DNA of 61,298 nucleotides, from positions 1 through 61,298 of the forward strand of contig NJBH01000022.1 in NCBI GenBank assembly GCA_005223125.1, read 5' to 3'. Origin of the DNA: Promethearchaeota archaeon Loki_b32 (GTDB lineage Archaea; Asgardarchaeota; Lokiarchaeia; Sigyniarchaeales; SOKP01). Below the pieces are notes generated by a model. It ran no database searches. It had not been told where the DNA came from and saw nothing but the letters and a program-made list of their open reading frames with translations. How positions within the stretch are numbered: position 1 is the first letter of the stretch; every line of letters begins with the position of its first letter. Positions 1 through 61,298 of the stretch are shown in pieces. A program made the position numbers and the translations under genes.

Positions 1-403
1 CTGTAACTCTTCTTTTCTTTTTATAGAAATACAATAATTTATGCCTATTGTTTTGACTTATTTTGAAGATATCATGAAGGATGTTCTCAAATAATGTTTG
101 CAAGAGAATGGGTAAAATCACGTAGAATTTATCGTGATAAGCGATGCTATTAATTAGATCGAGATGATGATCATATTGCTTCAAGCCAAACCTCTGAAAA
201 TCTTTATTAATAAATTTCTTTTTTGAAGCCGTGAGTTCAGGTTTATCATATAAACTATTGAATTGAGTAATTTTGAAATCTATAATCTCTTGAACCACTT
301 CTGATAAGCCTGGAATTAATCTGTTTTTGATATTAAAGGCCCTATCATAGAGTTTATATCCGTTCGATATCCAATTACTTGAAAATAAATCTAATATAAT
401 CAA
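1..403 (-). CDS. Partial hypothetical protein running off the left edge, possibly HEPN/DUF4145-like; 5' end may be frameshifted
   Basis: Manual translation gives an open frame from TTG at 403 to the window edge (LIILDLFSSNWISNGY...YVILPILLQTLFENILHDIF...). The ILLQTLFEN helix resembles the N-terminal helix of HEPN domains. Confidence 0.45.
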   Translation of the reverse strand, partial: MIILDLFSSNWISNGYKLYDRAFNIKNRLIPGLSEVVQEIIDFKITQFNSLYDKPELTASKKKFINKDFQRFGLKQYDHHLDLINSIAYHDKFYVILPILLQTLFENILHDIFKISQNNRHKLLYFYKKKRRVT

Positions 404-641
404 GATCCACTTTTTCCATGATGCACTGATTTTCGCTTATAATTTGTAAAAATAAGTGATTCCTCCATTTTAGATTTTATTATTAATGGACAAATCAATC
501 AAATTTTCTATTACTTTCTCTTGATCATGTTTTTATTTTATAAAGAACGCATATGCTTCTATTCATTTATGTATATTTTTGATTTTTGCAGGCATTTTAA
601 GAGATCGTATAAAATTATTCTAAGACTATAGGATAAAAATC

Positions 642-2033
642 TTATTCTTCGATATCGCTTGTTTTAACTTTTTCTAATAGTTCCAGAACTTTGAATTCTT
701 TTTTAATAACTCTGAGTGGCTTTCTTAAATTCTGATAGAAAAATTCAAGCATCCCAATATCGTCAAATTCAAGTCTGAAATTTAAAAGAGTTAGAATTAC
801 ATGCTCAACCATGCTTTTCATGAAATCCCTATCATCTGAAGTAATTGTATCTTCGGTTTCATGGACGAAAAGATTTCTTTTATGAAATAATATATTAATA
901 AGATGCTCAAAATCCTTTTTAGCGGGTTCTTTGTTTGGGTAAGTTGATTTCAATCGCTTGGTTACTTCTATGAGGGTGATTCCCCCCTTTTTGAGAAACA
1001 ACTTTTCTAAGATGTTCCAAAACTTTAAAAATGAAATCGAAAAACTTGTAGTCTTTAGAGCGTCATAATAGTTAGCAAAAGCTTCAATCAGGAGTGCATA
1101 TAACTTATTACGTTTTATATCCTGAACAATTGAAATCGTGTCTGCTATTTTGTTTAGTTTCTTTAAAGAGATATCTTTTGGTCTTGATGGTTTCTCATAG
1201 TATGTAAATAAAATACTTTTGCACTTATCGTCTTCTAAAATATATACCAATGGAATACGAATATTTGTGAGACTTCTTTCTGAAGGAAAAGGTCCTATTC
1301 CAAGTGAAATGACCCCCCGTCCCTGATATATAACAAATGCATATACCCCGACATTTACTTCTAAATCGTAGACCGCCTTCTTTACAGCAAAACCTATGTT
1401 TCGAGCATGAACTTTAACTATAAAATAATGAGTACCAAAATCGCTACATGCTCTGAATAGTTCTCTAACCTCTTTATTCTCATCAAAAATAGTGTTTTCG
1501 CTTGGGTATTCCGTATTTATATATTCCCTTATTGTTTGTGAGTAATCATTAATCTGAGGAACTAATTGAATTCTAATATCCTCATATTTCTGTAAAAATT
1601 CAACAGGTATTCCATCTCCAAAATTTAAGTTTAAAGGGAAAATCAACGTATATTCAATTAAAGGTTTATTCTTGATAGTTTCTAAATAGGTATCCAACTT
1701 TTCAAGAAAAATTTTAAGTAAATCACCATCAGATATTTGTTCTCGTTTGATTTCTTTAAGAGCATCATGTAAGGGATTAAAATATCTATTATCTTTTAGC
1801 CCATGTGAGAATTGTAGATTTTTTAATTTTGATTTTAGATTATAGTTACTTTCCTTGTCTAATAATTTCCCAAGTATTATGGTTTTTCTTTCAAATATCG
1901 TGAGATTTAGTTCACCAGTGATATAATTATTAGCTAGTTGTTGATTCGATCCCGTGAATAAATCCAATGAAGTTTTTATTAGTTCATATATTCTCTCTTT
2001 ATCTTCTAGTTTAATTACAATTTCATCACTCAA
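642..2033 (-). CDS. HEPN-domain protein (ApeA/MAE_28990-like C-terminal HEPN)
   Basis: C-terminal SFLKFWNILEKLF helix followed by the R-X4-H motif RNLFVH. Confidence 0.7.
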   Translation of the reverse strand: MSDEIVIKLEDKERIYELIKTSLDLFTGSNQQLANNYITGELNLTIFERKTIILGKLLDKESNYNLKSKLKNLQFSHGLKDNRYFNPLHDALKEIKREQISDGDLLKIFLEKLDTYLETIKNKPLIEYTLIFPLNLNFGDGIPVEFLQKYEDIRIQLVPQINDYSQTIREYINTEYPSENTIFDENKEVRELFRACSDFGTHYFIVKVHARNIGFAVKKAVYDLEVNVGVYAFVIYQGRGVISLGIGPFPSERSLTNIRIPLVYILEDDKCKSILFTYYEKPSRPKDISLKKLNKIADTISIVQDIKRNKLYALLIEAFANYYDALKTTSFSISFLKFWNILEKLFLKKGGITLIEVTKRLKSTYPNKEPAKKDFEHLINILFHKRNLFVHETEDTITSDDRDFMKSMVEHVILTLLNFRLEFDDIGMLEFFYQNLRKPLRVIKKEFKVLELLEKVKTSDIEE

Positions 2034-2395
2034 TATTATCTAAACCTCTTTCCCTCTCAAAAAAATTACATTTAAAATTAAAAACTCCTAATATTAGAAT
2101 TAATTTCTTCCTATTTAATACCAAAGATTGTTTACTTCTATATGAAAGAATGCTATGGATTAAATTATTTTAAAGTCTTTACTAGCTTTGATTTTATTTG
2201 ATTTTAGAGAAAAAATAACACGATATAATGCAGAAAATAAGGTTAAGGTTCCTGATGAGACAGTAACTGATGTTGTTAATAAAAAAAATTCGATTAAAGA
2301 TAACTCTCCCATATGGCGGCAATATCATCTCACCCCCGTGGTGACCCCTCTTTATTACTTGGGGGGAAATTAATTTGAATTTTGAGAAATTCCAT

Positions 2396-3217
2396 TTACT
2401 CCATATATCTTGGCACATATCTAAGACCATCCTTATTCAAAATCTTACATAATCCTTCAGAAGTTTCATAAAGAAGATTATAGACTTTTTCACCGTTTAT
2501 AATCGCCCCTAATGCAATTCTACTATTCTTTAACAAATCTCTATCCTTTTTTTCAAAAGTAACGGGGAGATTTTCCAATTCCTCTAATATTGAATTGTAA
2601 TAAACAAATTCACTAACCAACTCTGGATTAAATTCTTTTACAACATTATATTTTTGAGCTAATATTTGAATATTGACTCTTAGGGCTTCTTTAATTATAT
2701 AGAAATCTCTTTGTTTTGTAAAATAAATATAAAATGTTTTAGTCCTCGGATCATAACCCCAAAACTCATTAGTATCAGTATATCGGTGAGTTATCATTTT
2801 ATCTCTTATAATTATGATTCTTAATTCTAAAATTTGTTCTTTCTTCAGCAAAAAATTCTTATATTCAATAAATAATTCATCTACTCCCTCAGTTTTCTTC
2901 AGAGTTTTTATATGGTCACGAAATGAATTATTCTTAAGTCCAGATTTCACATAATCTTGAAAAAATGAATGAGAAATATAATTCACTAAATAATCTAAAA
3001 AAGCTGAAGAAAATAAATATAAAGACCTCACATCAAGTTTTAAATATTGTAGGTGCTTAATACTTTCTCTAACATCGCTAACAAGAGTTTGTCCATATTT
3101 CTCTTTTGCTGCGTCAATCCTTTTTAATATTATTTGAAGGAATGATACTAAATCCATCAAATAAAATTGACTTTGAGGTTTCTTTTCAGAATAAACATAG
3201 GGGAATGATTGATACAT
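2396..3217 (-). CDS. Probable HEPN-family protein (Cthe_2314-like)
   Basis: Helical protein with SLYLFSSAFLDYL and an R-X5-H motif RDKMITH. Confidence 0.5.
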   Translation of the reverse strand: MYQSFPYVYSEKKPQSQFYLMDLVSFLQIILKRIDAAKEKYGQTLVSDVRESIKHLQYLKLDVRSLYLFSSAFLDYLVNYISHSFFQDYVKSGLKNNSFRDHIKTLKKTEGVDELFIEYKNFLLKKEQILELRIIIIRDKMITHRYTDTNEFWGYDPRTKTFYIYFTKQRDFYIIKEALRVNIQILAQKYNVVKEFNPELVSEFVYYNSILEELENLPVTFEKKDRDLLKNSRIALGAIINGEKVYNLLYETSEGLCKILNKDGLRYVPRYME

Positions 3218-3383
3218 ATATATCTACCTTATAAAAAATGTATTCTATTAATTTTTATCTTAAGCTATAATAAATACAATAGGAATATATATTTTTCATT
3301 CAGATTAGATAATTCTTTTTAAATATCATTAGTACTTAACAGACAAAGATTATTAAATCTAGTTAAATGCAAAGTTCTAATTT

Positions 3384-5777
3384 TTATTTAAAATTACGTA
3401 ATAACTCTTTGAATTCTTTTGAATCTCTAATATTTTTTAAATCTGGATCTGATTTAGCATCATCTAATAGATTTTTGTCGATATTTAATGCTACTTTTAA
3501 ATCTTCAACAGCTTCAAGTATGCTAGATTGAACAGATTTTAAGCAAGCTCTAAGATAATATGTCCTAGCATATTTTGTATCTAATTCCAACAAGTTCTCA
3601 ATAATTTTATTTGTTTTATCAAATTGTTTTAATTTAATAAATACAGCTCCTTTATTGTAGAGGGCTAATTTATTTGATGGATTGATTCCAATGATTTTAT
3701 CAAATGTTTCTAAAGCTTCATTAAGTAAATCTAAATTATCGAAGCAAACACCCATATCGTTCAATGCTTCTTGAAAGGTGGGATCTACTGATATTGCATT
3801 ATTATAACATTTTATTGCTTCTTTATACTTTTGTTGTTCAAGTAAAAGATGACCTTTAACAAACCAATAATCTCTGAAATTGAAGTTACATTTACATTCT
3901 GGATTAGGACATTCATTATTAAAATATAATAAATGATGATGAATGGGTATTATATAACCACATTTCTCACAACTTCTGTAATTATAATAATTCGCATTAC
4001 CATTAATATGTAAATTTAATGTTTTATTTTTAATATGTTTTTGAACTTCCTCATGGGAGAAATCAATAGGAAATGACAATACTTTGTATGAGAATGATCC
4101 ATCATCATTTTCTTCTCCCTTTCCAACAAATTCATACCTCCCTCTTTCATAATTAATATTCATATTGATACATTTCCCATCAGTAGTTTCGACTGCTATT
4201 AGAAATCGCTCAGGAGGAACCGCAAGTTTATTTAAGTTAATATTATATGAATTTGTTTCTCTCCAATCCAAATTCATTAAAACTTGAATAATACCTTTGC
4301 CTGTTTTTGCACTTCTAGCTGCAATTTCATTTTTATAAATTGATTTTAGATCCCAATTAATATATGGATAAATTGTGTTTAATAGAATTTTATTAAGATA
4401 ATTATAGACATTCAAAATACTTTGCCAAAGGTCTGAGAATTTTATAGTTTTATTTTGACCTGTTATTTTATTTTTATATGAAATTAAATACTTTTCAATA
4501 AATCCCTTTTCATTATCATAACTGAATTCGATATCACGTTCGAATTTAGCTCTATGTGTAATGTCATTTCTAATCCATCTCGTTACCTTAAGATTTTTTA
4601 AAAAAGTTAGAATCATTTTAATGGAGAGAGAATTATTTGAGTAATTTTTTTTTATTATTTTTGCTAATAAAGGTTGGATGTTTGTATAAAATTCTAAAAA
4701 AACGAAATATTTACTTCCACTTTTATTTCTATATTTATCTAAATTTAGATTTTTATTGTTTAGATCACTTTCCCATTTCTTTTTTAATTTCTTTAAGTTC
4801 TGAAATTCAGGATGATTATCTTCTAATTTGTGGATTAAAGATTCTATGGCAGTAATCGAAATAGTAATAACAGAAGCACCCATATGGATTTTATTAGTCC
4901 TATAAAGCGAACGAGCTAAAAGAAATAATTCTTGATGTGGATAAACAGGATTATTCTTCCGATTTTGTAAAAGCTTATTAAATTCCTCCATTTTACCATT
5001 ATTTCTGAGATAAGTGATATCTGGAATGCCCTTCAAATTGGTTACATCTTGAATTATTGGAATAAAAGGGTAATATTTCTGATTTATTATAAGATGACTA
5101 TTGAAAATGCATTTACTGAATTCATAAATCGAGATGGGTCTTACTTCATGTTGATACATCATATTTATATCGTTTGATGGAAAATACAATGAATAATATG
5201 TTAGAAATTCATTAATATCTTGAAAAAATTGATTTTGAGTCTTATAGATATATGAATTAAAAAATCCTTTTTCAATAAGTTGTTCAATAGTTATATTTTT
5301 ATTTATTAACGATTTCACTGGATATCTTTTAAAAAGTACAGATTTCATTTTTCTTTTAAATTTATATTCTTCAAATTCTTCTTTAATTAAACCAAGCTCA
5401 TTAAATACTTTATCTTGGGGAGCATAAATGGGTTGAAATGTTTGGAAATTTTCTAATTCGTTGCCTTTTTGAAAATGATACATATCTCTTCTTAACATTA
5501 TTTGATTTGGTTTATCAAAAGCATATAATCCTGTTGGAATACTTATATTAAATGGTAACTCTACATAAAATTCTATAAGTCCGTAAACTTCTAAGGCTTC
5601 AATAGGATTCTCTATACCACTTTTATCTTTATAGAATAACCAAACTTTTTTACAATCATTATCTTGACATCTTCCAACTACTTGTTTCTGAACCATCTTT
5701 ATTTTAATATCAGCTTTACACTCTGGACATTTTCGATTTCCATATTTTTTCAATAATTTTTCGTTTACATCTTTCAT
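3384..5777 (-). CDS. Zn-ribbon / HEPN / Zn-finger / TPR multidomain protein
   Basis: N-terminal CPEC..CQDNDC; central SITAIESL...RNDITH (R-X4-H); CEKC..CPNPEC; C-terminal TPRs (YKEAIKCYNNAISVDP, ALYNKG, YYLRACLKS). Confidence 0.75.
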   Translation of the reverse strand: MKDVNEKLLKKYGNRKCPECKADIKIKMVQKQVVGRCQDNDCKKVWLFYKDKSGIENPIEALEVYGLIEFYVELPFNISIPTGLYAFDKPNQIMLRRDMYHFQKGNELENFQTFQPIYAPQDKVFNELGLIKEEFEEYKFKRKMKSVLFKRYPVKSLINKNITIEQLIEKGFFNSYIYKTQNQFFQDINEFLTYYSLYFPSNDINMMYQHEVRPISIYEFSKCIFNSHLIINQKYYPFIPIIQDVTNLKGIPDITYLRNNGKMEEFNKLLQNRKNNPVYPHQELFLLARSLYRTNKIHMGASVITISITAIESLIHKLEDNHPEFQNLKKLKKKWESDLNNKNLNLDKYRNKSGSKYFVFLEFYTNIQPLLAKIIKKNYSNNSLSIKMILTFLKNLKVTRWIRNDITHRAKFERDIEFSYDNEKGFIEKYLISYKNKITGQNKTIKFSDLWQSILNVYNYLNKILLNTIYPYINWDLKSIYKNEIAARSAKTGKGIIQVLMNLDWRETNSYNINLNKLAVPPERFLIAVETTDGKCINMNINYERGRYEFVGKGEENDDGSFSYKVLSFPIDFSHEEVQKHIKNKTLNLHINGNANYYNYRSCEKCGYIIPIHHHLLYFNNECPNPECKCNFNFRDYWFVKGHLLLEQQKYKEAIKCYNNAISVDPTFQEALNDMGVCFDNLDLLNEALETFDKIIGINPSNKLALYNKGAVFIKLKQFDKTNKIIENLLELDTKYARTYYLRACLKSVQSSILEAVEDLKVALNIDKNLLDDAKSDPDLKNIRDSKEFKELLRNFK

Positions 5778-6244
5778 TAGTAAAATACACTACTTTTACT
5801 TAGTTCTATGATTTATAACACGATTTAGTTATATAAATAAGAGAGATTTAAGGATTAATAATTAATATTGCAATAATAATGAAGAATTTTGACTGTTAGT
5901 ATCCATTTCATGGTACTATATTATGCAATTAAATAGAATTGAGATGACTAATTCATTCTTTGAATAGAATTAGTGGCTGTTATAATTTTTCGATTTTTAA
6001 GAATAACTTAAAAATAATTGCTTTATATCTCACTAACAATAGTATTTTAGCATCTCTACTAAAAGCTATATTTCAATCAATTAGATTTACTTATATTAAT
6101 ATATCCTATTTCAATATACATACATTTAATTCTTAATATTTTCTTAATTTTTATAGATGATTTAAGACAATGTTGCTAAAATCAAGTAATAGTAAATATC
6201 AAAAAGAAACCAATTTTTTATATTTATAGAAGAGAGGAACTAAA

Positions 6245-6760
6245 ATGAATGAATTGACAGTTTTGATGCATTTACTAAGCAAAAAAATTAATAAATCACA
6301 AATAGGAGCTACTAAACAGGAAATTCTTAAAAATTTAAATGTTAAAGATAAGAATAAATCGATTTACTTTCAAACTATGATTAATAACTTATCTAATTAT
6401 CTTGAACCTTTAGGACTTCAAGTTAGATTTAACCCATTAAATTCATATTGGTATATTTCCTTCGATCCAGAAACAACTGAAATAATTTCAGCAAATCCAT
6501 TTGAAGGAAACCCTAGATTAGCCGCAACATTATATTGCACCATGATATGCTGCTTTAATAGTACTGGAGAAGCAACTATTCAAAAAATAAAAGAATTAAG
6601 GAAAAAAAAAGGGGTATTAGAAGATATAAAAGAATTAGATAAAATGGGATTTGTTAATCTTGAAAAAAGTTTGAATAAGGTTAGTCTAACACCTTTAATA
6701 GGATATTTACTTGATTTAGAAAAATTATTTGTAAAAATTGCTCTTAAATTGAAAAATTAA
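6245..6760 (+). CDS. Tandem winged-helix protein, kite-like (Nse1/Nse3/ScpB)
   Basis: MINNLSNYLEPLGLQVR..YWYI followed by a second wHTH ending IKELDKMGFV..VSLTP; the size fits two WH domains. Confidence 0.45.
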   Translation: MNELTVLMHLLSKKINKSQIGATKQEILKNLNVKDKNKSIYFQTMINNLSNYLEPLGLQVRFNPLNSYWYISFDPETTEIISANPFEGNPRLAATLYCTMICCFNSTGEATIQKIKELRKKKGVLEDIKELDKMGFVNLEKSLNKVSLTPLIGYLLDLEKLFVKIALKLKN

Positions 6761-6798
6761 AAGAGAAACAAAAATCTGAAAATTAAAAGTATAATAAA

Positions 6799-7434
6799 TT
6801 AATTTTTAGTAGTAATTTCGAGAATCATTTCCGCGACTTGGTTATTATATGTTTCAACATCTGCGAAACCTTCTATAGTTTCGCCACATGTTATAAATGT
6901 GTCAGTAATCGCTATTTTTCGTGCTTCAAAAAATTCTGTTATTTTCCCTTTCACTTCCGTAAGTTTTTTCTCCTTATCTCCTTTAACCAAATCGATTTTA
7001 TTTATGCATACATAAATTTTATCTGGAAAAAATCTAACATCATTGAAAAACTCAAATTGAGGATCTAGATCTCTATCGAGCGAGAAGACGGCTATAATCT
7101 TGGTTGCGATACGGGAGATTGTTATAATGCCCATTTTCACAACTGCTCTAGCCCGATCGCCTCCTGGAGCGAAGATAGTGTGCGCTTTGTTTGTTGAGTC
7201 TTCTCTAAACACGATTCGGTTAGGGTGAATTGTTTTTGTTTCTTTTTCGTTAAGAGCATCCTCTTTTTCTCCTCCTGGAACTGTTGCTTCTCCTGAAAAA
7301 TCAGCTTTAACAACAGAACATTTTGTTCCACCTTTAACCTTTTCAATGTCACCCTGTTTTAAATATCGAACAAATAATCGAAGAATACTGGTTTTTCCAA
7401 CACTTATATCCCCCAGAAGTCCTATATTTACCAT
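6799..7434 (-). CDS. Small GTPase (Ras superfamily, MglA-like G3)
   Basis: G1 GDISVGKTS, G3-position FAPGG, G4 NKID. Confidence 0.85.
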   Translation of the reverse strand: MVNIGLLGDISVGKTSILRLFVRYLKQGDIEKVKGGTKCSVVKADFSGEATVPGGEKEDALNEKETKTIHPNRIVFREDSTNKAHTIFAPGGDRARAVVKMGIITISRIATKIIAVFSLDRDLDPQFEFFNDVRFFPDKIYVCINKIDLVKGDKEKKLTEVKGKITEFFEARKIAITDTFITCGETIEGFADVETYNNQVAEMILEITTKN

Positions 7435-7437
7435 TTA

Positions 7438-8250
7438 TTACGCTTCACCTTCCAATAATTTATTTAATAATAATTCATAATCAGGGATCAAAAATTGCTC
7501 AAGCAATGCGTTATTATGAGCATTTATAAGTGCTATTAGTATTTCTTTAACATTCTTTGCATTTTTTGAATACTTAATTAAATTCTCTGCGGTAGGATCT
7601 CCATTAAATTCTCTTGCGTGTTCCTCAAATCCAAATTTGCTAAGTTCGGGTAGCGCATTAAAAAATCCAAAAGCAGAATAGCCTTGATATTGGTAAAAAA
7701 TGAAAAATCTTGTTTTGATATTTTTTATAATCTGAGATAAATATGCAGAAGGGTAAATTTCTCCTAATGTGAGTTCTTCATCCTGTTTAATTACGAAATA
7801 CGGAGAAATTGGAGATACTTGTATTCCATACATTTCTTTTGGAGGAATAGAAATAAATGGTAACTTTTCTGATACAATTGTCCAGAGATCTTCTCTTTTT
7901 TTTTCTAATAAGATATCTTTAATTTCATCATACGCAAAATAAAAATCTGCTTGAAGTGCTAATAATGAACTTAAATATACTGATAAAGAAGCAAAAGTAG
8001 CTTCCAACACAGGTCTTCTCCCTCCATTAGCTTCTGAAGGTTTAACAGTACCTTTCCAAGCTCTCAATCCAGAATAAGCAAATGATTTCACATCAAAAAA
8101 AGCACCTGAAAGAAATAGAAAAGATATTGCTTCAGCTTTTTCTCCTGTTAAAAAATCTAAAGATTTTGTAATTAATACGCTCTCTAATTTTTCGTCATGA
8201 AACTTCGAGTGGATTATGGGCATTTGTAGCCAAGTTTTTTTCTTTGCCAA
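7438..8250 (-). CDS. Hypothetical protein co-transcribed with the GTPase; possibly a divergent roadblock/longin-like regulator
   Basis: 270-aa ORF ending 3 nt before the GTPase start. Confidence 0.6.
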   Translation of the reverse strand: MAKKKTWLQMPIIHSKFHDEKLESVLITKSLDFLTGEKAEAISFLFLSGAFFDVKSFAYSGLRAWKGTVKPSEANGGRRPVLEATFASLSVYLSSLLALQADFYFAYDEIKDILLEKKREDLWTIVSEKLPFISIPPKEMYGIQVSPISPYFVIKQDEELTLGEIYPSAYLSQIIKNIKTRFFIFYQYQGYSAFGFFNALPELSKFGFEEHAREFNGDPTAENLIKYSKNAKNVKEILIALINAHNNALLEQFLIPDYELLLNKLLEGEA

Positions 8251-8420
8251 AATTAAAACACTCCTTACGATAATTTCGATAAAAATAATAAGAATTGCTG
8301 TATAATTAATTTTTTTAATTTAAATAAAACAATATATTATCTCAATATAATTTTATGCTTATGAATATAATTAGTTTAAATGACTTTTACTCAATAGTTC
8401 AACTATTTATGAAGTAAAAT

Positions 8421-9050
8421 TTAATTATGAGAGCTGATTTCTTTAGCCAAAAGTTCTCTCATTTTTAATGTAATCATATCATATTCTTTTATAGATCCTA
8501 AATTTGTAATATTAATTTGTTCGATCAGTTCCGTGCTTTTAAAATAATCATAATTCAAACTCATATTTGGATTGTTATCTTTGATTTTAATGAGTGCTCC
8601 TTTTAAAAAAACACGAATGAAATCTTCAGAGGTTTCTTTTATCGCTCTTTTCTCTGGGTCTATAATTTTTATCTCCACCCTATTTAGACCGTAGCAATTT
8701 AAGATGCATAATAACTCATCATCTTTTTGATTACTTTTAGAAAAGATTTTTCTTTTTATATTTGTTCCTTCAACTTTCTCCTTTGGAATTTCTTCTACAA
8801 AATATTGGTCTTCACTGAAAGAATTTGTTTTTTTTAGCACTTTTTGTGAGTAAAGCTCATCTGCACTATAAAACGATTTACCAGATATTAGAGAACTTAG
8901 GAAATTTAAAACCTCTCTTAATTCACTTATTTCTAATTCTAATTCTTTGAGATGTTCTTTTTTTTTGTAGTAGATATCTTGAAGTTTACTGAGCATCTGT
9001 GATAGCTTCTCAATTTCATTTTCGTTGTCTTTAGGATCCATTGATTTCAT
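8421..9050 (-). CDS. Hypothetical protein with N-terminal coiled coil
   Basis: Heptad-rich N-terminus (LKELELEISELREVL). Confidence 0.6.
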   Translation of the reverse strand: MKSMDPKDNENEIEKLSQMLSKLQDIYYKKKEHLKELELEISELREVLNFLSSLISGKSFYSADELYSQKVLKKTNSFSEDQYFVEEIPKEKVEGTNIKRKIFSKSNQKDDELLCILNCYGLNRVEIKIIDPEKRAIKETSEDFIRVFLKGALIKIKDNNPNMSLNYDYFKSTELIEQINITNLGSIKEYDMITLKMRELLAKEISSHN

Positions 9051-9131
9051 ATATGTTTTATAAGAACTTAAATTTATTTAAAAATTAGTGCTATAGATTA
9101 ATTAAGTAATTTATTTTTAAGTGAGATTAAA

Positions 9132-10004
9132 ATGGAATCAATGATAATAACTCCTAATTCAAAAGACCCAGAAGTCGAAATCCTTTCAAAAGAATTGAAA
9201 AAACGTGGTTTAAAGGTTCGCTACTTTATTCCATCTACTATTAAAGTAGGGGTTGGTTTTCAAGCAAATTTTTATAAACAATTTGAAACACTTGAACCTA
9301 AAGCAGCACTAGTAAGAGGATTTGGGGCTTCTGCTACTCAAAAGATCTTTTTTAGGCTTGATATTTTAAGAGCAATAGAAGAATATAATATCAAGTTAAT
9401 TAATTCAAGAGAATCATTAGAAATTGCTAGTGATAAATTTTTAACTTCAATATTTTTAGAAAACTATAAAATTCCTACCCCAAAAACGATGGTTTGTGAA
9501 GAGCCACAAAAAGCTTTGGAAGCTTTTGAGGAATTAGGAGGAGATTGTGTATTGAAGCCCCTATATGGTTCAAAAGGAATTGGAATAACAAGATTAAATG
9601 ATCGAGCCTTTGCAGAAAATGTAATTTATTCTCTTGGTCAGTTAAATCATGTTTTCTATTTACAAGAATTTATTGAACATTCCAATCGAGATATTAGGAT
9701 ATTAGTATTAGGAGATAATGTAATTGCTGGGATGTACCGAGTGAGTGATAGTTGGAAAACAAATATTTACTCTGGTGCTAAAGCTGAACCAATAGAAATA
9801 ACCCAGGAATTAAAGGATCTTGCAATAAAAGCAGCTAAAATAACAAAAACAGAAATTGCTGGAATTGACATATTAGAAAGTGAAAAAGGATATTTAGTAC
9901 TAGAAGTTAATTCGATTCCTGGATTCACAGCTCTACAAAAAGTTTCAGATGTAAATATTGCTGAAGAAATTATTAATTATTTTATTGAAAATGCTGATTC
10001 TTAG
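9132..10004 (+). CDS. RimK-family ATP-grasp glutamate ligase (MptN/CofF-like)
   Basis: DKF, PTPKT, VLKPLYGSKGIGI, YLQEFI, DIR, WKTN, GIDI, LEVNSIPG motifs. Confidence 0.9.
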   Translation: MESMIITPNSKDPEVEILSKELKKRGLKVRYFIPSTIKVGVGFQANFYKQFETLEPKAALVRGFGASATQKIFFRLDILRAIEEYNIKLINSRESLEIASDKFLTSIFLENYKIPTPKTMVCEEPQKALEAFEELGGDCVLKPLYGSKGIGITRLNDRAFAENVIYSLGQLNHVFYLQEFIEHSNRDIRILVLGDNVIAGMYRVSDSWKTNIYSGAKAEPIEITQELKDLAIKAAKITKTEIAGIDILESEKGYLVLEVNSIPGFTALQKVSDVNIAEEIINYFIENADS

Positions 10005-10059
10005 AGTTCTCACTTTAAAAACAAGAAAAAAAAAATTGAAATTTATTTAATTGATACGT

Positions 10060-10416
10060 TTATAGTTCTTCAATAATCCCAATCAAGCCAGCTATTAAAA
10101 CTAAAACACATGCCCAAATTCCTGCTCCAAAAACTACTAGTAAAATGGCAAATATGATTAAAATAAGCCAATGAAAAGGAATGGGGTCATTTGGTTTAAA
10201 TCCGACCCAAAATGTTAAAACTACTATAACCAAGCCGATAATGAAAACAATGATACGGTTTACGAGGACTTGAAAATTATTAAATGTTATTAAAGGATCT
10301 ACAAAACCGTAATTTTCCATCTCAGTAAGCCATAAAATTAATGTTACTAATCCCACTAAAGCCCCGAGTATCACTAAAACTTTCATTAGCCCTTCATTTT
10401 TATAATGTTTTGTCAC
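10060..10416 (-). CDS. Small membrane protein (about 4 TM)
   Basis: Hydrophobic segments. Confidence 0.7.
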   Translation of the reverse strand: MTKHYKNEGLMKVLVILGALVGLVTLILWLTEMENYGFVDPLITFNNFQVLVNRIIVFIIGLVIVVLTFWVGFKPNDPIPFHWLILIIFAILLVVFGAGIWACVLVLIAGLIGIIEEL

Positions 10417-10558
10417 TATGCATCATCTTTTTTTGAAATATTATTTTTTTATAAAGATTTAAATTATATAAGATTTTAATGTTTTCCATTTTAAAGTATC
10501 AAAACTTATAGAAAATGATTAATAAAACTTAATTAGAATTTAATCAAATCTAATAAAT

Positions 10559-11503
10559 ATGATTCCAAAATATAATCAATCAAATAGTAAAGTTTTCGCA
10601 CACACATATTCCATAGTTGCAAGAGACTCTAGGACGGGAGAAATGGGTGTTGGGGTGCAAAGTCACTGGTTTTCAGTTGGTAGTGTTGTTTCATGGGGCG
10701 AAGCTGGAGTTGGTGTAGTCGCAACACAGTCACTTGTTAATAAATCTTTTGGTTTACGAGGACTTGAACTTTTAAAGCAAGGAAAATCCCCTCAAGAAGC
10801 AATAGCTATTTTACTTTCTGATGATGAAGGAAGGGATGTTAGGCAGGTTGCTATTCTGGATGCTCAAGGAAGAGTAGCAACCCATACGGGTTCCAAATGT
10901 ATTAAACAAGCTGGGCATATAGTAGGAGAAAGTTTTTCTGTTCAAGCAAATATGATGCTTTCTGATAAAGTATGGCCCGTCATGGCAGAAGCTTTTGAAA
11001 AAAATAATAATATGTTACTACCAGAACGAATTATTAAAAGTTTAGAAGCGGCAGAATCAGTTGGAGGTGATATTAGAGGTAAACAATCTGCTGCTTTATT
11101 AGTTGTAGCTGGCGAACCAACCGAGGAAAAATGGGAAGACCCAATAATAGATCTAAGAGTAGAAGATCACAAAGAGCCATTAAAGGAGCTCAATAGAATA
11201 TTGACAGTTTATCGAGCATACGAACATATGAATAAGGGGGATCTTGCTATAGAAAAGGGTGATATGGATAATGCACTAGAAGAATATGATGCTGCTCAAA
11301 AAATGTTCCCAGAAAATTTAGAAATGACGTATTGGGTGGCTGTTTCTTTAGCTAACCAGAAAAAAATTAAGGACGCATTGGTTTTGTTTGAAAATGTTTT
11401 CAAGAAAGATGAAAATTGGCGTTTACTCACAGAAAGACTCCCTGATTCAGAGCTATTAAACGTAAGTGAAGAAGAAATGAAAAAGATTTTATCTTTAAAA
11501 TAG
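10559..11503 (+). CDS. DUF1028 (Ntn-hydrolase-like) protein with C-terminal TPR
   Basis: HTYSIVARD..GVGVVATQS..RQVAILD..GGDIRGKQSAAL..DLRVEDH. Confidence 0.85.
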   Translation: MIPKYNQSNSKVFAHTYSIVARDSRTGEMGVGVQSHWFSVGSVVSWGEAGVGVVATQSLVNKSFGLRGLELLKQGKSPQEAIAILLSDDEGRDVRQVAILDAQGRVATHTGSKCIKQAGHIVGESFSVQANMMLSDKVWPVMAEAFEKNNNMLLPERIIKSLEAAESVGGDIRGKQSAALLVVAGEPTEEKWEDPIIDLRVEDHKEPLKELNRILTVYRAYEHMNKGDLAIEKGDMDNALEEYDAAQKMFPENLEMTYWVAVSLANQKKIKDALVLFENVFKKDENWRLLTERLPDSELLNVSEEEMKKILSLK

Positions 11504-11586
11504 CATTATTAATGATTTGATCTTTTTAATTTGATATTACCGTGATATTTTTGTGTTTTAAATAAGATCAAAATTGAAAGAAAAAT

Positions 11587-11757
11587 GTGATTGATGAAAA
11601 AATATCGCGGTATAAAAATGGAATTGTTGCTGCGAAACAGTTATCTAAGAGAATGTATGCTGATCAAGATTATTACAATAATTTAGTTTCTAAATTTGAA
11701 AGGATCTTAAGGTTTTACGAAGATTTAAAAACCTGGAAGGACTTTACTGAAGGCTAA
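11587..11757 (+). CDS. Small hypothetical protein (56 aa) not in the ORF track
   Basis: Manual translation from GTG: VIDEKISRYKNGIVAAKQLSKRMYADQDYYNNLVSKFERILRFYEDLKTWKDFTEG*. Its stop overlaps the convergent maf stop. Confidence 0.5.
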   Translation: MIDEKISRYKNGIVAAKQLSKRMYADQDYYNNLVSKFERILRFYEDLKTWKDFTEG

Positions 11758-12377
11758 GCTCGTTCGATATGAAATAAATTTAAGCCAAATTCTGTTCTTA
11801 AAATTTTATATAACTTATGCATTGGTAATCCTATTACATTGGAAGATGAGCCATTAATTTTTTTTATAAATAAGCTTGCTTTATCATTTATCGAATATGC
11901 TCCAGCCCGTCCTTTCCATTCATCAGTTTTAATATACTGGATAATTTCTTCATCAGAAAGTTTAAGAAATTGGACGAATGTGGTATCAGAATCAATTACT
12001 ATTTTTGGGTTATTAGTTTCAGTAATGGCTATTCCCGTTATTAGTTCATGGGTTCTTCCTGTTAATTTTTTAATTATTTTGAATGCTTCTTCTTCAGTTT
12101 GTGCTTTCCCGATTATTTCTCCTTCAAGTATTACTAAAGAGTCAGCAGCAACAATTAAAGCATCTAATTCAGACTTTATTAATTTATTTTTTGCAAATAA
12201 TGCTTTTACTTTTGCTAGTTCTTTTACAAGATCATTTCCATGCGAATATTTTGCTTTATACTTTTCTTCATCAATATTTGTAACTGATTTTTCAAATGGA
12301 ATCCCTGCTTTCTTAAGGAGTTCACTTCGATCGATTGATTTTGAAGCTAGAATTATTTTCTTCATTATAATTTCCAC
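11754..12377 (-). CDS. maf: Maf-family nucleoside triphosphate pyrophosphatase
   Basis: IILASKS..R, AADS, GKA, GRTHELITG, GRAGAY, SNVIGLP. Confidence 0.92.
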   Translation of the reverse strand: MEIIMKKIILASKSIDRSELLKKAGIPFEKSVTNIDEEKYKAKYSHGNDLVKELAKVKALFAKNKLIKSELDALIVAADSLVILEGEIIGKAQTEEEAFKIIKKLTGRTHELITGIAITETNNPKIVIDSDTTFVQFLKLSDEEIIQYIKTDEWKGRAGAYSINDKASLFIKKINGSSSNVIGLPMHKLYKILRTEFGLNLFHIERA

Positions 12378-12541
12378 TATTTTAAAAGTTAAAATTTAAC
12401 TTATGATAGGATCATTTTTTTTGTAAATATTTTAACATGATTTATTTTAAAATTAATAATTTCTTTTGTAATAGATTTCCATATATTTAATTAGTTTTAA
12501 TTAATAAATATTTATTAATAACTAAATTAGACACTAAAATT

Positions 12542-13645
12542 ATGGAATACTTTCCTATTTGGTATTTAATAATTGTTATTTCATTTTTCTTCATACTATT
12601 TAGTTATATAAATTATTCACATAAACCAGAAATCCTAAATAATATCTTTGGATTCGGTTCGTTATTTTTTGTATTTGCTCAGATTATAATATTTCTCTTA
12701 TTGATGAATCAAGATATTGGTCTTCGATCATTTTTTGTACCTTTGTTTCTTATGGTCTTAGGGATCCCATTGGCTATTGTAGCGATGTTAATCATTGTTT
12801 CTACATCTGTAGTCTCTTTCAGTAACAGAGTCTTGAAAAAAGATGTCTCTAAGTTAAGTATTAAACTAGAAGAAAAACGTAAGAATTGGAGTAAAGCTAA
12901 AAAAGATACTCTCAGAAAGTTAAATCATGTCTTAATTTTTTTTGGACTTTTACTTGTTTGGTACACTGGATTATTTGTTGTTGACTTTTTTACTAACACT
13001 TCTGCGGGAATGATTCCGGAAGAAAATAACATGTTACTGTTATATATAAGAATCATAAATGAGCCAAATTCTATTAATGACGTTCTTTTTTCATTAGGTT
13101 GGTTTTACTATCTCTTATTCTTCTTTTTTTATACGTTAAGTTTATTTATGCTTGCTAATGAATTTGCGCGAAAATCTCGTAATTTTTCATTTCCTTTTAC
13201 AATTTTCCCAAAGATATATCTTTCTAATGAAGAAAGAGAAAATTATGGAACTTATCTTTATTTTGCGATTGGGCAAATGTTTGCTGCTTTTATTTGTCCT
13301 CCAATGATACTTTTTGCTATATTAGGTATCAGTTCTATTAGTGATTTAATGACAAGTCAGTTTGGGATAAGATTCGGGAAAAATCATATATCATGGAATC
13401 AAAATAAGACCTGGGAAGGAACACTAGCGGGAGTTGTATCAACATTTTTGATATCCTTTCTTTTTGTAGGTTTTTTTTGGGCGTTAATTTTTACTATCAT
13501 TTTTTTGTTATTGGATATTCTTACAAATCAACCATTTAATGTGTCTGATAATCTCCTAATCCCGATTGGCTGTAGTCTGGTTTACATATTTATTAGATTA
13601 ATTTTTGATTTCAATTATTCTTCCATTATCTTACAATGGTTTTAG
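12542..13645 (+). CDS. SEC59/DGK1/VTE5-family CTP-dependent lipid (polyprenol/dolichol/phytol) kinase-like membrane protein
   Basis: RKLNH, SDLMTSQFGIRFG, KTWEG, SDNLLIP. Confidence 0.75.
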   Translation: MEYFPIWYLIIVISFFFILFSYINYSHKPEILNNIFGFGSLFFVFAQIIIFLLLMNQDIGLRSFFVPLFLMVLGIPLAIVAMLIIVSTSVVSFSNRVLKKDVSKLSIKLEEKRKNWSKAKKDTLRKLNHVLIFFGLLLVWYTGLFVVDFFTNTSAGMIPEENNMLLLYIRIINEPNSINDVLFSLGWFYYLLFFFFYTLSLFMLANEFARKSRNFSFPFTIFPKIYLSNEERENYGTYLYFAIGQMFAAFICPPMILFAILGISSISDLMTSQFGIRFGKNHISWNQNKTWEGTLAGVVSTFLISFLFVGFFWALIFTIIFLLLDILTNQPFNVSDNLLIPIGCSLVYIFIRLIFDFNYSSIILQWF

Positions 13646-13691
13646 AAAGTAGTAAAAATTTTTAAGTCATTCAGCTTTAAAGGTTAACAAT

Positions 13692-14723
13692 ATGTATTTT
13701 TTACCTACAAGCTTAATCTTCATTGGATATTTCATCTTAACTTTAATCTATACTATAAAAAATAGAAAAATAAAAATTGAAAACCATTTGTTTGCCAATG
13801 AATTATTAATTGCTTTTTTGTTTTTACTAGCAGGAATTCTTTATCCTTTTATGTATAGTTTTTATTCACCTACTTTGAGTCGAAATTCATTAAGTTTTCT
13901 ATGGTTTTTTACATCTATTCTTTTTTTAGCTGAAATGGGAGCCTTAATTATTATATTACTACCTAATCTTATTATTTCGAAAAGAGATCCAGAAATTATG
14001 TCACAAAGAGATTATAGTAGATTTTGTGCTGAATTTAATGAAAATTGGATAGATGATTTGAAAAGTGAGCTTGGACGTAAATTTCTTCACCTTTTCGCAT
14101 GTTTTGTGATTTTTTTTTTTTGGACACTAGGGATAATCCTTAATGATCTAGGTGTATTAAGTCAATGGGGATTAGACAATTATAGCTTTTCTTATTGGTT
14201 GATAGTTACTGTAGGTTTGGGATTTATTATAATGGTCCAAGTTGGAGATTTAGCACGATTAAATAAATTTTATATGGTCCCTAATTGGGCGAGACGCTGG
14301 TATCAAGATATGAAACAGAGTGAATTGCACACTTTTGTAGCATCAACTCCTTTAGTTCTTTCTTTTATCCCTTTTCTCTTCGCTCCTTTTCCAATTTTTG
14401 CTTCAGTCGTCTTAATTACAACAGGTGCAGATGCAATAGCCTGTATAATAGGTAAAAAATATGGAAAACATAGCCTAAAAACGAATTCTAAAAAAACAGT
14501 AGAAGGTTTTATTGCAGGGGGGATATCTACTTTTTTAATAGTTTTTATAATTTCAATATTATATTATCCTTGGTTATTAGTTGGTATTGAAAAAATAATT
14601 TTTATGAGTTTGATTGCTACTATGTTGTTTTTATTAGTAGATGCATTTGCAAAGAATATCTCTGATAATATCTTAAATCCTATACTAACTGGTTTTGGAA
14701 TGTGGTTAATCTTTTTAATTTAG
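13692..14723 (+). CDS. SEC59/DGK1/VTE5-family lipid kinase-like membrane protein (second paralog)
   Basis: RKFLH, ADAIACIIGKKYG, KTVEG, SDNILNP. Confidence 0.78.
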   Translation: MYFLPTSLIFIGYFILTLIYTIKNRKIKIENHLFANELLIAFLFLLAGILYPFMYSFYSPTLSRNSLSFLWFFTSILFLAEMGALIIILLPNLIISKRDPEIMSQRDYSRFCAEFNENWIDDLKSELGRKFLHLFACFVIFFFWTLGIILNDLGVLSQWGLDNYSFSYWLIVTVGLGFIIMVQVGDLARLNKFYMVPNWARRWYQDMKQSELHTFVASTPLVLSFIPFLFAPFPIFASVVLITTGADAIACIIGKKYGKHSLKTNSKKTVEGFIAGGISTFLIVFIISILYYPWLLVGIEKIIFMSLIATMLFLLVDAFAKNISDNILNPILTGFGMWLIFLI

Positions 14724-14766
14724 AGTTATTAACTGTTAAAAACTACTAATAAAAAGTTAATAAATA

Positions 14767-15063
14767 TTACCCTCCAAAATAAACATAGATAAAAACAATC
14801 TGATCTTCATCCTTTAGAGTAGTTTCTAAAAAATTATCATCTCGATAACTCCTTCCATTAATAATAATAGAAAGAAGTTTGTTAAAATTTCCCTTCTCTC
14901 CATTTTCCCAGATTAAGTCAATAAATTTATTTCCATACTTTTGCCCAAAAAAATCTATTAATTCATTTAAAGTCAATTCTTTATCGAATTCAAGTATTTC
15001 AAACAGATTTTTAGTTACTTCATTAAAAGGCGGAGAAAATTCGAGATTTAACTTCATTTTCAA
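14767..15063 (-). CDS. MoaD/ThiS/SAMP/Urm1-like ubiquitin-fold protein
   Basis: IIINGR..LKDEDQIVFI and a C-terminal GG. Confidence 0.88.
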   Translation of the reverse strand: MKMKLNLEFSPPFNEVTKNLFEILEFDKELTLNELIDFFGQKYGNKFIDLIWENGEKGNFNKLLSIIINGRSYRDDNFLETTLKDEDQIVFIYVYFGG

Positions 15064-15177
15064 AGATAAACTCTTCTTTTTATATTTTCTATAAATTTAA
15101 TATGATCTAATAATTAAAAATTTAATTATAATAAAAAATAAAAAGTTTAGATAAGAATTTTAATTTTCAATTTAGAT

Positions 15178-15360
15178 TTAATCGTCTTCTTTTGCTTCTT
15201 TAATTCCTTTTTTAACCCCTTTCTTCACGCTTCCAGATTTTATAGTTTTTTTAACACCTTTACCTGCTGCTTCTGAGCCAGTAACATTTTCTACAATGCC
15301 ACCAGCTGCCTTAGCGAACCCTTTCTTTAATTTTTTTCCAAATCCACCCAAAACAATCAC
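15178..15360 (-). CDS. Small Lys/Gly/Ala-rich protein
   Basis: 60-aa ORF with biased but protein-like composition. Confidence 0.5.
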   Translation of the reverse strand: MIVLGGFGKKLKKGFAKAAGGIVENVTGSEAAGKGVKKTIKSGSVKKGVKKGIKEAKEDD

Positions 15361-15617
15361 ACTTAGTATTTATTATTCTTTACAAATTCTGGTAAATTAA
15401 TAGTATATTCTTATATTAACATAATGTAAATTTGGGCATTATAAATGTTTTGAAAATCTTCAATAACCTCTACTTGGGTAACATTGATTAAAGAGAATTA
15501 AAAAATTTATAACCTCAATAGAATTTTATTAAATTTTTAACAAATATATTCTAATATTGTAAATTGTAAATATCCATATCAAAATATATTGAAATAATCT
15601 TTTCAAATTGTTCAAAA

Positions 15618-16619
15618 ATGGCTAAAGTTTTTTTTATATCAAAAAATAATGTTCGAGATGCTTGGTTATCTGCTGTCGGCCAAGTTTTATACAATGGTGA
15701 TGATATTAAAACGGAGTATGATAAGCCAGAAGACCCTCCTTCTAAAGATGCTACAGTTTTAATTGAGGTTAAAGAACCATTAAGTAGTCCTATTATGCGG
15801 AAGGACAAAATATTGAAAATTAAATCAAAATATGGTAATTCTTATGAAATATACGGTTGTATGGCAGATATTTATTTAATAGGTTCTATTCAGAGTGGTT
15901 ATATTGAGGAAATATTCGAAGGAGTAAATGATCATTTCTTATATGATTCAGGTGTAAGTTTTCCATATTCCTATCATGATAGAGTTTTCAACTATGCTCC
16001 TTTCGCTATTGAGGATACTATTCATAAATATTATGATATTGGATTTGTGGATACCGAATTTATCAGAAAGCATCAGAAGTTAGTTAAAGCGGAAAAGATA
16101 AAAACAACAGAAAGCACAGTTATATGGCAACTCAAAGATGGTGTAGAATTTGAATTAGACAAAAAAATATCAGAGAAGATTGGAATAGAAAAAATACCAA
16201 TAGGTATTCTAGATTTTCCAAGAATCAACCAAATTGAATATATAATACAGAAATTAAGAGAAAAGCCATATAGCCGTCGAGCACAAGCAATAACCTGGCG
16301 ACCATTAGTTGATCCTTATCATGTAGATCCTCCCTGTCTCCAGAGAATATATATGCGTATAAAAGATGAGAAATTAATAATGCAAACAACCTGGAGAAGT
16401 AGAGATTTATTCAGAGCATGGGAAGCTAACGTAAATGGGATGATTAAGATTCAAAAATATGTTGCTGACCAATTAAATGTGAGTATAGGCCATTATTTAG
16501 ATTTTAGCAATTCTCTTCATATTTATGGAAATACAATTTCTGAAGTAAAAGATATACTAAATCGTATGAAGACAAGGGGTGAGACATTTCCTCCAGAAAT
16601 TGTCGATCTAATTGATTAA
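15618..16619 (+). CDS. thyA: Thymidylate synthase, archaeal type, with internal insertion
   Basis: YSYHDR, SRRAQAITW, PPCLQ (catalytic Cys), RSRD, AN, SLHIY. Confidence 0.88.
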   Translation: MAKVFFISKNNVRDAWLSAVGQVLYNGDDIKTEYDKPEDPPSKDATVLIEVKEPLSSPIMRKDKILKIKSKYGNSYEIYGCMADIYLIGSIQSGYIEEIFEGVNDHFLYDSGVSFPYSYHDRVFNYAPFAIEDTIHKYYDIGFVDTEFIRKHQKLVKAEKIKTTESTVIWQLKDGVEFELDKKISEKIGIEKIPIGILDFPRINQIEYIIQKLREKPYSRRAQAITWRPLVDPYHVDPPCLQRIYMRIKDEKLIMQTTWRSRDLFRAWEANVNGMIKIQKYVADQLNVSIGHYLDFSNSLHIYGNTISEVKDILNRMKTRGETFPPEIVDLID

Positions 16620-16633
16620 AAAATGGTAATTTC

Positions 16634-17389
16634 TCAAAATATTTTAGGAAAAATAATTTTTGTATTTTCATAGATTTGATTTTCTAATTCTTCGGTGGAG
16701 ATTTCCTTATATTTTGAAACTATTTTTAAAACATCTCTAATCATAGCAGGAGTCCCAATTTTACCTGAGTATTTCACAGGTCCATCACTTTCCAGTAAAA
16801 GATGTTGTTTATCTACTTTTAATACTGTATTTTTAACTGCTGGAGAATAGCTAATAGCAGGAGTAATTGAGAAAAAATAACCTCTATCGATCCCTACATT
16901 CAAAAATTTTTCCGGTCCAGAATACCAGTGGAGATTAACATTGGGAATCTTATATGAAGGAAGCATATCAAAAACAATTTTTTCTGCGCCTTTTGTATGG
17001 AGATTAACAGGTAATTCCAATTCTTGTGCTAATGAAAGCATTTTTTCAAATATTCTCTTTTGAATTGGATATAATTCTTTTTCTTTAACAAAATGATGAT
17101 CCAACCCAATCTCACCTACAGCACAAATATTTTCTTTATTCTTTCTAATCATATCAACCACAGAATCCAATTGTCCTTCAACATCTTTATTCATTTTCAC
17201 TTCTTCAGGATGGATGCCTAATGCTGGATATATAATATCATATATGTTAGAAATTTCTAAAATCCTTTTTTGGCTTAGTACACTCATCCCCACAGAGATT
17301 ATCTTTTGAACCCCTACACTCTTTGCTTCGTTAATAACTTCATCAATAACTAAATAGAGGTTAGCATGACAATGGATATCAATTAGCAT
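16634..17389 (-). CDS. tatD: TatD-family deoxyribonuclease
   Basis: DIHCH, GIHP, VGEIGLD, LESDGP. Confidence 0.92.
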   Translation of the reverse strand: MLIDIHCHANLYLVIDEVINEAKSVGVQKIISVGMSVLSQKRILEISNIYDIIYPALGIHPEEVKMNKDVEGQLDSVVDMIRKNKENICAVGEIGLDHHFVKEKELYPIQKRIFEKMLSLAQELELPVNLHTKGAEKIVFDMLPSYKIPNVNLHWYSGPEKFLNVGIDRGYFFSITPAISYSPAVKNTVLKVDKQHLLLESDGPVKYSGKIGTPAMIRDVLKIVSKYKEISTEELENQIYENTKIIFPKIF

Positions 17390-17434
17390 TTTCTAAATCC
17401 TCAAAAATTCTTTAAAATTTAAAAAATAAGAAGT

Positions 17435-17773
17435 TTACATATGATTTACTTGTTCTCGTACCAGAGCGATTTTTTTTACTAATTCAAACTTTCTTCTCCG
17501 ATTATAATCAGCGGAATCTAAATGATTTTGTAAAGACTCTAGTTCTTTTAACAATAATTTTTTAAGATCTTCTTTAGTAAATCGGCCTATATGTTTCGGA
17601 AGAGGTTCAATTTTTGCTGCTCTTTTTAACCTTAAATCTGAAATAGCTTTAGCCATTTGTGCTTGAAAACCCTTTGCTTGCGTTGGATCTATATTCTCTA
17701 ATGTATCAAATGAAACCTTCAACCCATCAATGAAAGCTTCTAAATCTTCAATATCTACTGTATCTTTTGCCAT
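17435..17773 (-). CDS. Hypothetical helical protein
   Basis: 112-aa ORF with ATG start. Confidence 0.6.
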   Translation of the reverse strand: MAKDTVDIEDLEAFIDGLKVSFDTLENIDPTQAKGFQAQMAKAISDLRLKRAAKIEPLPKHIGRFTKEDLKKLLLKELESLQNHLDSADYNRRRKFELVKKIALVREQVNHM

Positions 17774-17940
17774 TTAAAATCTCAGAAAATCTTTTTTTAT
17801 AAAAATATAAGTTCTAGAAGGAAATCAAATATTTATTATTGATTATTTATCTTAAAAATGAAATGTAGACTTATAAAAACAATATTTATGAATAAAAGTT
17901 TAATTAAAATATAAAAAAAAAAATTTTAAAATTTACATGT

Positions 17941-19680
17941 TTATGCTTCGTCAGTTGAATAGCTTTGCCGTGCTTTTTTTAAAACTGCTAATTTTTTCTT
18001 AAAGCCTGCTTTTGGCTTTTCGGTTGGAGTCTCTTTAGGCTGTTCTTTCTGCATTTTTCCGTTGTTTCCACCAGATTTGGTTAATTCACTTTTTAAATCT
18101 TCTGCTAATACTCCTAACTTATTTGCCGTAGAAGTAATTTCTTCTATTGAGGCTGTCTGCTGCTCTGATGAAGCACTGATCCCTTCTAATGCTCGAGAAT
18201 TCTCTTCTCCTGCTGCTGTCGTGGATTCTATATCCTGTGTTATAGCACCTATTAATTCGACGGTACTTTGGATACGACTTGTTATTTCTTTTACTTCTGC
18301 ACCTGTTTCGTCAGTAGCGCCTTTAGATTCCTCGGCAAGTTTGCGTACTTCGTCTGCTACTACCGCAAATCCTCGACCATGCTCCCCAGCTCTTCCCGCC
18401 TCAATACTAGCATTAAGTGCTAATAAGTTTGTCTGGTCTGAAATATTTGTAATTAGTTCCATGATTCTAGTAATATCGTTATTTGACTTCATAATTTCAT
18501 GGGAGAGATCGCTGATATTATTTGACATCTTGCTGATTTCTACGAGTGAATTCACTTGACTTTGGGTATTCATAGAAACTTCTTGTGTCGTAGAGGCAAT
18601 TTCTTCTGAGGCCGCATTTACTTCACTAGAACTCGCAGCTAATTCAGTCGCCATGTTTGAAACATTTATACTTGCTTTTGTGCCTGCCTTTAACACATTT
18701 TCCATGTTTTTAGTGACCCTTATAATTCCTCTAACTGTAGGAACAGCTATTATCATCCCAATAACTATTGCTATAACAATTACAGTAATTATAATAATAT
18801 AAGATGTCATAATTGCAGACCTCGCACCTGCTTTATTTTGTTCAATATGAAGATCTACTTCAGAATTCAAACCATCTAATTCTTCCACCAGGCATTCGAA
18901 AGTTGTATTAATTGTAGCAATTTGTTCATCTAAGTGATCGTGATCAGCAAAAATCCCGTCATTTGGATCGTTTACTAAGTTTGAAAAATTTACGTGATGA
19001 AGTTCTATCAAATTGATTATGTTTTCTACAGTGGTATTTCCAGAATAAAATGCTTCTATGGTCGTAATACACGAGTCAAATAAAGTCTCGGATGCGTTAA
19101 ATTCCATCTTAGTCTCAGGGTCTGGGTTTGCGATGTATTCATATACATAAAGCATTTGTTCAACAACAGCCATCTTCATCAGTGAGGCATTCAAGTCCAT
19201 TAAAGGATCTTCAATTACACCCAATAATGTATCTATATCCCCATCTACTTCTTCATGTAGAGAATAAACTATATCTACGTGTTCTAAGATCTCATCTTGA
19301 TGAGCCAATATACCTGTACTATTAACAATTAATGCTAAAATAAGGTCATGATCTTCCATTATCTCCTCAAGTTCTTCGGTATATTCAGGAAGTAAATTTA
19401 CAAGAACTTCCGCATGTTCATCAAATTCTTGAGCAATTGCTATAATTTCTTCTCGTTGATGAGAAGTATCTCCGTCTAAGTATTCCCACATTTCACGTAA
19501 TACGTAATCTACGTCATACTGCAGATCCATCATTAACTCCATGGCTATCGAGTCTACATCAGCTAAATCTGTATATTCTTGATCTAAATTGTTTAGTTGA
19601 ATGAAACTAATAACTCCTAAAACGACAGAAATGACCATTAGACATGCAAATCCAAATGTCATTCTTCTTCCTATATTCAT
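17941..19680 (-). CDS. Methyl-accepting chemotaxis-like protein (2 TM, acidic extracellular helical sensor)
   Basis: [40 protein letters not shown] signature; two TM helices. Confidence 0.92.
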
Positions 19681-20119
19681 TTCTTAAATCCCTTCTTTTG
19701 TAAATTAAGATATTCAATTTTTGTAAAAAATTTAAATGCAAATCCTTTTTTGTCATACAAAATATTTTTTTGTATAACGAATCTTATAGATAACTAATTT
19801 TTGAATTATTATTTAAACTTTTTTATTCAGAAATTGTACGAGATTATTGTAGTATGTAAAAAAAGTTGTGAAAATTAATTATTTTTTATGTAAAAATTCT
19901 ATTTTTATACAAAAAGTGAATTTTTTTGAAAGAATTTACTTAATAAAAACTTATGTATAAAGTAATTATAAGATAAATCATCTCTACATTTCAATAAAGA
20001 GTATCAATTCTAGTTTTTTTAGAAGATATATAAAATCATATTGTTAATGAATTTCTCGTAAATATTTAAAATTCTATAAGAATTAATTTACATATATTTA
20101 AAGCCTATAAGGTGATTTA

Positions 20120-22027
20120 TTGCCGCTACACACGAATCATGATAATTCTGAAATATTGAAAAAATATAATAAAAAACAAGTATCTTTAGAAGATGCTATC
20201 AAAAAATATGTAAAACCAGGAAATCGTATTTTTATCGATTCTGGTTGCTCTGAACCAATTGATCTTACAAAAAAATTAATTGAAATGGGGTTGAATCTTC
20301 CAGATGTAGAGATATTGCATTTTCTTAGCCTTAGCGATCTAGATTATTATGAGACTGCAGGTGGTATTGAAGATTTATTTAGACATAATGCATTTTTTAT
20401 TGGAAAATCATTACGGCAGTATGTTGAGGTTGGTCAAGCTGATTATACTCCAATGCTTCTTTCAGAAATTCCTAAATTATTTAAATCTGGAAAGATGCAT
20501 TTAGATACAGCATTAATTCAAGTTAGTCCTCCAGATAGGTACGGATTTTGTAGTTTTGGGATTAATATTGATATTGTTAAACCAATAGCAGAATCCGCTG
20601 ACTATGTTATAGCAGAAATTAATCCAAAAATGCCTCGTACTTTAGGCGATTCTTTTATTCATATGGATGATATTGACGCATTTGTTCTGAGCAATCATGA
20701 TATTATAGAATTTACATATGGTGAGCTTGATGAAGTTTCTATAAAAATAGCTAAATTTGTTGCTTCTCTAATTGAAGATGAATCTACAATTCAAATGGGA
20801 ATAGGGCAAATTCCTAATGCGGTCACCAAAGAATTAACGGAAAAAAAAGATTTAGGGGTTCATAGCGAAGTATTTTCTGATGGTATCGTGGATCTTGTAG
20901 AAAAGGGCGTTGTAACATGTAAAAAAAAGACACTCCATAAAGATAAGATCATTTGTTCTTTTGTTATGGGTTCCAAAAAGTTATATGATTTTGTTGATGA
21001 TAATCCTATGGTAGAATTCCATCCTTGTGATTATACAAATGATCCTTTTATAATTAGTCGAAATAAAAAACAGGTAGCTATAAATGCTGCCTTAAGTGTT
21101 GATTTGACGGGGCAAGTGAATTCAGATTCTTTAGGTCATCGTTTTTATAGTGGAATTGGAGGTCAAGTAGATTTTGTAAGAGGCGCTGGTAGATCAATAG
21201 AGGGAAAACCAATTATGACTCTACCCTCTACTGCCACTTTAAAAGATGGAACTATTGTATCTCGAATAGTTCCTTACCTTCAACCTGGTTCAGGTGTAGT
21301 AATCACAAGAGGAGAAGTACATTATGTTGTAACTGAATGGGGTATTGCATATCTCTATGGGAAAAGTGTGAGAGAAAGGGTTCTTGAAATGATAAATATC
21401 GCACATCCCGATTTTCGAGAAGAATTACTCGAACACGCAAAAAAATGGAAGTATGTGTATTCAGACCAAAAGTTGCCCATTTCTATTGATGGAAGAATTA
21501 GCGTTTATCCAGAGAAATATAAGACATTATTAAAACTCAAAAATGGAAAAACATTAAAAATCCGTCCTGTAAAACCAACCGATGAGAGAATGATTCAAGA
21601 ACTTCATTATTCTTTAGATGATCAAGATCGGTATTTAAGATTTTTTATTCCTGTAAAGGATTTTCGTCATAAAAAAATCCAACCTATGGTTAATATTGAC
21701 TATTCAACAGATATGATTTTAGTAGGTGAAGTTAGTGAAAAAGGAGAAGAGCAAATTATAGGTTTAGGTGCTTTTTTCAAAACAGTTCAACCTTCTGTTG
21801 CAGAGATAGCATTTGTAGTTCATAAAGATTGGAGAGGGTTAGGAATAACCAAGTTTTTATTAAATTACTTAGTACAAATAGGGAAAGAACTTAATTATAG
21901 GTCGTTTACTGGTTCGATTTTGCTTCAGAACAAACCAATGCTTCATATTATTAATAGTTCGGGATACTTGCTAAAACTTAAGAGAATAGAGGGTGGAGTC
22001 ACCATATTCGCCTTTGATCTTTCTTAA
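20120..22027 (+). CDS. Acetyl-CoA hydrolase/CoA-transferase fused to a C-terminal GNAT domain
   Basis: QVSPPD, QMGIG, HSE, SGIGGQVDF, VTEWG; C-terminal IRPV..YLRFF..AEIAFVVHKDWRGLG. Confidence 0.9.
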   Translation: MPLHTNHDNSEILKKYNKKQVSLEDAIKKYVKPGNRIFIDSGCSEPIDLTKKLIEMGLNLPDVEILHFLSLSDLDYYETAGGIEDLFRHNAFFIGKSLRQYVEVGQADYTPMLLSEIPKLFKSGKMHLDTALIQVSPPDRYGFCSFGINIDIVKPIAESADYVIAEINPKMPRTLGDSFIHMDDIDAFVLSNHDIIEFTYGELDEVSIKIAKFVASLIEDESTIQMGIGQIPNAVTKELTEKKDLGVHSEVFSDGIVDLVEKGVVTCKKKTLHKDKIICSFVMGSKKLYDFVDDNPMVEFHPCDYTNDPFIISRNKKQVAINAALSVDLTGQVNSDSLGHRFYSGIGGQVDFVRGAGRSIEGKPIMTLPSTATLKDGTIVSRIVPYLQPGSGVVITRGEVHYVVTEWGIAYLYGKSVRERVLEMINIAHPDFREELLEHAKKWKYVYSDQKLPISIDGRISVYPEKYKTLLKLKNGKTLKIRPVKPTDERMIQELHYSLDDQDRYLRFFIPVKDFRHKKIQPMVNIDYSTDMILVGEVSEKGEEQIIGLGAFFKTVQPSVAEIAFVVHKDWRGLGITKFLLNYLVQIGKELNYRSFTGSILLQNKPMLHIINSSGYLLKLKRIEGGVTIFAFDLS

Positions 22028-22168
22028 TTATTAAATACCAAGAATTAATTATATTCTAAAATACATAATTTCATTTTCATTGCGTTTTTCTTCTAACTAA
22101 TGAATTGTCTTTAAAAATTTCTATGTCAAAAATTAGTGAAGGGTTATTGCTGACTTTCATAAAAAATT

Positions 22169-23455
22169 TTATTTCAATTTCTTGGTCTTTAAATATTCTG
22201 CAATTTTAATTGCTAATCTTTCTTGCTTCTTCCATTCTCCAAATGCGCTTCCTTTTGAGATGAGGGACTTAATTTCCCTCTTATAAATATCTTTTATTCT
22301 TGTGACAGAAGCCATAGCAAAGGGGGTTTGAGGTAAAGGAATAAATGAGTGAGCATGTACTCGCGCCCCCTTATTTGATAATTCTTTCATCATTCCTATT
22401 GTAAGTTTTATATCTTCTTCATTTTCTCCGGGTAAGCCGAAAATAAAGTCTATATTTATTTTTAAATCGTTTTTTAAAGTTAAATCTACAGCATTATATA
22501 TATCTTCGACTGAATGACCTCTATGGCATGAATCCAATATGCTTTGACTACCTGATTGCGCTCCGATAGTGATATTATCATTATTCGCATATTTTAAAAC
22601 TAAATCTAAGGTATCATTACTGACATGTTCTGGTCGTACTTCTGATGGAAATGTCCCCAAAAATATTCTAGCATTTTTACCGATTATTTCTCTGATATTA
22701 ATGAGTAGGTCTTCAAGTTTTTTTAAATCCAAATTCTTTCCATCTTTAGAACCATAGGAAAAAGCATTTGGAGTAATAAACCTTATATCTGTATTATCTC
22801 CATAATGAGTTGCTAATACTTGAACGTACTTACAAATAGATTCGATACTTCTATGTCGAGGAGAAGTCCCTAAAATGTAGGGTGTTTGACAAAAATAACA
22901 AACATAGGGGCATCCTCTAGTTATTTCAATTGCCCCAAATCTAGTATTTTTAACAGGGAATGGCGGATATTCATCTAAATTAATTAAGTCGCGCTTACCA
23001 GTAAATTTATATTCAGTAACATCATTTATATAGGCAATTCCTTTAACCATAGAATAATTTTCATTGTTAGCGATTTTTTGCATAATATCTACTATTGTTC
23101 CCTCACCTTCACCCACTATAACAATATCAAAACCCATTCTCAAAGTTCCAAAAGGATCTCCTGTTGGGTGAGAACCACCTGCAACAATCAAACACTTCTC
23201 GGGGAATAGATTTTTCAATTTCTGAACCAAGTCATATGTTTCAAAAAGCTGAATAGTGGAAAATGAAATTCCTAATACAATTTTTTTGTAGGTCTTAATA
23301 GCTTCTTCGAGGCCCATTAAAAGTTTATCCTGGGATCGAGCGAAATAAAAATCAATACTATCAAACACCTCGTCTGTCTCAAGTGCTCCAGCAATAGCAT
23401 TTAAACTGTAAAAATTCTGTTTATGATAATAAATAATAAATGCGATTTTATTCAA
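22169..23455 (-). CDS. B12-binding domain / radical SAM protein
   Basis: GGSHPTG, GEGE, EITRGCPYVCYFC (CxxxCxxC), DFIFGLPGE. Confidence 0.9.
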   Translation of the reverse strand: MNKIAFIIYYHKQNFYSLNAIAGALETDEVFDSIDFYFARSQDKLLMGLEEAIKTYKKIVLGISFSTIQLFETYDLVQKLKNLFPEKCLIVAGGSHPTGDPFGTLRMGFDIVIVGEGEGTIVDIMQKIANNENYSMVKGIAYINDVTEYKFTGKRDLINLDEYPPFPVKNTRFGAIEITRGCPYVCYFCQTPYILGTSPRHRSIESICKYVQVLATHYGDNTDIRFITPNAFSYGSKDGKNLDLKKLEDLLINIREIIGKNARIFLGTFPSEVRPEHVSNDTLDLVLKYANNDNITIGAQSGSQSILDSCHRGHSVEDIYNAVDLTLKNDLKINIDFIFGLPGENEEDIKLTIGMMKELSNKGARVHAHSFIPLPQTPFAMASVTRIKDIYKREIKSLISKGSAFGEWKKQERLAIKIAEYLKTKKLK

Positions 23456-23660
23456 GTAGGAATTACCTAACTTTATTATTCCATCAATCAGATATTATAT
23501 AATACACTATTTTTTAAATTAAATTTATGATTCTTTATTTTATAAAAACGATTTTTTTACGCTTTAGATTTAGTCTCCCATGATTATTTATATTCTATTT
23601 TTTATTATTAATTTAAAAATCAAATTAACAAAAATATAAAAGAGGAAAAAGGAGTTCTCG

Positions 23661-24125
23661 ATGTTTTTTAATGATTTTATAGCAACTATTGTTGATGAAG
23701 TTGGGATTTCATGGTTTGACTTCTATTCAATAGGGCATATTTGTTTAGGTGTCGGTTTGTTTTTATTCTGGTCATTATTTTACACCATTCCAAAGAAGAA
23801 AGGAAGGGTCCCAGTATTCTCGTTGCTCTTTGTTTTTATACTTACAATTGTATGCGCAATACTCTGGGAAATCATTGAAAATATGGTATTCCTTGAATTA
23901 GGGTGGAAATTTGAAAACCGACCAGATAGTTGGCAGAATATGTCTACAGATGTTTTACTATGCGCAGTTGGCGGACTTGGAACTTGGCTTTTTGCATATT
24001 TAATTTTTGAAAAGGAAAGGAGTGCATTCGGATATTATACATTTGGAATAATTGGGTTTGGAGTTTGGATTGGTATCTTCATAATACTTCGCTATTTAAC
24101 ATTACATAATTCTCCAATTATCTAA
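23661..24125 (+). CDS. Membrane protein with putative metal-binding D/H/WE..EN/D motifs (DUF2585-like)
   Basis: DFYSIGH, LWEIIEN, DSWQN..D. Confidence 0.65.
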   Translation: MFFNDFIATIVDEVGISWFDFYSIGHICLGVGLFLFWSLFYTIPKKKGRVPVFSLLFVFILTIVCAILWEIIENMVFLELGWKFENRPDSWQNMSTDVLLCAVGGLGTWLFAYLIFEKERSAFGYYTFGIIGFGVWIGIFIILRYLTLHNSPII

Positions 24126-24161
24126 TCTATTTTTTATTTTTTAATTTGAGTTCTAAGAGAA

Positions 24162-24929
24162 ATGTCTGAACTTCGAGATTTCGTTGAGTTTGAAGAAGGA
24201 AATATTCCTTTAATTATTTCTGTACCACATGGGGGAATTTTAGAGTGCAGTTCTATACCTGAAAGAACAAAAGGAGTTTTGGGTATTGATAAAGGAACAT
24301 TCGAATTTTCGAAGAATTTAATTGAACAAATTAGTTTAAAATTCAAAGCTAAAACAATATTACACAAAGCTCCTTTTTATATTTTCTCAAAAGTCCGGCG
24401 AAGCAAAATTGATTTAAATCGTGAGAAAAGTGAAGCATATAATCAAAATTCATTTCTTGCTAGAGAAATTTATAAATTTTACCACACTAAAATCCAGGAA
24501 TGGGTATTTAACAATCTCAAGAGGTATGGTCGCTCTTTAATGATAGATATCCATGGCTTTGAAAAAGGTAGACGCCCTCCAGGGTTTCGAGATGTTGATG
24601 TGATTTTAGGAACAAACAATTTAGAATCTTTCTTTCCTGAACCAATCCCAAAAAAAAATTGGGGAAAAAACCTCCGTGGAAAATTAATTCAAAAATTTCT
24701 TCAATTAGATATACCAATCGCTCCGGGTCATCCAAGAAGGAGAGAATATGTCTTGAGTGGAGGGTACATAACGCGAAAATATGGCGCATCTCATGTTCCA
24801 AAAAGTCAGACAATTCAGATTGAGTTTTCTGATAGAATAAGAATAGATGATAAAGAATTAAGAGAAAATGTTATAAGAGTAATTACAGATATTCTTTTTA
24901 AGGATTTAACACATGTTTATGATTATTGA
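24162..24929 (+). CDS. N-formylglutamate amidohydrolase family protein
   Basis: ISVPHGG, RSKIDLNR, YH, IDIHG, SGGYIT, IQIE. Confidence 0.82.
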   Translation: MSELRDFVEFEEGNIPLIISVPHGGILECSSIPERTKGVLGIDKGTFEFSKNLIEQISLKFKAKTILHKAPFYIFSKVRRSKIDLNREKSEAYNQNSFLAREIYKFYHTKIQEWVFNNLKRYGRSLMIDIHGFEKGRRPPGFRDVDVILGTNNLESFFPEPIPKKNWGKNLRGKLIQKFLQLDIPIAPGHPRRREYVLSGGYITRKYGASHVPKSQTIQIEFSDRIRIDDKELRENVIRVITDILFKDLTHVYDY

Positions 24930-25553
24930 TTAAACTTTATTTAGTGAAAATAATATTTTTCGTACGATTCGATTTATAAATTTGCTTTTTTGAATCTTAC
25001 AAATGTGAGCAACTTTCTTGTAATTAAACGATTCTGCTAATGTGTCAAGATAAGAGATATTATATAAAATTGAGATATTATGATCGTTTCTCATGAATAA
25101 TTTATCAAGTTCTTCTTGAATCTTATTTTCATTAATTTTTGATTTTCTTAATATCCGTTTTTTTATCTCTTTAATTGAGTCTCCAAAATTAAGGTCTCTG
25201 ATGCTTGAAATAAGAGAATTTAAAACTAGGGAGTAAATAATAATTGTATTAATATTTTCAGCCTCCTTTAACGTTTCAAACTTAAGCTGAAGGTCTTGAT
25301 AGATTTCTCTAATATAATTTTCATCCATTCCCTTTATTCTTTTAAAGAGATTGAGAAATTCTAAATATTTTCCATCTAAAAATAAATCTAAATTTTGATT
25401 GAAAAGATCTTTAAACTTCCTTATTATTTGCCCAGAATTGCTTATCTTTAGAGAAATTTCAGGTGTTCTCCCAATAATTATATCATGACCACCCTTATAG
25501 AATTGTTGGTTTATTAAATTATCAGTCGCATCATATAAACGTTCTAAAACCAT
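24930..25553 (-). CDS. Hypothetical protein
   Basis: 207-aa ORF. Confidence 0.6.
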   Translation of the reverse strand: MVLERLYDATDNLINQQFYKGGHDIIIGRTPEISLKISNSGQIIRKFKDLFNQNLDLFLDGKYLEFLNLFKRIKGMDENYIREIYQDLQLKFETLKEAENINTIIIYSLVLNSLISSIRDLNFGDSIKEIKKRILRKSKINENKIQEELDKLFMRNDHNISILYNISYLDTLAESFNYKKVAHICKIQKSKFINRIVRKILFSLNKV

Positions 25554-25864
25554 TCTTATTGTAAAACACCTAATACCAAATTTTGTCGATATTTATTCTA
25601 TTCAAATTATAAAAATACACTGATTTAATTTTTTGCATTATCTAATTAAATTCTTGAAAATGCTGTTTTAAGGCAAAATAATATAAGTATAATACACTAT
25701 AAGGTTTTAATCTCGACTTTCTTATATATTTCTGCGTTTTTTATCCATTAAACTAAAAAAAAGAAATAAAACCTTTTTATATAATTATAACCTTTTAATA
25801 TTGTTATTTATGTAATATATTTTTAAACAATTTTCAAAAATAAGAATAAAATTACAAAAGAAGG

Positions 25865-26311
25865 TTGAAAATTAAAATGGTTGACGAATCATTATTAAAA
25901 GATATGAAGGCTGCTCAAGATGCTGGTGCAGCTTCTGCTTCACCAGAAGTTATGATGAAGGTTTTTAGTTTCATCAAGCAGATCTCTACAGAGAACGAAG
26001 ATCTTAAAGAAGAATTAGAGGATATGGACATAGCCATTCAGATGGTCATCACGGATGCAGATAAGAAGCATTGGTTAACAGTAAAAGAAGGTGCTTTAGA
26101 ATTTGGTGAAGGAAATGTGGATAATCCTTCATTCACGATGTCTTCGACGCTCGAAGTTGGTGCAGGAATACTTATGGGAGAGGTGGATGCTACTTCTGCA
26201 TATATGGCTGGCGATATTACAGTAGAAGGTAATCTACAGGACGCGATGGCCTTTCAAGAGATTATTGAGCTCGCACTCGAAGCATATGAAGATTTAATAG
26301 AAGATTTATAA
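25865..26311 (+). CDS. SCP2 sterol/lipid-binding domain protein
   Basis: ILMGEVDATSAYMAGDITVEGNLQDAM. Confidence 0.88.
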   Translation: MKIKMVDESLLKDMKAAQDAGAASASPEVMMKVFSFIKQISTENEDLKEELEDMDIAIQMVITDADKKHWLTVKEGALEFGEGNVDNPSFTMSSTLEVGAGILMGEVDATSAYMAGDITVEGNLQDAMAFQEIIELALEAYEDLIEDL

Positions 26312-26467
26312 ATTTAACCTCTCTATTCACTATATTCTTTATTACAATCTCTTTTTTTTTATTAATTTAGTTTATTTAAACCTATTCAGTTTTAATTCTG
26401 TCTAATTATATTAGATCTAGATTTTCTAAAAAAGATTTTACTTTATAAGAGTAATATTAATTTAGAA

Positions 26468-26545
26468 TGGCGCGGCTAGCGGGATTTGAACCCGCGTCGC
26501 AGGAGTGACAGTCCCGAATGCTAGACCGGGCTACACTATAGCCGC
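26468..26545 (-). tRNA. tRNA-Asp(GTC), intronless, CCA encoded
   Basis: Reverse complement GCGGCTATAGTGTAGCCCGGTCTAGCATTCGGGACT-GTC-ACTCCTGCGACGCGGGTTCAAATCCCGCTAGCCGCGCCA folds as a cloverleaf. Confidence 0.95.
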
Positions 26546-26755
26546 GCGTGTAAAAACTTTAGGAAATTTTAAAACAGATGAGGATATAAAAGTTATATTC
26601 TATAAATTTATATTCTCAGAATAGAAAATATATGAAAATATAAAAATTTTATTCTGAATAGCACTTATAACACTCACTAGAAAGATTTATATTGTTAAAA
26701 GGCGATGAAGATTATAAGGAATATTTAGGTATAACAATATAATATATTTGAATTA

Positions 26756-27211
26756 GTGTCAAGTCTATATACTATGCTTAATTCGAAGAGTTTCAATTCT
26801 GTCATCCATGATTTGGAGAACCATGATGGGGAATTTATCGCGGTCTTAGATAGAATCATAAAGTTTATTGTGAATAGATTCAAAAATATTGAAGAACTAC
26901 GCGAGGAGATACTAGAGTATGATGATACATACCAAATTATCATTACAGATATGAACTTTAACTTTTGGTTAAAATTATCTAATGGTTCGATTATTTACAA
27001 AAAAGGAGTTAATAGAAGCGCGTCATTTAGAGTTATATATACTAAGGATATAATGGTTAAAATTCTAAAACGTGAGATGTATGGAACCGATGCTTTTATG
27101 AAAGGAATTATAAAGGTTGATGGAGATCTTTCACAAGGTTTACGATTTATAAAATTATTTCGCTTGTTTATAAAATACTTAAATAATGGTTTTAAAAAGG
27201 AAAATATCTAA
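26756..27211 (+). CDS. SCP2 domain protein (second copy)
   Basis: ILKREMYGTDAFMKGIIKVDGDLSQG. Confidence 0.8.
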   Translation: MSSLYTMLNSKSFNSVIHDLENHDGEFIAVLDRIIKFIVNRFKNIEELREEILEYDDTYQIIITDMNFNFWLKLSNGSIIYKKGVNRSASFRVIYTKDIMVKILKREMYGTDAFMKGIIKVDGDLSQGLRFIKLFRLFIKYLNNGFKKENI

Positions 27212-27327
27212 AATTATTCTATTTTTCATTAATTAATTTCAAGAAATTATTGAGTTATTCTTTAATCTAATTCAATAAGATTTTTTAGAAATAGAGAATG
27301 AAAATAATATAACGTGCTTTTTTATAA

Positions 27328-27353
27328 GGGCTTGTAATCTAGTCTGGATAGGT
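27328..27353 (+). repeat. Partial copy of the 5' part of the downstream tRNA, in intron-less form
   Basis: GGGCTTGTAATCTAGTCTGGATAGGT versus predicted spliced GGGCCTGTAATCTAGCCTGGATAGGG (23/26 identical). Confidence 0.7.
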
Positions 27354-27519
27354 AGAAAATTCTGCTCTAGAAAGGGTTCTTATTTTTTTTATTTATTTAT
27401 TTGTGATCTCGAATTTAAAGCAAATATTTTTTTGAAATAATAGATGATAATATTATAACTTGAATTATTTTAGTTTTTAAGAAATGCATTTAAGAAAATA
27501 TCAAATTTAGACTAATTAA

Positions 27520-27653
27520 GGGCCTGTAATCTAGCCTGGATTTCTATTTCCAATACGGAAAGTACCAGTAAGGGTGCCCGGCTTCGGACAAATTCGGCGG
27601 TTTTCGGCGAGCTTCGTTTTGGGATGTCGCAGGTTCAAATCCTGCCTGGCCCA
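27520..27653 (+). tRNA. Intron-containing tRNA, probably tRNA-Arg(TCG) (Pro-CGG not excluded); D-loop intron plus anticodon-arm insertion
   Basis: GGGCCTG..CTGGCCCA acceptor (one T-T mismatch); T-arm GCAGG-TTCAAAT-CCTGC; BHB CTGG/CCAG with ATT and TAA bulges delimiting intron 27542-27570; CCCGG-CT-TCG-GA followed by a ~30-nt insertion. Confidence 0.7.
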
Positions 27654-27785
27654 CTCTTAAGACTTTAAAATAATCTAGTTCTAGATTATAATCTCTTTTT
27701 AGTTTTTCTAGTCAAAAATCCACACGATCAGCCCATTCTATAAGTTTTAGAATAAAAATCGATTTAAGCTATTTTTAGTAATAAT

Positions 27786-29744
27786 TTATTTATTGAATAA
27801 GCTTACAATAAATATGGCTCCCTTATGTCTTCCTTCAGATTTTACGAGAATTTTACCACCATGTAATTCGATTATTTCTTTCGAGATATATAACCCAAGA
27901 CCAGATCCTTCAATATCAACACCTAAGTCCATACCATATCTTTCAATCTTACCGAATTTTTCAAATAATAATCCTTTTTCTTCATCTGTTATTCCGATAC
28001 CATTATCTCTAATTTGAATATCAGTGTAATCTTGTTTTTCAATGATGTTAACATGTATTTCACCATTTTTTGGTGTATTTTTAATAGCGTTTGATAGGAG
28101 GTTTGTGATTACTTGTTGGAGTCTAATTTTATCAATATTCAAATATACAGCATCTGGAAGTATCACATTTATAGTTTGATTACGATTATTTGTGAGGTAA
28201 GTCATTTCCTCAACACATTCCCTTATTAGTTTTGAGATATTTTGATTCCTTATTTTTAATTCTAATTTACCTGTTTCGATTCTTGAAGCATCAATTAAAT
28301 TTCCTACTAATTTCTTTAATCTCAGAGCCCCTCTATGAAGAATTTCAACGAAGTTCAATACATCATCATCTAATTTTTCTTTGAGATGTTTTAAGAGTAT
28401 TTGAGAAGCACCATAGATAGATGTTAAAGGAGTCTTTAATTTATGTGAAACTCGTATAATAATATCTCTTCTCATTTTGTTGAGTTCTAATAATTTTTTA
28501 TTTTCTTCAAGAATAATTCTTTCTGCCTTAATTTTTTCAGTAATATCTAATGTGGCAACAAGATCTGCTAATTTTCCTTTGTAATTTATTGTTTTGGATA
28601 TAATCTCTAGCCATATGATTTCACCGGATTTTTTAATGACCTTAAATTGTAGATTAGCTATCACGCCATTTGAATTAAAATATTTTTCATTAGCAATTTC
28701 TTTAACCATTTGTCTATCTTCAGGATGTATATGTAGAAAAAACTCTTTTGGCTCCCAATTTAAAATTTCATTAGAAGAATAACCTAAAGTTTTTGTAAAT
28801 TGTTGATTAACATACATAAACTTGAAATCTTGTAGGATTGCAATTCCTATAAAGGACTGTTCTGTAATAGTTCTGAATTTTTCTTCTGATTCTATTATTT
28901 TATGATCAGCAAGCTTACGATCTGTTATATCTTCAACTATAACTTAAATTAAATTCCTGTTACTTAATTTAACTAAAGATGAATGTAAAAATACCCATAT
29001 TAAACTTCTATCTTTCTTATAGAGTTGAATTTCTTTTGGAGTAGGAGTTTCTTCTTTAGATAAAGTTCTGAATCCATTCAAAACTATGGGTAAGAATTCT
29101 TTGGGAACAAGTTTTAGATTAATGAAATTTTTCCCTATCAGTTCTTCTTTTTTATAATTAAACACTCTTTCCACAGACGAGTTACATTTGAGAATTTTTC
29201 CATTAAAATCCATTAAAGCCACAGCAAAAGGAGAATCTTCAAATAATTGTCGATAATTTTCTTCTGATTCTATTAATTTTTGTTCTGAGACCTTTGATTC
29301 AGTTATATCATCAAATACGGTAATAAATTCCCCTTTATTTGGAGATCTTGTAGAAATTTTAAAGTAAGTATCCATTGGTGGAAAATAAGTTTCAAATGAG
29401 AGTGATTCTTGGGTTTCAGCTACTTTTGAATATAATTCTAAATACGGTGCTTGCTCAACATTATATACTTCAGTGGCTGTTTTATTTTTTACATCCTCTC
29501 TTTTAATTGAAAGAATTTTTTCATATTGGGGATTTACATCTGTAATTACATAATTAATAGGATATCCCCTGGCATCATAAACAATTTTATGAAAAGCTAT
29601 CCCACTCGTTGAACTCTTAAATAGAAAGTCATATTTAGTTTTCAACTTTTTAATATCTTCTTCTAATTCTAGGTTTTCATTAGAATTAGTTAAGCTGACT
29701 TTTTTATACTTGTCTCTCTCAATTTTTTGTTCTAGTTTTTCCAT
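27786..29744 (-). pseudogene. Multi-PAS sensor histidine kinase interrupted by an in-frame TAA
   Basis: The two track ORFs are in the same frame. After TAA at 28944-28946 the frame continues VIVEDITDRKLADHKIIESEEKFRTITEQSFIGIAILQDFKFMY into the second ORF. H-box SHKLKTPLTSI; N, G1 and G2 boxes NLLSNAIK, DNGIG, GSGLGL. Confidence 0.85.
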
Positions 29745-30328
29745 TTAATAACCCTTACCCATATTCTGCCGAATTAAAAAAAAATTTATAGATTATTATC
29801 AAAATCATTAATTCTCCTAAAGAACTCATTTTAAACGACTTTTACATATATACTTAGAAGTTTTTTAATATTATGTTAAAAGAAATATTATTCCATAAAG
29901 CCTAATTAATGTGTAATTTTTTATTAACTGTTTTAAGACTGATAAGATTTAAAAGAAAATTATCAAATTTTAATAATTTTACATAAAGATATAATATTTG
30001 GTTATTTAAATCTTTTTCTTTTTCTGATTTTTGCCTTACACAGAAACATTGAATTCTATTAAAATTTTATAGTTTTTAGCATTGTAGAGTGTTAAATCTC
30101 AAATTTTTAATTGCGATTAATTACTTATTTAAATTTAATAACTAGAAATTTAATAAAAATGTGTAATAAGATAAATTTTTTATATGCTTTATCTCGTAAT
30201 TTTATGCAAAAAAGAATGTTTATATACAAAAATCTTTATTAATTATAAAAAACATTTTAAAGTAAAAAAATACGGAAGTATAGAATTTTACTTTAAAGAC
30301 TGTATATATATAAAAAAGTGATTAATAA

Positions 30329-30637
30329 ATGCCAAGTTTGGAAATAAATGAATTGATGGTTCTAATAATCTTATCAATTCCAGTAGCTTTTTCACCTTAT
30401 CTTTTAAAAAAGAGAAGGGATATAATAAAATGGTTTCCAGGTTATTACGCTCTATTTATGGTGTTTCTATCAACAAACCTAGAAGCCTTTGTGGCACCTG
30501 ATACTTTTAATTTCATGGAGCACTTTTTTGCGATGATGGCGGGGATCCTAATGTGTGTTGCTGCTCTCTATGAATCCTACAGTAAGATCTTAAAAGGAAA
30601 ACCAATCAAATTAAATATAAAAAAGGTTGAACGGTGA
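30329..30637 (+). CDS. Small 3-TM membrane protein overlapping the downstream chemoreceptor gene
   Basis: Three hydrophobic segments; overlaps the next ORF start. Confidence 0.7.
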
Positions 30638-31478
30638 GAAAATAAAAATGTTATTACAAATTGATCCTACCGATCTCCTTGATGGAGGTTTTAATTTAGT
30701 TGGAATGATTTTCTTTATAATTGCTGTGTTTATTTCGGTTTTTATTTATTTTAAAAGAAGAACACCAACTAATGCAATATATGTCTTTTCTGTAATTGGA
30801 GGTACATTATATACCTTAGGAAATCTTCTTGACAAGTGGCAACTATGGGATTCTGATTATGCTGACGCTTTTGGTGAGAGTTTTGGATTGTTTATTGGAA
30901 CAGTAGCCTTATTTTTTGCTGTGATTCCTTTCTTAGAGCAAAAACTTGAAAAATCAAGTAATAAAATGAAAGGAGTTATAGAAGCAGCATCCAATGCTAG
31001 TATAAATGTAGCCAATATTGCTAATGAATTAGCAGCTAGTGCCAGTGAAGTAAATGCAGCATCCGAGGAAATTGCATCTTCAACTCAAGAAATGACAACT
31101 AATACTGAGGATGTTATACGCTCCACTAATGAGATAAATAATGTAATGAGCATTATAACTAATATTTCTGATCAAACAAACCTCTTAGCTTTGAATGCCA
31201 GTATTGAGGCAGGAAGAGCAGGTGAACAAGGAAGAGGTTTTGCAGTGGTTGCAGATGAGGTCAGAAAATTAGCTGAAGAATCAAAAGCCGCTGTAAGAAA
31301 CACTAATGATAAGATAAGGGATGTAATTAATAAGATTAACAACTCATTTGGTGCAATGGAAGGAATAAGTGTTTCTGCAGAACAGCAGACAGCATCAATG
31401 GAAGAAGTTTCATCTACTGCTCATAAGTTAGGCACTTTAGCAGAAGATTTAAAGACTTCATTAGCATTAGATGAATAA
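30627..31478 (+). CDS. Short methyl-accepting chemotaxis-like protein with 3-TM N-terminus
   Basis: [40 protein letters not shown]. Confidence 0.9.
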
Positions 31479-31590
31479 TTCAATTTTAGAGGTGTAGAAG
31501 TATAACTCTAAATTATTTTTTTTTTCATTTTTTTTTATTATAATTTATGCTTATAAATGCAAATCCTAGACTATTCTGAATTCAATAACA

Positions 31591-31624
31591 AGGGGCTTAT
31601 CTTTAATAGATAAGCCTCTTTTTT
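31591..31624 (+). terminator. Stem-loop followed by a T-tract
   Basis: AGGGGCTTATCT-TTAAT-AGATAAGCCTCT-TTTTT, downstream of the MCP gene. Confidence 0.5.
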
Positions 31625-31723
31625 CACTTTTTTTAAAAATTTAAATATTAGTGTAAAAGAAAATTTATATATGTAAAACCTCATAAATATGTATAAAAAG
31701 AAATATTTATTTTCTAATTAGAG

Positions 31724-32617
31724 GTGGGCACCATCCCAGATGATTTGAAAAAAACAAAAGAAATGGAGAATTTTGAGAAAGAGACAGGAAAGAGGGCCAT
31801 TTGGCGGGGAAGTATTACAGAGACTTTTAAAAAATGGCAAAAAGGAGAAGATGATTTCGACATAGATAAAGAAAGAATATCATTATATGTGTCTAAGGAT
31901 ATTAAAGATGAATGGTTAAACTTTGCGAGTAATAACGAGTATTCAACTTTATCTAAATTGATTAGAGAAGCTTTGAAGTTCTTTATTGAGTATAGATCAA
32001 AAATCATTATTAAATATAAAAATGTGGATATTGACCTTCTATCAAGTTTGTCACATGATTTAAAGGAACCTTTGACTTCAATTAAAGGATATTTACAATT
32101 AATTATTGAAGCGCATGGAAATACTTTAGAAGATAAGGTTATATCAATTATAAAGAATGTTTTAGGCCAATGCTCAATCCTTGAGAACAAGATCATTGAT
32201 TATTTAGATAAATTTGAAACTGAAAAAGAAGAGGAAACTAATGGATTGAGTGAGTATGATCTGTTGTTAATTGAGGACGACGTTGAAACAGTGAATTTGT
32301 TAACCAGTTATTTCGACTCATTAGGATTTTCTTGCAAAGGGGTTTTGAGTGGTTTTAAAGGTCTTAAGGAACTCAAGAGACATATTCCAAAACTAATCCT
32401 ACTTGATATAATTTTACCAGATATTAATGGTTATGAAGTTTTGAAAAGAATTAGAGCTGACAGTAAGTTGAAAGATATACCAGTGTTTTTCTTAACTGCA
32501 ATTCCAAATATTGAAGTTGAAAAGAAGATCACCAAATTAGGTGCTACAGGTGCAATCTTAAAGCCTTTTAATTTATCTGATTTTGATACATTACATAAGT
32601 ATTTGAATAGTAAATAA
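31724..32617 (+). CDS. Signal transduction protein: ribbon-helix-helix-like + HisKA + receiver domain, with no HATPase
   Basis: RISLYVSKDIKDEW..LSKLIREAL; SHDLKEPLTSIKGY; LLIEDD..ILLDIILPDING..FLTA..KPF. Confidence 0.8.
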   Translation: MGTIPDDLKKTKEMENFEKETGKRAIWRGSITETFKKWQKGEDDFDIDKERISLYVSKDIKDEWLNFASNNEYSTLSKLIREALKFFIEYRSKIIIKYKNVDIDLLSSLSHDLKEPLTSIKGYLQLIIEAHGNTLEDKVISIIKNVLGQCSILENKIIDYLDKFETEKEEETNGLSEYDLLLIEDDVETVNLLTSYFDSLGFSCKGVLSGFKGLKELKRHIPKLILLDIILPDINGYEVLKRIRADSKLKDIPVFFLTAIPNIEVEKKITKLGATGAILKPFNLSDFDTLHKYLNSK

Positions 32618-32764
32618 AGATCAAATTTATGGGATCAATATTCATTCAAACTTTTTGTTGTCAAAAATTATAATATTGATCAAAAATTAAATTTAAATAC
32701 TTGGAATATGATTATTTTATTAACACAAAAGATTTCTTGAGCACAAAAATTTTAAAATAAATCA

Positions 32765-33583
32765 ATGATAACCGTAAATGAAAACTACCAAAATTTAGTG
32801 GAAAATACCCAGATTTTCCAATTACGTGGTTTTTCTATCTCAGAAATAAATATAGAGGGAAATCTCGAGATTATTTTTCAAAAAGGGATTGGGATCACGC
32901 TTACAGGGAGAATTATTGATATATATAAAGAGGAATTACTAATTAAAAGACAGGGATACATTAGAGACATCGTAGGAACTCTTACTGTATATATGCATTT
33001 CTTTGAAAGAGAGGAAGAGAACAAGCTAATTTTCATGTATATTGATAATATTGAGAATCCCATGAAATACACTGAACTTTATCAGCTATCAAAAAGAGTA
33101 TATAAATGCATTATTTCTAACACCTCAAAAACCGAGATAAGCAAATTTTGTAATAAGATGATCAAAATTCCAAAAGCTCAAGGAATAGTTGGAGTCTTTA
33201 TTATCGATAAAGCAGGGTTCTTATATTATTCAAAGATAAGAAAAAATAGACCAAATATGGCGAATAATAATTTCCAAATCGCTGGTTTTATTTCCGCTAT
33301 ATTAATATATTCACAAGATTTTATTGCTGGAGAAGAATATGGATTAAAACTTGAAGATATTGATCTAGGCGATCAACATTTTTATGTTAAAACTAAAAAA
33401 GGAGTAATCTTTGCATATCTGGTCGACAAAACTAAATGTACAGAAAATATTAAAAGATATATGCAATTGATAATGGAAGAATTTTTAGAAAAGTACTATT
33501 CTTCCCATATTGTGGAGTTTAAAGGTGATTTAGCACCTTTTCATAGTTTTGAAGAAGTGATTGATCAATATTTTGAAATATGA
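32765..33583 (+). CDS. Protein with C-terminal longin-like domain
   Basis: GVFIIDKAGFLYYSK..IAGFISAILIYSQ..IFAYLVD..IMEEFLEKY..FKGDLAPFHSFEEVI. Confidence 0.7.
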   Translation: MITVNENYQNLVENTQIFQLRGFSISEINIEGNLEIIFQKGIGITLTGRIIDIYKEELLIKRQGYIRDIVGTLTVYMHFFEREEENKLIFMYIDNIENPMKYTELYQLSKRVYKCIISNTSKTEISKFCNKMIKIPKAQGIVGVFIIDKAGFLYYSKIRKNRPNMANNNFQIAGFISAILIYSQDFIAGEEYGLKLEDIDLGDQHFYVKTKKGVIFAYLVDKTKCTENIKRYMQLIMEEFLEKYYSSHIVEFKGDLAPFHSFEEVIDQYFEI

Positions 33584-33805
33584 CTGATTATTTTTTGGTT
33601 TTCGAAACATATTTCAGAATAAAAATATCAATTTCTCTTAAACTATTTATCTGGATACTTTTTATTTTATCAAGATTTAAAGATAAAACGACAAATTATA
33701 TCCAAAATTATATATAATTATTAATAACGCAATAAATAATATCATAGCGTCAATCATAAAATTTATTAAATTTATTTATTAATACCAAAGGTTATATATA
33801 ACATA

Positions 33806-34159
33806 ATGACCGCAACACTTCAGCTTGACCTTGTTCTCGACAGTTTAATAAAGACATTGGGAGCTAAAGTTTATTTTGTCATAATAACATCTGAAAATGG
33901 AGCTGTGATTAAGTCTTATATAAATCAAGAATTCAATAAATCTTCAATTGGGTTAAATATGTCGCAATTATATGAACTCGCTGAAGAAATAACCTCTGAA
34001 ATCGGTGTTCATGACCCTGATTTCAATGTAATTCATTCAGATAATTTTTATATCTTGTCCATTAAAATACTTGGGAAAATAGTAATTGTACTTACAGAAG
34101 ATCAAGTAGAATTTTCATCTATTTTTGAAATTATAAATAAGTGTATAGTTACAAATTAA
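33806..34159 (+). CDS. Roadblock/LC7 (profilin-like fold) protein
   Basis: VYFVIITSENGAVI, a helix, three strands and a terminal helix; 117 aa. Confidence 0.6.
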   Translation: MTATLQLDLVLDSLIKTLGAKVYFVIITSENGAVIKSYINQEFNKSSIGLNMSQLYELAEEITSEIGVHDPDFNVIHSDNFYILSIKILGKIVIVLTEDQVEFSSIFEIINKCIVTN

Positions 34160-34194
34160 ATAATATTGATTTTAAATTAAATAATATTGATTTT
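34153..34194. repeat. Perfect 21-bp tandem duplication
   Basis: AAATTAAATAATATTGATTTT x2. Confidence 0.8.
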
Positions 34195-34308
34195 ATCATA
34201 GGTTAATAGACATTTAAATTAAAAGCTAAACATTTATAAAATTCCCTAACTAATAACTTATCAATTCAATCTAAGTATAAACATCATAAGAAAAATAAGT
34301 GTATTAAT

Positions 34309-34794
34309 GTGAAATATGAAAAAAATCAATATTCTGAAGGATTTTCAATTTGTGCTTTGATTATTGCGGGAGCATTCTTGTATTGGGGGATAAATAGTTT
34401 TATTAATTGGGGAGATGGTTTTGAATGGTGGGGTTTTATATCAACTGGAATTGGAATAGCTATTTTACTTAGTCAAATATTTGCAATAACTAATAGAAGT
34501 AAACTAAGGAATGTAGTTTTATCAGAATTCCAAGAAAATCCAGAGGCAACAGTAGACGATATTAGTAAGAGTACTGGAATTACTCAAAAAGATATTCAGG
34601 CAATAATTTTAGATTTAAAAGCTTCAGGTCAATTACGAGGTAAATTTAATACAACCACAGGACAAATTAAGCATTTATCAATACCTGAAAAAGAAGTTCC
34701 TGCTGAAGAACGAGCAAAATATTGTTCTAATTGTGGAACCCCTATAACAAAAGATGCCGCACAATTTTGTTCATATTGTGGAGCTCAAATATAA
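34309..34794 (+). CDS. Membrane-anchored PCI-like winged helix + zinc-ribbon protein
   Basis: 2 TM; TVDDISKSTGITQKDIQAIILDLKASGQLRGKFNTTTGQI; CSNCG..CSYCG. Confidence 0.7.
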   Translation: MKYEKNQYSEGFSICALIIAGAFLYWGINSFINWGDGFEWWGFISTGIGIAILLSQIFAITNRSKLRNVVLSEFQENPEATVDDISKSTGITQKDIQAIILDLKASGQLRGKFNTTTGQIKHLSIPEKEVPAEERAKYCSNCGTPITKDAAQFCSYCGAQI

Positions 34795-34844
34795 TCAAAA
34801 CATATTTTTTTTACTTATACTTATAAAGGAAAACAAGAGATATT

Positions 34845-35816
34845 TTAAGGAGGATATCTCAATTCGTAAATACTTTTACCACCATTAAGCGGTCCTTTAA
34901 TATATGGTTCAATTTCTTTTGGATCTCGTTGAGTAATTCCTTCGATAGGGGGTAACTTTCCTGGTGGAAACATTTTTAATATATCATTAACGAGGCTTTC
35001 CAAATAATCTAGAAATGCTTCAATACCTGGTTTTCCTTTTTCAAATGTAGCTTTACTAGGACATCCAACATGGCCCTCAGGATAAGCAGAAACTTCAATA
35101 GGTCCAAATCCCACTTGACCATACCATTTGATTGGGCGTTGATAAATATTTCCTGCTTTATCTACATGACCTTCTGGCATCCAACCTACATGAGTATTAT
35201 CTTCACATGAATCTATCTTCTTCACCATCTCAGGGAAAAGTGTCATTGAAAAAGAAGTTTCAGCTTCATCTGCATGAATAAAAGGTGTTTCAAATGGACC
35301 TCCATGCTCTTGATCCATACAATGTTGAGGAATTGCGTGATACCAATTGACATTGCATATTACCATAGGTAATTGATAGTTTTTAGCAAATTCGTGTATT
35401 GCACTCGGAATTACATATTCTTGACCATGACCGTTTAATAGTATCATTTTCCTAAAGCCCATATTCCAGCATCCAGCCATCACTGATCTTAATAGAGATT
35501 TAAAAGTCTCTTCGGGAACAATGATAGTCCCTGGCATTCCTAAATGATGATATGGATGCGAACCATACCAAGTTGGTTGAGCAACAGTGCATCCAGTTTT
35601 TTGTGCTACTAATTCCGCCATTCGTGTTACCAAGAAAGTGTCTTCTCCAATACAAGCTGCAGGTCCATGATTTTCAGTTGATCCACAGGGAATGATAATA
35701 ACATCATTCTTTTTTAAGCGTTCATTGATTTCACGAATGGACATTGTTTGAAGATATATACCACTCGGTTTATCCATGTGACCAAATTCTTTGGGAGGTA
35801 AATTCCAGTCTGTCAT
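34845..35816 (-). CDS. iolN: 3-dehydro-scyllo-inosose hydrolase (creatininase family)
   Basis: GSTENHG..ED, NGHGQ, HADEAETS; GHMDK..GIYLQTM N-terminus; inositol-cluster context. Confidence 0.8.
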   Translation of the reverse strand: MTDWNLPPKEFGHMDKPSGIYLQTMSIREINERLKKNDVIIIPCGSTENHGPAACIGEDTFLVTRMAELVAQKTGCTVAQPTWYGSHPYHHLGMPGTIIVPEETFKSLLRSVMAGCWNMGFRKMILLNGHGQEYVIPSAIHEFAKNYQLPMVICNVNWYHAIPQHCMDQEHGGPFETPFIHADEAETSFSMTLFPEMVKKIDSCEDNTHVGWMPEGHVDKAGNIYQRPIKWYGQVGFGPIEVSAYPEGHVGCPSKATFEKGKPGIEAFLDYLESLVNDILKMFPPGKLPPIEGITQRDPKEIEPYIKGPLNGGKSIYELRYPP

Positions 35817-35913
35817 ATTTCTATATCATCATTCAGAAAATTTAAATTTATTATTACTATTTGCTTAAATTAAATATGAACTAATTATGTAAGCTTTTTT
35901 TTATTTTTTAATT

Positions 35914-35932
35914 TAAACGGCATACCCGTTTA
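35914..35932. promoter_or_regulatory. Palindromic candidate operator between divergent iolN and iolO
   Basis: TAAACGG-CATAC-CCGTTTA in an otherwise very AT-rich spacer. Confidence 0.4.
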
Positions 35933-36137
35933 GTTTAAATTATTATATATGGTTTTTGAATCAGTACGCAAAACTCTCTTATTGAATAAACCTCTTTTTA
36001 GGAGGTAATTCCCATTTACTCATTTTATTTCACATGAAAAAATCTATATATAAATAAATGATCCATTAGTTTAAACTCTTAAAGTATTAAATTAATATTG
36101 TTATATTAGTAAATTTCTATTCTATAAGGAAAAGACG

Positions 36138-36950
36138 ATGAAATTAAGCATTGTTTCTGAATTAAATGAAACCAGAAATTCCCAAGATGAGATAATAAAG
36201 AATTTTTCAAGGTTATGTGAATTTTTAAAGTCTTTAAACTATGATGGAATTGAACTTTCGCTACTGGAACCGGAAAAAATTGATGCCAAAAGGTTAAATG
36301 AAATTAGAGATTCATACAACTTAGAAATCTCTGCTATTGGAACAGGAAGTACTTATATTCGTTTTGGTTATTCTTTAGGACATCAAAACGAACAGATAAG
36401 GAATAAAGCAATTAAAAGGATTGAGACATATATAGATTTTGCTCAAGAACTCCAATCCAAAGTTATTATTGGTTTAATTCGAGGACGGTATAATTATGAC
36501 AGTAGTTATAAAAAGGAAAAGTATAATATCAAAAGTTCCTTAAGAGAGTGTTGCCAGTTAGCAGAAAAAAATGGAGTTATGTTGTTATTTGAACCAATTA
36601 ATAGATTTGAAATCGATTCATATAATACAATTTCCGAATCAGTAAATTTAATAGAAGAAATTGACTCAAATTATTTAAAATTGTTAATCGATTCTTACCA
36701 TACGTATTTAGAAGAAGATCCCGGTTTTATTTGGGATTATTTAAAAGAGATTACTCAACATGTTGCTCATTTACATTTAGCAGATTGTACTCGTCGAGCT
36801 CCGGGCACAGGTCATTTTGATTTTAGAACTTTTTTGAATATCTTTAAAAATGCTGGCTATAATGGATTTGCTTCAATAGAAACTATAATGAAACCATCTT
36901 TTGAAGAAGTTGCTAAACAAACGTCAGAATATTTAAGACTAATTTTGTAA
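36138..36950 (+). CDS. iolO: Sugar phosphate isomerase/epimerase, likely 5-keto-L-gluconate epimerase
   Basis: AIGTG, VIIGLIRG, EPINRFE, DSYH, HLAD..RRAPGTGHFDF, SIE; cluster context. Confidence 0.75.
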   Translation: MKLSIVSELNETRNSQDEIIKNFSRLCEFLKSLNYDGIELSLLEPEKIDAKRLNEIRDSYNLEISAIGTGSTYIRFGYSLGHQNEQIRNKAIKRIETYIDFAQELQSKVIIGLIRGRYNYDSSYKKEKYNIKSSLRECCQLAEKNGVMLLFEPINRFEIDSYNTISESVNLIEEIDSNYLKLLIDSYHTYLEEDPGFIWDYLKEITQHVAHLHLADCTRRAPGTGHFDFRTFLNIFKNAGYNGFASIETIMKPSFEEVAKQTSEYLRLIL

Positions 36951-37039
36951 AATAAAAAGAATAAAATATGAGTTATTTAATATCGATTACTTGCTTTTCA
37001 TTAAGTTTTACTGTTTTTTTAGGAACAATCTGTACTAAT

Positions 37040-38218
37040 TTAATCAATTTTAACTGAGATTTTACAGTTTTCTTTGTCAGTTTGTAAAAGTTTAAGGTAT
37101 TCAGGAACCTCATCAAGTAAGATTTCTTTTGTGATCATTGGAGTCATATCCATTTCTGCTGCCATGCAATTAATAACATTAGGAAAATTGCCGTGACCAG
37201 AATGACCTTGAGATCCGATAATGCGTGCTCTCCTTACTTGGAAATATTCACCACAAACGGGCATATTTTGTTCTGCTCTTGCTACGATAACTACAGTGCT
37301 ATTAACTGCCTTACATTCCCATATAGCATTTTGTATATCATCTGTTACAATATCTGGTAAACCTGTAGCTTCAAGATATAAAGCAGCTCCTTCATTATCA
37401 GTATATTCTTTAATTTTTTCAAGGAAATTGTCTTTTAGTGGATTTATCACATAATCAGCACCCATTTCTTTAGCTAGTGATGCTCGGCTATCTTCAGGTT
37501 CTGAAACAATACATAGAGCTGCTCCAGCCATCTTTAGAATTTTAACTGCTGCTAAACCAATAGGCCCATTCCCCAGAATTACTACATTTTCCCCTGGTCG
37601 AATTCCACCACCTCTTTCAATAACCGCATTATATGCCACTGAAGTTGGTTCTACTAAACTCCCTATCTTAAAAATATCATCATACTTATCTTTCAATTTC
37701 TTTAAACTCCAGCATAATTTGGCTGGAACTGCAATATATTCAGCATAAGCACCATCAATAGAAAAACCAATTTCTTGTAATCTTTCACAATGATTTGGGT
37801 AACCATCACAACAAGGTTTACATTCTCCGCACCAGACCATTTCTTCAACTGTTACAGGTTCTCCTTTTTCATATAGCATTCCAGTTCTTTTATTAATTGC
37901 TTGACTTCCAACTTCAACAACTTCGCCAGCAAACTCATGTCCAAGGGTTACTGGAAAGGCTGTTAATCCTGGATAATATATATATCCGTCTTCATGTGTT
38001 TGGAGCATATGCACATCGGATCCACATATTCCGCATCTTTTTAACTTGATCAATACTTCATTTGGTTTAATATGGGGTTTTGGTTTCTCTACTATTTCAA
38101 CAACAGGATTACGCCAAACTTGTGAACCTAAGTAAGTCAGTTTTCCTTCTGAATCTTTAGAACCTAAAGTAAATTCTGGTTTAGGGTCCCATTTAGCTTT
38201 AATTTGTACAGTTTTCAT
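37040..38218 (-). CDS. iolM: scyllo-inosose 3-dehydrogenase (Zn-dependent MDR family)
   Basis: CGICGSD..YPGLT..GHE, WCGECKPC..C, GSLVEPTSVAYNA, GSQGHSGHG. Confidence 0.82.
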   Translation of the reverse strand: MKTVQIKAKWDPKPEFTLGSKDSEGKLTYLGSQVWRNPVVEIVEKPKPHIKPNEVLIKLKRCGICGSDVHMLQTHEDGYIYYPGLTAFPVTLGHEFAGEVVEVGSQAINKRTGMLYEKGEPVTVEEMVWCGECKPCCDGYPNHCERLQEIGFSIDGAYAEYIAVPAKLCWSLKKLKDKYDDIFKIGSLVEPTSVAYNAVIERGGGIRPGENVVILGNGPIGLAAVKILKMAGAALCIVSEPEDSRASLAKEMGADYVINPLKDNFLEKIKEYTDNEGAALYLEATGLPDIVTDDIQNAIWECKAVNSTVVIVARAEQNMPVCGEYFQVRRARIIGSQGHSGHGNFPNVINCMAAEMDMTPMITKEILLDEVPEYLKLLQTDKENCKISVKID

Positions 38219-38334
38219 TTTACTTATATTTATAAAAAGAAATAATTAACTTATTTAGTGTAATTAAAGAAAGAAAAAAATTTTTTTTAAATTTCTTGGA
38301 AAAAAAAATATTGAGAAAAATTTTTAGATATTGG

Positions 38335-39750
38335 TTATGTTGTACTACTTTTCTTTATATTGTGCAATTCAGTTAATTTTTTTCTGTTTTCTCTAAGTCT
38401 TTCTCCTTTAATTGGATAGAAATACATACCCACCAGAGAAATCGCTAAGACAATTGCTGGGTAAATTCCCATTAAAATTCGAAGTCCTAAAATGGGGTCT
38501 GCACCCGGATTTGGTTCATAGTTCATCCAATCTGACGCTGTAAAAACCAAACTAATAATTACGAAATTAAGGATCATTGATAATCTAATAAGAAAATTAA
38601 GAACTGCATAGTAAATACCAGATCGTCGAACTCCGTATGTGATTTCATCCTCATCGATTATTTCTGCAATACATTGATCGTAAAAGTAAAGTCCTCCTCC
38701 TAATCCTATTCCAAGGAAAATCATACAGATTAAGGCCATTTCAAAATTAATTGAATATGCAAAAAACAATACCGATACTAAAAATACCACAATTCCTATC
38801 AAGCCACACATTCGAGCACCTTTCTTAACTCTTATCCTCTCCCATAAAGGAGTAGCTGCAGCAGAAACAAGAAACATAATTAAAAGTAGTATTCCTATTA
38901 ATTCTGTATCCTTAATCCCAACAGCATAGGTAAAAAAAAGTGGCGATAATGTTGGTAAAATATTTATTACAAGCCAGGTACCGAGAGCAGGGAATAAAAA
39001 TAGTAAAAACGATTTGTGTTTAAATGTAAATTTTAATGTATTTGTGAAAGACATAGCAGATTCTGCATCCTTTGAAATATGTTTAGGATCTCTGACTCCC
39101 CATTTAAGAATTATAAAATAAAAAATAAAGATAATAATTGCTGCTACGACCCCAGAAATTAGATATTGAGTTAAAGTAGATGGATCGTTGTTTATATTAG
39201 TAATATCCTCAATTACTAAAGTGGGTAAAACCAGAGCGAGCATTGTTGCAAGCAATACAAAAATTATACGTATTCTTCCAGTTGCACTACGCTCTCTCAT
39301 ATCAACAAACATTTCAGAAAAAAGTGCATTGTAGTTCAAATTAAATGAAGTATATGCTATATCAAATAGTATCATTATTATGAAGAAGTAAATAAAAACA
39401 GATTCATCTTGACTATAAGTGGACGGGGGAGTAAATAATAATATCATTAGAACACCAAGTGGGATAGTAGCACCTAGCATCCATGGAATCCTACGTCCCC
39501 ATCTACTTTTTGTTCTATCAGAAAGATACCCAATTAAGGGATCATTAAAAGCATTCCATAGAGCCCATAGTATAAATCCTAAAGTCATTAAGGGAGTAGG
39601 TATCCTCACCACAGTGAAGTAAAAAGTAAAAATTAAAAAAGTAAACGTGTTTAAAGCCATATTATCTCCAACTTCTCCACATGCAAAAGCTAATTTCGTT
39701 CGCAGAGATATTTTTCTGGATTCATTTTCATTCATAAAATCATTTCTCAC
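38335..39750 (-). CDS. MFS transporter, glycoside-pentoside-hexuronide (GPH) family
   Basis: WNAFNDPLIGYLSDRTKSRWGRRIPW; IIDEDE..RRSGIYY; about 12 TM. Confidence 0.88.
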   Translation of the reverse strand: MRNDFMNENESRKISLRTKLAFACGEVGDNMALNTFTFLIFTFYFTVVRIPTPLMTLGFILWALWNAFNDPLIGYLSDRTKSRWGRRIPWMLGATIPLGVLMILLFTPPSTYSQDESVFIYFFIIMILFDIAYTSFNLNYNALFSEMFVDMRERSATGRIRIIFVLLATMLALVLPTLVIEDITNINNDPSTLTQYLISGVVAAIIIFIFYFIILKWGVRDPKHISKDAESAMSFTNTLKFTFKHKSFLLFLFPALGTWLVINILPTLSPLFFTYAVGIKDTELIGILLLIMFLVSAAATPLWERIRVKKGARMCGLIGIVVFLVSVLFFAYSINFEMALICMIFLGIGLGGGLYFYDQCIAEIIDEDEITYGVRRSGIYYAVLNFLIRLSMILNFVIISLVFTASDWMNYEPNPGADPILGLRILMGIYPAIVLAISLVGMYFYPIKGERLRENRKKLTELHNIKKSSTT

Positions 39751-39912
39751 TTCCTATAGATTTTTATTTTAAAACCATTTTTTTTTTATGTGAAATGCTA
39801 AAATTAAATATGATTAAATATTTGATATTTCACTTTAAATAAATTTCGTTAATTAGGTTTTTTTTCTAAATTTTTGAAATTTAAATAATTAAAAGTTTGT
39901 GTGGGATAAATA

Positions 39913-40938
39913 ATGACAAATTTTTTCACAGTTGGAGTAATTGGAGCCGGTAGAATTGGAAAAATACATATCGAAAATCTATTAAGCAAAATAGCTTATG
40001 TTAATTTAAAAATTGTGGCTGATATTAATATAAACGATAAATTAAGACAATGGGCAGAAGAAAAAGGTGTACCAAAACTCACTACCGATGCATATGAAAT
40101 CTTGAATGATCCTGAAATTGAAATAGTAATAATTTGCTCGCCTACAGATACTCACGCTAAATTTATTCAGGAAGCTGCCAAGGCGAAAAAACATGTCTTT
40201 TGTGAGAAACCAATTGATACGGATATAATGCGGATTAAAGAAACACTTTCAGTTGTTAAAGAAACAGAGGTAAAACTCATGGTGGGATTTAATCGACGTT
40301 TTGATCGTAATTTTATGAGATGTTATGAATCAGTCGCTTCTGGTCAAATAGGTGAACCTCAAATTGTTAAAATTACTTCTCGAGACCCCGCTCCCCCTCC
40401 CATAGAGTATATAAAAGTATCGGGAGGTATTTTTCTTGATATGACTATTCATGATTGGGATATGGCAAGATTCCAAGCTGGAAGTGAGGTGGAAGAAGTC
40501 TATGCAACAGGAGCGGTACTTATCGATCCTGAAATTGGGAAAGCAGGAGATATAGATACGGCTGTATCTGTTTTAAAATTTAAAAACGGAGCAATGGGAA
40601 TAATTGATAACACTCGTCAAGCAGTTTATGGATATGATCAACGTGTTGAAGTATTTGGTTCTAAAGGATGTGTTGTTGCTGATAATGAGGCTACTAATAC
40701 TGTCCGTATTTATACTGCTGAATGTATTAAAATTGACAAGATTCCATACTTTTTCATGGAAAGATATTTAGAATCTTATTCCACTGAATTGGAATATTTC
40801 TTTGAATGCTTGCGTAAAAATATAGATCCTAAGCCTGACGGGGAAGATGGTTTACAAAATGTTCTAGTAGCATTAGCCGCTCAGAAATCTTATGAAGAAA
40901 ATCGTCCTGTAAAGATTTCTGAGGTCGAAAAGTATTAA
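39913..40938 (+). CDS. iolG: myo-inositol 2-dehydrogenase
   Basis: GAGRIG, CEKP, GFNRRFD, ITSRDP, SGGIFLDMTIHD, YGYDQRVEVFG. Confidence 0.93.
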   Translation: MTNFFTVGVIGAGRIGKIHIENLLSKIAYVNLKIVADININDKLRQWAEEKGVPKLTTDAYEILNDPEIEIVIICSPTDTHAKFIQEAAKAKKHVFCEKPIDTDIMRIKETLSVVKETEVKLMVGFNRRFDRNFMRCYESVASGQIGEPQIVKITSRDPAPPPIEYIKVSGGIFLDMTIHDWDMARFQAGSEVEEVYATGAVLIDPEIGKAGDIDTAVSVLKFKNGAMGIIDNTRQAVYGYDQRVEVFGSKGCVVADNEATNTVRIYTAECIKIDKIPYFFMERYLESYSTELEYFFECLRKNIDPKPDGEDGLQNVLVALAAQKSYEENRPVKISEVEKY

Positions 40939-40986
40939 TATTTAGATTTATAAATCAATTATGTAAAAATAGTAGAGTGATTATTT

Positions 40987-41529
40987 ATGCCGTACGACTT
41001 ATCAGCATTTAAAGTACTCATAAAAAGACTTTTCCCACCAAAAGAAAGTGTCTTCATTGTAGACACAAATGGTGATGGAAAAACCGATTCAATTCAAATA
41101 AAATTCATTAATCTCCTTTTACCCTTTGTAATTCCTGATAAAATTGAAATTGGAGATTTTAATTTAAATAATTTTGATCCTGATAGTTTTGATTTATCTC
41201 AATATGGGAAATTTTATTTGGATGACACGCAATTAAATTTTTCTATAGAAAGTGTTAATTTAGATATTGTAAAGAATCGCGTTTTGATCTACCATAAAGG
41301 AGAGTCCTTTAATTTAAATGATATTATGGAAGGAAAATTGCGTGGAAGAACAATTAACTTAAATGACACCATTAGTATTATAATAAAATTAGAAGAGGAT
41401 ACTTTGAAGAAATTTACTGAAGGTACACATTATTTTAAAATAGAAAGTGATTTAATATCAAATTTAGAGATTAAATTTGAATTGGATAAAAGTAACATGA
41501 ATATAAGATTTGATCCTGGTAATACCTAA
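40987..41529 (+). CDS. Hypothetical beta-rich protein with a DxDxDG-like loop
   Basis: VDTNGDGKTD. Confidence 0.6.
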   Translation: MPYDLSAFKVLIKRLFPPKESVFIVDTNGDGKTDSIQIKFINLLLPFVIPDKIEIGDFNLNNFDPDSFDLSQYGKFYLDDTQLNFSIESVNLDIVKNRVLIYHKGESFNLNDIMEGKLRGRTINLNDTISIIIKLEEDTLKKFTEGTHYFKIESDLISNLEIKFELDKSNMNIRFDPGNT

Positions 41530-41643
41530 AAGATGCTATTAATAAATTACTTAATAGGTAATGTCCCTATTCTTAAATCTCATCCTTTTCTTGAAGAAAT
41601 AAATGGGGTTTTTATTTTTATTTTTAGATGAATTCAAGAAGGT

Positions 41644-42177
41644 GTGACTATGGCAATAACAGAAGCTAAGAATAATGTAAATATCAGCACTACTAAAATT
41701 GATTTTATATGTCCGGTTTGTAAGTCTAGAAAAGCTTTAGATGTTCCTAAATCTGTTATTGAAGACGCAAAACAATTAACTACTATGTCAATAGCACGAG
41801 GTTTAGTATGTGAACATCAATTTCAAGCATTTGTGGATAAGAATTATCAGGTTCGAGGATATCAAAGAGTTGATTTTGAATTTGAACCTAATGTAAATCA
41901 TGAAAAACCTTCAGATTTCAACAATTTTAAACAAGATGATAATGAGCTTTTCGAAAATTTAGTTTTAGAGGGTAATTATCTTGAATATAAACCTAAAAAT
42001 ACTGAATATAAAATAAATAAAAGCTTAAAAAAACAAAAAATTCCTACTCAAGAAAAGAAAATAAGTCTTGGAGAAATTTATAATGAATTCAGGGAATTAA
42101 TAGATGAAGATAATGAAAAATTCAGAGATTTTATAGAAAATGATTCGAGAAGAAATCAAATCTCTTTAATCTATTAA
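41644..42177 (+). CDS. Zn-binding hypothetical protein
   Basis: CPVC...CEH.F.AFVD..Y.VRGYQ. Confidence 0.65.
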   Translation: MTMAITEAKNNVNISTTKIDFICPVCKSRKALDVPKSVIEDAKQLTTMSIARGLVCEHQFQAFVDKNYQVRGYQRVDFEFEPNVNHEKPSDFNNFKQDDNELFENLVLEGNYLEYKPKNTEYKINKSLKKQKIPTQEKKISLGEIYNEFRELIDEDNEKFRDFIENDSRRNQISLIY

Positions 42178-42203
42178 ATATATTTAATTATTTTTGAAGA
42201 TAA

Positions 42204-43412
42204 TTACAGAGACTCTTCTTTCAATGCAGTAACTATTCTTGTCATGCACTCTTTTAATATTGATCTTGGACATGCTACATTTATTCTCTGAAATCCTTCT
42301 CCGCCAGGACCAAATATTTTCCCATCATCTAATGCAACTTTTGCTTTTTTAAGCATAAATTTACTAAGAGATTCATCATCCATTCCTATTTTGTTAAAAT
42401 CTAACCACGCTAGATAAGTGCCTTCAGGATCAATAAAATCAACATCAGGAAGATTTTCACTTACAAATTCTTTTAGAAATTTAAAATTGGCTTCGATGTA
42501 TTTTAAAACCTGTTCCAACCATTCTTCTCCTTCATCATAACCTGTTATTAAAGCAACTATGCCAAAAACATTAGGAATCATAATACCATTTATATTCATA
42601 ATAGTATTTGTAAAAGCTTCTCTCTTCTTTTTATTGGGAATAATAATATTAGAAGTTTGTAAGCCAGCTATGTTGAAGGTTTTATTTGGAGCCGTGCATA
42701 CAAAAGTGTTTTGTTCAAATTCTTTAGAGAGGGTAGAAAATAAAGTGTGTTTATGTCCTGAGAGAATTAAATCGTGATGTATCTCGTCTGAAACTATTAA
42801 AATTTCATTTTCTAAACAGATATCTCCAAGTCTTCTAAGTTCTTTTTCAGTCCACACACGCCCTATAGGGTTATGAGGACTACAGAGAATAAACATTTTA
42901 GTTAAAGGATCTTTAGCTTTTTCTTCAAAATCTTCGAAATCAATAGAATATTTCTTATTTTCATACAATAACTGGTTTGTTAATACTTGACGTCCATTAT
43001 TTACTATTGCTGTAAAGAATGGTTGATATACTGGTGGCTGGATAATTACTTTTTCTCCTGTATTCACAAAGGTTTGTATTAACATATATATTGCTGGAAC
43101 AATACCAGGACTATATACAATCCAATCATTCTCAACTTCCCAGCTATGTCTTCGTTTCATCCAATTTGTTACGGAATCTAAATAAGCAGGGATTTTATGC
43201 CAACTGTATCCATAAATTTCTTCAGTTGTTCTCTTTTTTAATGCATCAATAACCTGTTGTGGACATTGGAAATCCATATCAGCAACCCAAAGAGGCAAAA
43301 CATCATCAGTTTCAAAACGTTCTTTAAGAAAATGCTTATTCCACTTCATTGAATTGGTTCTTGTACGATCAATTACTCGATCAAAATCGTATTTCATTGT
43401 GAATCTAAACAT
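42204..43412 (-). CDS. MalY/PatB-family PLP-dependent cystathionine beta-lyase/aminotransferase
   Basis: PLWVADMDF, LCSPHNPIGRVW, SDEIH, KTFNIAGL, GTYLAWLD, RINVAC. Confidence 0.92.
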   Translation of the reverse strand: MFRFTMKYDFDRVIDRTRTNSMKWNKHFLKERFETDDVLPLWVADMDFQCPQQVIDALKKRTTEEIYGYSWHKIPAYLDSVTNWMKRRHSWEVENDWIVYSPGIVPAIYMLIQTFVNTGEKVIIQPPVYQPFFTAIVNNGRQVLTNQLLYENKKYSIDFEDFEEKAKDPLTKMFILCSPHNPIGRVWTEKELRRLGDICLENEILIVSDEIHHDLILSGHKHTLFSTLSKEFEQNTFVCTAPNKTFNIAGLQTSNIIIPNKKKREAFTNTIMNINGIMIPNVFGIVALITGYDEGEEWLEQVLKYIEANFKFLKEFVSENLPDVDFIDPEGTYLAWLDFNKIGMDDESLSKFMLKKAKVALDDGKIFGPGGEGFQRINVACPRSILKECMTRIVTALKEESL

Positions 43413-43537
43413 GTAAATTAAAAATCTTTTTTAAATGTTTATTAGAAAGTAATTTATGATATAAGGATAAAGAACAGAAGATATATATGGTGCCAAGGCA
43501 AAACCTGATTATTATCGTAGTTAAATGGGAAGAATTA

Positions 43538-43678
43538 TGCCAAGGGAGAGATTCTCTATAAAACTCGAAAAGGGTTTTATTTTTGAACTCTCGATACCTA
43601 GATCTTCAGTCTAGTGCGTTCCTACCCGTCATCGGGAATGCTCCAACGTATTCTGACACCAGGCTACGCCACCTTGGC
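43538..43678 (-). tRNA. tRNA-Phe(GAA) with two non-canonical introns (D-loop and T-loop)
   Basis: GCCAAGG/CCTTGGC acceptor; CTAGA-CT-GAA-GA-TCTAG; GAGAG/CTCTC T-stem; ~35-nt D-loop insert and ~30-nt T-loop insert, each a hairpin. Confidence 0.88.
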
Positions 43679-43816
43679 GATACTGATTTTTCTTATTTTT
43701 TGATAAAATCTAAATTATAATCACATATAAGATACGAATTAAAGTATAGAATCTCATAAAAATATTTTTAGTCCTTTAATGGAAAAATGAAAAAGTAAGA
43801 AAAAAGAACATAAAGT

Positions 43817-44020
43817 TTATATTTTTTCACACACACGATTTAATCTGCCTTTGAGAGCTGTTAAGAATCCGATTAAATAGGCTAACTGATTCATTTTATC
43901 GTTCTCATCCATTACTGTGCTGTACACAGTATTGGTTCTATCGCATAAATCTTCTATTATTTCTTCGGGAGTATTTAGATCTTCTCCAAAAAAGTCTCTT
44001 CTCCTTTTATATTCAAAGCA
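43817..44020 (-). CDS. Possible small helical protein with no canonical start found
   Basis: Open frame FEYKRRRDFFGEDLNTPEEIIEDLCDRTNTVYSTVMDENDKMNQLAYLIGFLTALKGRLNRVCEKI*. Confidence 0.4.
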   Translation of the reverse strand, partial: CFEYKRRRDFFGEDLNTPEEIIEDLCDRTNTVYSTVMDENDKMNQLAYLIGFLTALKGRLNRVCEKI

Positions 44021-44216
44021 ATCACTTCTTTTTAATATTATTTTATTTTTAAAAATTTAAAACCATATAATTTTATTGGTATTTAAACAAAAAATTTCAG
44101 TCTTTTAATCTGAATTGATGCAGATAATTTTATCATTAAATTAGACGAGAAGGAGTATGTTCATGAGCAGAGTTTAAAGGTAAAAATATCATTTAAAGTT
44201 TTTTCATGTGAATCTT

Positions 44217-44921
44217 TTACTTTTCTAAAATTTGTGCCCTTTCTTCTTTTGATAATTTTTCGCTTGCGTATCTTAGAATTAAACGTGGTAATCTTTCTTT
44301 GTTATTCATTAAGTACTTGAAAATTAAATCCGGTTTAAATTTTGAACAGGTTTTTAGAAGCCAACCGATTCCTTTTTGAATATAATCTTCTAAATATTCA
44401 TGCATTTTTTCAACAAATTCAAATACATAAATCTCATCAAATTCTCTTTTTATCATTATAATTTTAAGTAGAATTACCAATGAAGCTCGTCTAACCCATA
44501 GATTTTCAGATTTTGACCAATTATTAATAATTTTTTCAGCTAATTGCTTGTTATTCTTTTTTCCGAGAAATGGTCCAATAACTCTTATACAACTAGTATC
44601 ACAAAAAGCCCATGTATCACAGTATTTAGATAACTGATGCTCAAACATATCTATAGTCGCTTGATTGAAATTGCTTTTAAAGTGATTGAGAAAAAATATA
44701 CCAGAAAATTTCTCCTCATGAACATTGGAGCTAACTAAATTTTTACAAACATTGAGAGCGTCCTCATAACTACATTGATATTTCATATGCACGGTTTTAG
44801 TAATTTTTTCTATATCAGAAATCTTATGACCATATCCAAAAAAGTTTGGATTATTAGAATTCAATATTTTGTTTCTTCGAACAATCTGTTCGGGAGTTAA
44901 TTTAGGAGCAGTATTTTTCAA
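44217..44921 (-). CDS. DNA alkylation repair protein (AlkD-like HEAT repeat)
   Basis: DTWAFCD, WSKSENLWVRRAS, DYIQKGIGWLLK, LRYASEK. Confidence 0.85.
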   Translation of the reverse strand: MKNTAPKLTPEQIVRRNKILNSNNPNFFGYGHKISDIEKITKTVHMKYQCSYEDALNVCKNLVSSNVHEEKFSGIFFLNHFKSNFNQATIDMFEHQLSKYCDTWAFCDTSCIRVIGPFLGKKNNKQLAEKIINNWSKSENLWVRRASLVILLKIIMIKREFDEIYVFEFVEKMHEYLEDYIQKGIGWLLKTCSKFKPDLIFKYLMNNKERLPRLILRYASEKLSKEERAQILEK

Positions 44922-44953
44922 TTCTTCAATGATTTCTTGGGTTATTCCTGTGA

Positions 44954-46120
44954 TTATAGAAATTTTTCTAACCCCTTTTTTTGTTTTAATTCTTTACTTT
45001 TTTCTAAGTAAGGGTTGACAATTTCAATTATTTTAGGATTAAAGTTTTTTATAGTGTGCAATTCACCTCTCTTATAAACATCTAAAATCGATTCTTCTAG
45101 ATTATTAAGGTTCAAACCTGCCCACATTAGAGTTTTATTCGATTTACCTGTTTTTAATGCATCTATATACTCTTTATTTAAGAGTAATTCTGATAGTTTA
45201 TAATTCCATTTACGGAAATCTGAAGGAATCCAACGTTTTACTCGGACATTAACTTTATATTTTTGACATAAATTCCATAATTTATGATTAATTTCTTTAC
45301 AATAATCAGCAGGTGGATGTATCTCACCTTTATATAGATTTAAAAGTGGTTTAACAATTTGAGTATACTTACTTTTTTTTAATTTATTAATAAAATATTG
45401 AGCTTGAGAATCCCTCATGGTCAAGCCAGGTGAAAATAATACAAAATCAGCACCAGCTTCTTTAGATTTTTTTATTATGTCCTCTAAGTTTTCATCATTA
45501 TCCTCTAAAAATGGGATTATTGGAATGAAATATATGCCAACTTGTATATTGGGAGACTCTTTTTTAATGGTTTTTAAAGCTTCAAATCTTTCAGAAGGTG
45601 CTGATGAATATGGTTCTAAGAAACTAGCAAGTTCTTCATCAGTTGTACTAACTGAAAATCCTACAGTACACCAAGTATCATTAGCGATTGTTTTAAGTAT
45701 TTCCATATCCCGAGTGATTAAATTTGATTTAGTTGCTATATTAATGGGGAATTTATATTTTGCTATGACTTCTAAAACTTTTCTAGTATGTTCAATCTTT
45801 TTTTCTATTTGTTGATAAGCATCATTTACACCGCCAGGAGCAATTACGTCAGGCAATAATGTGCGAGCTCTTTTAAGTCTCTGATCCAGTTTTTTGTCAA
45901 AATTAGTCTTTATAATCACTTCATTTTCGAAATCCTCTATGTAATATCGTTCACTTCGAGCATCACAGTATATACAGGCATGAGCACATCCTGAATATGT
46001 ATTTAAAGTATAACGCGACCAAAACCATGAATCGGGATATTTTAACTTATTTATAACCGACTTAAACTCTTTATAAATGTATTTAACCATTATTATGATT
46101 GTTAATTCAGTATTGGTCAA
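44954..46120 (-). CDS. Radical SAM protein, SplB/Rv2578c-like (DNA repair associated)
   Basis: YSGCAHACIYC, DAYQ..E, TKS..ITRD, LEP....ERF. Confidence 0.85.
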   Translation of the reverse strand: MTNTELTIIIMVKYIYKEFKSVINKLKYPDSWFWSRYTLNTYSGCAHACIYCDARSERYYIEDFENEVIIKTNFDKKLDQRLKRARTLLPDVIAPGGVNDAYQQIEKKIEHTRKVLEVIAKYKFPINIATKSNLITRDMEILKTIANDTWCTVGFSVSTTDEELASFLEPYSSAPSERFEALKTIKKESPNIQVGIYFIPIIPFLEDNDENLEDIIKKSKEAGADFVLFSPGLTMRDSQAQYFINKLKKSKYTQIVKPLLNLYKGEIHPPADYCKEINHKLWNLCQKYKVNVRVKRWIPSDFRKWNYKLSELLLNKEYIDALKTGKSNKTLMWAGLNLNNLEESILDVYKRGELHTIKNFNPKIIEIVNPYLEKSKELKQKKGLEKFL

Positions 46121-46412
46121 TAATAAAATAAAAAATTTAAGATTGATCCAAGAGAAGAATATTTAGTTTAAAAGAAGTGAAAAAACGCCTTTTTAATACA
46201 AATTTAGAAGTGATCTAATATATGGAAATGGAATATAATTTGCGGGCGTTTTTTCAACTATATCATACGAATTTGTTAATTTAACTTTTTGCCTTTTAAA
46301 TTATTGAAAAAAAGGTGTTTCTTTTCTATTAATCAAAACTTCGTGAAACCATCCTTTCACGATGATTTTTTTATATAAATTTTACCCCGAAATGATTTTA
46401 AGAGATAATAGA

Positions 46413-46514
46413 TGCGCGATCCGGGAATTGAAATCCCGAACAACCCCGAAATGGAGCGGCTACCCGGGTCATCGGCTTGGAAGGCCGAGATCCTAACCAC
46501 TAGACTAATCGCGC
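46413..46514 (-). tRNA. tRNA-Gly(TCC) with a 30-nt intron at the T-stem/T-loop junction (about 53/54)
   Basis: GCGCGAT/ATCGCGC acceptor; TCGGC-CT-TCC-AA-GCCGA; BHB CCCG/CGGG with GGT and ATT bulges; removing 46433-46462 restores CCGGG-TTCAATT-CCCGG. Confidence 0.9.
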
Positions 46515-46576
46515 TTGAAAATTTTAGAAATTAGTGTGAGATAAAAAATTTATCATTTCTTTTAACTTTAGCGATT

Positions 46577-47251
46577 TTAAAGGATGCCATAAGTTAGTTC
46601 ATAATAGGTTATAATTCTATTAGTAGCAACCCAAGCATCTAATGGGTGTTTGGAAATAGAAATTAATTTATTTGAAAGAGTTATAATGTCTTTTGAGAAA
46701 CTACTTTTTTGAAATCCACCTACTAATGCGAAATAGTTTTTAGCAATATCCTTAGGAAATAACTCCTCATAATTATTGACCAATTTCCCTTTACTTGAAA
46801 AGATATATATTTCAGGATTTTCAAATTTTGCTATAAGGTCCTTTAAGCTTCCGTCAAATGGGGTTATTAATTTTGATGTTTCTGTCTCGATACTTCCATC
46901 TATAAACAATTTAGCTATTAAACCTTTAAACCGGTTATAATTTCTCGCGATTCTAATTTCTGGGTTGAATTTAAAAATCTTATTATTAATTGTATGAATA
47001 TATATTATTAAATTACCATTAATATTTAGTGGTGATCCTAAAGCATTAAGTAAACAAACGTGAGTTATATCTGGTCTTCCTCTTTTTTGGAAGTTTTTCA
47101 GATTTTTCATAGCCGAAAAATGTAATGTGTTATCTAGGAGTTGTGAAGAATAAATTCTTGATGAAAAATTTTTCTTAACAGCAGGATGAGATCTAATTTG
47201 TTTTGGAATTAATTCTAATCCGCATTCAGCAAAAACCATAATTAATGGCAT
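46577..47251 (-). CDS. nep1: 16S rRNA pseudouridine N1-methyltransferase Nep1
   Basis: LELIP, LLD..H, RGRPDITH..LL...SPLN, RNYNRF.GL, VGGF. Confidence 0.92.
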   Translation of the reverse strand: MPLIMVFAECGLELIPKQIRSHPAVKKNFSSRIYSSQLLDNTLHFSAMKNLKNFQKRGRPDITHVCLLNALGSPLNINGNLIIYIHTINNKIFKFNPEIRIARNYNRFKGLIAKLFIDGSIETETSKLITPFDGSLKDLIAKFENPEIYIFSSKGKLVNNYEELFPKDIAKNYFALVGGFQKSSFSKDIITLSNKLISISKHPLDAWVATNRIITYYELTYGIL

Positions 47252-47285
47252 AAGAAACTTCCGATAATTTAATCAAATAAATATA

Positions 47286-47630
47286 TTATTTCTTTTTATT
47301 GTTTAACTTAATGAAATATCTTGTGGTTTTATTGCACTCAAAACACGTTAAAGAGACATGAGACCCTTTTCCTTTCTGTGAATGCAATCTAATCCTATAA
47401 TTTACCCCAGGATAAAGAAACATTTTGCATTTATGACAAATACGTTTTTTCCACTCATGAGGTATTCTTATCTTGGTTCTTTGAGCATAACGCCTTGCTA
47501 AATAAGTATAACGATTTGCTAAAGTTTTATTTTCAGGAAAAATCTCGTGAGCTTTTTGAAATAAATAAATCATCCTGGAATTTGCAATTTTTTTTACGAT
47601 ATATTTTGAATTTTTATTCCTTTTCGGCAT
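47286..47630 (-). CDS. rnp4: Ribonuclease P protein component 4 (Rpp21)
   Basis: LANRY, KRICHKC..LYPG..R.R, CFEC...RY. Confidence 0.92.
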   Translation of the reverse strand: MPKRNKNSKYIVKKIANSRMIYLFQKAHEIFPENKTLANRYTYLARRYAQRTKIRIPHEWKKRICHKCKMFLYPGVNYRIRLHSQKGKGSHVSLTCFECNKTTRYFIKLNNKKK

Positions 47631-47652
47631 CTAAATTATCTTTAAAGCATTT

Positions 47653-47925
47653 TTAATTAAACTTATTAAAATCATGTAAGGAAAGTATGAAAATTTTTCC
47701 TCTAACATCTATTAAATAAGAGTTTGTTAAATTTGAGATTTTATTAGCTAATTCTTTTACATTTGATTTTGTGGCAACAGATCTTAATGCCTTGATTTTT
47801 ATTACTTTATATCTTTTTAATAATTTATTTACGTGGTTGACAAACTCATTAGTAATCCCATTTTTACCCAAAATACAATTTGGTTGCGATGATAAAGCAT
47901 TCTTAAATTTTTTTACATAATCCAT
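47653..47925 (-). CDS. YhbY/CRM RNA-binding protein
   Basis: LGKNGIT, VIKIK, DVRGKIFIL. Confidence 0.85.
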   Translation of the reverse strand: MDYVKKFKNALSSQPNCILGKNGITNEFVNHVNKLLKRYKVIKIKALRSVATKSNVKELANKISNLTNSYLIDVRGKIFILSLHDFNKFN

Positions 47926-48017
47926 TGTCTTAGAACTTAAAAAATAGGAAAAATTTTTAATTTATTCTGACTTTTTAAACGTATTATATTTAATAATGAA
48001 GTATAGAATTAAAGATC

Positions 48018-48443
48018 ATGTCTATATATGTTGTTCAACCAGAAAAACTTCTCGAAGCAATAGCAGAAAAACTTAGAGAATATCCAGAAATTACACCTCC
48101 AAAAGGTTCAGAATTTTGGAAAACCGCATTTTTTAAAGAATTAGCACCACAGGATTCTGAGAAATTCTGGTACATCAGATGTGCTTCACTTCTAAGAAAA
48201 GTCAAAAAATATGGACCTATCGGAGTAAATAAACTTAGAAAATTTTATGGAGGAAAAAATAGAAAAGGTCCTGGACGAAGTCACTCTGCAAAGGGAAGTG
48301 GGAAAATTATAAGAGTGGCATTGCAACAATTAGCAAATGCAAAGTTAGTTGAGAGGGTAGAAAAAAAAGGAAGAGTTGTTTCCGCTGAAGGTACAAGTTT
48401 ATTAGAACGAACAGCATATGCAATTTTAAGACATAAAACCTAA
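48018..48443 (+). CDS. rps19e: 30S ribosomal protein S19e
   Basis: KELAP..WYIRCASLLRK, GPIGV..LRKFYGG, GSGKIIR.ALQQL. Confidence 0.96.
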   Translation: MSIYVVQPEKLLEAIAEKLREYPEITPPKGSEFWKTAFFKELAPQDSEKFWYIRCASLLRKVKKYGPIGVNKLRKFYGGKNRKGPGRSHSAKGSGKIIRVALQQLANAKLVERVEKKGRVVSAEGTSLLERTAYAILRHKT

Positions 48444-48468
48444 AAATTGTATTATTTAGGGATTTAAA

Positions 48469-48810
48469 TTGAGTAATGACGAAGAATTAGACAGTATTAG
48501 AAGAAGAAGATTAGAAGAATTAAAGCAGCAAGCTGCTCAACAACAGATCGCAGAAGATCAACAAAATGAATTTGAATCGAAAAAATATCAACTAATGAGA
48601 AAGATTTTAAGTCAAGAAGGAAGGCAAAGATTAGAAAATATTCGGATGGTCAAACCAGAATTCGCGGAACAAATAGAATTACAATTGATTCAATTATTAA
48701 AGTCGGGACAACTAAGAGGATCAATTCCCCTACCAGATGATGCATTTAAAAAACTTTTAGAACAAATTTCTTCAATGGGAAGGAAAAAAGAATTTAATAT
48801 CAAAAAATAG
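48469..48810 (+). CDS. PDCD5-like DNA-binding protein
   Basis: ELDSIRRRRLEEL, ILSQEGRQRLENIRMVKPEFA..IE.QLIQL. Confidence 0.92.
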   Translation: MSNDEELDSIRRRRLEELKQQAAQQQIAEDQQNEFESKKYQLMRKILSQEGRQRLENIRMVKPEFAEQIELQLIQLLKSGQLRGSIPLPDDAFKKLLEQISSMGRKKEFNIKK

Positions 48811-48847
48811 AAAAGTATAAAGAAAAATTTTAAAGAGATCAGGGTTT

Positions 48848-49009
48848 ATGGCAAGAAATAAAGATTTACCTTCTAAATTACGAAGAGCAAAGAAATATAA
48901 ACAAAGTCAATCAATACCAAGCTGGGTTACTATAAAAACAAATCGTAGAGTGAGAAGTAACCCTTACTCGAGAAGATCTTGGAGGAATGCAAGATTAAAA
49001 CGAGATTAA
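48848..49009 (+). CDS. rpl39e: 50S ribosomal protein L39e (not in the ORF track)
   Basis: Manual translation MARNKDLPSKLRRAKKYKQSQSIPSWVTIKTNRRVRSNPYSRRSWRNARLKRD*; operon position. Confidence 0.93.
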   Translation: MARNKDLPSKLRRAKKYKQSQSIPSWVTIKTNRRVRSNPYSRRSWRNARLKRD

Positions 49010-49037
49010 AATTTATTAATTATAAAATTGAAGAATA

Positions 49038-49487
49038 ATGGCAAAAAAGGAAAAGGAAATTAATCTAGATGATTTAGAGGAAGAATTAGCAGATTCTGAA
49101 GAACCTGTTGAAGAGATTGAAGAGATCGAAGAATTTAGCTTAGATGAAATCTCTGAAGAAGAAGAAATAAGTGAAATCTTTGAAGAAGAGGCGTTAGAAG
49201 GGGAAGAAGTAGAGGAAATAGAAGAACCAAAAGAGGAAATAATTGATGAAAGGATTTATATTATTCCACTTGCTAAAGCACGTAAAGGCCCAAGAAATAA
49301 ACGAGCTAAAAAAGCAATTAGATATTTAAAAGAATATATGACTCGTCATTTTAAACCAGAATCTTTAGTAATTACTCAAGAAGTTAATCAGGCTATATGG
49401 CAACGCGGAATTCAGAAACCTCCAAGAAAATTAAAGGTAAGAGCAACTAAAAACATTGATGGATTAGTTGTTGTCTATTTGGGTTAA
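49038..49487 (+). CDS. rpl31e: 50S ribosomal protein L31e with long acidic N-terminal extension
   Basis: ERIYIIPL..RNKRAKKAI..VNQAIWQRGIQKPPRKLKVRA. Confidence 0.95.
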   Translation: MAKKEKEINLDDLEEELADSEEPVEEIEEIEEFSLDEISEEEEISEIFEEEALEGEEVEEIEEPKEEIIDERIYIIPLAKARKGPRNKRAKKAIRYLKEYMTRHFKPESLVITQEVNQAIWQRGIQKPPRKLKVRATKNIDGLVVVYLG

Positions 49488-49511
49488 TATATTAAAAATA
49501 TACTTGTTTTT

Positions 49512-50180
49512 ATGATTATTAGAGCTCAAATTTTTGGTAGGAGTTTAGTAGGAGCATTTTTAATTGTGAATAATTCATATATTCTTTATCCGCCAACATT
49601 AATAAAACCACAACTAAAAAAGTTCAAAACGGTTTTTGAAGAACCTCTTTATCCTCTCACAATTAATAATTCCAATTTATTAGGTATCTATTCAGCATCA
49701 AATAAATACGGAATAATAGTACCTTATATTATAAGAGAAGACGAGTTAAATAATTTAAAATCATATGTGAATGATTCGAGTAATATAGGAGTTTTAAAAT
49801 CAATTGATAATGCTTTTGGAAATTTAATATTATGTAACGATAAGGGGGCAATAATTAGCTCATTATTAGAAAATTACAAATCTGAGATTGAAGATATTCT
49901 AAATGTTGAGACTGTTATTTACGAATTCGCGAATTATTACCTTCCAGGTTCAATATCATTAGCTAATAATTATGGTTGTTTAGTCCATCCGCTATCAACT
50001 GATGAGGAGATTGAAGATATATCTTCAATTTTAAAGGTTGATGAGGTTGATGTCTCAACAGTAAATCGGGGAGTACCATATTTAAGGTCAGGAGCAAGCG
50101 TAAATGATAAAAGTGGAATTTTTGGAATTGATTGTACAGGCCCTGAAATGATGCGAATTACTAATGTTTTACATTTATAA
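49512..50180 (+). CDS. eif6: Translation initiation factor 6 (aIF6)
   Basis: AFGNLILCNDKGA, GCLVHP, STVNRG, TGPE. Confidence 0.93.
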   Translation: MIIRAQIFGRSLVGAFLIVNNSYILYPPTLIKPQLKKFKTVFEEPLYPLTINNSNLLGIYSASNKYGIIVPYIIREDELNNLKSYVNDSSNIGVLKSIDNAFGNLILCNDKGAIISSLLENYKSEIEDILNVETVIYEFANYYLPGSISLANNYGCLVHPLSTDEEIEDISSILKVDEVDVSTVNRGVPYLRSGASVNDKSGIFGIDCTGPEMMRITNVLHL

Positions 50181-50318
50181 AGAGAGCCTAAAAAAGTGTG
50201 ATTCCTTCTTAAATTCTTAAGTAGCTTTAAAATCCAACAAGAAGTAAAATACAAAATTTAATATTTTTAGAAATATTATCCTATTTTAAAAACTTTGATA
50301 CAGTGGTTTTATTTAGTT

Positions 50319-50546
50319 ATGTCAGAGATAAAAATTTTCAGAATTATTGGCAACTACAAAAAGAATCATAAAAAGTATTTATTTAGAAAAGAAGTACGCG
50401 CCTTAAGGGAAGAAGATGCTCTTGAAAAGGTATTAAGCCAAATTACATCAATTGGGATAATAAGACGCCAAATCAACATTCAGGAAGTAAAACAAATATC
50501 TCTGGAAGAATCTCAAGATTATCTTATACGAGAATTATCAGAATAA
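50319..50546 (+). CDS. rpl18a: 50S ribosomal protein L18Ae (LX)
   Basis: KIFRIIG..FRKEVRAL.EEDALEK..I.R.QI.I; operon position; ATG at 50319. Confidence 0.85.
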   Translation: MSEIKIFRIIGNYKKNHKKYLFRKEVRALREEDALEKVLSQITSIGIIRRQINIQEVKQISLEESQDYLIRELSE

Positions 50547-50569
50547 ATAAAAATTAATCTTTAAATAGT

Positions 50570-50989
50570 TTGATAGAGATGGAACCTCCTCAAGAATACC
50601 AAGAACAGCTTATAAAAATTCGATATTTAAGAGAACAGTATAATATGTTTCAAGGGCAGTTAGAAATCATTAACGCTTCTCTCGGGAATATTATGAATAC
50701 TAAAAGAACTGTAGAAAATTTAAAAGAGGGAGTAAAACAAGATGATGAAATTCTATTACCTATTGGAGGTTTAGTTAATATAAAAGCATCAATTAAAGAA
50801 CCAGAGAAGGTTCTATTAGCTGTTACTCAAGATGTTATAATTGAGAAGGATTTAGATGGTGCTCTCGAATTTCTTAATAGATTGATTGAGCAACATAATA
50901 AACAAACTCAATTTTTAAGAACTCAATTACAAAATATAGAAATGACCCTTCAAGAAATTTCTCAAAATGTTCAAAGAGGGGATACATAA
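50570..50989 (+). CDS. pfdA: Prefoldin subunit alpha
   Basis: Coiled coil - EILLPIGG..IKA...EKVL..V...VIIEK - coiled coil. Confidence 0.92.
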   Translation: MIEMEPPQEYQEQLIKIRYLREQYNMFQGQLEIINASLGNIMNTKRTVENLKEGVKQDDEILLPIGGLVNIKASIKEPEKVLLAVTQDVIIEKDLDGALEFLNRLIEQHNKQTQFLRTQLQNIEMTLQEISQNVQRGDT

Positions 50990-51055
50990 TATTAGAGTTC
51001 TTGTATTAATCTCGTTAGAATTTTAATTATAGCTTAAATATTTATGGTGAAATAA

Positions 51056-51949
51056 ATGCTTGAAAAATTAAAAAACACTTTTTCATCATTTGTTAAAAAA
51101 ACTTTAACAGAAAAAAAGTTAGATGATGCTATCAATGATTTAAAATTACTTCTTTTAAGTAACGATGTAGCTATTGACACTGCTGAAGAGATTTGTAATA
51201 AGATTATTAAGTCCTTCGAAGGAGAACAAATAGGACGCTTAACATCAATCCAAAAAATGTTATTCGATACTTTAAAAGAAACTTTATCTGAAATCTTAAC
51301 ACCTGAAGAAGATTTAGATCTACTCTTAGAAATTAATAAAAAAAAAAGTAAACCTTATGTAATTGTGTTTCTCGGAGTTAATGGAACGGGAAAAACAACA
51401 ACTATGGCTAAAATTGCTTATTTTTTAAAAAAAAATGGATTATCAATTGTAGCAGCAGCAGCAGATACATTTCGAGCAGCAGCAATTGAACAATTATCCT
51501 ATCACATGGATAATGTAGGAATAAGAGTTATAAAACATGAATATAAATCAGATCCTGCTTCAGTTGCGTATGATGCTATTGAACATGCTAAAGCTAAAAA
51601 AATTGAGGTGGTTATGGTTGACACAAGTGGGAGGCAAACGACAAACAAAAACTTAATGTTAGAGATGCAGAAGATAGTCCGTGTGGCAAAACCAGATTTA
51701 ATTGTATTTGTTGGTGATTCTTTAGCTGGTAACGATGCGGTTTACCAAGCTAGAGAATTCAAGAAAAACGTCGGGATTGATGCAAATATTTTAACTAAAT
51801 TAGATGCTGATGCAAAAGGGGGTGCTGCTTTGTCTATCTCATTTGAAACTAAAAAACCTATTATTTTTGTTGGAGTGGGTCAAGGTTACGAGGATTTAAA
51901 ACCATTCGATAGAGAAATGTTTATATCAAATATACTTGAGCTTGTTTAA
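51056..51949 (+). CDS. ftsY: Signal recognition particle receptor FtsY
   Basis: GVNGTGKTTT, DTFRAAAIEQL, DTSGR, TKLDADAKGG, GVGQGYEDL. Confidence 0.96.
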   Translation: MLEKLKNTFSSFVKKTLTEKKLDDAINDLKLLLLSNDVAIDTAEEICNKIIKSFEGEQIGRLTSIQKMLFDTLKETLSEILTPEEDLDLLLEINKKKSKPYVIVFLGVNGTGKTTTMAKIAYFLKKNGLSIVAAAADTFRAAAIEQLSYHMDNVGIRVIKHEYKSDPASVAYDAIEHAKAKKIEVVMVDTSGRQTTNKNLMLEMQKIVRVAKPDLIVFVGDSLAGNDAVYQAREFKKNVGIDANILTKLDADAKGGAALSISFETKKPIIFVGVGQGYEDLKPFDREMFISNILELV

Positions 51950-52010
51950 TTTAGTGTTATAAGATAATCTTAACAGATAACTTTTTATCTAACAAATCTT
52001 TTTTTTTAAT

Positions 52011-52250
52011 GTGTCAAATTACCCGAAATATGATAAGTATACTCAAGCCAATAAGAAAAAAAAGCCAGGCTATTATGAAAGAATAGCTACTTTTTTTCAA
52101 AATACAAAGAGAATAATAAAAATAGCAAATAAGCCTAACCGTAAAGATTATTTCTTAGTATTCAAAATTTGTGCTATAGGGATAGTGCTTTTAGGTGCTG
52201 TTTCATATGTATTACAATTGATTTTTTCTGTAGCAATGCCTATTGGATAA
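52011..52250 (+). CDS. secE: Protein translocase subunit SecE/Sec61 gamma
   Basis: RIIKIANKP.RKDY..V.KICAIG followed by a TM helix. Confidence 0.9.
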   Translation: MSNYPKYDKYTQANKKKKPGYYERIATFFQNTKRIIKIANKPNRKDYFLVFKICAIGIVLLGAVSYVLQLIFSVAMPIG

Positions 52251-52273
52251 CTTTTTTTGAATTAAATTACTAT

Positions 52274-53494
52274 TTAGAAAAAATGTACTAAGATATTCTC
52301 TGGAATATTTAATTCTCCCTCTTTATTTTTACATCCAATGAATTTAATTTTCATATTGAGGGAAAGGGAAAGTAATCTTTTTGTTAATATGCCATCAATC
52401 ATTAAAATTTGAGTATCTTTGAAATCTCTTATTTTTTCAAAAATTTCACCTACGGGAATATCAAACAACTTTTCGAGACTCTTATTAAAGCCAATAGCAT
52501 AACCTGCTTTAATACTCTTAGTTGCTTCTATAATTATGTTATCATCTTTAATTTTAAGTTTCTTTAAGATTTTCTGAAAACTATCCTTAGTGTCATCGTA
52601 TCCCTTCTCTATTATACTTTTATCTTTAATTTTTTTAATTGATTTTGCAGGTTTTTTATTTTGTAAGGCTTTTATCAATTGTTTTCTAGTTAATTCTTCA
52701 ACTTCAAATCCTTCAGGAGCTCTAGCTACATTATCAATCTTAGTGACTTGTAAAAGTTCATTAAGAATAATCGTTCCACCACGATCTCCATCTACAAATG
52801 CAGTTACTGATTTTTTTTGTTTAGCTAGTTTAATGACGGATTTAGGTACATGAGTTCCTTGAACAGAAATGGTATTTTTTACACTAACTCTTAATAGATT
52901 TAAAACATCAGCTCGACCTTCTACAATTATCAATTCTGGATTAGATTCTACATCTGGACCAGCTGGAAGTTTTTCTGGACCCCATGAGATAATTTCTCCA
53001 AGTTTGATATCTGTATCTATTTTTTCTTCTATTTCACTCTGATCTAATGATTTTTGATCCCACTCTTTTAAAAGCTCGGCTGCTCTTTCTATAATTCTTT
53101 GTCGTTTAGTTTCACGAACATCTCGAATTTCAGTTAGAGTAATTTCAGCTTCGCAAGGGCCGACCCGAGAAACAGTCTCAACTGTGGCTGCTAATAATGC
53201 AGTCTCCTTTCTCGTTAGTGATGATGGAATTTTAATGATGCCTTCGGAAATTCCCTCTTTAGATTCGTTTTCTACTTCTATTCTTCCGATCCGTCCTGAT
53301 TTCTGTAGGTCTCTCAAATCAAGGTCTAACAGTAATCCCTCTGTTTGTCCAAAAATTGCCCCTACGACATCCGACTTCTCAACTACACCTTTAATTTTAA
53401 ATTTAACTTCTATAATGTATTTAGTTGTAAATTCACTTTGGCTTGTAATCTTATCCACTTCCTTTTTTATTTTATTTTTTTTATATATGTTCAA
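52274..53494 (-). CDS. dnaG: Archaeal DnaG (TOPRIM; exosome-associated)
   Basis: DVVGAIFGQTEGLL, GRIGRI, IVEGRADV, DGDRGG. Confidence 0.95.
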   Translation of the reverse strand: MNIYKKNKIKKEVDKITSQSEFTTKYIIEVKFKIKGVVEKSDVVGAIFGQTEGLLLDLDLRDLQKSGRIGRIEVENESKEGISEGIIKIPSSLTRKETALLAATVETVSRVGPCEAEITLTEIRDVRETKRQRIIERAAELLKEWDQKSLDQSEIEEKIDTDIKLGEIISWGPEKLPAGPDVESNPELIIVEGRADVLNLLRVSVKNTISVQGTHVPKSVIKLAKQKKSVTAFVDGDRGGTIILNELLQVTKIDNVARAPEGFEVEELTRKQLIKALQNKKPAKSIKKIKDKSIIEKGYDDTKDSFQKILKKLKIKDDNIIIEATKSIKAGYAIGFNKSLEKLFDIPVGEIFEKIRDFKDTQILMIDGILTKRLLSLSLNMKIKFIGCKNKEGELNIPENILVHFF

Positions 53495-54004
53495 AAAATC
53501 AAAATCTAAAGGAAGTCTTATGAAATAGAAGTAGAATCTAGCCCGTTGAATTAGAAATTATGTTAAATTAATTTTTTCTAATTAAATTCTTAAATATATT
53601 GTCTATTAATATAATATTGTAAATTGTTATTAAGCGTGAATTATGAACCTACTTCTCATTTTTAATTATAAGTTTGACCAATAGTTTTGATTTACTGAAC
53701 TAATTATAATTTTAGTTATTTTTTGTTAATTTTTTTATTGATTTGTTTAATTGGTTAAAAATTTTAATTTTTTTATTTATAAATTTAATATTTTGAAAGT
53801 ATTATTATGATTGGTTAACTACTTGGTAATATAATAAATAATTTTGATAATAATTATTATTATATCTTCATAAAATTATTCAATCAATTTATTTTTTGCT
53901 AATTAAAAGAATAAAATTGTAATAATCTAATCTATTCAGTTAGTTTTTTATGTTATTTTTATTTTTGATATTATAAATTATAGGTTTTAAAACAATATTT
54001 AATC

Positions 54005-55027
54005 ATGGAGAAAATTATTGTTTTAGGGGGAAAAGGAGGAGTAGGGAAGAGTTCCATCAGTGCAGCTACAGCAGTGCTGCTTTCAGAATTACTCCCTAAC
54101 AAAAAAATTCTTCTTATATCCTTTGATATGGCACATAATCTAAGTGACTTATTCAAATTGGAGATAGGTAATAAAGTAACATCATTAACAAAAAATCTTT
54201 GGTGTATTGAGCCAGACGCTAATAGTTATGCCAAGAAATACACTAAAGATTTAATAGAAAAAATGAAAACCCTTACAAAGCAAATGCCTTTTGTGGGGAG
54301 GATTCCTCAAATAGAAAAATTTATAGATACAACATTTACAGCTGATTCAATTCCGCTTGCGTTAAAAAATGCCATGTTTTTTCAAAAAATTTTAGATGCA
54401 GAAGACATTAATACTCAGGATATTCAATATGATATAATAATTGCAGATTTCCCTCCCACGGCAAATATGATTACTCTTTTTGAGATTCCCGAAGACCAAG
54501 TAAAAGTAGTACTAAAGTATTCATTAAATTTTTATAATTCTATTAAGGGGGCAATTCGAAATGTTTCAAAAATGTGGAGAAATATAGTTAAACCTTTTGA
54601 TAATTATGAAGAAAGAAGAGAATTGGGAAAAGATATATTTAATATGATTGTTGAATTAGAAAAGCGCGGAGAACGAATTTCAGATCTAATTCACGATATT
54701 GGTTCACTTAGATTGGTAACTATAGCTGAAAAACCAAGCTTTGAAGAAATTAAAAGAGCTAGAGATTTAACAAAAAGATATATTAAATTAGAGGGAGTTC
54801 ACATAAATATGATTATACCTGAACCAAAGAAATGTGATTTTTGTCATAAAATTAGATCACTTCAACTTAATTATGCTACAGAAATCAAAAAAGAATTTAA
54901 AAAGTTAAAAATTTGGCAATCAGAGAAGCTTGAAGAAGAACCTATTGGATTAGATGGTCTAAGAACTCTTGCTTATGAAATTTATGGAGATGCTACTTCT
55001 GATGAAATATTAAAACCAAAACCATAA
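54005..55027 (+). CDS. ArsA/Get3-family ATPase (single domain)
   Basis: GGKGGVGKSS, SFDMAHNLSD, DFPPT, CDFC, EPIGLDGL. Confidence 0.88.
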   Translation: MEKIIVLGGKGGVGKSSISAATAVLLSELLPNKKILLISFDMAHNLSDLFKLEIGNKVTSLTKNLWCIEPDANSYAKKYTKDLIEKMKTLTKQMPFVGRIPQIEKFIDTTFTADSIPLALKNAMFFQKILDAEDINTQDIQYDIIIADFPPTANMITLFEIPEDQVKVVLKYSLNFYNSIKGAIRNVSKMWRNIVKPFDNYEERRELGKDIFNMIVELEKRGERISDLIHDIGSLRLVTIAEKPSFEEIKRARDLTKRYIKLEGVHINMIIPEPKKCDFCHKIRSLQLNYATEIKKEFKKLKIWQSEKLEEEPIGLDGLRTLAYEIYGDATSDEILKPKP

Positions 55028-55116
55028 TTAAGGCGATAATGTAGAACAAATAATACTTAAAATATTTTTTTAAGAAAAAATAAGAAAAAAATATGAAAAA
55101 GTGAGTTGCTAAATTA

Positions 55117-55799
55117 TTATTTTCGTATACTATCCGTATATTTATTCGATTGATTAATTAACATTTCTAATTGATCCTTTTCAATTGGAAGTTCTTCAAA
55201 CTCCTTTTGAGCTTCTATAATTAAGTCATCAAGAGAAGGAAGAGTTCCTTTATCCTCTATCATCCATTTGGTCATAGTGTTTAAATCATTTTCACCATCC
55301 CAATCTATTGTTGGAATATCTTCTTTAGTGTGAATACTTTTCTTATAAATACCTTCAGTTAATGCTTTATCTAATAGAGTGTCACAAGAGATCCATTTTT
55401 CAGAAAGATAACACTCACACCAAGGATGATGTCGTATTATATCTGGGGACAACTTGTAAAATGATTTTGAAACTATGCCTTTAATACATTCTTTACGCAA
55501 AGAAGCAATATGATATCTAGCTGGGATATTGACAGCACGTAACAATGCAACTTGAAGATTTGTTTTGGTACCACAATCACCAAATCTTTTTTAAAGAGTT
55601 TCAGATGCTTTGTCAAATTCACACATCATGAATTTTATCTGATCTCTTACAAAATGAAAAATACTTAACGCCATCTCTTTAGGAATTTTGTCATTCTTAG
55701 TAAATTCTTTTGCCTTAGCAATTATTGCTTGATTGTTACAATCACAAAATTCTGTGGATTCAAAAAATCTTCCATACCTTCCATTGACTGTAAATTCAT
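55117..55799 (-). pseudogene. Transglutaminase-like protein pseudogene
   Basis: STEFCDCN..IFHFVRDQIKF..ASETL*KRFGDCGTKTNLQVALLRAVNIPARY..HPWCE..D. In-frame TAA at 55591-55593 and an apparent frameshift near 55760 relative to the ATG at 55799. Confidence 0.8.
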
Positions 55800-55951
55800 T
55801 CTAAATTTCAACCTCATAAAAATTTAAAAATTGACAAATTTGTTATATTATACTTAATTTAAATAATTTATTTATACCACAAAATTAGAAGGATTTAGGA
55901 TAATTACAAAAATAAACAAAAATAAGAAATTTATTGCAAAATTTTTCTAAA

Positions 55952-56133
55952 TTAAGTTCCCTCTTCATATCCATGAATATAATTGTATTGTTCTTCTGTT
56001 AAAGTATCTATTTTAACTCCCATTGCTTTTAATTTGAGAAATCCAACCTTGTCGTCAATGTCAATTGGGACGTCAACCATACCTGGCTTTAGAGAATCTT
56101 TATTTTTTACAATATATTCTGAAATTAAGGATT
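55952..56133 (-). repeat. Duplicated 3' end of ahcY (direct repeat of 57022-57203)
   Basis: Encodes SLISEYIVKNKDSLKPGMVDVPIDIDDKVGFLKLKAMGVKIDTLTEEQYNYIHGYEEGT*, near-identical to the AhcY C-terminus; offset 1070 bp. Confidence 0.93.
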
Positions 56134-56206
56134 AAAAATATTAATTAAACATAGGAGTTTTTCAGATATAGTCATCTTTATATATGATAGAATCATATAA
56201 TATCAT

Positions 56207-56704
56207 ATGGTAATATCTAATTCAAGTCCATTAATACATCTAACCAGATTAGGAAAGATAAACTACTTGTTTAAATTGGTGAAATATATAAACATCCCTA
56301 AAGCTGTATTCGATGAGGTCGTGGTAAAAGGAAAATTTAAGAATTACTCAGAAGCTTTTACCATTGAAAGTTTTATTAAAGAAGAAAAAATTATAGTCAC
56401 TAATTTAAATTCATTTGATGAATCATTTTATCCCCCAATAGGTAGAGGAGAACTAGAATCACTTGAATTAGCTAAACAGAAAAATGAATTGTTATTAATT
56501 GATGAAAAAAAAACTCGAAATTTAGCTCAAATCCTTCAGATTGAACATCAAACAACTATAGCAACTATTTTTGAGCTTTTAATTTCAAATAATATTGATT
56601 TTTCTGAATATAAATCAAACTTAAAAAAATATGCAGAAAATAGTTGGGTTTCAGCAGATATTATCCAAGAATATATTGAGAAAGGTGAGGATTATGGGAA
56701 ATAA
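56207..56704 (+). CDS. PIN-domain (DUF3368/VapC-like) toxin
   Basis: VISNSSPLIHL, IPKAVFDEV, GRGELESL.LA, LLIDEK. Confidence 0.88.
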   Translation: MVISNSSPLIHLTRLGKINYLFKLVKYINIPKAVFDEVVVKGKFKNYSEAFTIESFIKEEKIIVTNLNSFDESFYPPIGRGELESLELAKQKNELLLIDEKKTRNLAQILQIEHQTTIATIFELLISNNIDFSEYKSNLKKYAENSWVSADIIQEYIEKGEDYGK

Positions 56705-57014
56705 AATATCTATCATATTACTAGATGATTTGAAAGAAGAAATTGATAAGTTAAAGGAAATATATAAGGAGGAGCAATCCTCGTATATAAGAAAGTTATT
56801 ATGGAAAAGTGTTGCTCAGGAAAAATTAGATTATGCTTTAAATCAATTCATCGATGATAAAACATCTTTAGGAAAATCTGCCGAAATTGCGGGGATTTCC
56901 ATTTGGGAAATGCTCGATGAATTACATAAAAGGAATATTACATTAAAATATAAAATTTCGGAAGCAGAATTAGAAATTGAAAAGATATTAAAAAAATATA
57001 AAAAAATAGAATAA
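56694..57014 (+). CDS. UPF0175-family antitoxin (RHH + HTH)
   Basis: SSYIRKLL, SLGKSAEIAGISIWEM..EL; ATG at 56694 overlaps the toxin stop. Confidence 0.85.
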   Translation: MGNKISIILLDDLKEEIDKLKEIYKEEQSSYIRKLLWKSVAQEKLDYALNQFIDDKTSLGKSAEIAGISIWEMLDELHKRNITLKYKISEAELEIEKILKKYKKIE

Positions 57015-57021
57015 ATATAGA

Positions 57022-58290
57022 TTAGGTTCCTTCTTCGTAGCCGTGGATGTAGTTATATTGCTCCTCTGTTAAAGTATCAATTTCAACTCCCATTGATTTT
57101 AATTTGAGAAATCCAACCTTGTCGTCAATGTCAATTGGAACGTCAACCATACCTGGCTTTAGGAAATCTTTATTTTTTACAATATATTCTGACATTAAAG
57201 ATTGTAAAGCGAAGGACATATCCATTACTTCACTTGGGTGCCCTTCTGATAAGACTAAATTAGCTAATCGTCCTTTTGCTAAGAGATAAACTTTCTTACC
57301 ACTAGGAAAGATTAATTCTTCTACATTCTGTCGAATTGGTTTAATTTCTTTTGAATATTCATAGAGTTCTTTTGTAGGAATTTCAATATCAAAGTGTCCA
57401 AGATTTCCAAGGATAACTCCATCCTTTAATTTATCAAATAGTTCTGTTTTAGGAGGAATAACATGCTTACATCCCGTAGCTGTTAAGATAATATCCGCAT
57501 AAGTTAGAGTATCTTCAATTGGTTTAACTGAAAATCCAGCAAATATAGCTTGTAACGCTTTTATAGAGTCAACTTCTGTGACAGTTACATTAGCACCCAA
57601 TCCCCGCGCTCTGAGTGCCATACCTGAACTACAATGCCCATATCCCGCTATAACTACATTCTTACCTGCAAAAAGAACATGCATTCCGTAAATTGCTGAA
57701 ACTATACCCTGTCCTGTTCCTAATTCATTATCAAATTGATTTTTACATCGAGCATCATTAACGGGGAAAAGTGGCACTTTCAACAGACCTTGGCTATCCA
57801 TCGCTTTAAATCTCTTAACACCTGTGGTGGTTTCTTCTTGACACGCCATAATAGTACCTGATTTTATAAGATCTTCATATTCCTGATGAGCAGTTACAAT
57901 CATATCAGCACCATCATCAATTAAGATATTAGGTTTGGCATTTAAGCACTGTCTTATACACCAATAGAATTCTTCATCCGTATTTCCGTGCCAAGCAAAA
58001 ACATTAATCCCTTCTTGTGTTAATGCTGCTGCCACATCATCTTGTGTTGATAATGGATTACTACCACAGAGATAAACTTCAGCTCCACCAGCTTTCAGAG
58101 TTCGAGCAAGATTACCAGTTTCTTTTGTTATATGCAAACAGCCGGCGATTGTTATACCTTTTAATGGTTTTTCTTTCTGAAATCTTTCACGAATTACCTT
58201 TGCAGTGACAGGCATTTTATTTTCTGCAATATATAGTGCTTCTTTTCCTTGATCAGCTAAACTTTCATCCGCTACTTTATAATTAACCAT
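57022..58290 (-). CDS. ahcY: S-adenosylhomocysteine hydrolase
   Basis: GCLH, SNPLSTQD, DDGAD, EETTTG, VND, ATG, GHFDIEI, GRLANL..GHPSEVMDMSF. Confidence 0.97.
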   Translation of the reverse strand: MVNYKVADESLADQGKEALYIAENKMPVTAKVIRERFQKEKPLKGITIAGCLHITKETGNLARTLKAGGAEVYLCGSNPLSTQDDVAAALTQEGINVFAWHGNTDEEFYWCIRQCLNAKPNILIDDGADMIVTAHQEYEDLIKSGTIMACQEETTTGVKRFKAMDSQGLLKVPLFPVNDARCKNQFDNELGTGQGIVSAIYGMHVLFAGKNVVIAGYGHCSSGMALRARGLGANVTVTEVDSIKALQAIFAGFSVKPIEDTLTYADIILTATGCKHVIPPKTELFDKLKDGVILGNLGHFDIEIPTKELYEYSKEIKPIRQNVEELIFPSGKKVYLLAKGRLANLVLSEGHPSEVMDMSFALQSLMSEYIVKNKDFLKPGMVDVPIDIDDKVGFLKLKSMGVEIDTLTEEQYNYIHGYEEGT

Positions 58291-58410
58291 TTCAATTTCA
58301 CTTTCTTTTTTGTAAGAATATTAATTTTAATTAATTAATAAACCTTTTTTTGGTTAGATGCAAATATTTATATATAAAATTTAACAATTAATTAATAACA
58401 ATTAAAAAAT

Positions 58411-59703
58411 TTGCAAAATTGTAATAATATGAGTATTATTAAAGATCAGGCAGAAGTCCAAAGATTTATAAAAAATTTAAGTGGAAAAACCAAATTTATT
58501 GTTTCAAAAAATTCACGTGCGATAGGACTCTCTAGACAAACATATCAAAACAAACTTGATGGTTTGAGAGATCAAAAAATAATTACAAATTTCACTATAA
58601 ACATAAATCCAAATATTCGGCCAAATAATTTGAAATATGTGATGCTTGAAATTAAAACTAACCCAAAAGAACCTGAGTTAGTCAAAAGATTGTTAGAAAT
58701 ACCCCAATTGAGAACGTTGGATGGAATAATTGGGGACTTTTCTTTATTCGCCTTATTTATCTTTAAATCTCCTGAAGAATACTATCAGATATTAAACACA
58801 ATAGACAAAATAATGGCAAAATCATATTTTAAAAAATATCAAATTATTGAAACTATTAAGGTGTTTAAGACAAATGGAATTAGCTTGAGGAAATCAAGAA
58901 TATCATTTGAAGAAGAAATAATGGATAAATTAAAAGAAAGAAAGGTTGATGATAGCGAGAATATAGAAATCGAAATTCAAAATAAAATTGATTTAAATCA
59001 AATTGCTCAAAAAAATGCAGAAATCGAATACAATCCTGAGAAATTTCCAGGTATTGTTATGAAAATTGAAAATACTCCCACTAAAATTTTAGTTTTTTCA
59101 AATGGTAGAATTGTTCTTACTGATTTAAAGAATATAAAAAAACCCGAATTATTAATAGAGAAAATAATTATGAATATAAGGAAAACTGGGATAAAATTGG
59201 ATAAGAAAAACATTAATCAAGATTTTGAAGTAGACAATATTGATTATATAATTTTAAATATATTAAGAGATGGTCAAGGACTTAAACCAATATCCACATA
59301 TGAAATTAGAAAGATCTTTAAAGATCAACTTAAATTGGAAATTTCACAATCAACTATTCATAACAGAATTAAAAAACTTGAAAGTGAAGGTGTGATCTTG
59401 AACTATACTGTAAATTTTCATCCAAAAAAAATAGATTTTAAAGGAAAATATCTTCTTCGAATTAAACCGAAAGATCCGTCAAAATATAACGAGCTTGCTC
59501 TTAGATTGGATATGAACAAAAATATTACTGATTTATTTCGAATAGGTGAACAATATGGACTATTTGCAATAGTTAGAGTAAAGAAAATTGAAGATTATGC
59601 AACTTTTATTAGAGATCTATATAGTTCAGAAGAAATCGAAGATACTTACACAAATTTTGTTTTGGATGAGTTAAAACCATACACTAATTTCTCAGTCTTT
59701 TAA
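58411..59703 (+). CDS. Tandem Lrp/AsnC transcriptional regulator with an internal single TBP repeat
   Basis: HTH1 GLSRQTYQNKLDGL..IITNFTININP + RAM; TBP-like ENI..IDLNQIA..IEYNPEKFPGIVMKI..KILVFSNGRIVLT; HTH2 DNIDYIILNIL..ISQSTIHNRIKKLESEGVI + RAM. Confidence 0.85.
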   Translation: MQNCNNMSIIKDQAEVQRFIKNLSGKTKFIVSKNSRAIGLSRQTYQNKLDGLRDQKIITNFTININPNIRPNNLKYVMLEIKTNPKEPELVKRLLEIPQLRTLDGIIGDFSLFALFIFKSPEEYYQILNTIDKIMAKSYFKKYQIIETIKVFKTNGISLRKSRISFEEEIMDKLKERKVDDSENIEIEIQNKIDLNQIAQKNAEIEYNPEKFPGIVMKIENTPTKILVFSNGRIVLTDLKNIKKPELLIEKIIMNIRKTGIKLDKKNINQDFEVDNIDYIILNILRDGQGLKPISTYEIRKIFKDQLKLEISQSTIHNRIKKLESEGVILNYTVNFHPKKIDFKGKYLLRIKPKDPSKYNELALRLDMNKNITDLFRIGEQYGLFAIVRVKKIEDYATFIRDLYSSEEIEDTYTNFVLDELKPYTNFSVF

Positions 59704-59853
59704 TTAGTAGTTTTATAACAGAAATCGTTCTAATTTTTATTAAGTATTACATATGAATTTAAAATTATTTGACTAAATTCTTAATAACTTTGAGAAATTT
59801 CATAATTTAAAGTTAAAGATTTATACAAACAATTAATACCTATTATTCAAAGT

Positions 59854-61298
59854 ATGACATATTTCTTTGAAGTTTTAGCCAGTAAGATCGGTTATTCAAG
59901 AATAGGGAGAATCATTTTTTCTAAAGAACGAAAATTATTTATTACTACTCCTAACTTAATCGTCCCTATAAAAAGCTCATTGATGAAACAATTTAATTTT
60001 ATTCAAGAATTTGAGAATCATGATCTATTCACAATTTCTAAAGAATTTTTTTTGAAAATTAGTTTTATACGAGATAAATTTAAAAATACTGGATTTATTT
60101 TCAACTATCCCGGGACAATTCAGAAATTCCAAGAAATATTGATAAAAAATAATAACATATTTTCTAAAGATAATATAATATCAATTGTTCCATTTAATGT
60201 TCCGACAACTAGTATTAGTAAAGATTTTGCTATAAAAGAGATAAAAAATTATCTTCTAAATGTAGAAACAATTTTAAAAAATTACCCACATCTAAATTTC
60301 GGTTTATCATTAAAAATTTTTGATTATACGGAATTATTTGATTTTTATACTCCAATAGTAAAACAATTTGAAAATATAAAAATCGTAAATTTAGTTGACC
60401 TCTTTGATAATTTAAGTAACTTTAGAAATATTCTTAAAATAATCTTCAAAATAAAAAATAATTTGGATAATAATGTAATTATTATGGTTTCTGGTAGAAT
60501 CATCCCGAAATATTATCCGTTATTAATCTACTTGGGAATAGATTTAATTGATTGTTCTTATTCCATGTTTTTATCCGCCGAAAACTTCTATGATACAATA
60601 GAATATCTATTACCAATATATAAGGTTAAATATTTCCCATGTTCCTGCGTAGCTTGTAAGGGTAAATTAAATTATCTATCAAATAATAAACATTCTGGTG
60701 AAAAAATTGATTTATTAAGTCTACATAATTTAATTACAGCATCAAATTATATGAAAAAGATCAAACAATATTTAAATTATGAAGATTATCGAGCTTTTGT
60801 AGAAAAATCATCCTTGGATGAAACAAATTTAATTTCGATTTTAAAGATATTAGATAAAGAATATTTTAATTATCTTAAATATGAAACACCGATAATACAA
60901 AAAAGTAAAAAAGTAAGATGTCTTGGTCCTTCTTCATATAATAGGCCAGATTTCCAGCATTTCAGGGAAAATACTATTAAAAATTTTGAACCTGAATCAT
61001 GGACAAGATTAATTATTTTACTACCATGTTCTTCTAAAAAACCTTATTCAAAATCAAAATCACATAAAGCATTTTATAGTGTTATAAGAAAATTTTCAGA
61101 GTTTCCAGATTTTCAAGAGTTTATTTTAACATCACCATTAGGAGTCATACCAAGACAATTAGAGAATATTTATCCGGCAAATTCTTATGATATATCCGTA
61201 ACGGGTGAATGGGACAATGAAGAAATAAATATTACCGCAGAAATGCTTATTAGAATGGTAGAAAAATACGAACCTGAGATTCCAATTCTATGTCATTT
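59854..61298 (+). CDS. arcS: Archaeosine synthase alpha subunit (ArcS/TgtA2), partial, runs off the right edge
   Basis: Manual translation: MTYFFEVL..SRIG; LGIDLID; CSCVAC..LHN; RPDF; LLPCSSKKPYSKSKSH; LTSPLGVIPRQLE.IYPANSYDISVTGEW. Confidence 0.85.
   Translation, partial: MTYFFEVLASKIGYSRIGRIIFSKERKLFITTPNLIVPIKSSLMKQFNFIQEFENHDLFTISKEFFLKISFIRDKFKNTGFIFNYPGTIQKFQEILIKNNNIFSKDNIISIVPFNVPTTSISKDFAIKEIKNYLLNVETILKNYPHLNFGLSLKIFDYTELFDFYTPIVKQFENIKIVNLVDLFDNLSNFRNILKIIFKIKNNLDNNVIIMVSGRIIPKYYPLLIYLGIDLIDCSYSMFLSAENFYDTIEYLLPIYKVKYFPCSCVACKGKLNYLSNNKHSGEKIDLLSLHNLITASNYMKKIKQYLNYEDYRAFVEKSSLDETNLISILKILDKEYFNYLKYETPIIQKSKKVRCLGPSSYNRPDFQHFRENTIKNFEPESWTRLIILLPCSSKKPYSKSKSHKAFYSVIRKFSEFPDFQEFILTSPLGVIPRQLENIYPANSYDISVTGEWDNEEINITAEMLIRMVEKYEPEIPILCH

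Follow-up and report, generated by a model that had tools for sequence, protein, structure and literature searches.

Archaeal regulators of the Lrp/AsnC family (FL11/PH1519, PDB 2cyy and 2e1c; P. furiosus LrpA; Sulfolobus LysM; M. jannaschii Ptr2) are built from units of a helix-turn-helix (HTH) and a RAM domain. Members of this family dimerise, assemble into octamer-type oligomers, bind an amino-acid effector at the RAM interfaces and recognise an operator of 13-17 bp close to the promoter. LrpA-type repressors and Ptr2-type activators both bind at sites bordering the TATA box, and Ptr2 recruits free TATA-binding protein (TBP) by contacts of its RAM surface, carrying no piece of TBP itself (PMC2995911). 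The proposed origin of TBP is the duplication of one nucleic-acid-binding lobe (PMC3597702, PMC7221094), and single TBP-type domains occur in RNase HIII, AlkA-type glycosylases, halobacterial TbpA and monopartite proteins of Thermococcales (PMC3597702). Two isolated fusions to possible DNA-binding domains, divergent from TBP, are also described there, with AsnC unmentioned (PMC3597702). Here, we analysed a 61,298-nt stretch of DNA from Promethearchaeota archaeon Loki_b32 (contig NJBH01000022.1; the whole stretch is called the window below), which encodes a tandem Lrp/AsnC regulator with one TBP lobe between its two units.

The regulator shares with the archaeal Lrp/AsnC proteins the HTH-RAM units, a neighbouring gene of amino-acid metabolism and conserved boxes bordering a presumed TATA box, but it has two non-identical units per chain, with differing recognition helices and the TBP lobe between them. 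Whereas Ptr2 contacts free TBP, this protein carries a TBP piece of its own. With the N-terminal lobe of archaeal TBP the insert has in common the fold (Z 10), 45% amino acid identity to repeat 1 of the genome's own TBP, the Phe pair and most distal DNA-face residues; unlike that lobe, it is single, has lost the dyad half of strand 1, has no TFB-binding Glu and is dispensable. Like the RNase HIII N-domain and other single TBP-domain proteins, it is one TBP-type lobe in or beside another protein. However, in RNase H3 and the glycosylases the domain is ancient, far diverged and part of an enzyme acting on RNA/DNA hybrids or in repair, while the lobe described here is a recent, traceable copy of a real TBP gene inside a sequence-specific regulator. 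The sequence-only reading knew of no characterised protein with this architecture, and we found no description of an Lrp-TBP fusion in the literature searched, most subscription papers lying outside that search; the architecture is real and apparently undescribed.

Positions 58411-59703 form one stop-free frame, and the start conserved among orthologues gives a product of 424 aa (record P0002) with the domain order HTH-RAM, single TBP lobe, HTH-RAM (Table 1). In the Pfam search, the RAM profile PF01037 matched two stretches above its cut-off; HTH1 scored weakly (E 0.2), yet it is helical in the model and has an invariant recognition helix. NCBIfam LysM/Lrp models also matched in two stretches (62-64 bits), the top Foldseek matches were Lrp/AsnC proteins, and the ESM Atlas search returned Lrp matches only, all below 0.8. 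The Lrp/AsnC hallmark of an N-terminal HTH and a C-terminal RAM domain was found by Pfam, in the model and by Foldseek. Among PDB sequences, the flanks matched Lrp/AsnC proteins and the middle matched archaeal TBPs (1pcz, 2z8u, E 2e-18). The Lrp-TBP-Lrp layout first proposed from the letters is borne out by these Pfam, NCBIfam and PDB matches and by about 90 distinct orthologues. The full-length AlphaFold model had a pTM of 0.47 and did not fix the position of the lobe relative to the HTHs. In lobe-less forms within the family the linker between the units has 7-10 residues, a length compatible with an Lrp pseudo-dimer. Siroheme decarboxylases AhbA/AhbB are likewise made of Lrp-like HTH-RAM units, and fused forms of them are known. 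An enzyme of this type was rejected here, with 17.7 and 17.5 bits against cut-offs of 140 and 125 and no heme-pathway genes nearby.

Table 1. Features of the regulator locus, in window coordinates
Feature	Position	Strand	Remarks
ahcY (adenosylhomocysteinase), divergent, probable target gene	57022..58290	-	TIGR00936 515 bits, over cut-off
Near-invariant spacer block	58326..58369		same with or without lobe; candidate operator flanks
Second conserved block	58380..58396		imperfect mirror of first; inverted repeats I2, I14
Tandem Lrp/AsnC regulator gene with one TBP lobe	58429..59703	+	424 aa; in-frame TTG at 58411 not conserved
HTH1, Lrp-type winged helix-turn-helix	58447..58611	+	invariant R36 Q37 T38 Q40 in recognition helix; dN/dS 0.20
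RAM1 ligand-binding/oligomerisation domain	58627..58884	+	PF01037; dN/dS 0.11
Acidic helix/linker	58906..58959	+	dN/dS about 0.6; missing from short-form orthologues
Single TBP lobe, N-terminal-repeat type, strand 1 shortened	58960..59199	+	PF00352 and modelled fold
Phe wedges of lobe	codons 59044-59046 and 59095-59097	+	both Phe present
Gly-to-Asp change in lobe	59122-59124	+	codon of position 125
HTH2	59224..59418	+	recognition helix invariant, differing from that of HTH1; HTH_24 match just under cut-off
RAM2 ligand-binding/oligomerisation domain	59443..59700	+	PF01037 E 2.3e-12; dN/dS 0.14
arcS-like gene (archaeosine synthase alpha), vertical marker	59854..61296, runs off window	+	NF040592 E 1.8e-67

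PF00352 matched the regulator once, at aa 188-258 (59.8 bits against a cut-off of 22.9, E 2.4e-16), so that the two lobes in one chain that define a TBP are not present; NCBIfam TBP models likewise found one stretch, with 38-59 bits against cut-offs of 181-347. Folded alone, the lobe was modelled with a pLDDT of 81.5 and aligned with TBP structures over 86-88 residues (Z 10.6, 10.2 and 9.3, rmsd about 3 Å), the top match covering 88 residues at 3.0 Å, as compared with Z of at most 5.8 for non-TBP folds. The insert is one TBP repeat, as had been proposed, and it both scores and folds as such. The genome carries two whole TBP genes and one C-lobe fragment, and it is repeat 1 of the main TBP that the insert resembles most (68% nucleotide identity). 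The acidic N-tail motif of this main TBP still precedes the lobe in some orthologues (P0038, L015). In the lobe tree, the inserts form one group with moderate support (81/75) on the N-lobe side of a 100/96 split. By these comparisons, the donor of the lobe is the N-terminal repeat of a host TBP, and the acidic helix/linker derives partly from the acidic N-tail of the donor. Close strains in runs X3 and X9 have 12 extra nucleotides, in frame, at 58923 in this linker. The C-lobe fragment of the window's own genome (G000:C2:88418-88552, L006) is a 65-codon frame and probably a decayed third TBP gene. The genus holds up to three or four types of two-lobe TBP paralogue (G000:C39:40722-41246, L003 and L005; L062-L072); the C39 type combines a strongly diverged N-lobe with a C-lobe nearer to canonical.

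The sequence-only reading placed the gene divergent from ahcY across a spacer of about 120 bp. The divergence stands, but the spacer is 138 bp because the conserved start is ATG 58429. Each of the four families sampled within the order shows this arrangement, whether or not the lobe is present, and from such conserved synteny we suggest that the regulator probably controls ahcY, the gene of SAH hydrolase. Archaeal consensus points to a probable BRE/TATA of ahcY within the first spacer block, with the TATA at about 58342-58335 on the minus strand, and the second block is a candidate promoter/operator of the regulator's own gene. The ahcY TATA was not confirmed by a genome-wide positional TATA scan, which gave only a weak peak near -32, and the upstream regions of tRNA genes (15 genes only) contained no promoter motif. 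The spacer blocks are alike in 43 lobe-bearing and 18 lobe-less loci, with a similar layout in basal relatives, and no promoter column or Lrp residue consistently tracked the lobe across these two sets. Searching the rest of the genome for the spacer box gave 13 matches, as compared with 14 for the control; this lack of a regulon signal fits a local regulator.

The regulator was found in 125 of 135 genomes of the family and the lobe, as counted from match span and frame length, in 37 of those 125, spread over five genera (24/51 in g1, 10/37 in g22 and one each in g12, g15 and g19). Related loci are mostly from Promethearchaeota/Lokiarchaeia, and a search of 16 genomes from three other families found no lobe. 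Since the lobe-less tandem Lrp divergent from ahcY is present in all four families sampled, it represents the ancestral state. A 113-row tree of the Lrp parts alone required 10 changes of lobe state (10-11 in bootstrap trees; at least 6 forced by starred branches). A single clade of lobe-bearing rows was rejected by the AU test in the 76-row set that includes remnant-bearing loci (p = 9e-67) and not rejected in a 50-row set (p = 0.10). The direction of change is loss, as deletion remnants show directly: L169 retains helix 1 of the lobe, L170 retains the acidic helix, and L182 is a junction of the two flanks of its sister's lobe. The history read from these alignments and trees is one gain followed by removal 6-9 times. 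Some apparent losses could be conversions by lobe-less alleles, with the lobe removed in either case.

The patchy distribution was accompanied by signs of exchange. Against the genera, the regulator tree required 18 changes (minimum 9), with g1 as a single clade rejected (p = 2e-54), and the ahcY tree 19, whereas the tree of the arcS-like gene on the same contigs required 5, which is the minimum (window 57022-59703, loci L007-L030 and L232-L271). The arcS-like gene is truncated by the window end and scores below the full-length cut-off of NF040592. In addition, the lobe-bearing contig of g15 retains g15's own downstream gene. Because the regulator and ahcY trees conflict with the genera and arcS agrees, the ahcY-regulator block has frequently been exchanged in place, horizontally, between species and genera. 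Mis-binning was rejected as a full explanation for the patchy spread among genera, since arcS on the same contigs follows the genera and the g15 downstream gene is kept. L157 and L187 differ by a dS of 0.99 in Lrp1 and 0.03 in Lrp2, which marks recombination within the regulator gene. The 3' end of ahcY is directly repeated over 191 nt (88%), at window 55948-56138 and 57018-57208, and the two copies bracket a PIN-like gene (56207-56704, weak Pfam match) and a UPF0175 gene (about 56694-57014); this pair is a toxin-antitoxin-like cassette integrated at the ahcY end. A short frame adjoining the cassette on the minus strand (55117-55545) has a weak transglutaminase-like match to the C-terminal half only and may be truncated.

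We then compared selection on the lobe with that on its surroundings and on TBP. Simple Nei-Gojobori counts over 19 disjoint pairs of AT-rich DNA, one of which (L157/L187) recombined inside the gene, gave an approximate dN/dS of 0.46 for the lobe (95% CI 0.40-0.53), 0.12 for Lrp1 and 0.21 for Lrp2; for repeat 1 of real TBP the value was 0.027, about 17 times lower than for the lobe. Within the lobe, dN/dS was 0.25-0.32 for the DNA face, 0.35 for the buried core, 0.64 for the outer helix and 0.66 for the strand-1 remnant. The lobe is under purifying but relaxed selection, much freer than TBP, and its exposed DNA face is constrained as much as its core. An insert present in 37 genomes at a dN/dS of 0.46 is neither private to this genome nor evolving neutrally.

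Residues were surveyed in 90 inserts (89 for the TFB-contact position) averaging 48% identity; the rows are related and the counts are therefore not independent. We use yeast TBP numbering and assume for each position the role it has in TBP-TATA structures. At the TBP dyad, Asn-x-Val of strand 1 and Thr-Gly provide TATA-centre contacts and lobe-lobe pairing. A functional TBP also binds and bends TATA DNA and supports initiation with TFB and RNAP. Both intercalating Phe had been noted as retained, and they are: F99 is present in 90/90 inserts and F116 in 80/90, with both in this genome's copy, and P100 is present in 89/90. Lys/Arg is kept at positions 98, 105, 120 and 127 in 97, 82, 94 and 74% of inserts, as compared with a mean of about 47% at other basic sites, and concave hydrophobic residues keep their class in 90-100%. 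In contrast, the basic DNA-face residue 110 is lost (Lys/Arg in 13%), Thr124 and Gly125 occur together in 20/90, and Asn-x-Val is found in 1/90, with acidic residues in its place and strand 1 reduced to just four residues in the model. The start of the lobe consequently does not match the strand-1 consensus to which it had been aligned. The replacement of the TG glycine by Asp holds for this genome (Asp125) but not as a general state, as position 125 is Gly in 71/90 orthologues and Asp in 14/90. TFB is bound by two stirrup glutamates of TBP, C.L3.2 and C.L3.4 (PMC7221094); Glu at C.L3.2, the first of these, was found in 0/89 inserts, and L3.2 and L3.4 are both acidic in 6. By residue comparison, the lobe has kept the kinking end of one TBP lobe and lost TATA-centre reading, lobe-lobe pairing and the TFB signature. 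Judged by its domains, the protein is a member of the Lrp/AsnC family whose insert falls within the TBP-domain superfamily, but apart from the Phe wedges it lacks the features of a functional TBP surveyed here.

We propose that the single chain forms an Lrp pseudo-dimer (HTH-RAM-HTH-RAM) that would regulate ahcY and probably its own gene too. The two HTHs would select the site, and the RAM domains would respond to a small ligand, which is probably either an amino acid or a metabolite of the methionine/SAH cycle. As judged from the sequences, a TBP N-terminal lobe was inserted in frame into the short inter-Lrp linker in one ancestor, and it keeps the distal half of the TBP DNA face, with two Phe wedges and four Lys/Arg. 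Tethered in this way, a lobe with little sequence preference would most likely act as an accessory grip: seated in the minor groove of the AT-rich DNA that adjoins the operator, it would add affinity or a kink, and it may contend with TBP for the downstream TATA half-site. It would tune regulation without being required for it, since lineages repeatedly delete it and retained copies are under moderate purifying selection.

A lobe that is kept by selection yet often deleted suggests an optional, Lrp-aimed minor-groove grip or kink rather than a private replacement for TBP, and we give this reading a probability of about one half. The constraint on the exposed face (0.25-0.32), similar to that on the buried core (0.35), supports it, as do the retained Phe pair and four Lys/Arg, the presence of the lobe-bearing allele in five genera and a separate lobe capture in the same genus, likewise in an HTH protein. 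The single TBP-like N-domain of RNase H3, which lays its exposed sheet across the minor groove, binds weakly alone and enhances substrate binding (PMC4132731), sets the precedent for one lobe serving as an accessory that binds the minor groove weakly. Several results count against a DNA grip, namely the loss of residue 110, Asp in place of Gly125 in this genome's copy, the absence of any promoter column or Lrp residue that changes with the lobe, a lobe dN/dS about 17 times that of TBP and a full-length model that leaves the lobe unplaced; folding or a protein contact may instead explain why the sheet residues are conserved. The TATA-occluding repressor suggested earlier may be a variant of the accessory grip.

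That the fusion is an artefact of assembly or gene calling has a negligible chance of being correct. Every genome is a metagenome assembly and the same samples hold lobe-less close relatives, but both junctions are crossed by single contigs of runs X1, X3 and X9, which come from three studies (the source sample may be X1), and for this reason the fusion is not chimeric. The same layout in about 90 distinct orthologues, the purifying selection visible at codon level and an insert DNA just 68% identical to the genome's own TBP gene also argue against an artefact. Run X9 also contains a lobe-less relative that skips 58897-59222, and in RNA run X19 the regulator gene had no coverage. A more serious contender, to which we give perhaps half the weight of the optional grip, is a lobe that does nothing useful: tolerated in a permissive linker, selected only for harmless folding, hitchhiking with the exchanged block and deleted by chance. 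The at least six, about nine, independent in-frame removals with their remnants (L169, L182, L170), the lack of compensating change in promoter and Lrp residues, the lobe dN/dS of 0.46 and a locus that recombines often, with the ahcY 3' end an integration site here, would all be explained by such a passenger. A useless exposed hydrophobic patch would, however, be expected to become polar, and the solvent-facing concave surface is instead constrained like the core, with F99 invariant at a mean identity of 48%.

Protein contact offers another explanation for the same surface. Canonical TBP can dimerise through its concave face, and the face of the lobe might dock on TBP, on another lobe of an oligomer or on its own acidic helix and act as a recruiter, decoy or clamp. 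Nothing on the face is better preserved than its hydrophobic residues, Lrp activators work via TBP contacts (PMC2995911), and elsewhere TBP-type domains are used for contacts between proteins (PMC3597702). We nevertheless consider this rather improbable: the four phosphate-contact Lys/Arg persist more often than other basic sites do, and the acidic helix, which short forms lack, is under weak constraint. Still less credit goes to the ligand-controlled pseudo-TBP of the sequence-only reading, in which lobes of two chains would rebuild the saddle on TATA and recruit TFB for TBP-free transcription. In its favour, neither Phe wedge has been lost, the modelled lobe has the fold of a TBP repeat, and higher Lrp oligomers wrap DNA (PMC2995911), so that two lobes could approach each other. 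The saddle is nonetheless poorly supported and very unlikely, because the dyad half of strand 1, which joins the two lobes of TBP, and the TFB-contacting Glu (PMC7221094) are absent from this N-type lobe (100/96 split, 0/89), the genome has two whole TBPs, and the ahcY promoter is unchanged after lobe loss, its layout being older than the gain. Moreover, the lobe has been deleted repeatedly and is far less conserved than TBP.

A second lobe capture was observed in the same genus (L060:280-1803 and L061:3-731, both on the minus strand; P0122-P0127). This protein of 507 aa, found in six clusters, joins an N-lobe to a Ras-like GTPase and an ArsR-type winged HTH; its lobe keeps strand 1 and forms its own clade (100/99), and its gene is divergent from an Elp3-like radical SAM gene. 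Stand-alone single TBP lobes in frames of 96-122 aa were also found in three genomes (L058:1347-1706 and L059:1289-1576, both on the minus strand, and G011:C47:9274-9495). Those of L058 and L059 have a similar gene context, and they are either small monopartite proteins or TBP copies cut short. Tentatively, and at odds we put well below even, Promethearchaeota may repeatedly copy TBP lobes into regulators as a ligand-gated wedge that kinks or occupies half a TATA box and so helps or blocks the loading of TBP.

If the lobe were a passenger, the case would reduce to a well-documented domain insertion. If it acts as a wedge, regulation would be built from a piece of the basal machinery, and the protein would serve as a living model for how a functional TBP lobe acts as a monomer on double-stranded DNA; in the literature searched, we found no lone TBP-derived lobe shown to work on promoter DNA. 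Natural controls exist on the same promoter, in close orthologues that carry the lobe, lack it or keep a partial remnant, and this recent, traceable case makes the question of what half a TBP can do directly testable. The locus also points to a probable local regulator of SAH hydrolase, and it shows that an Asgard lineage has, on two or more occasions, built pieces of the general transcription machinery into gene-specific regulators.
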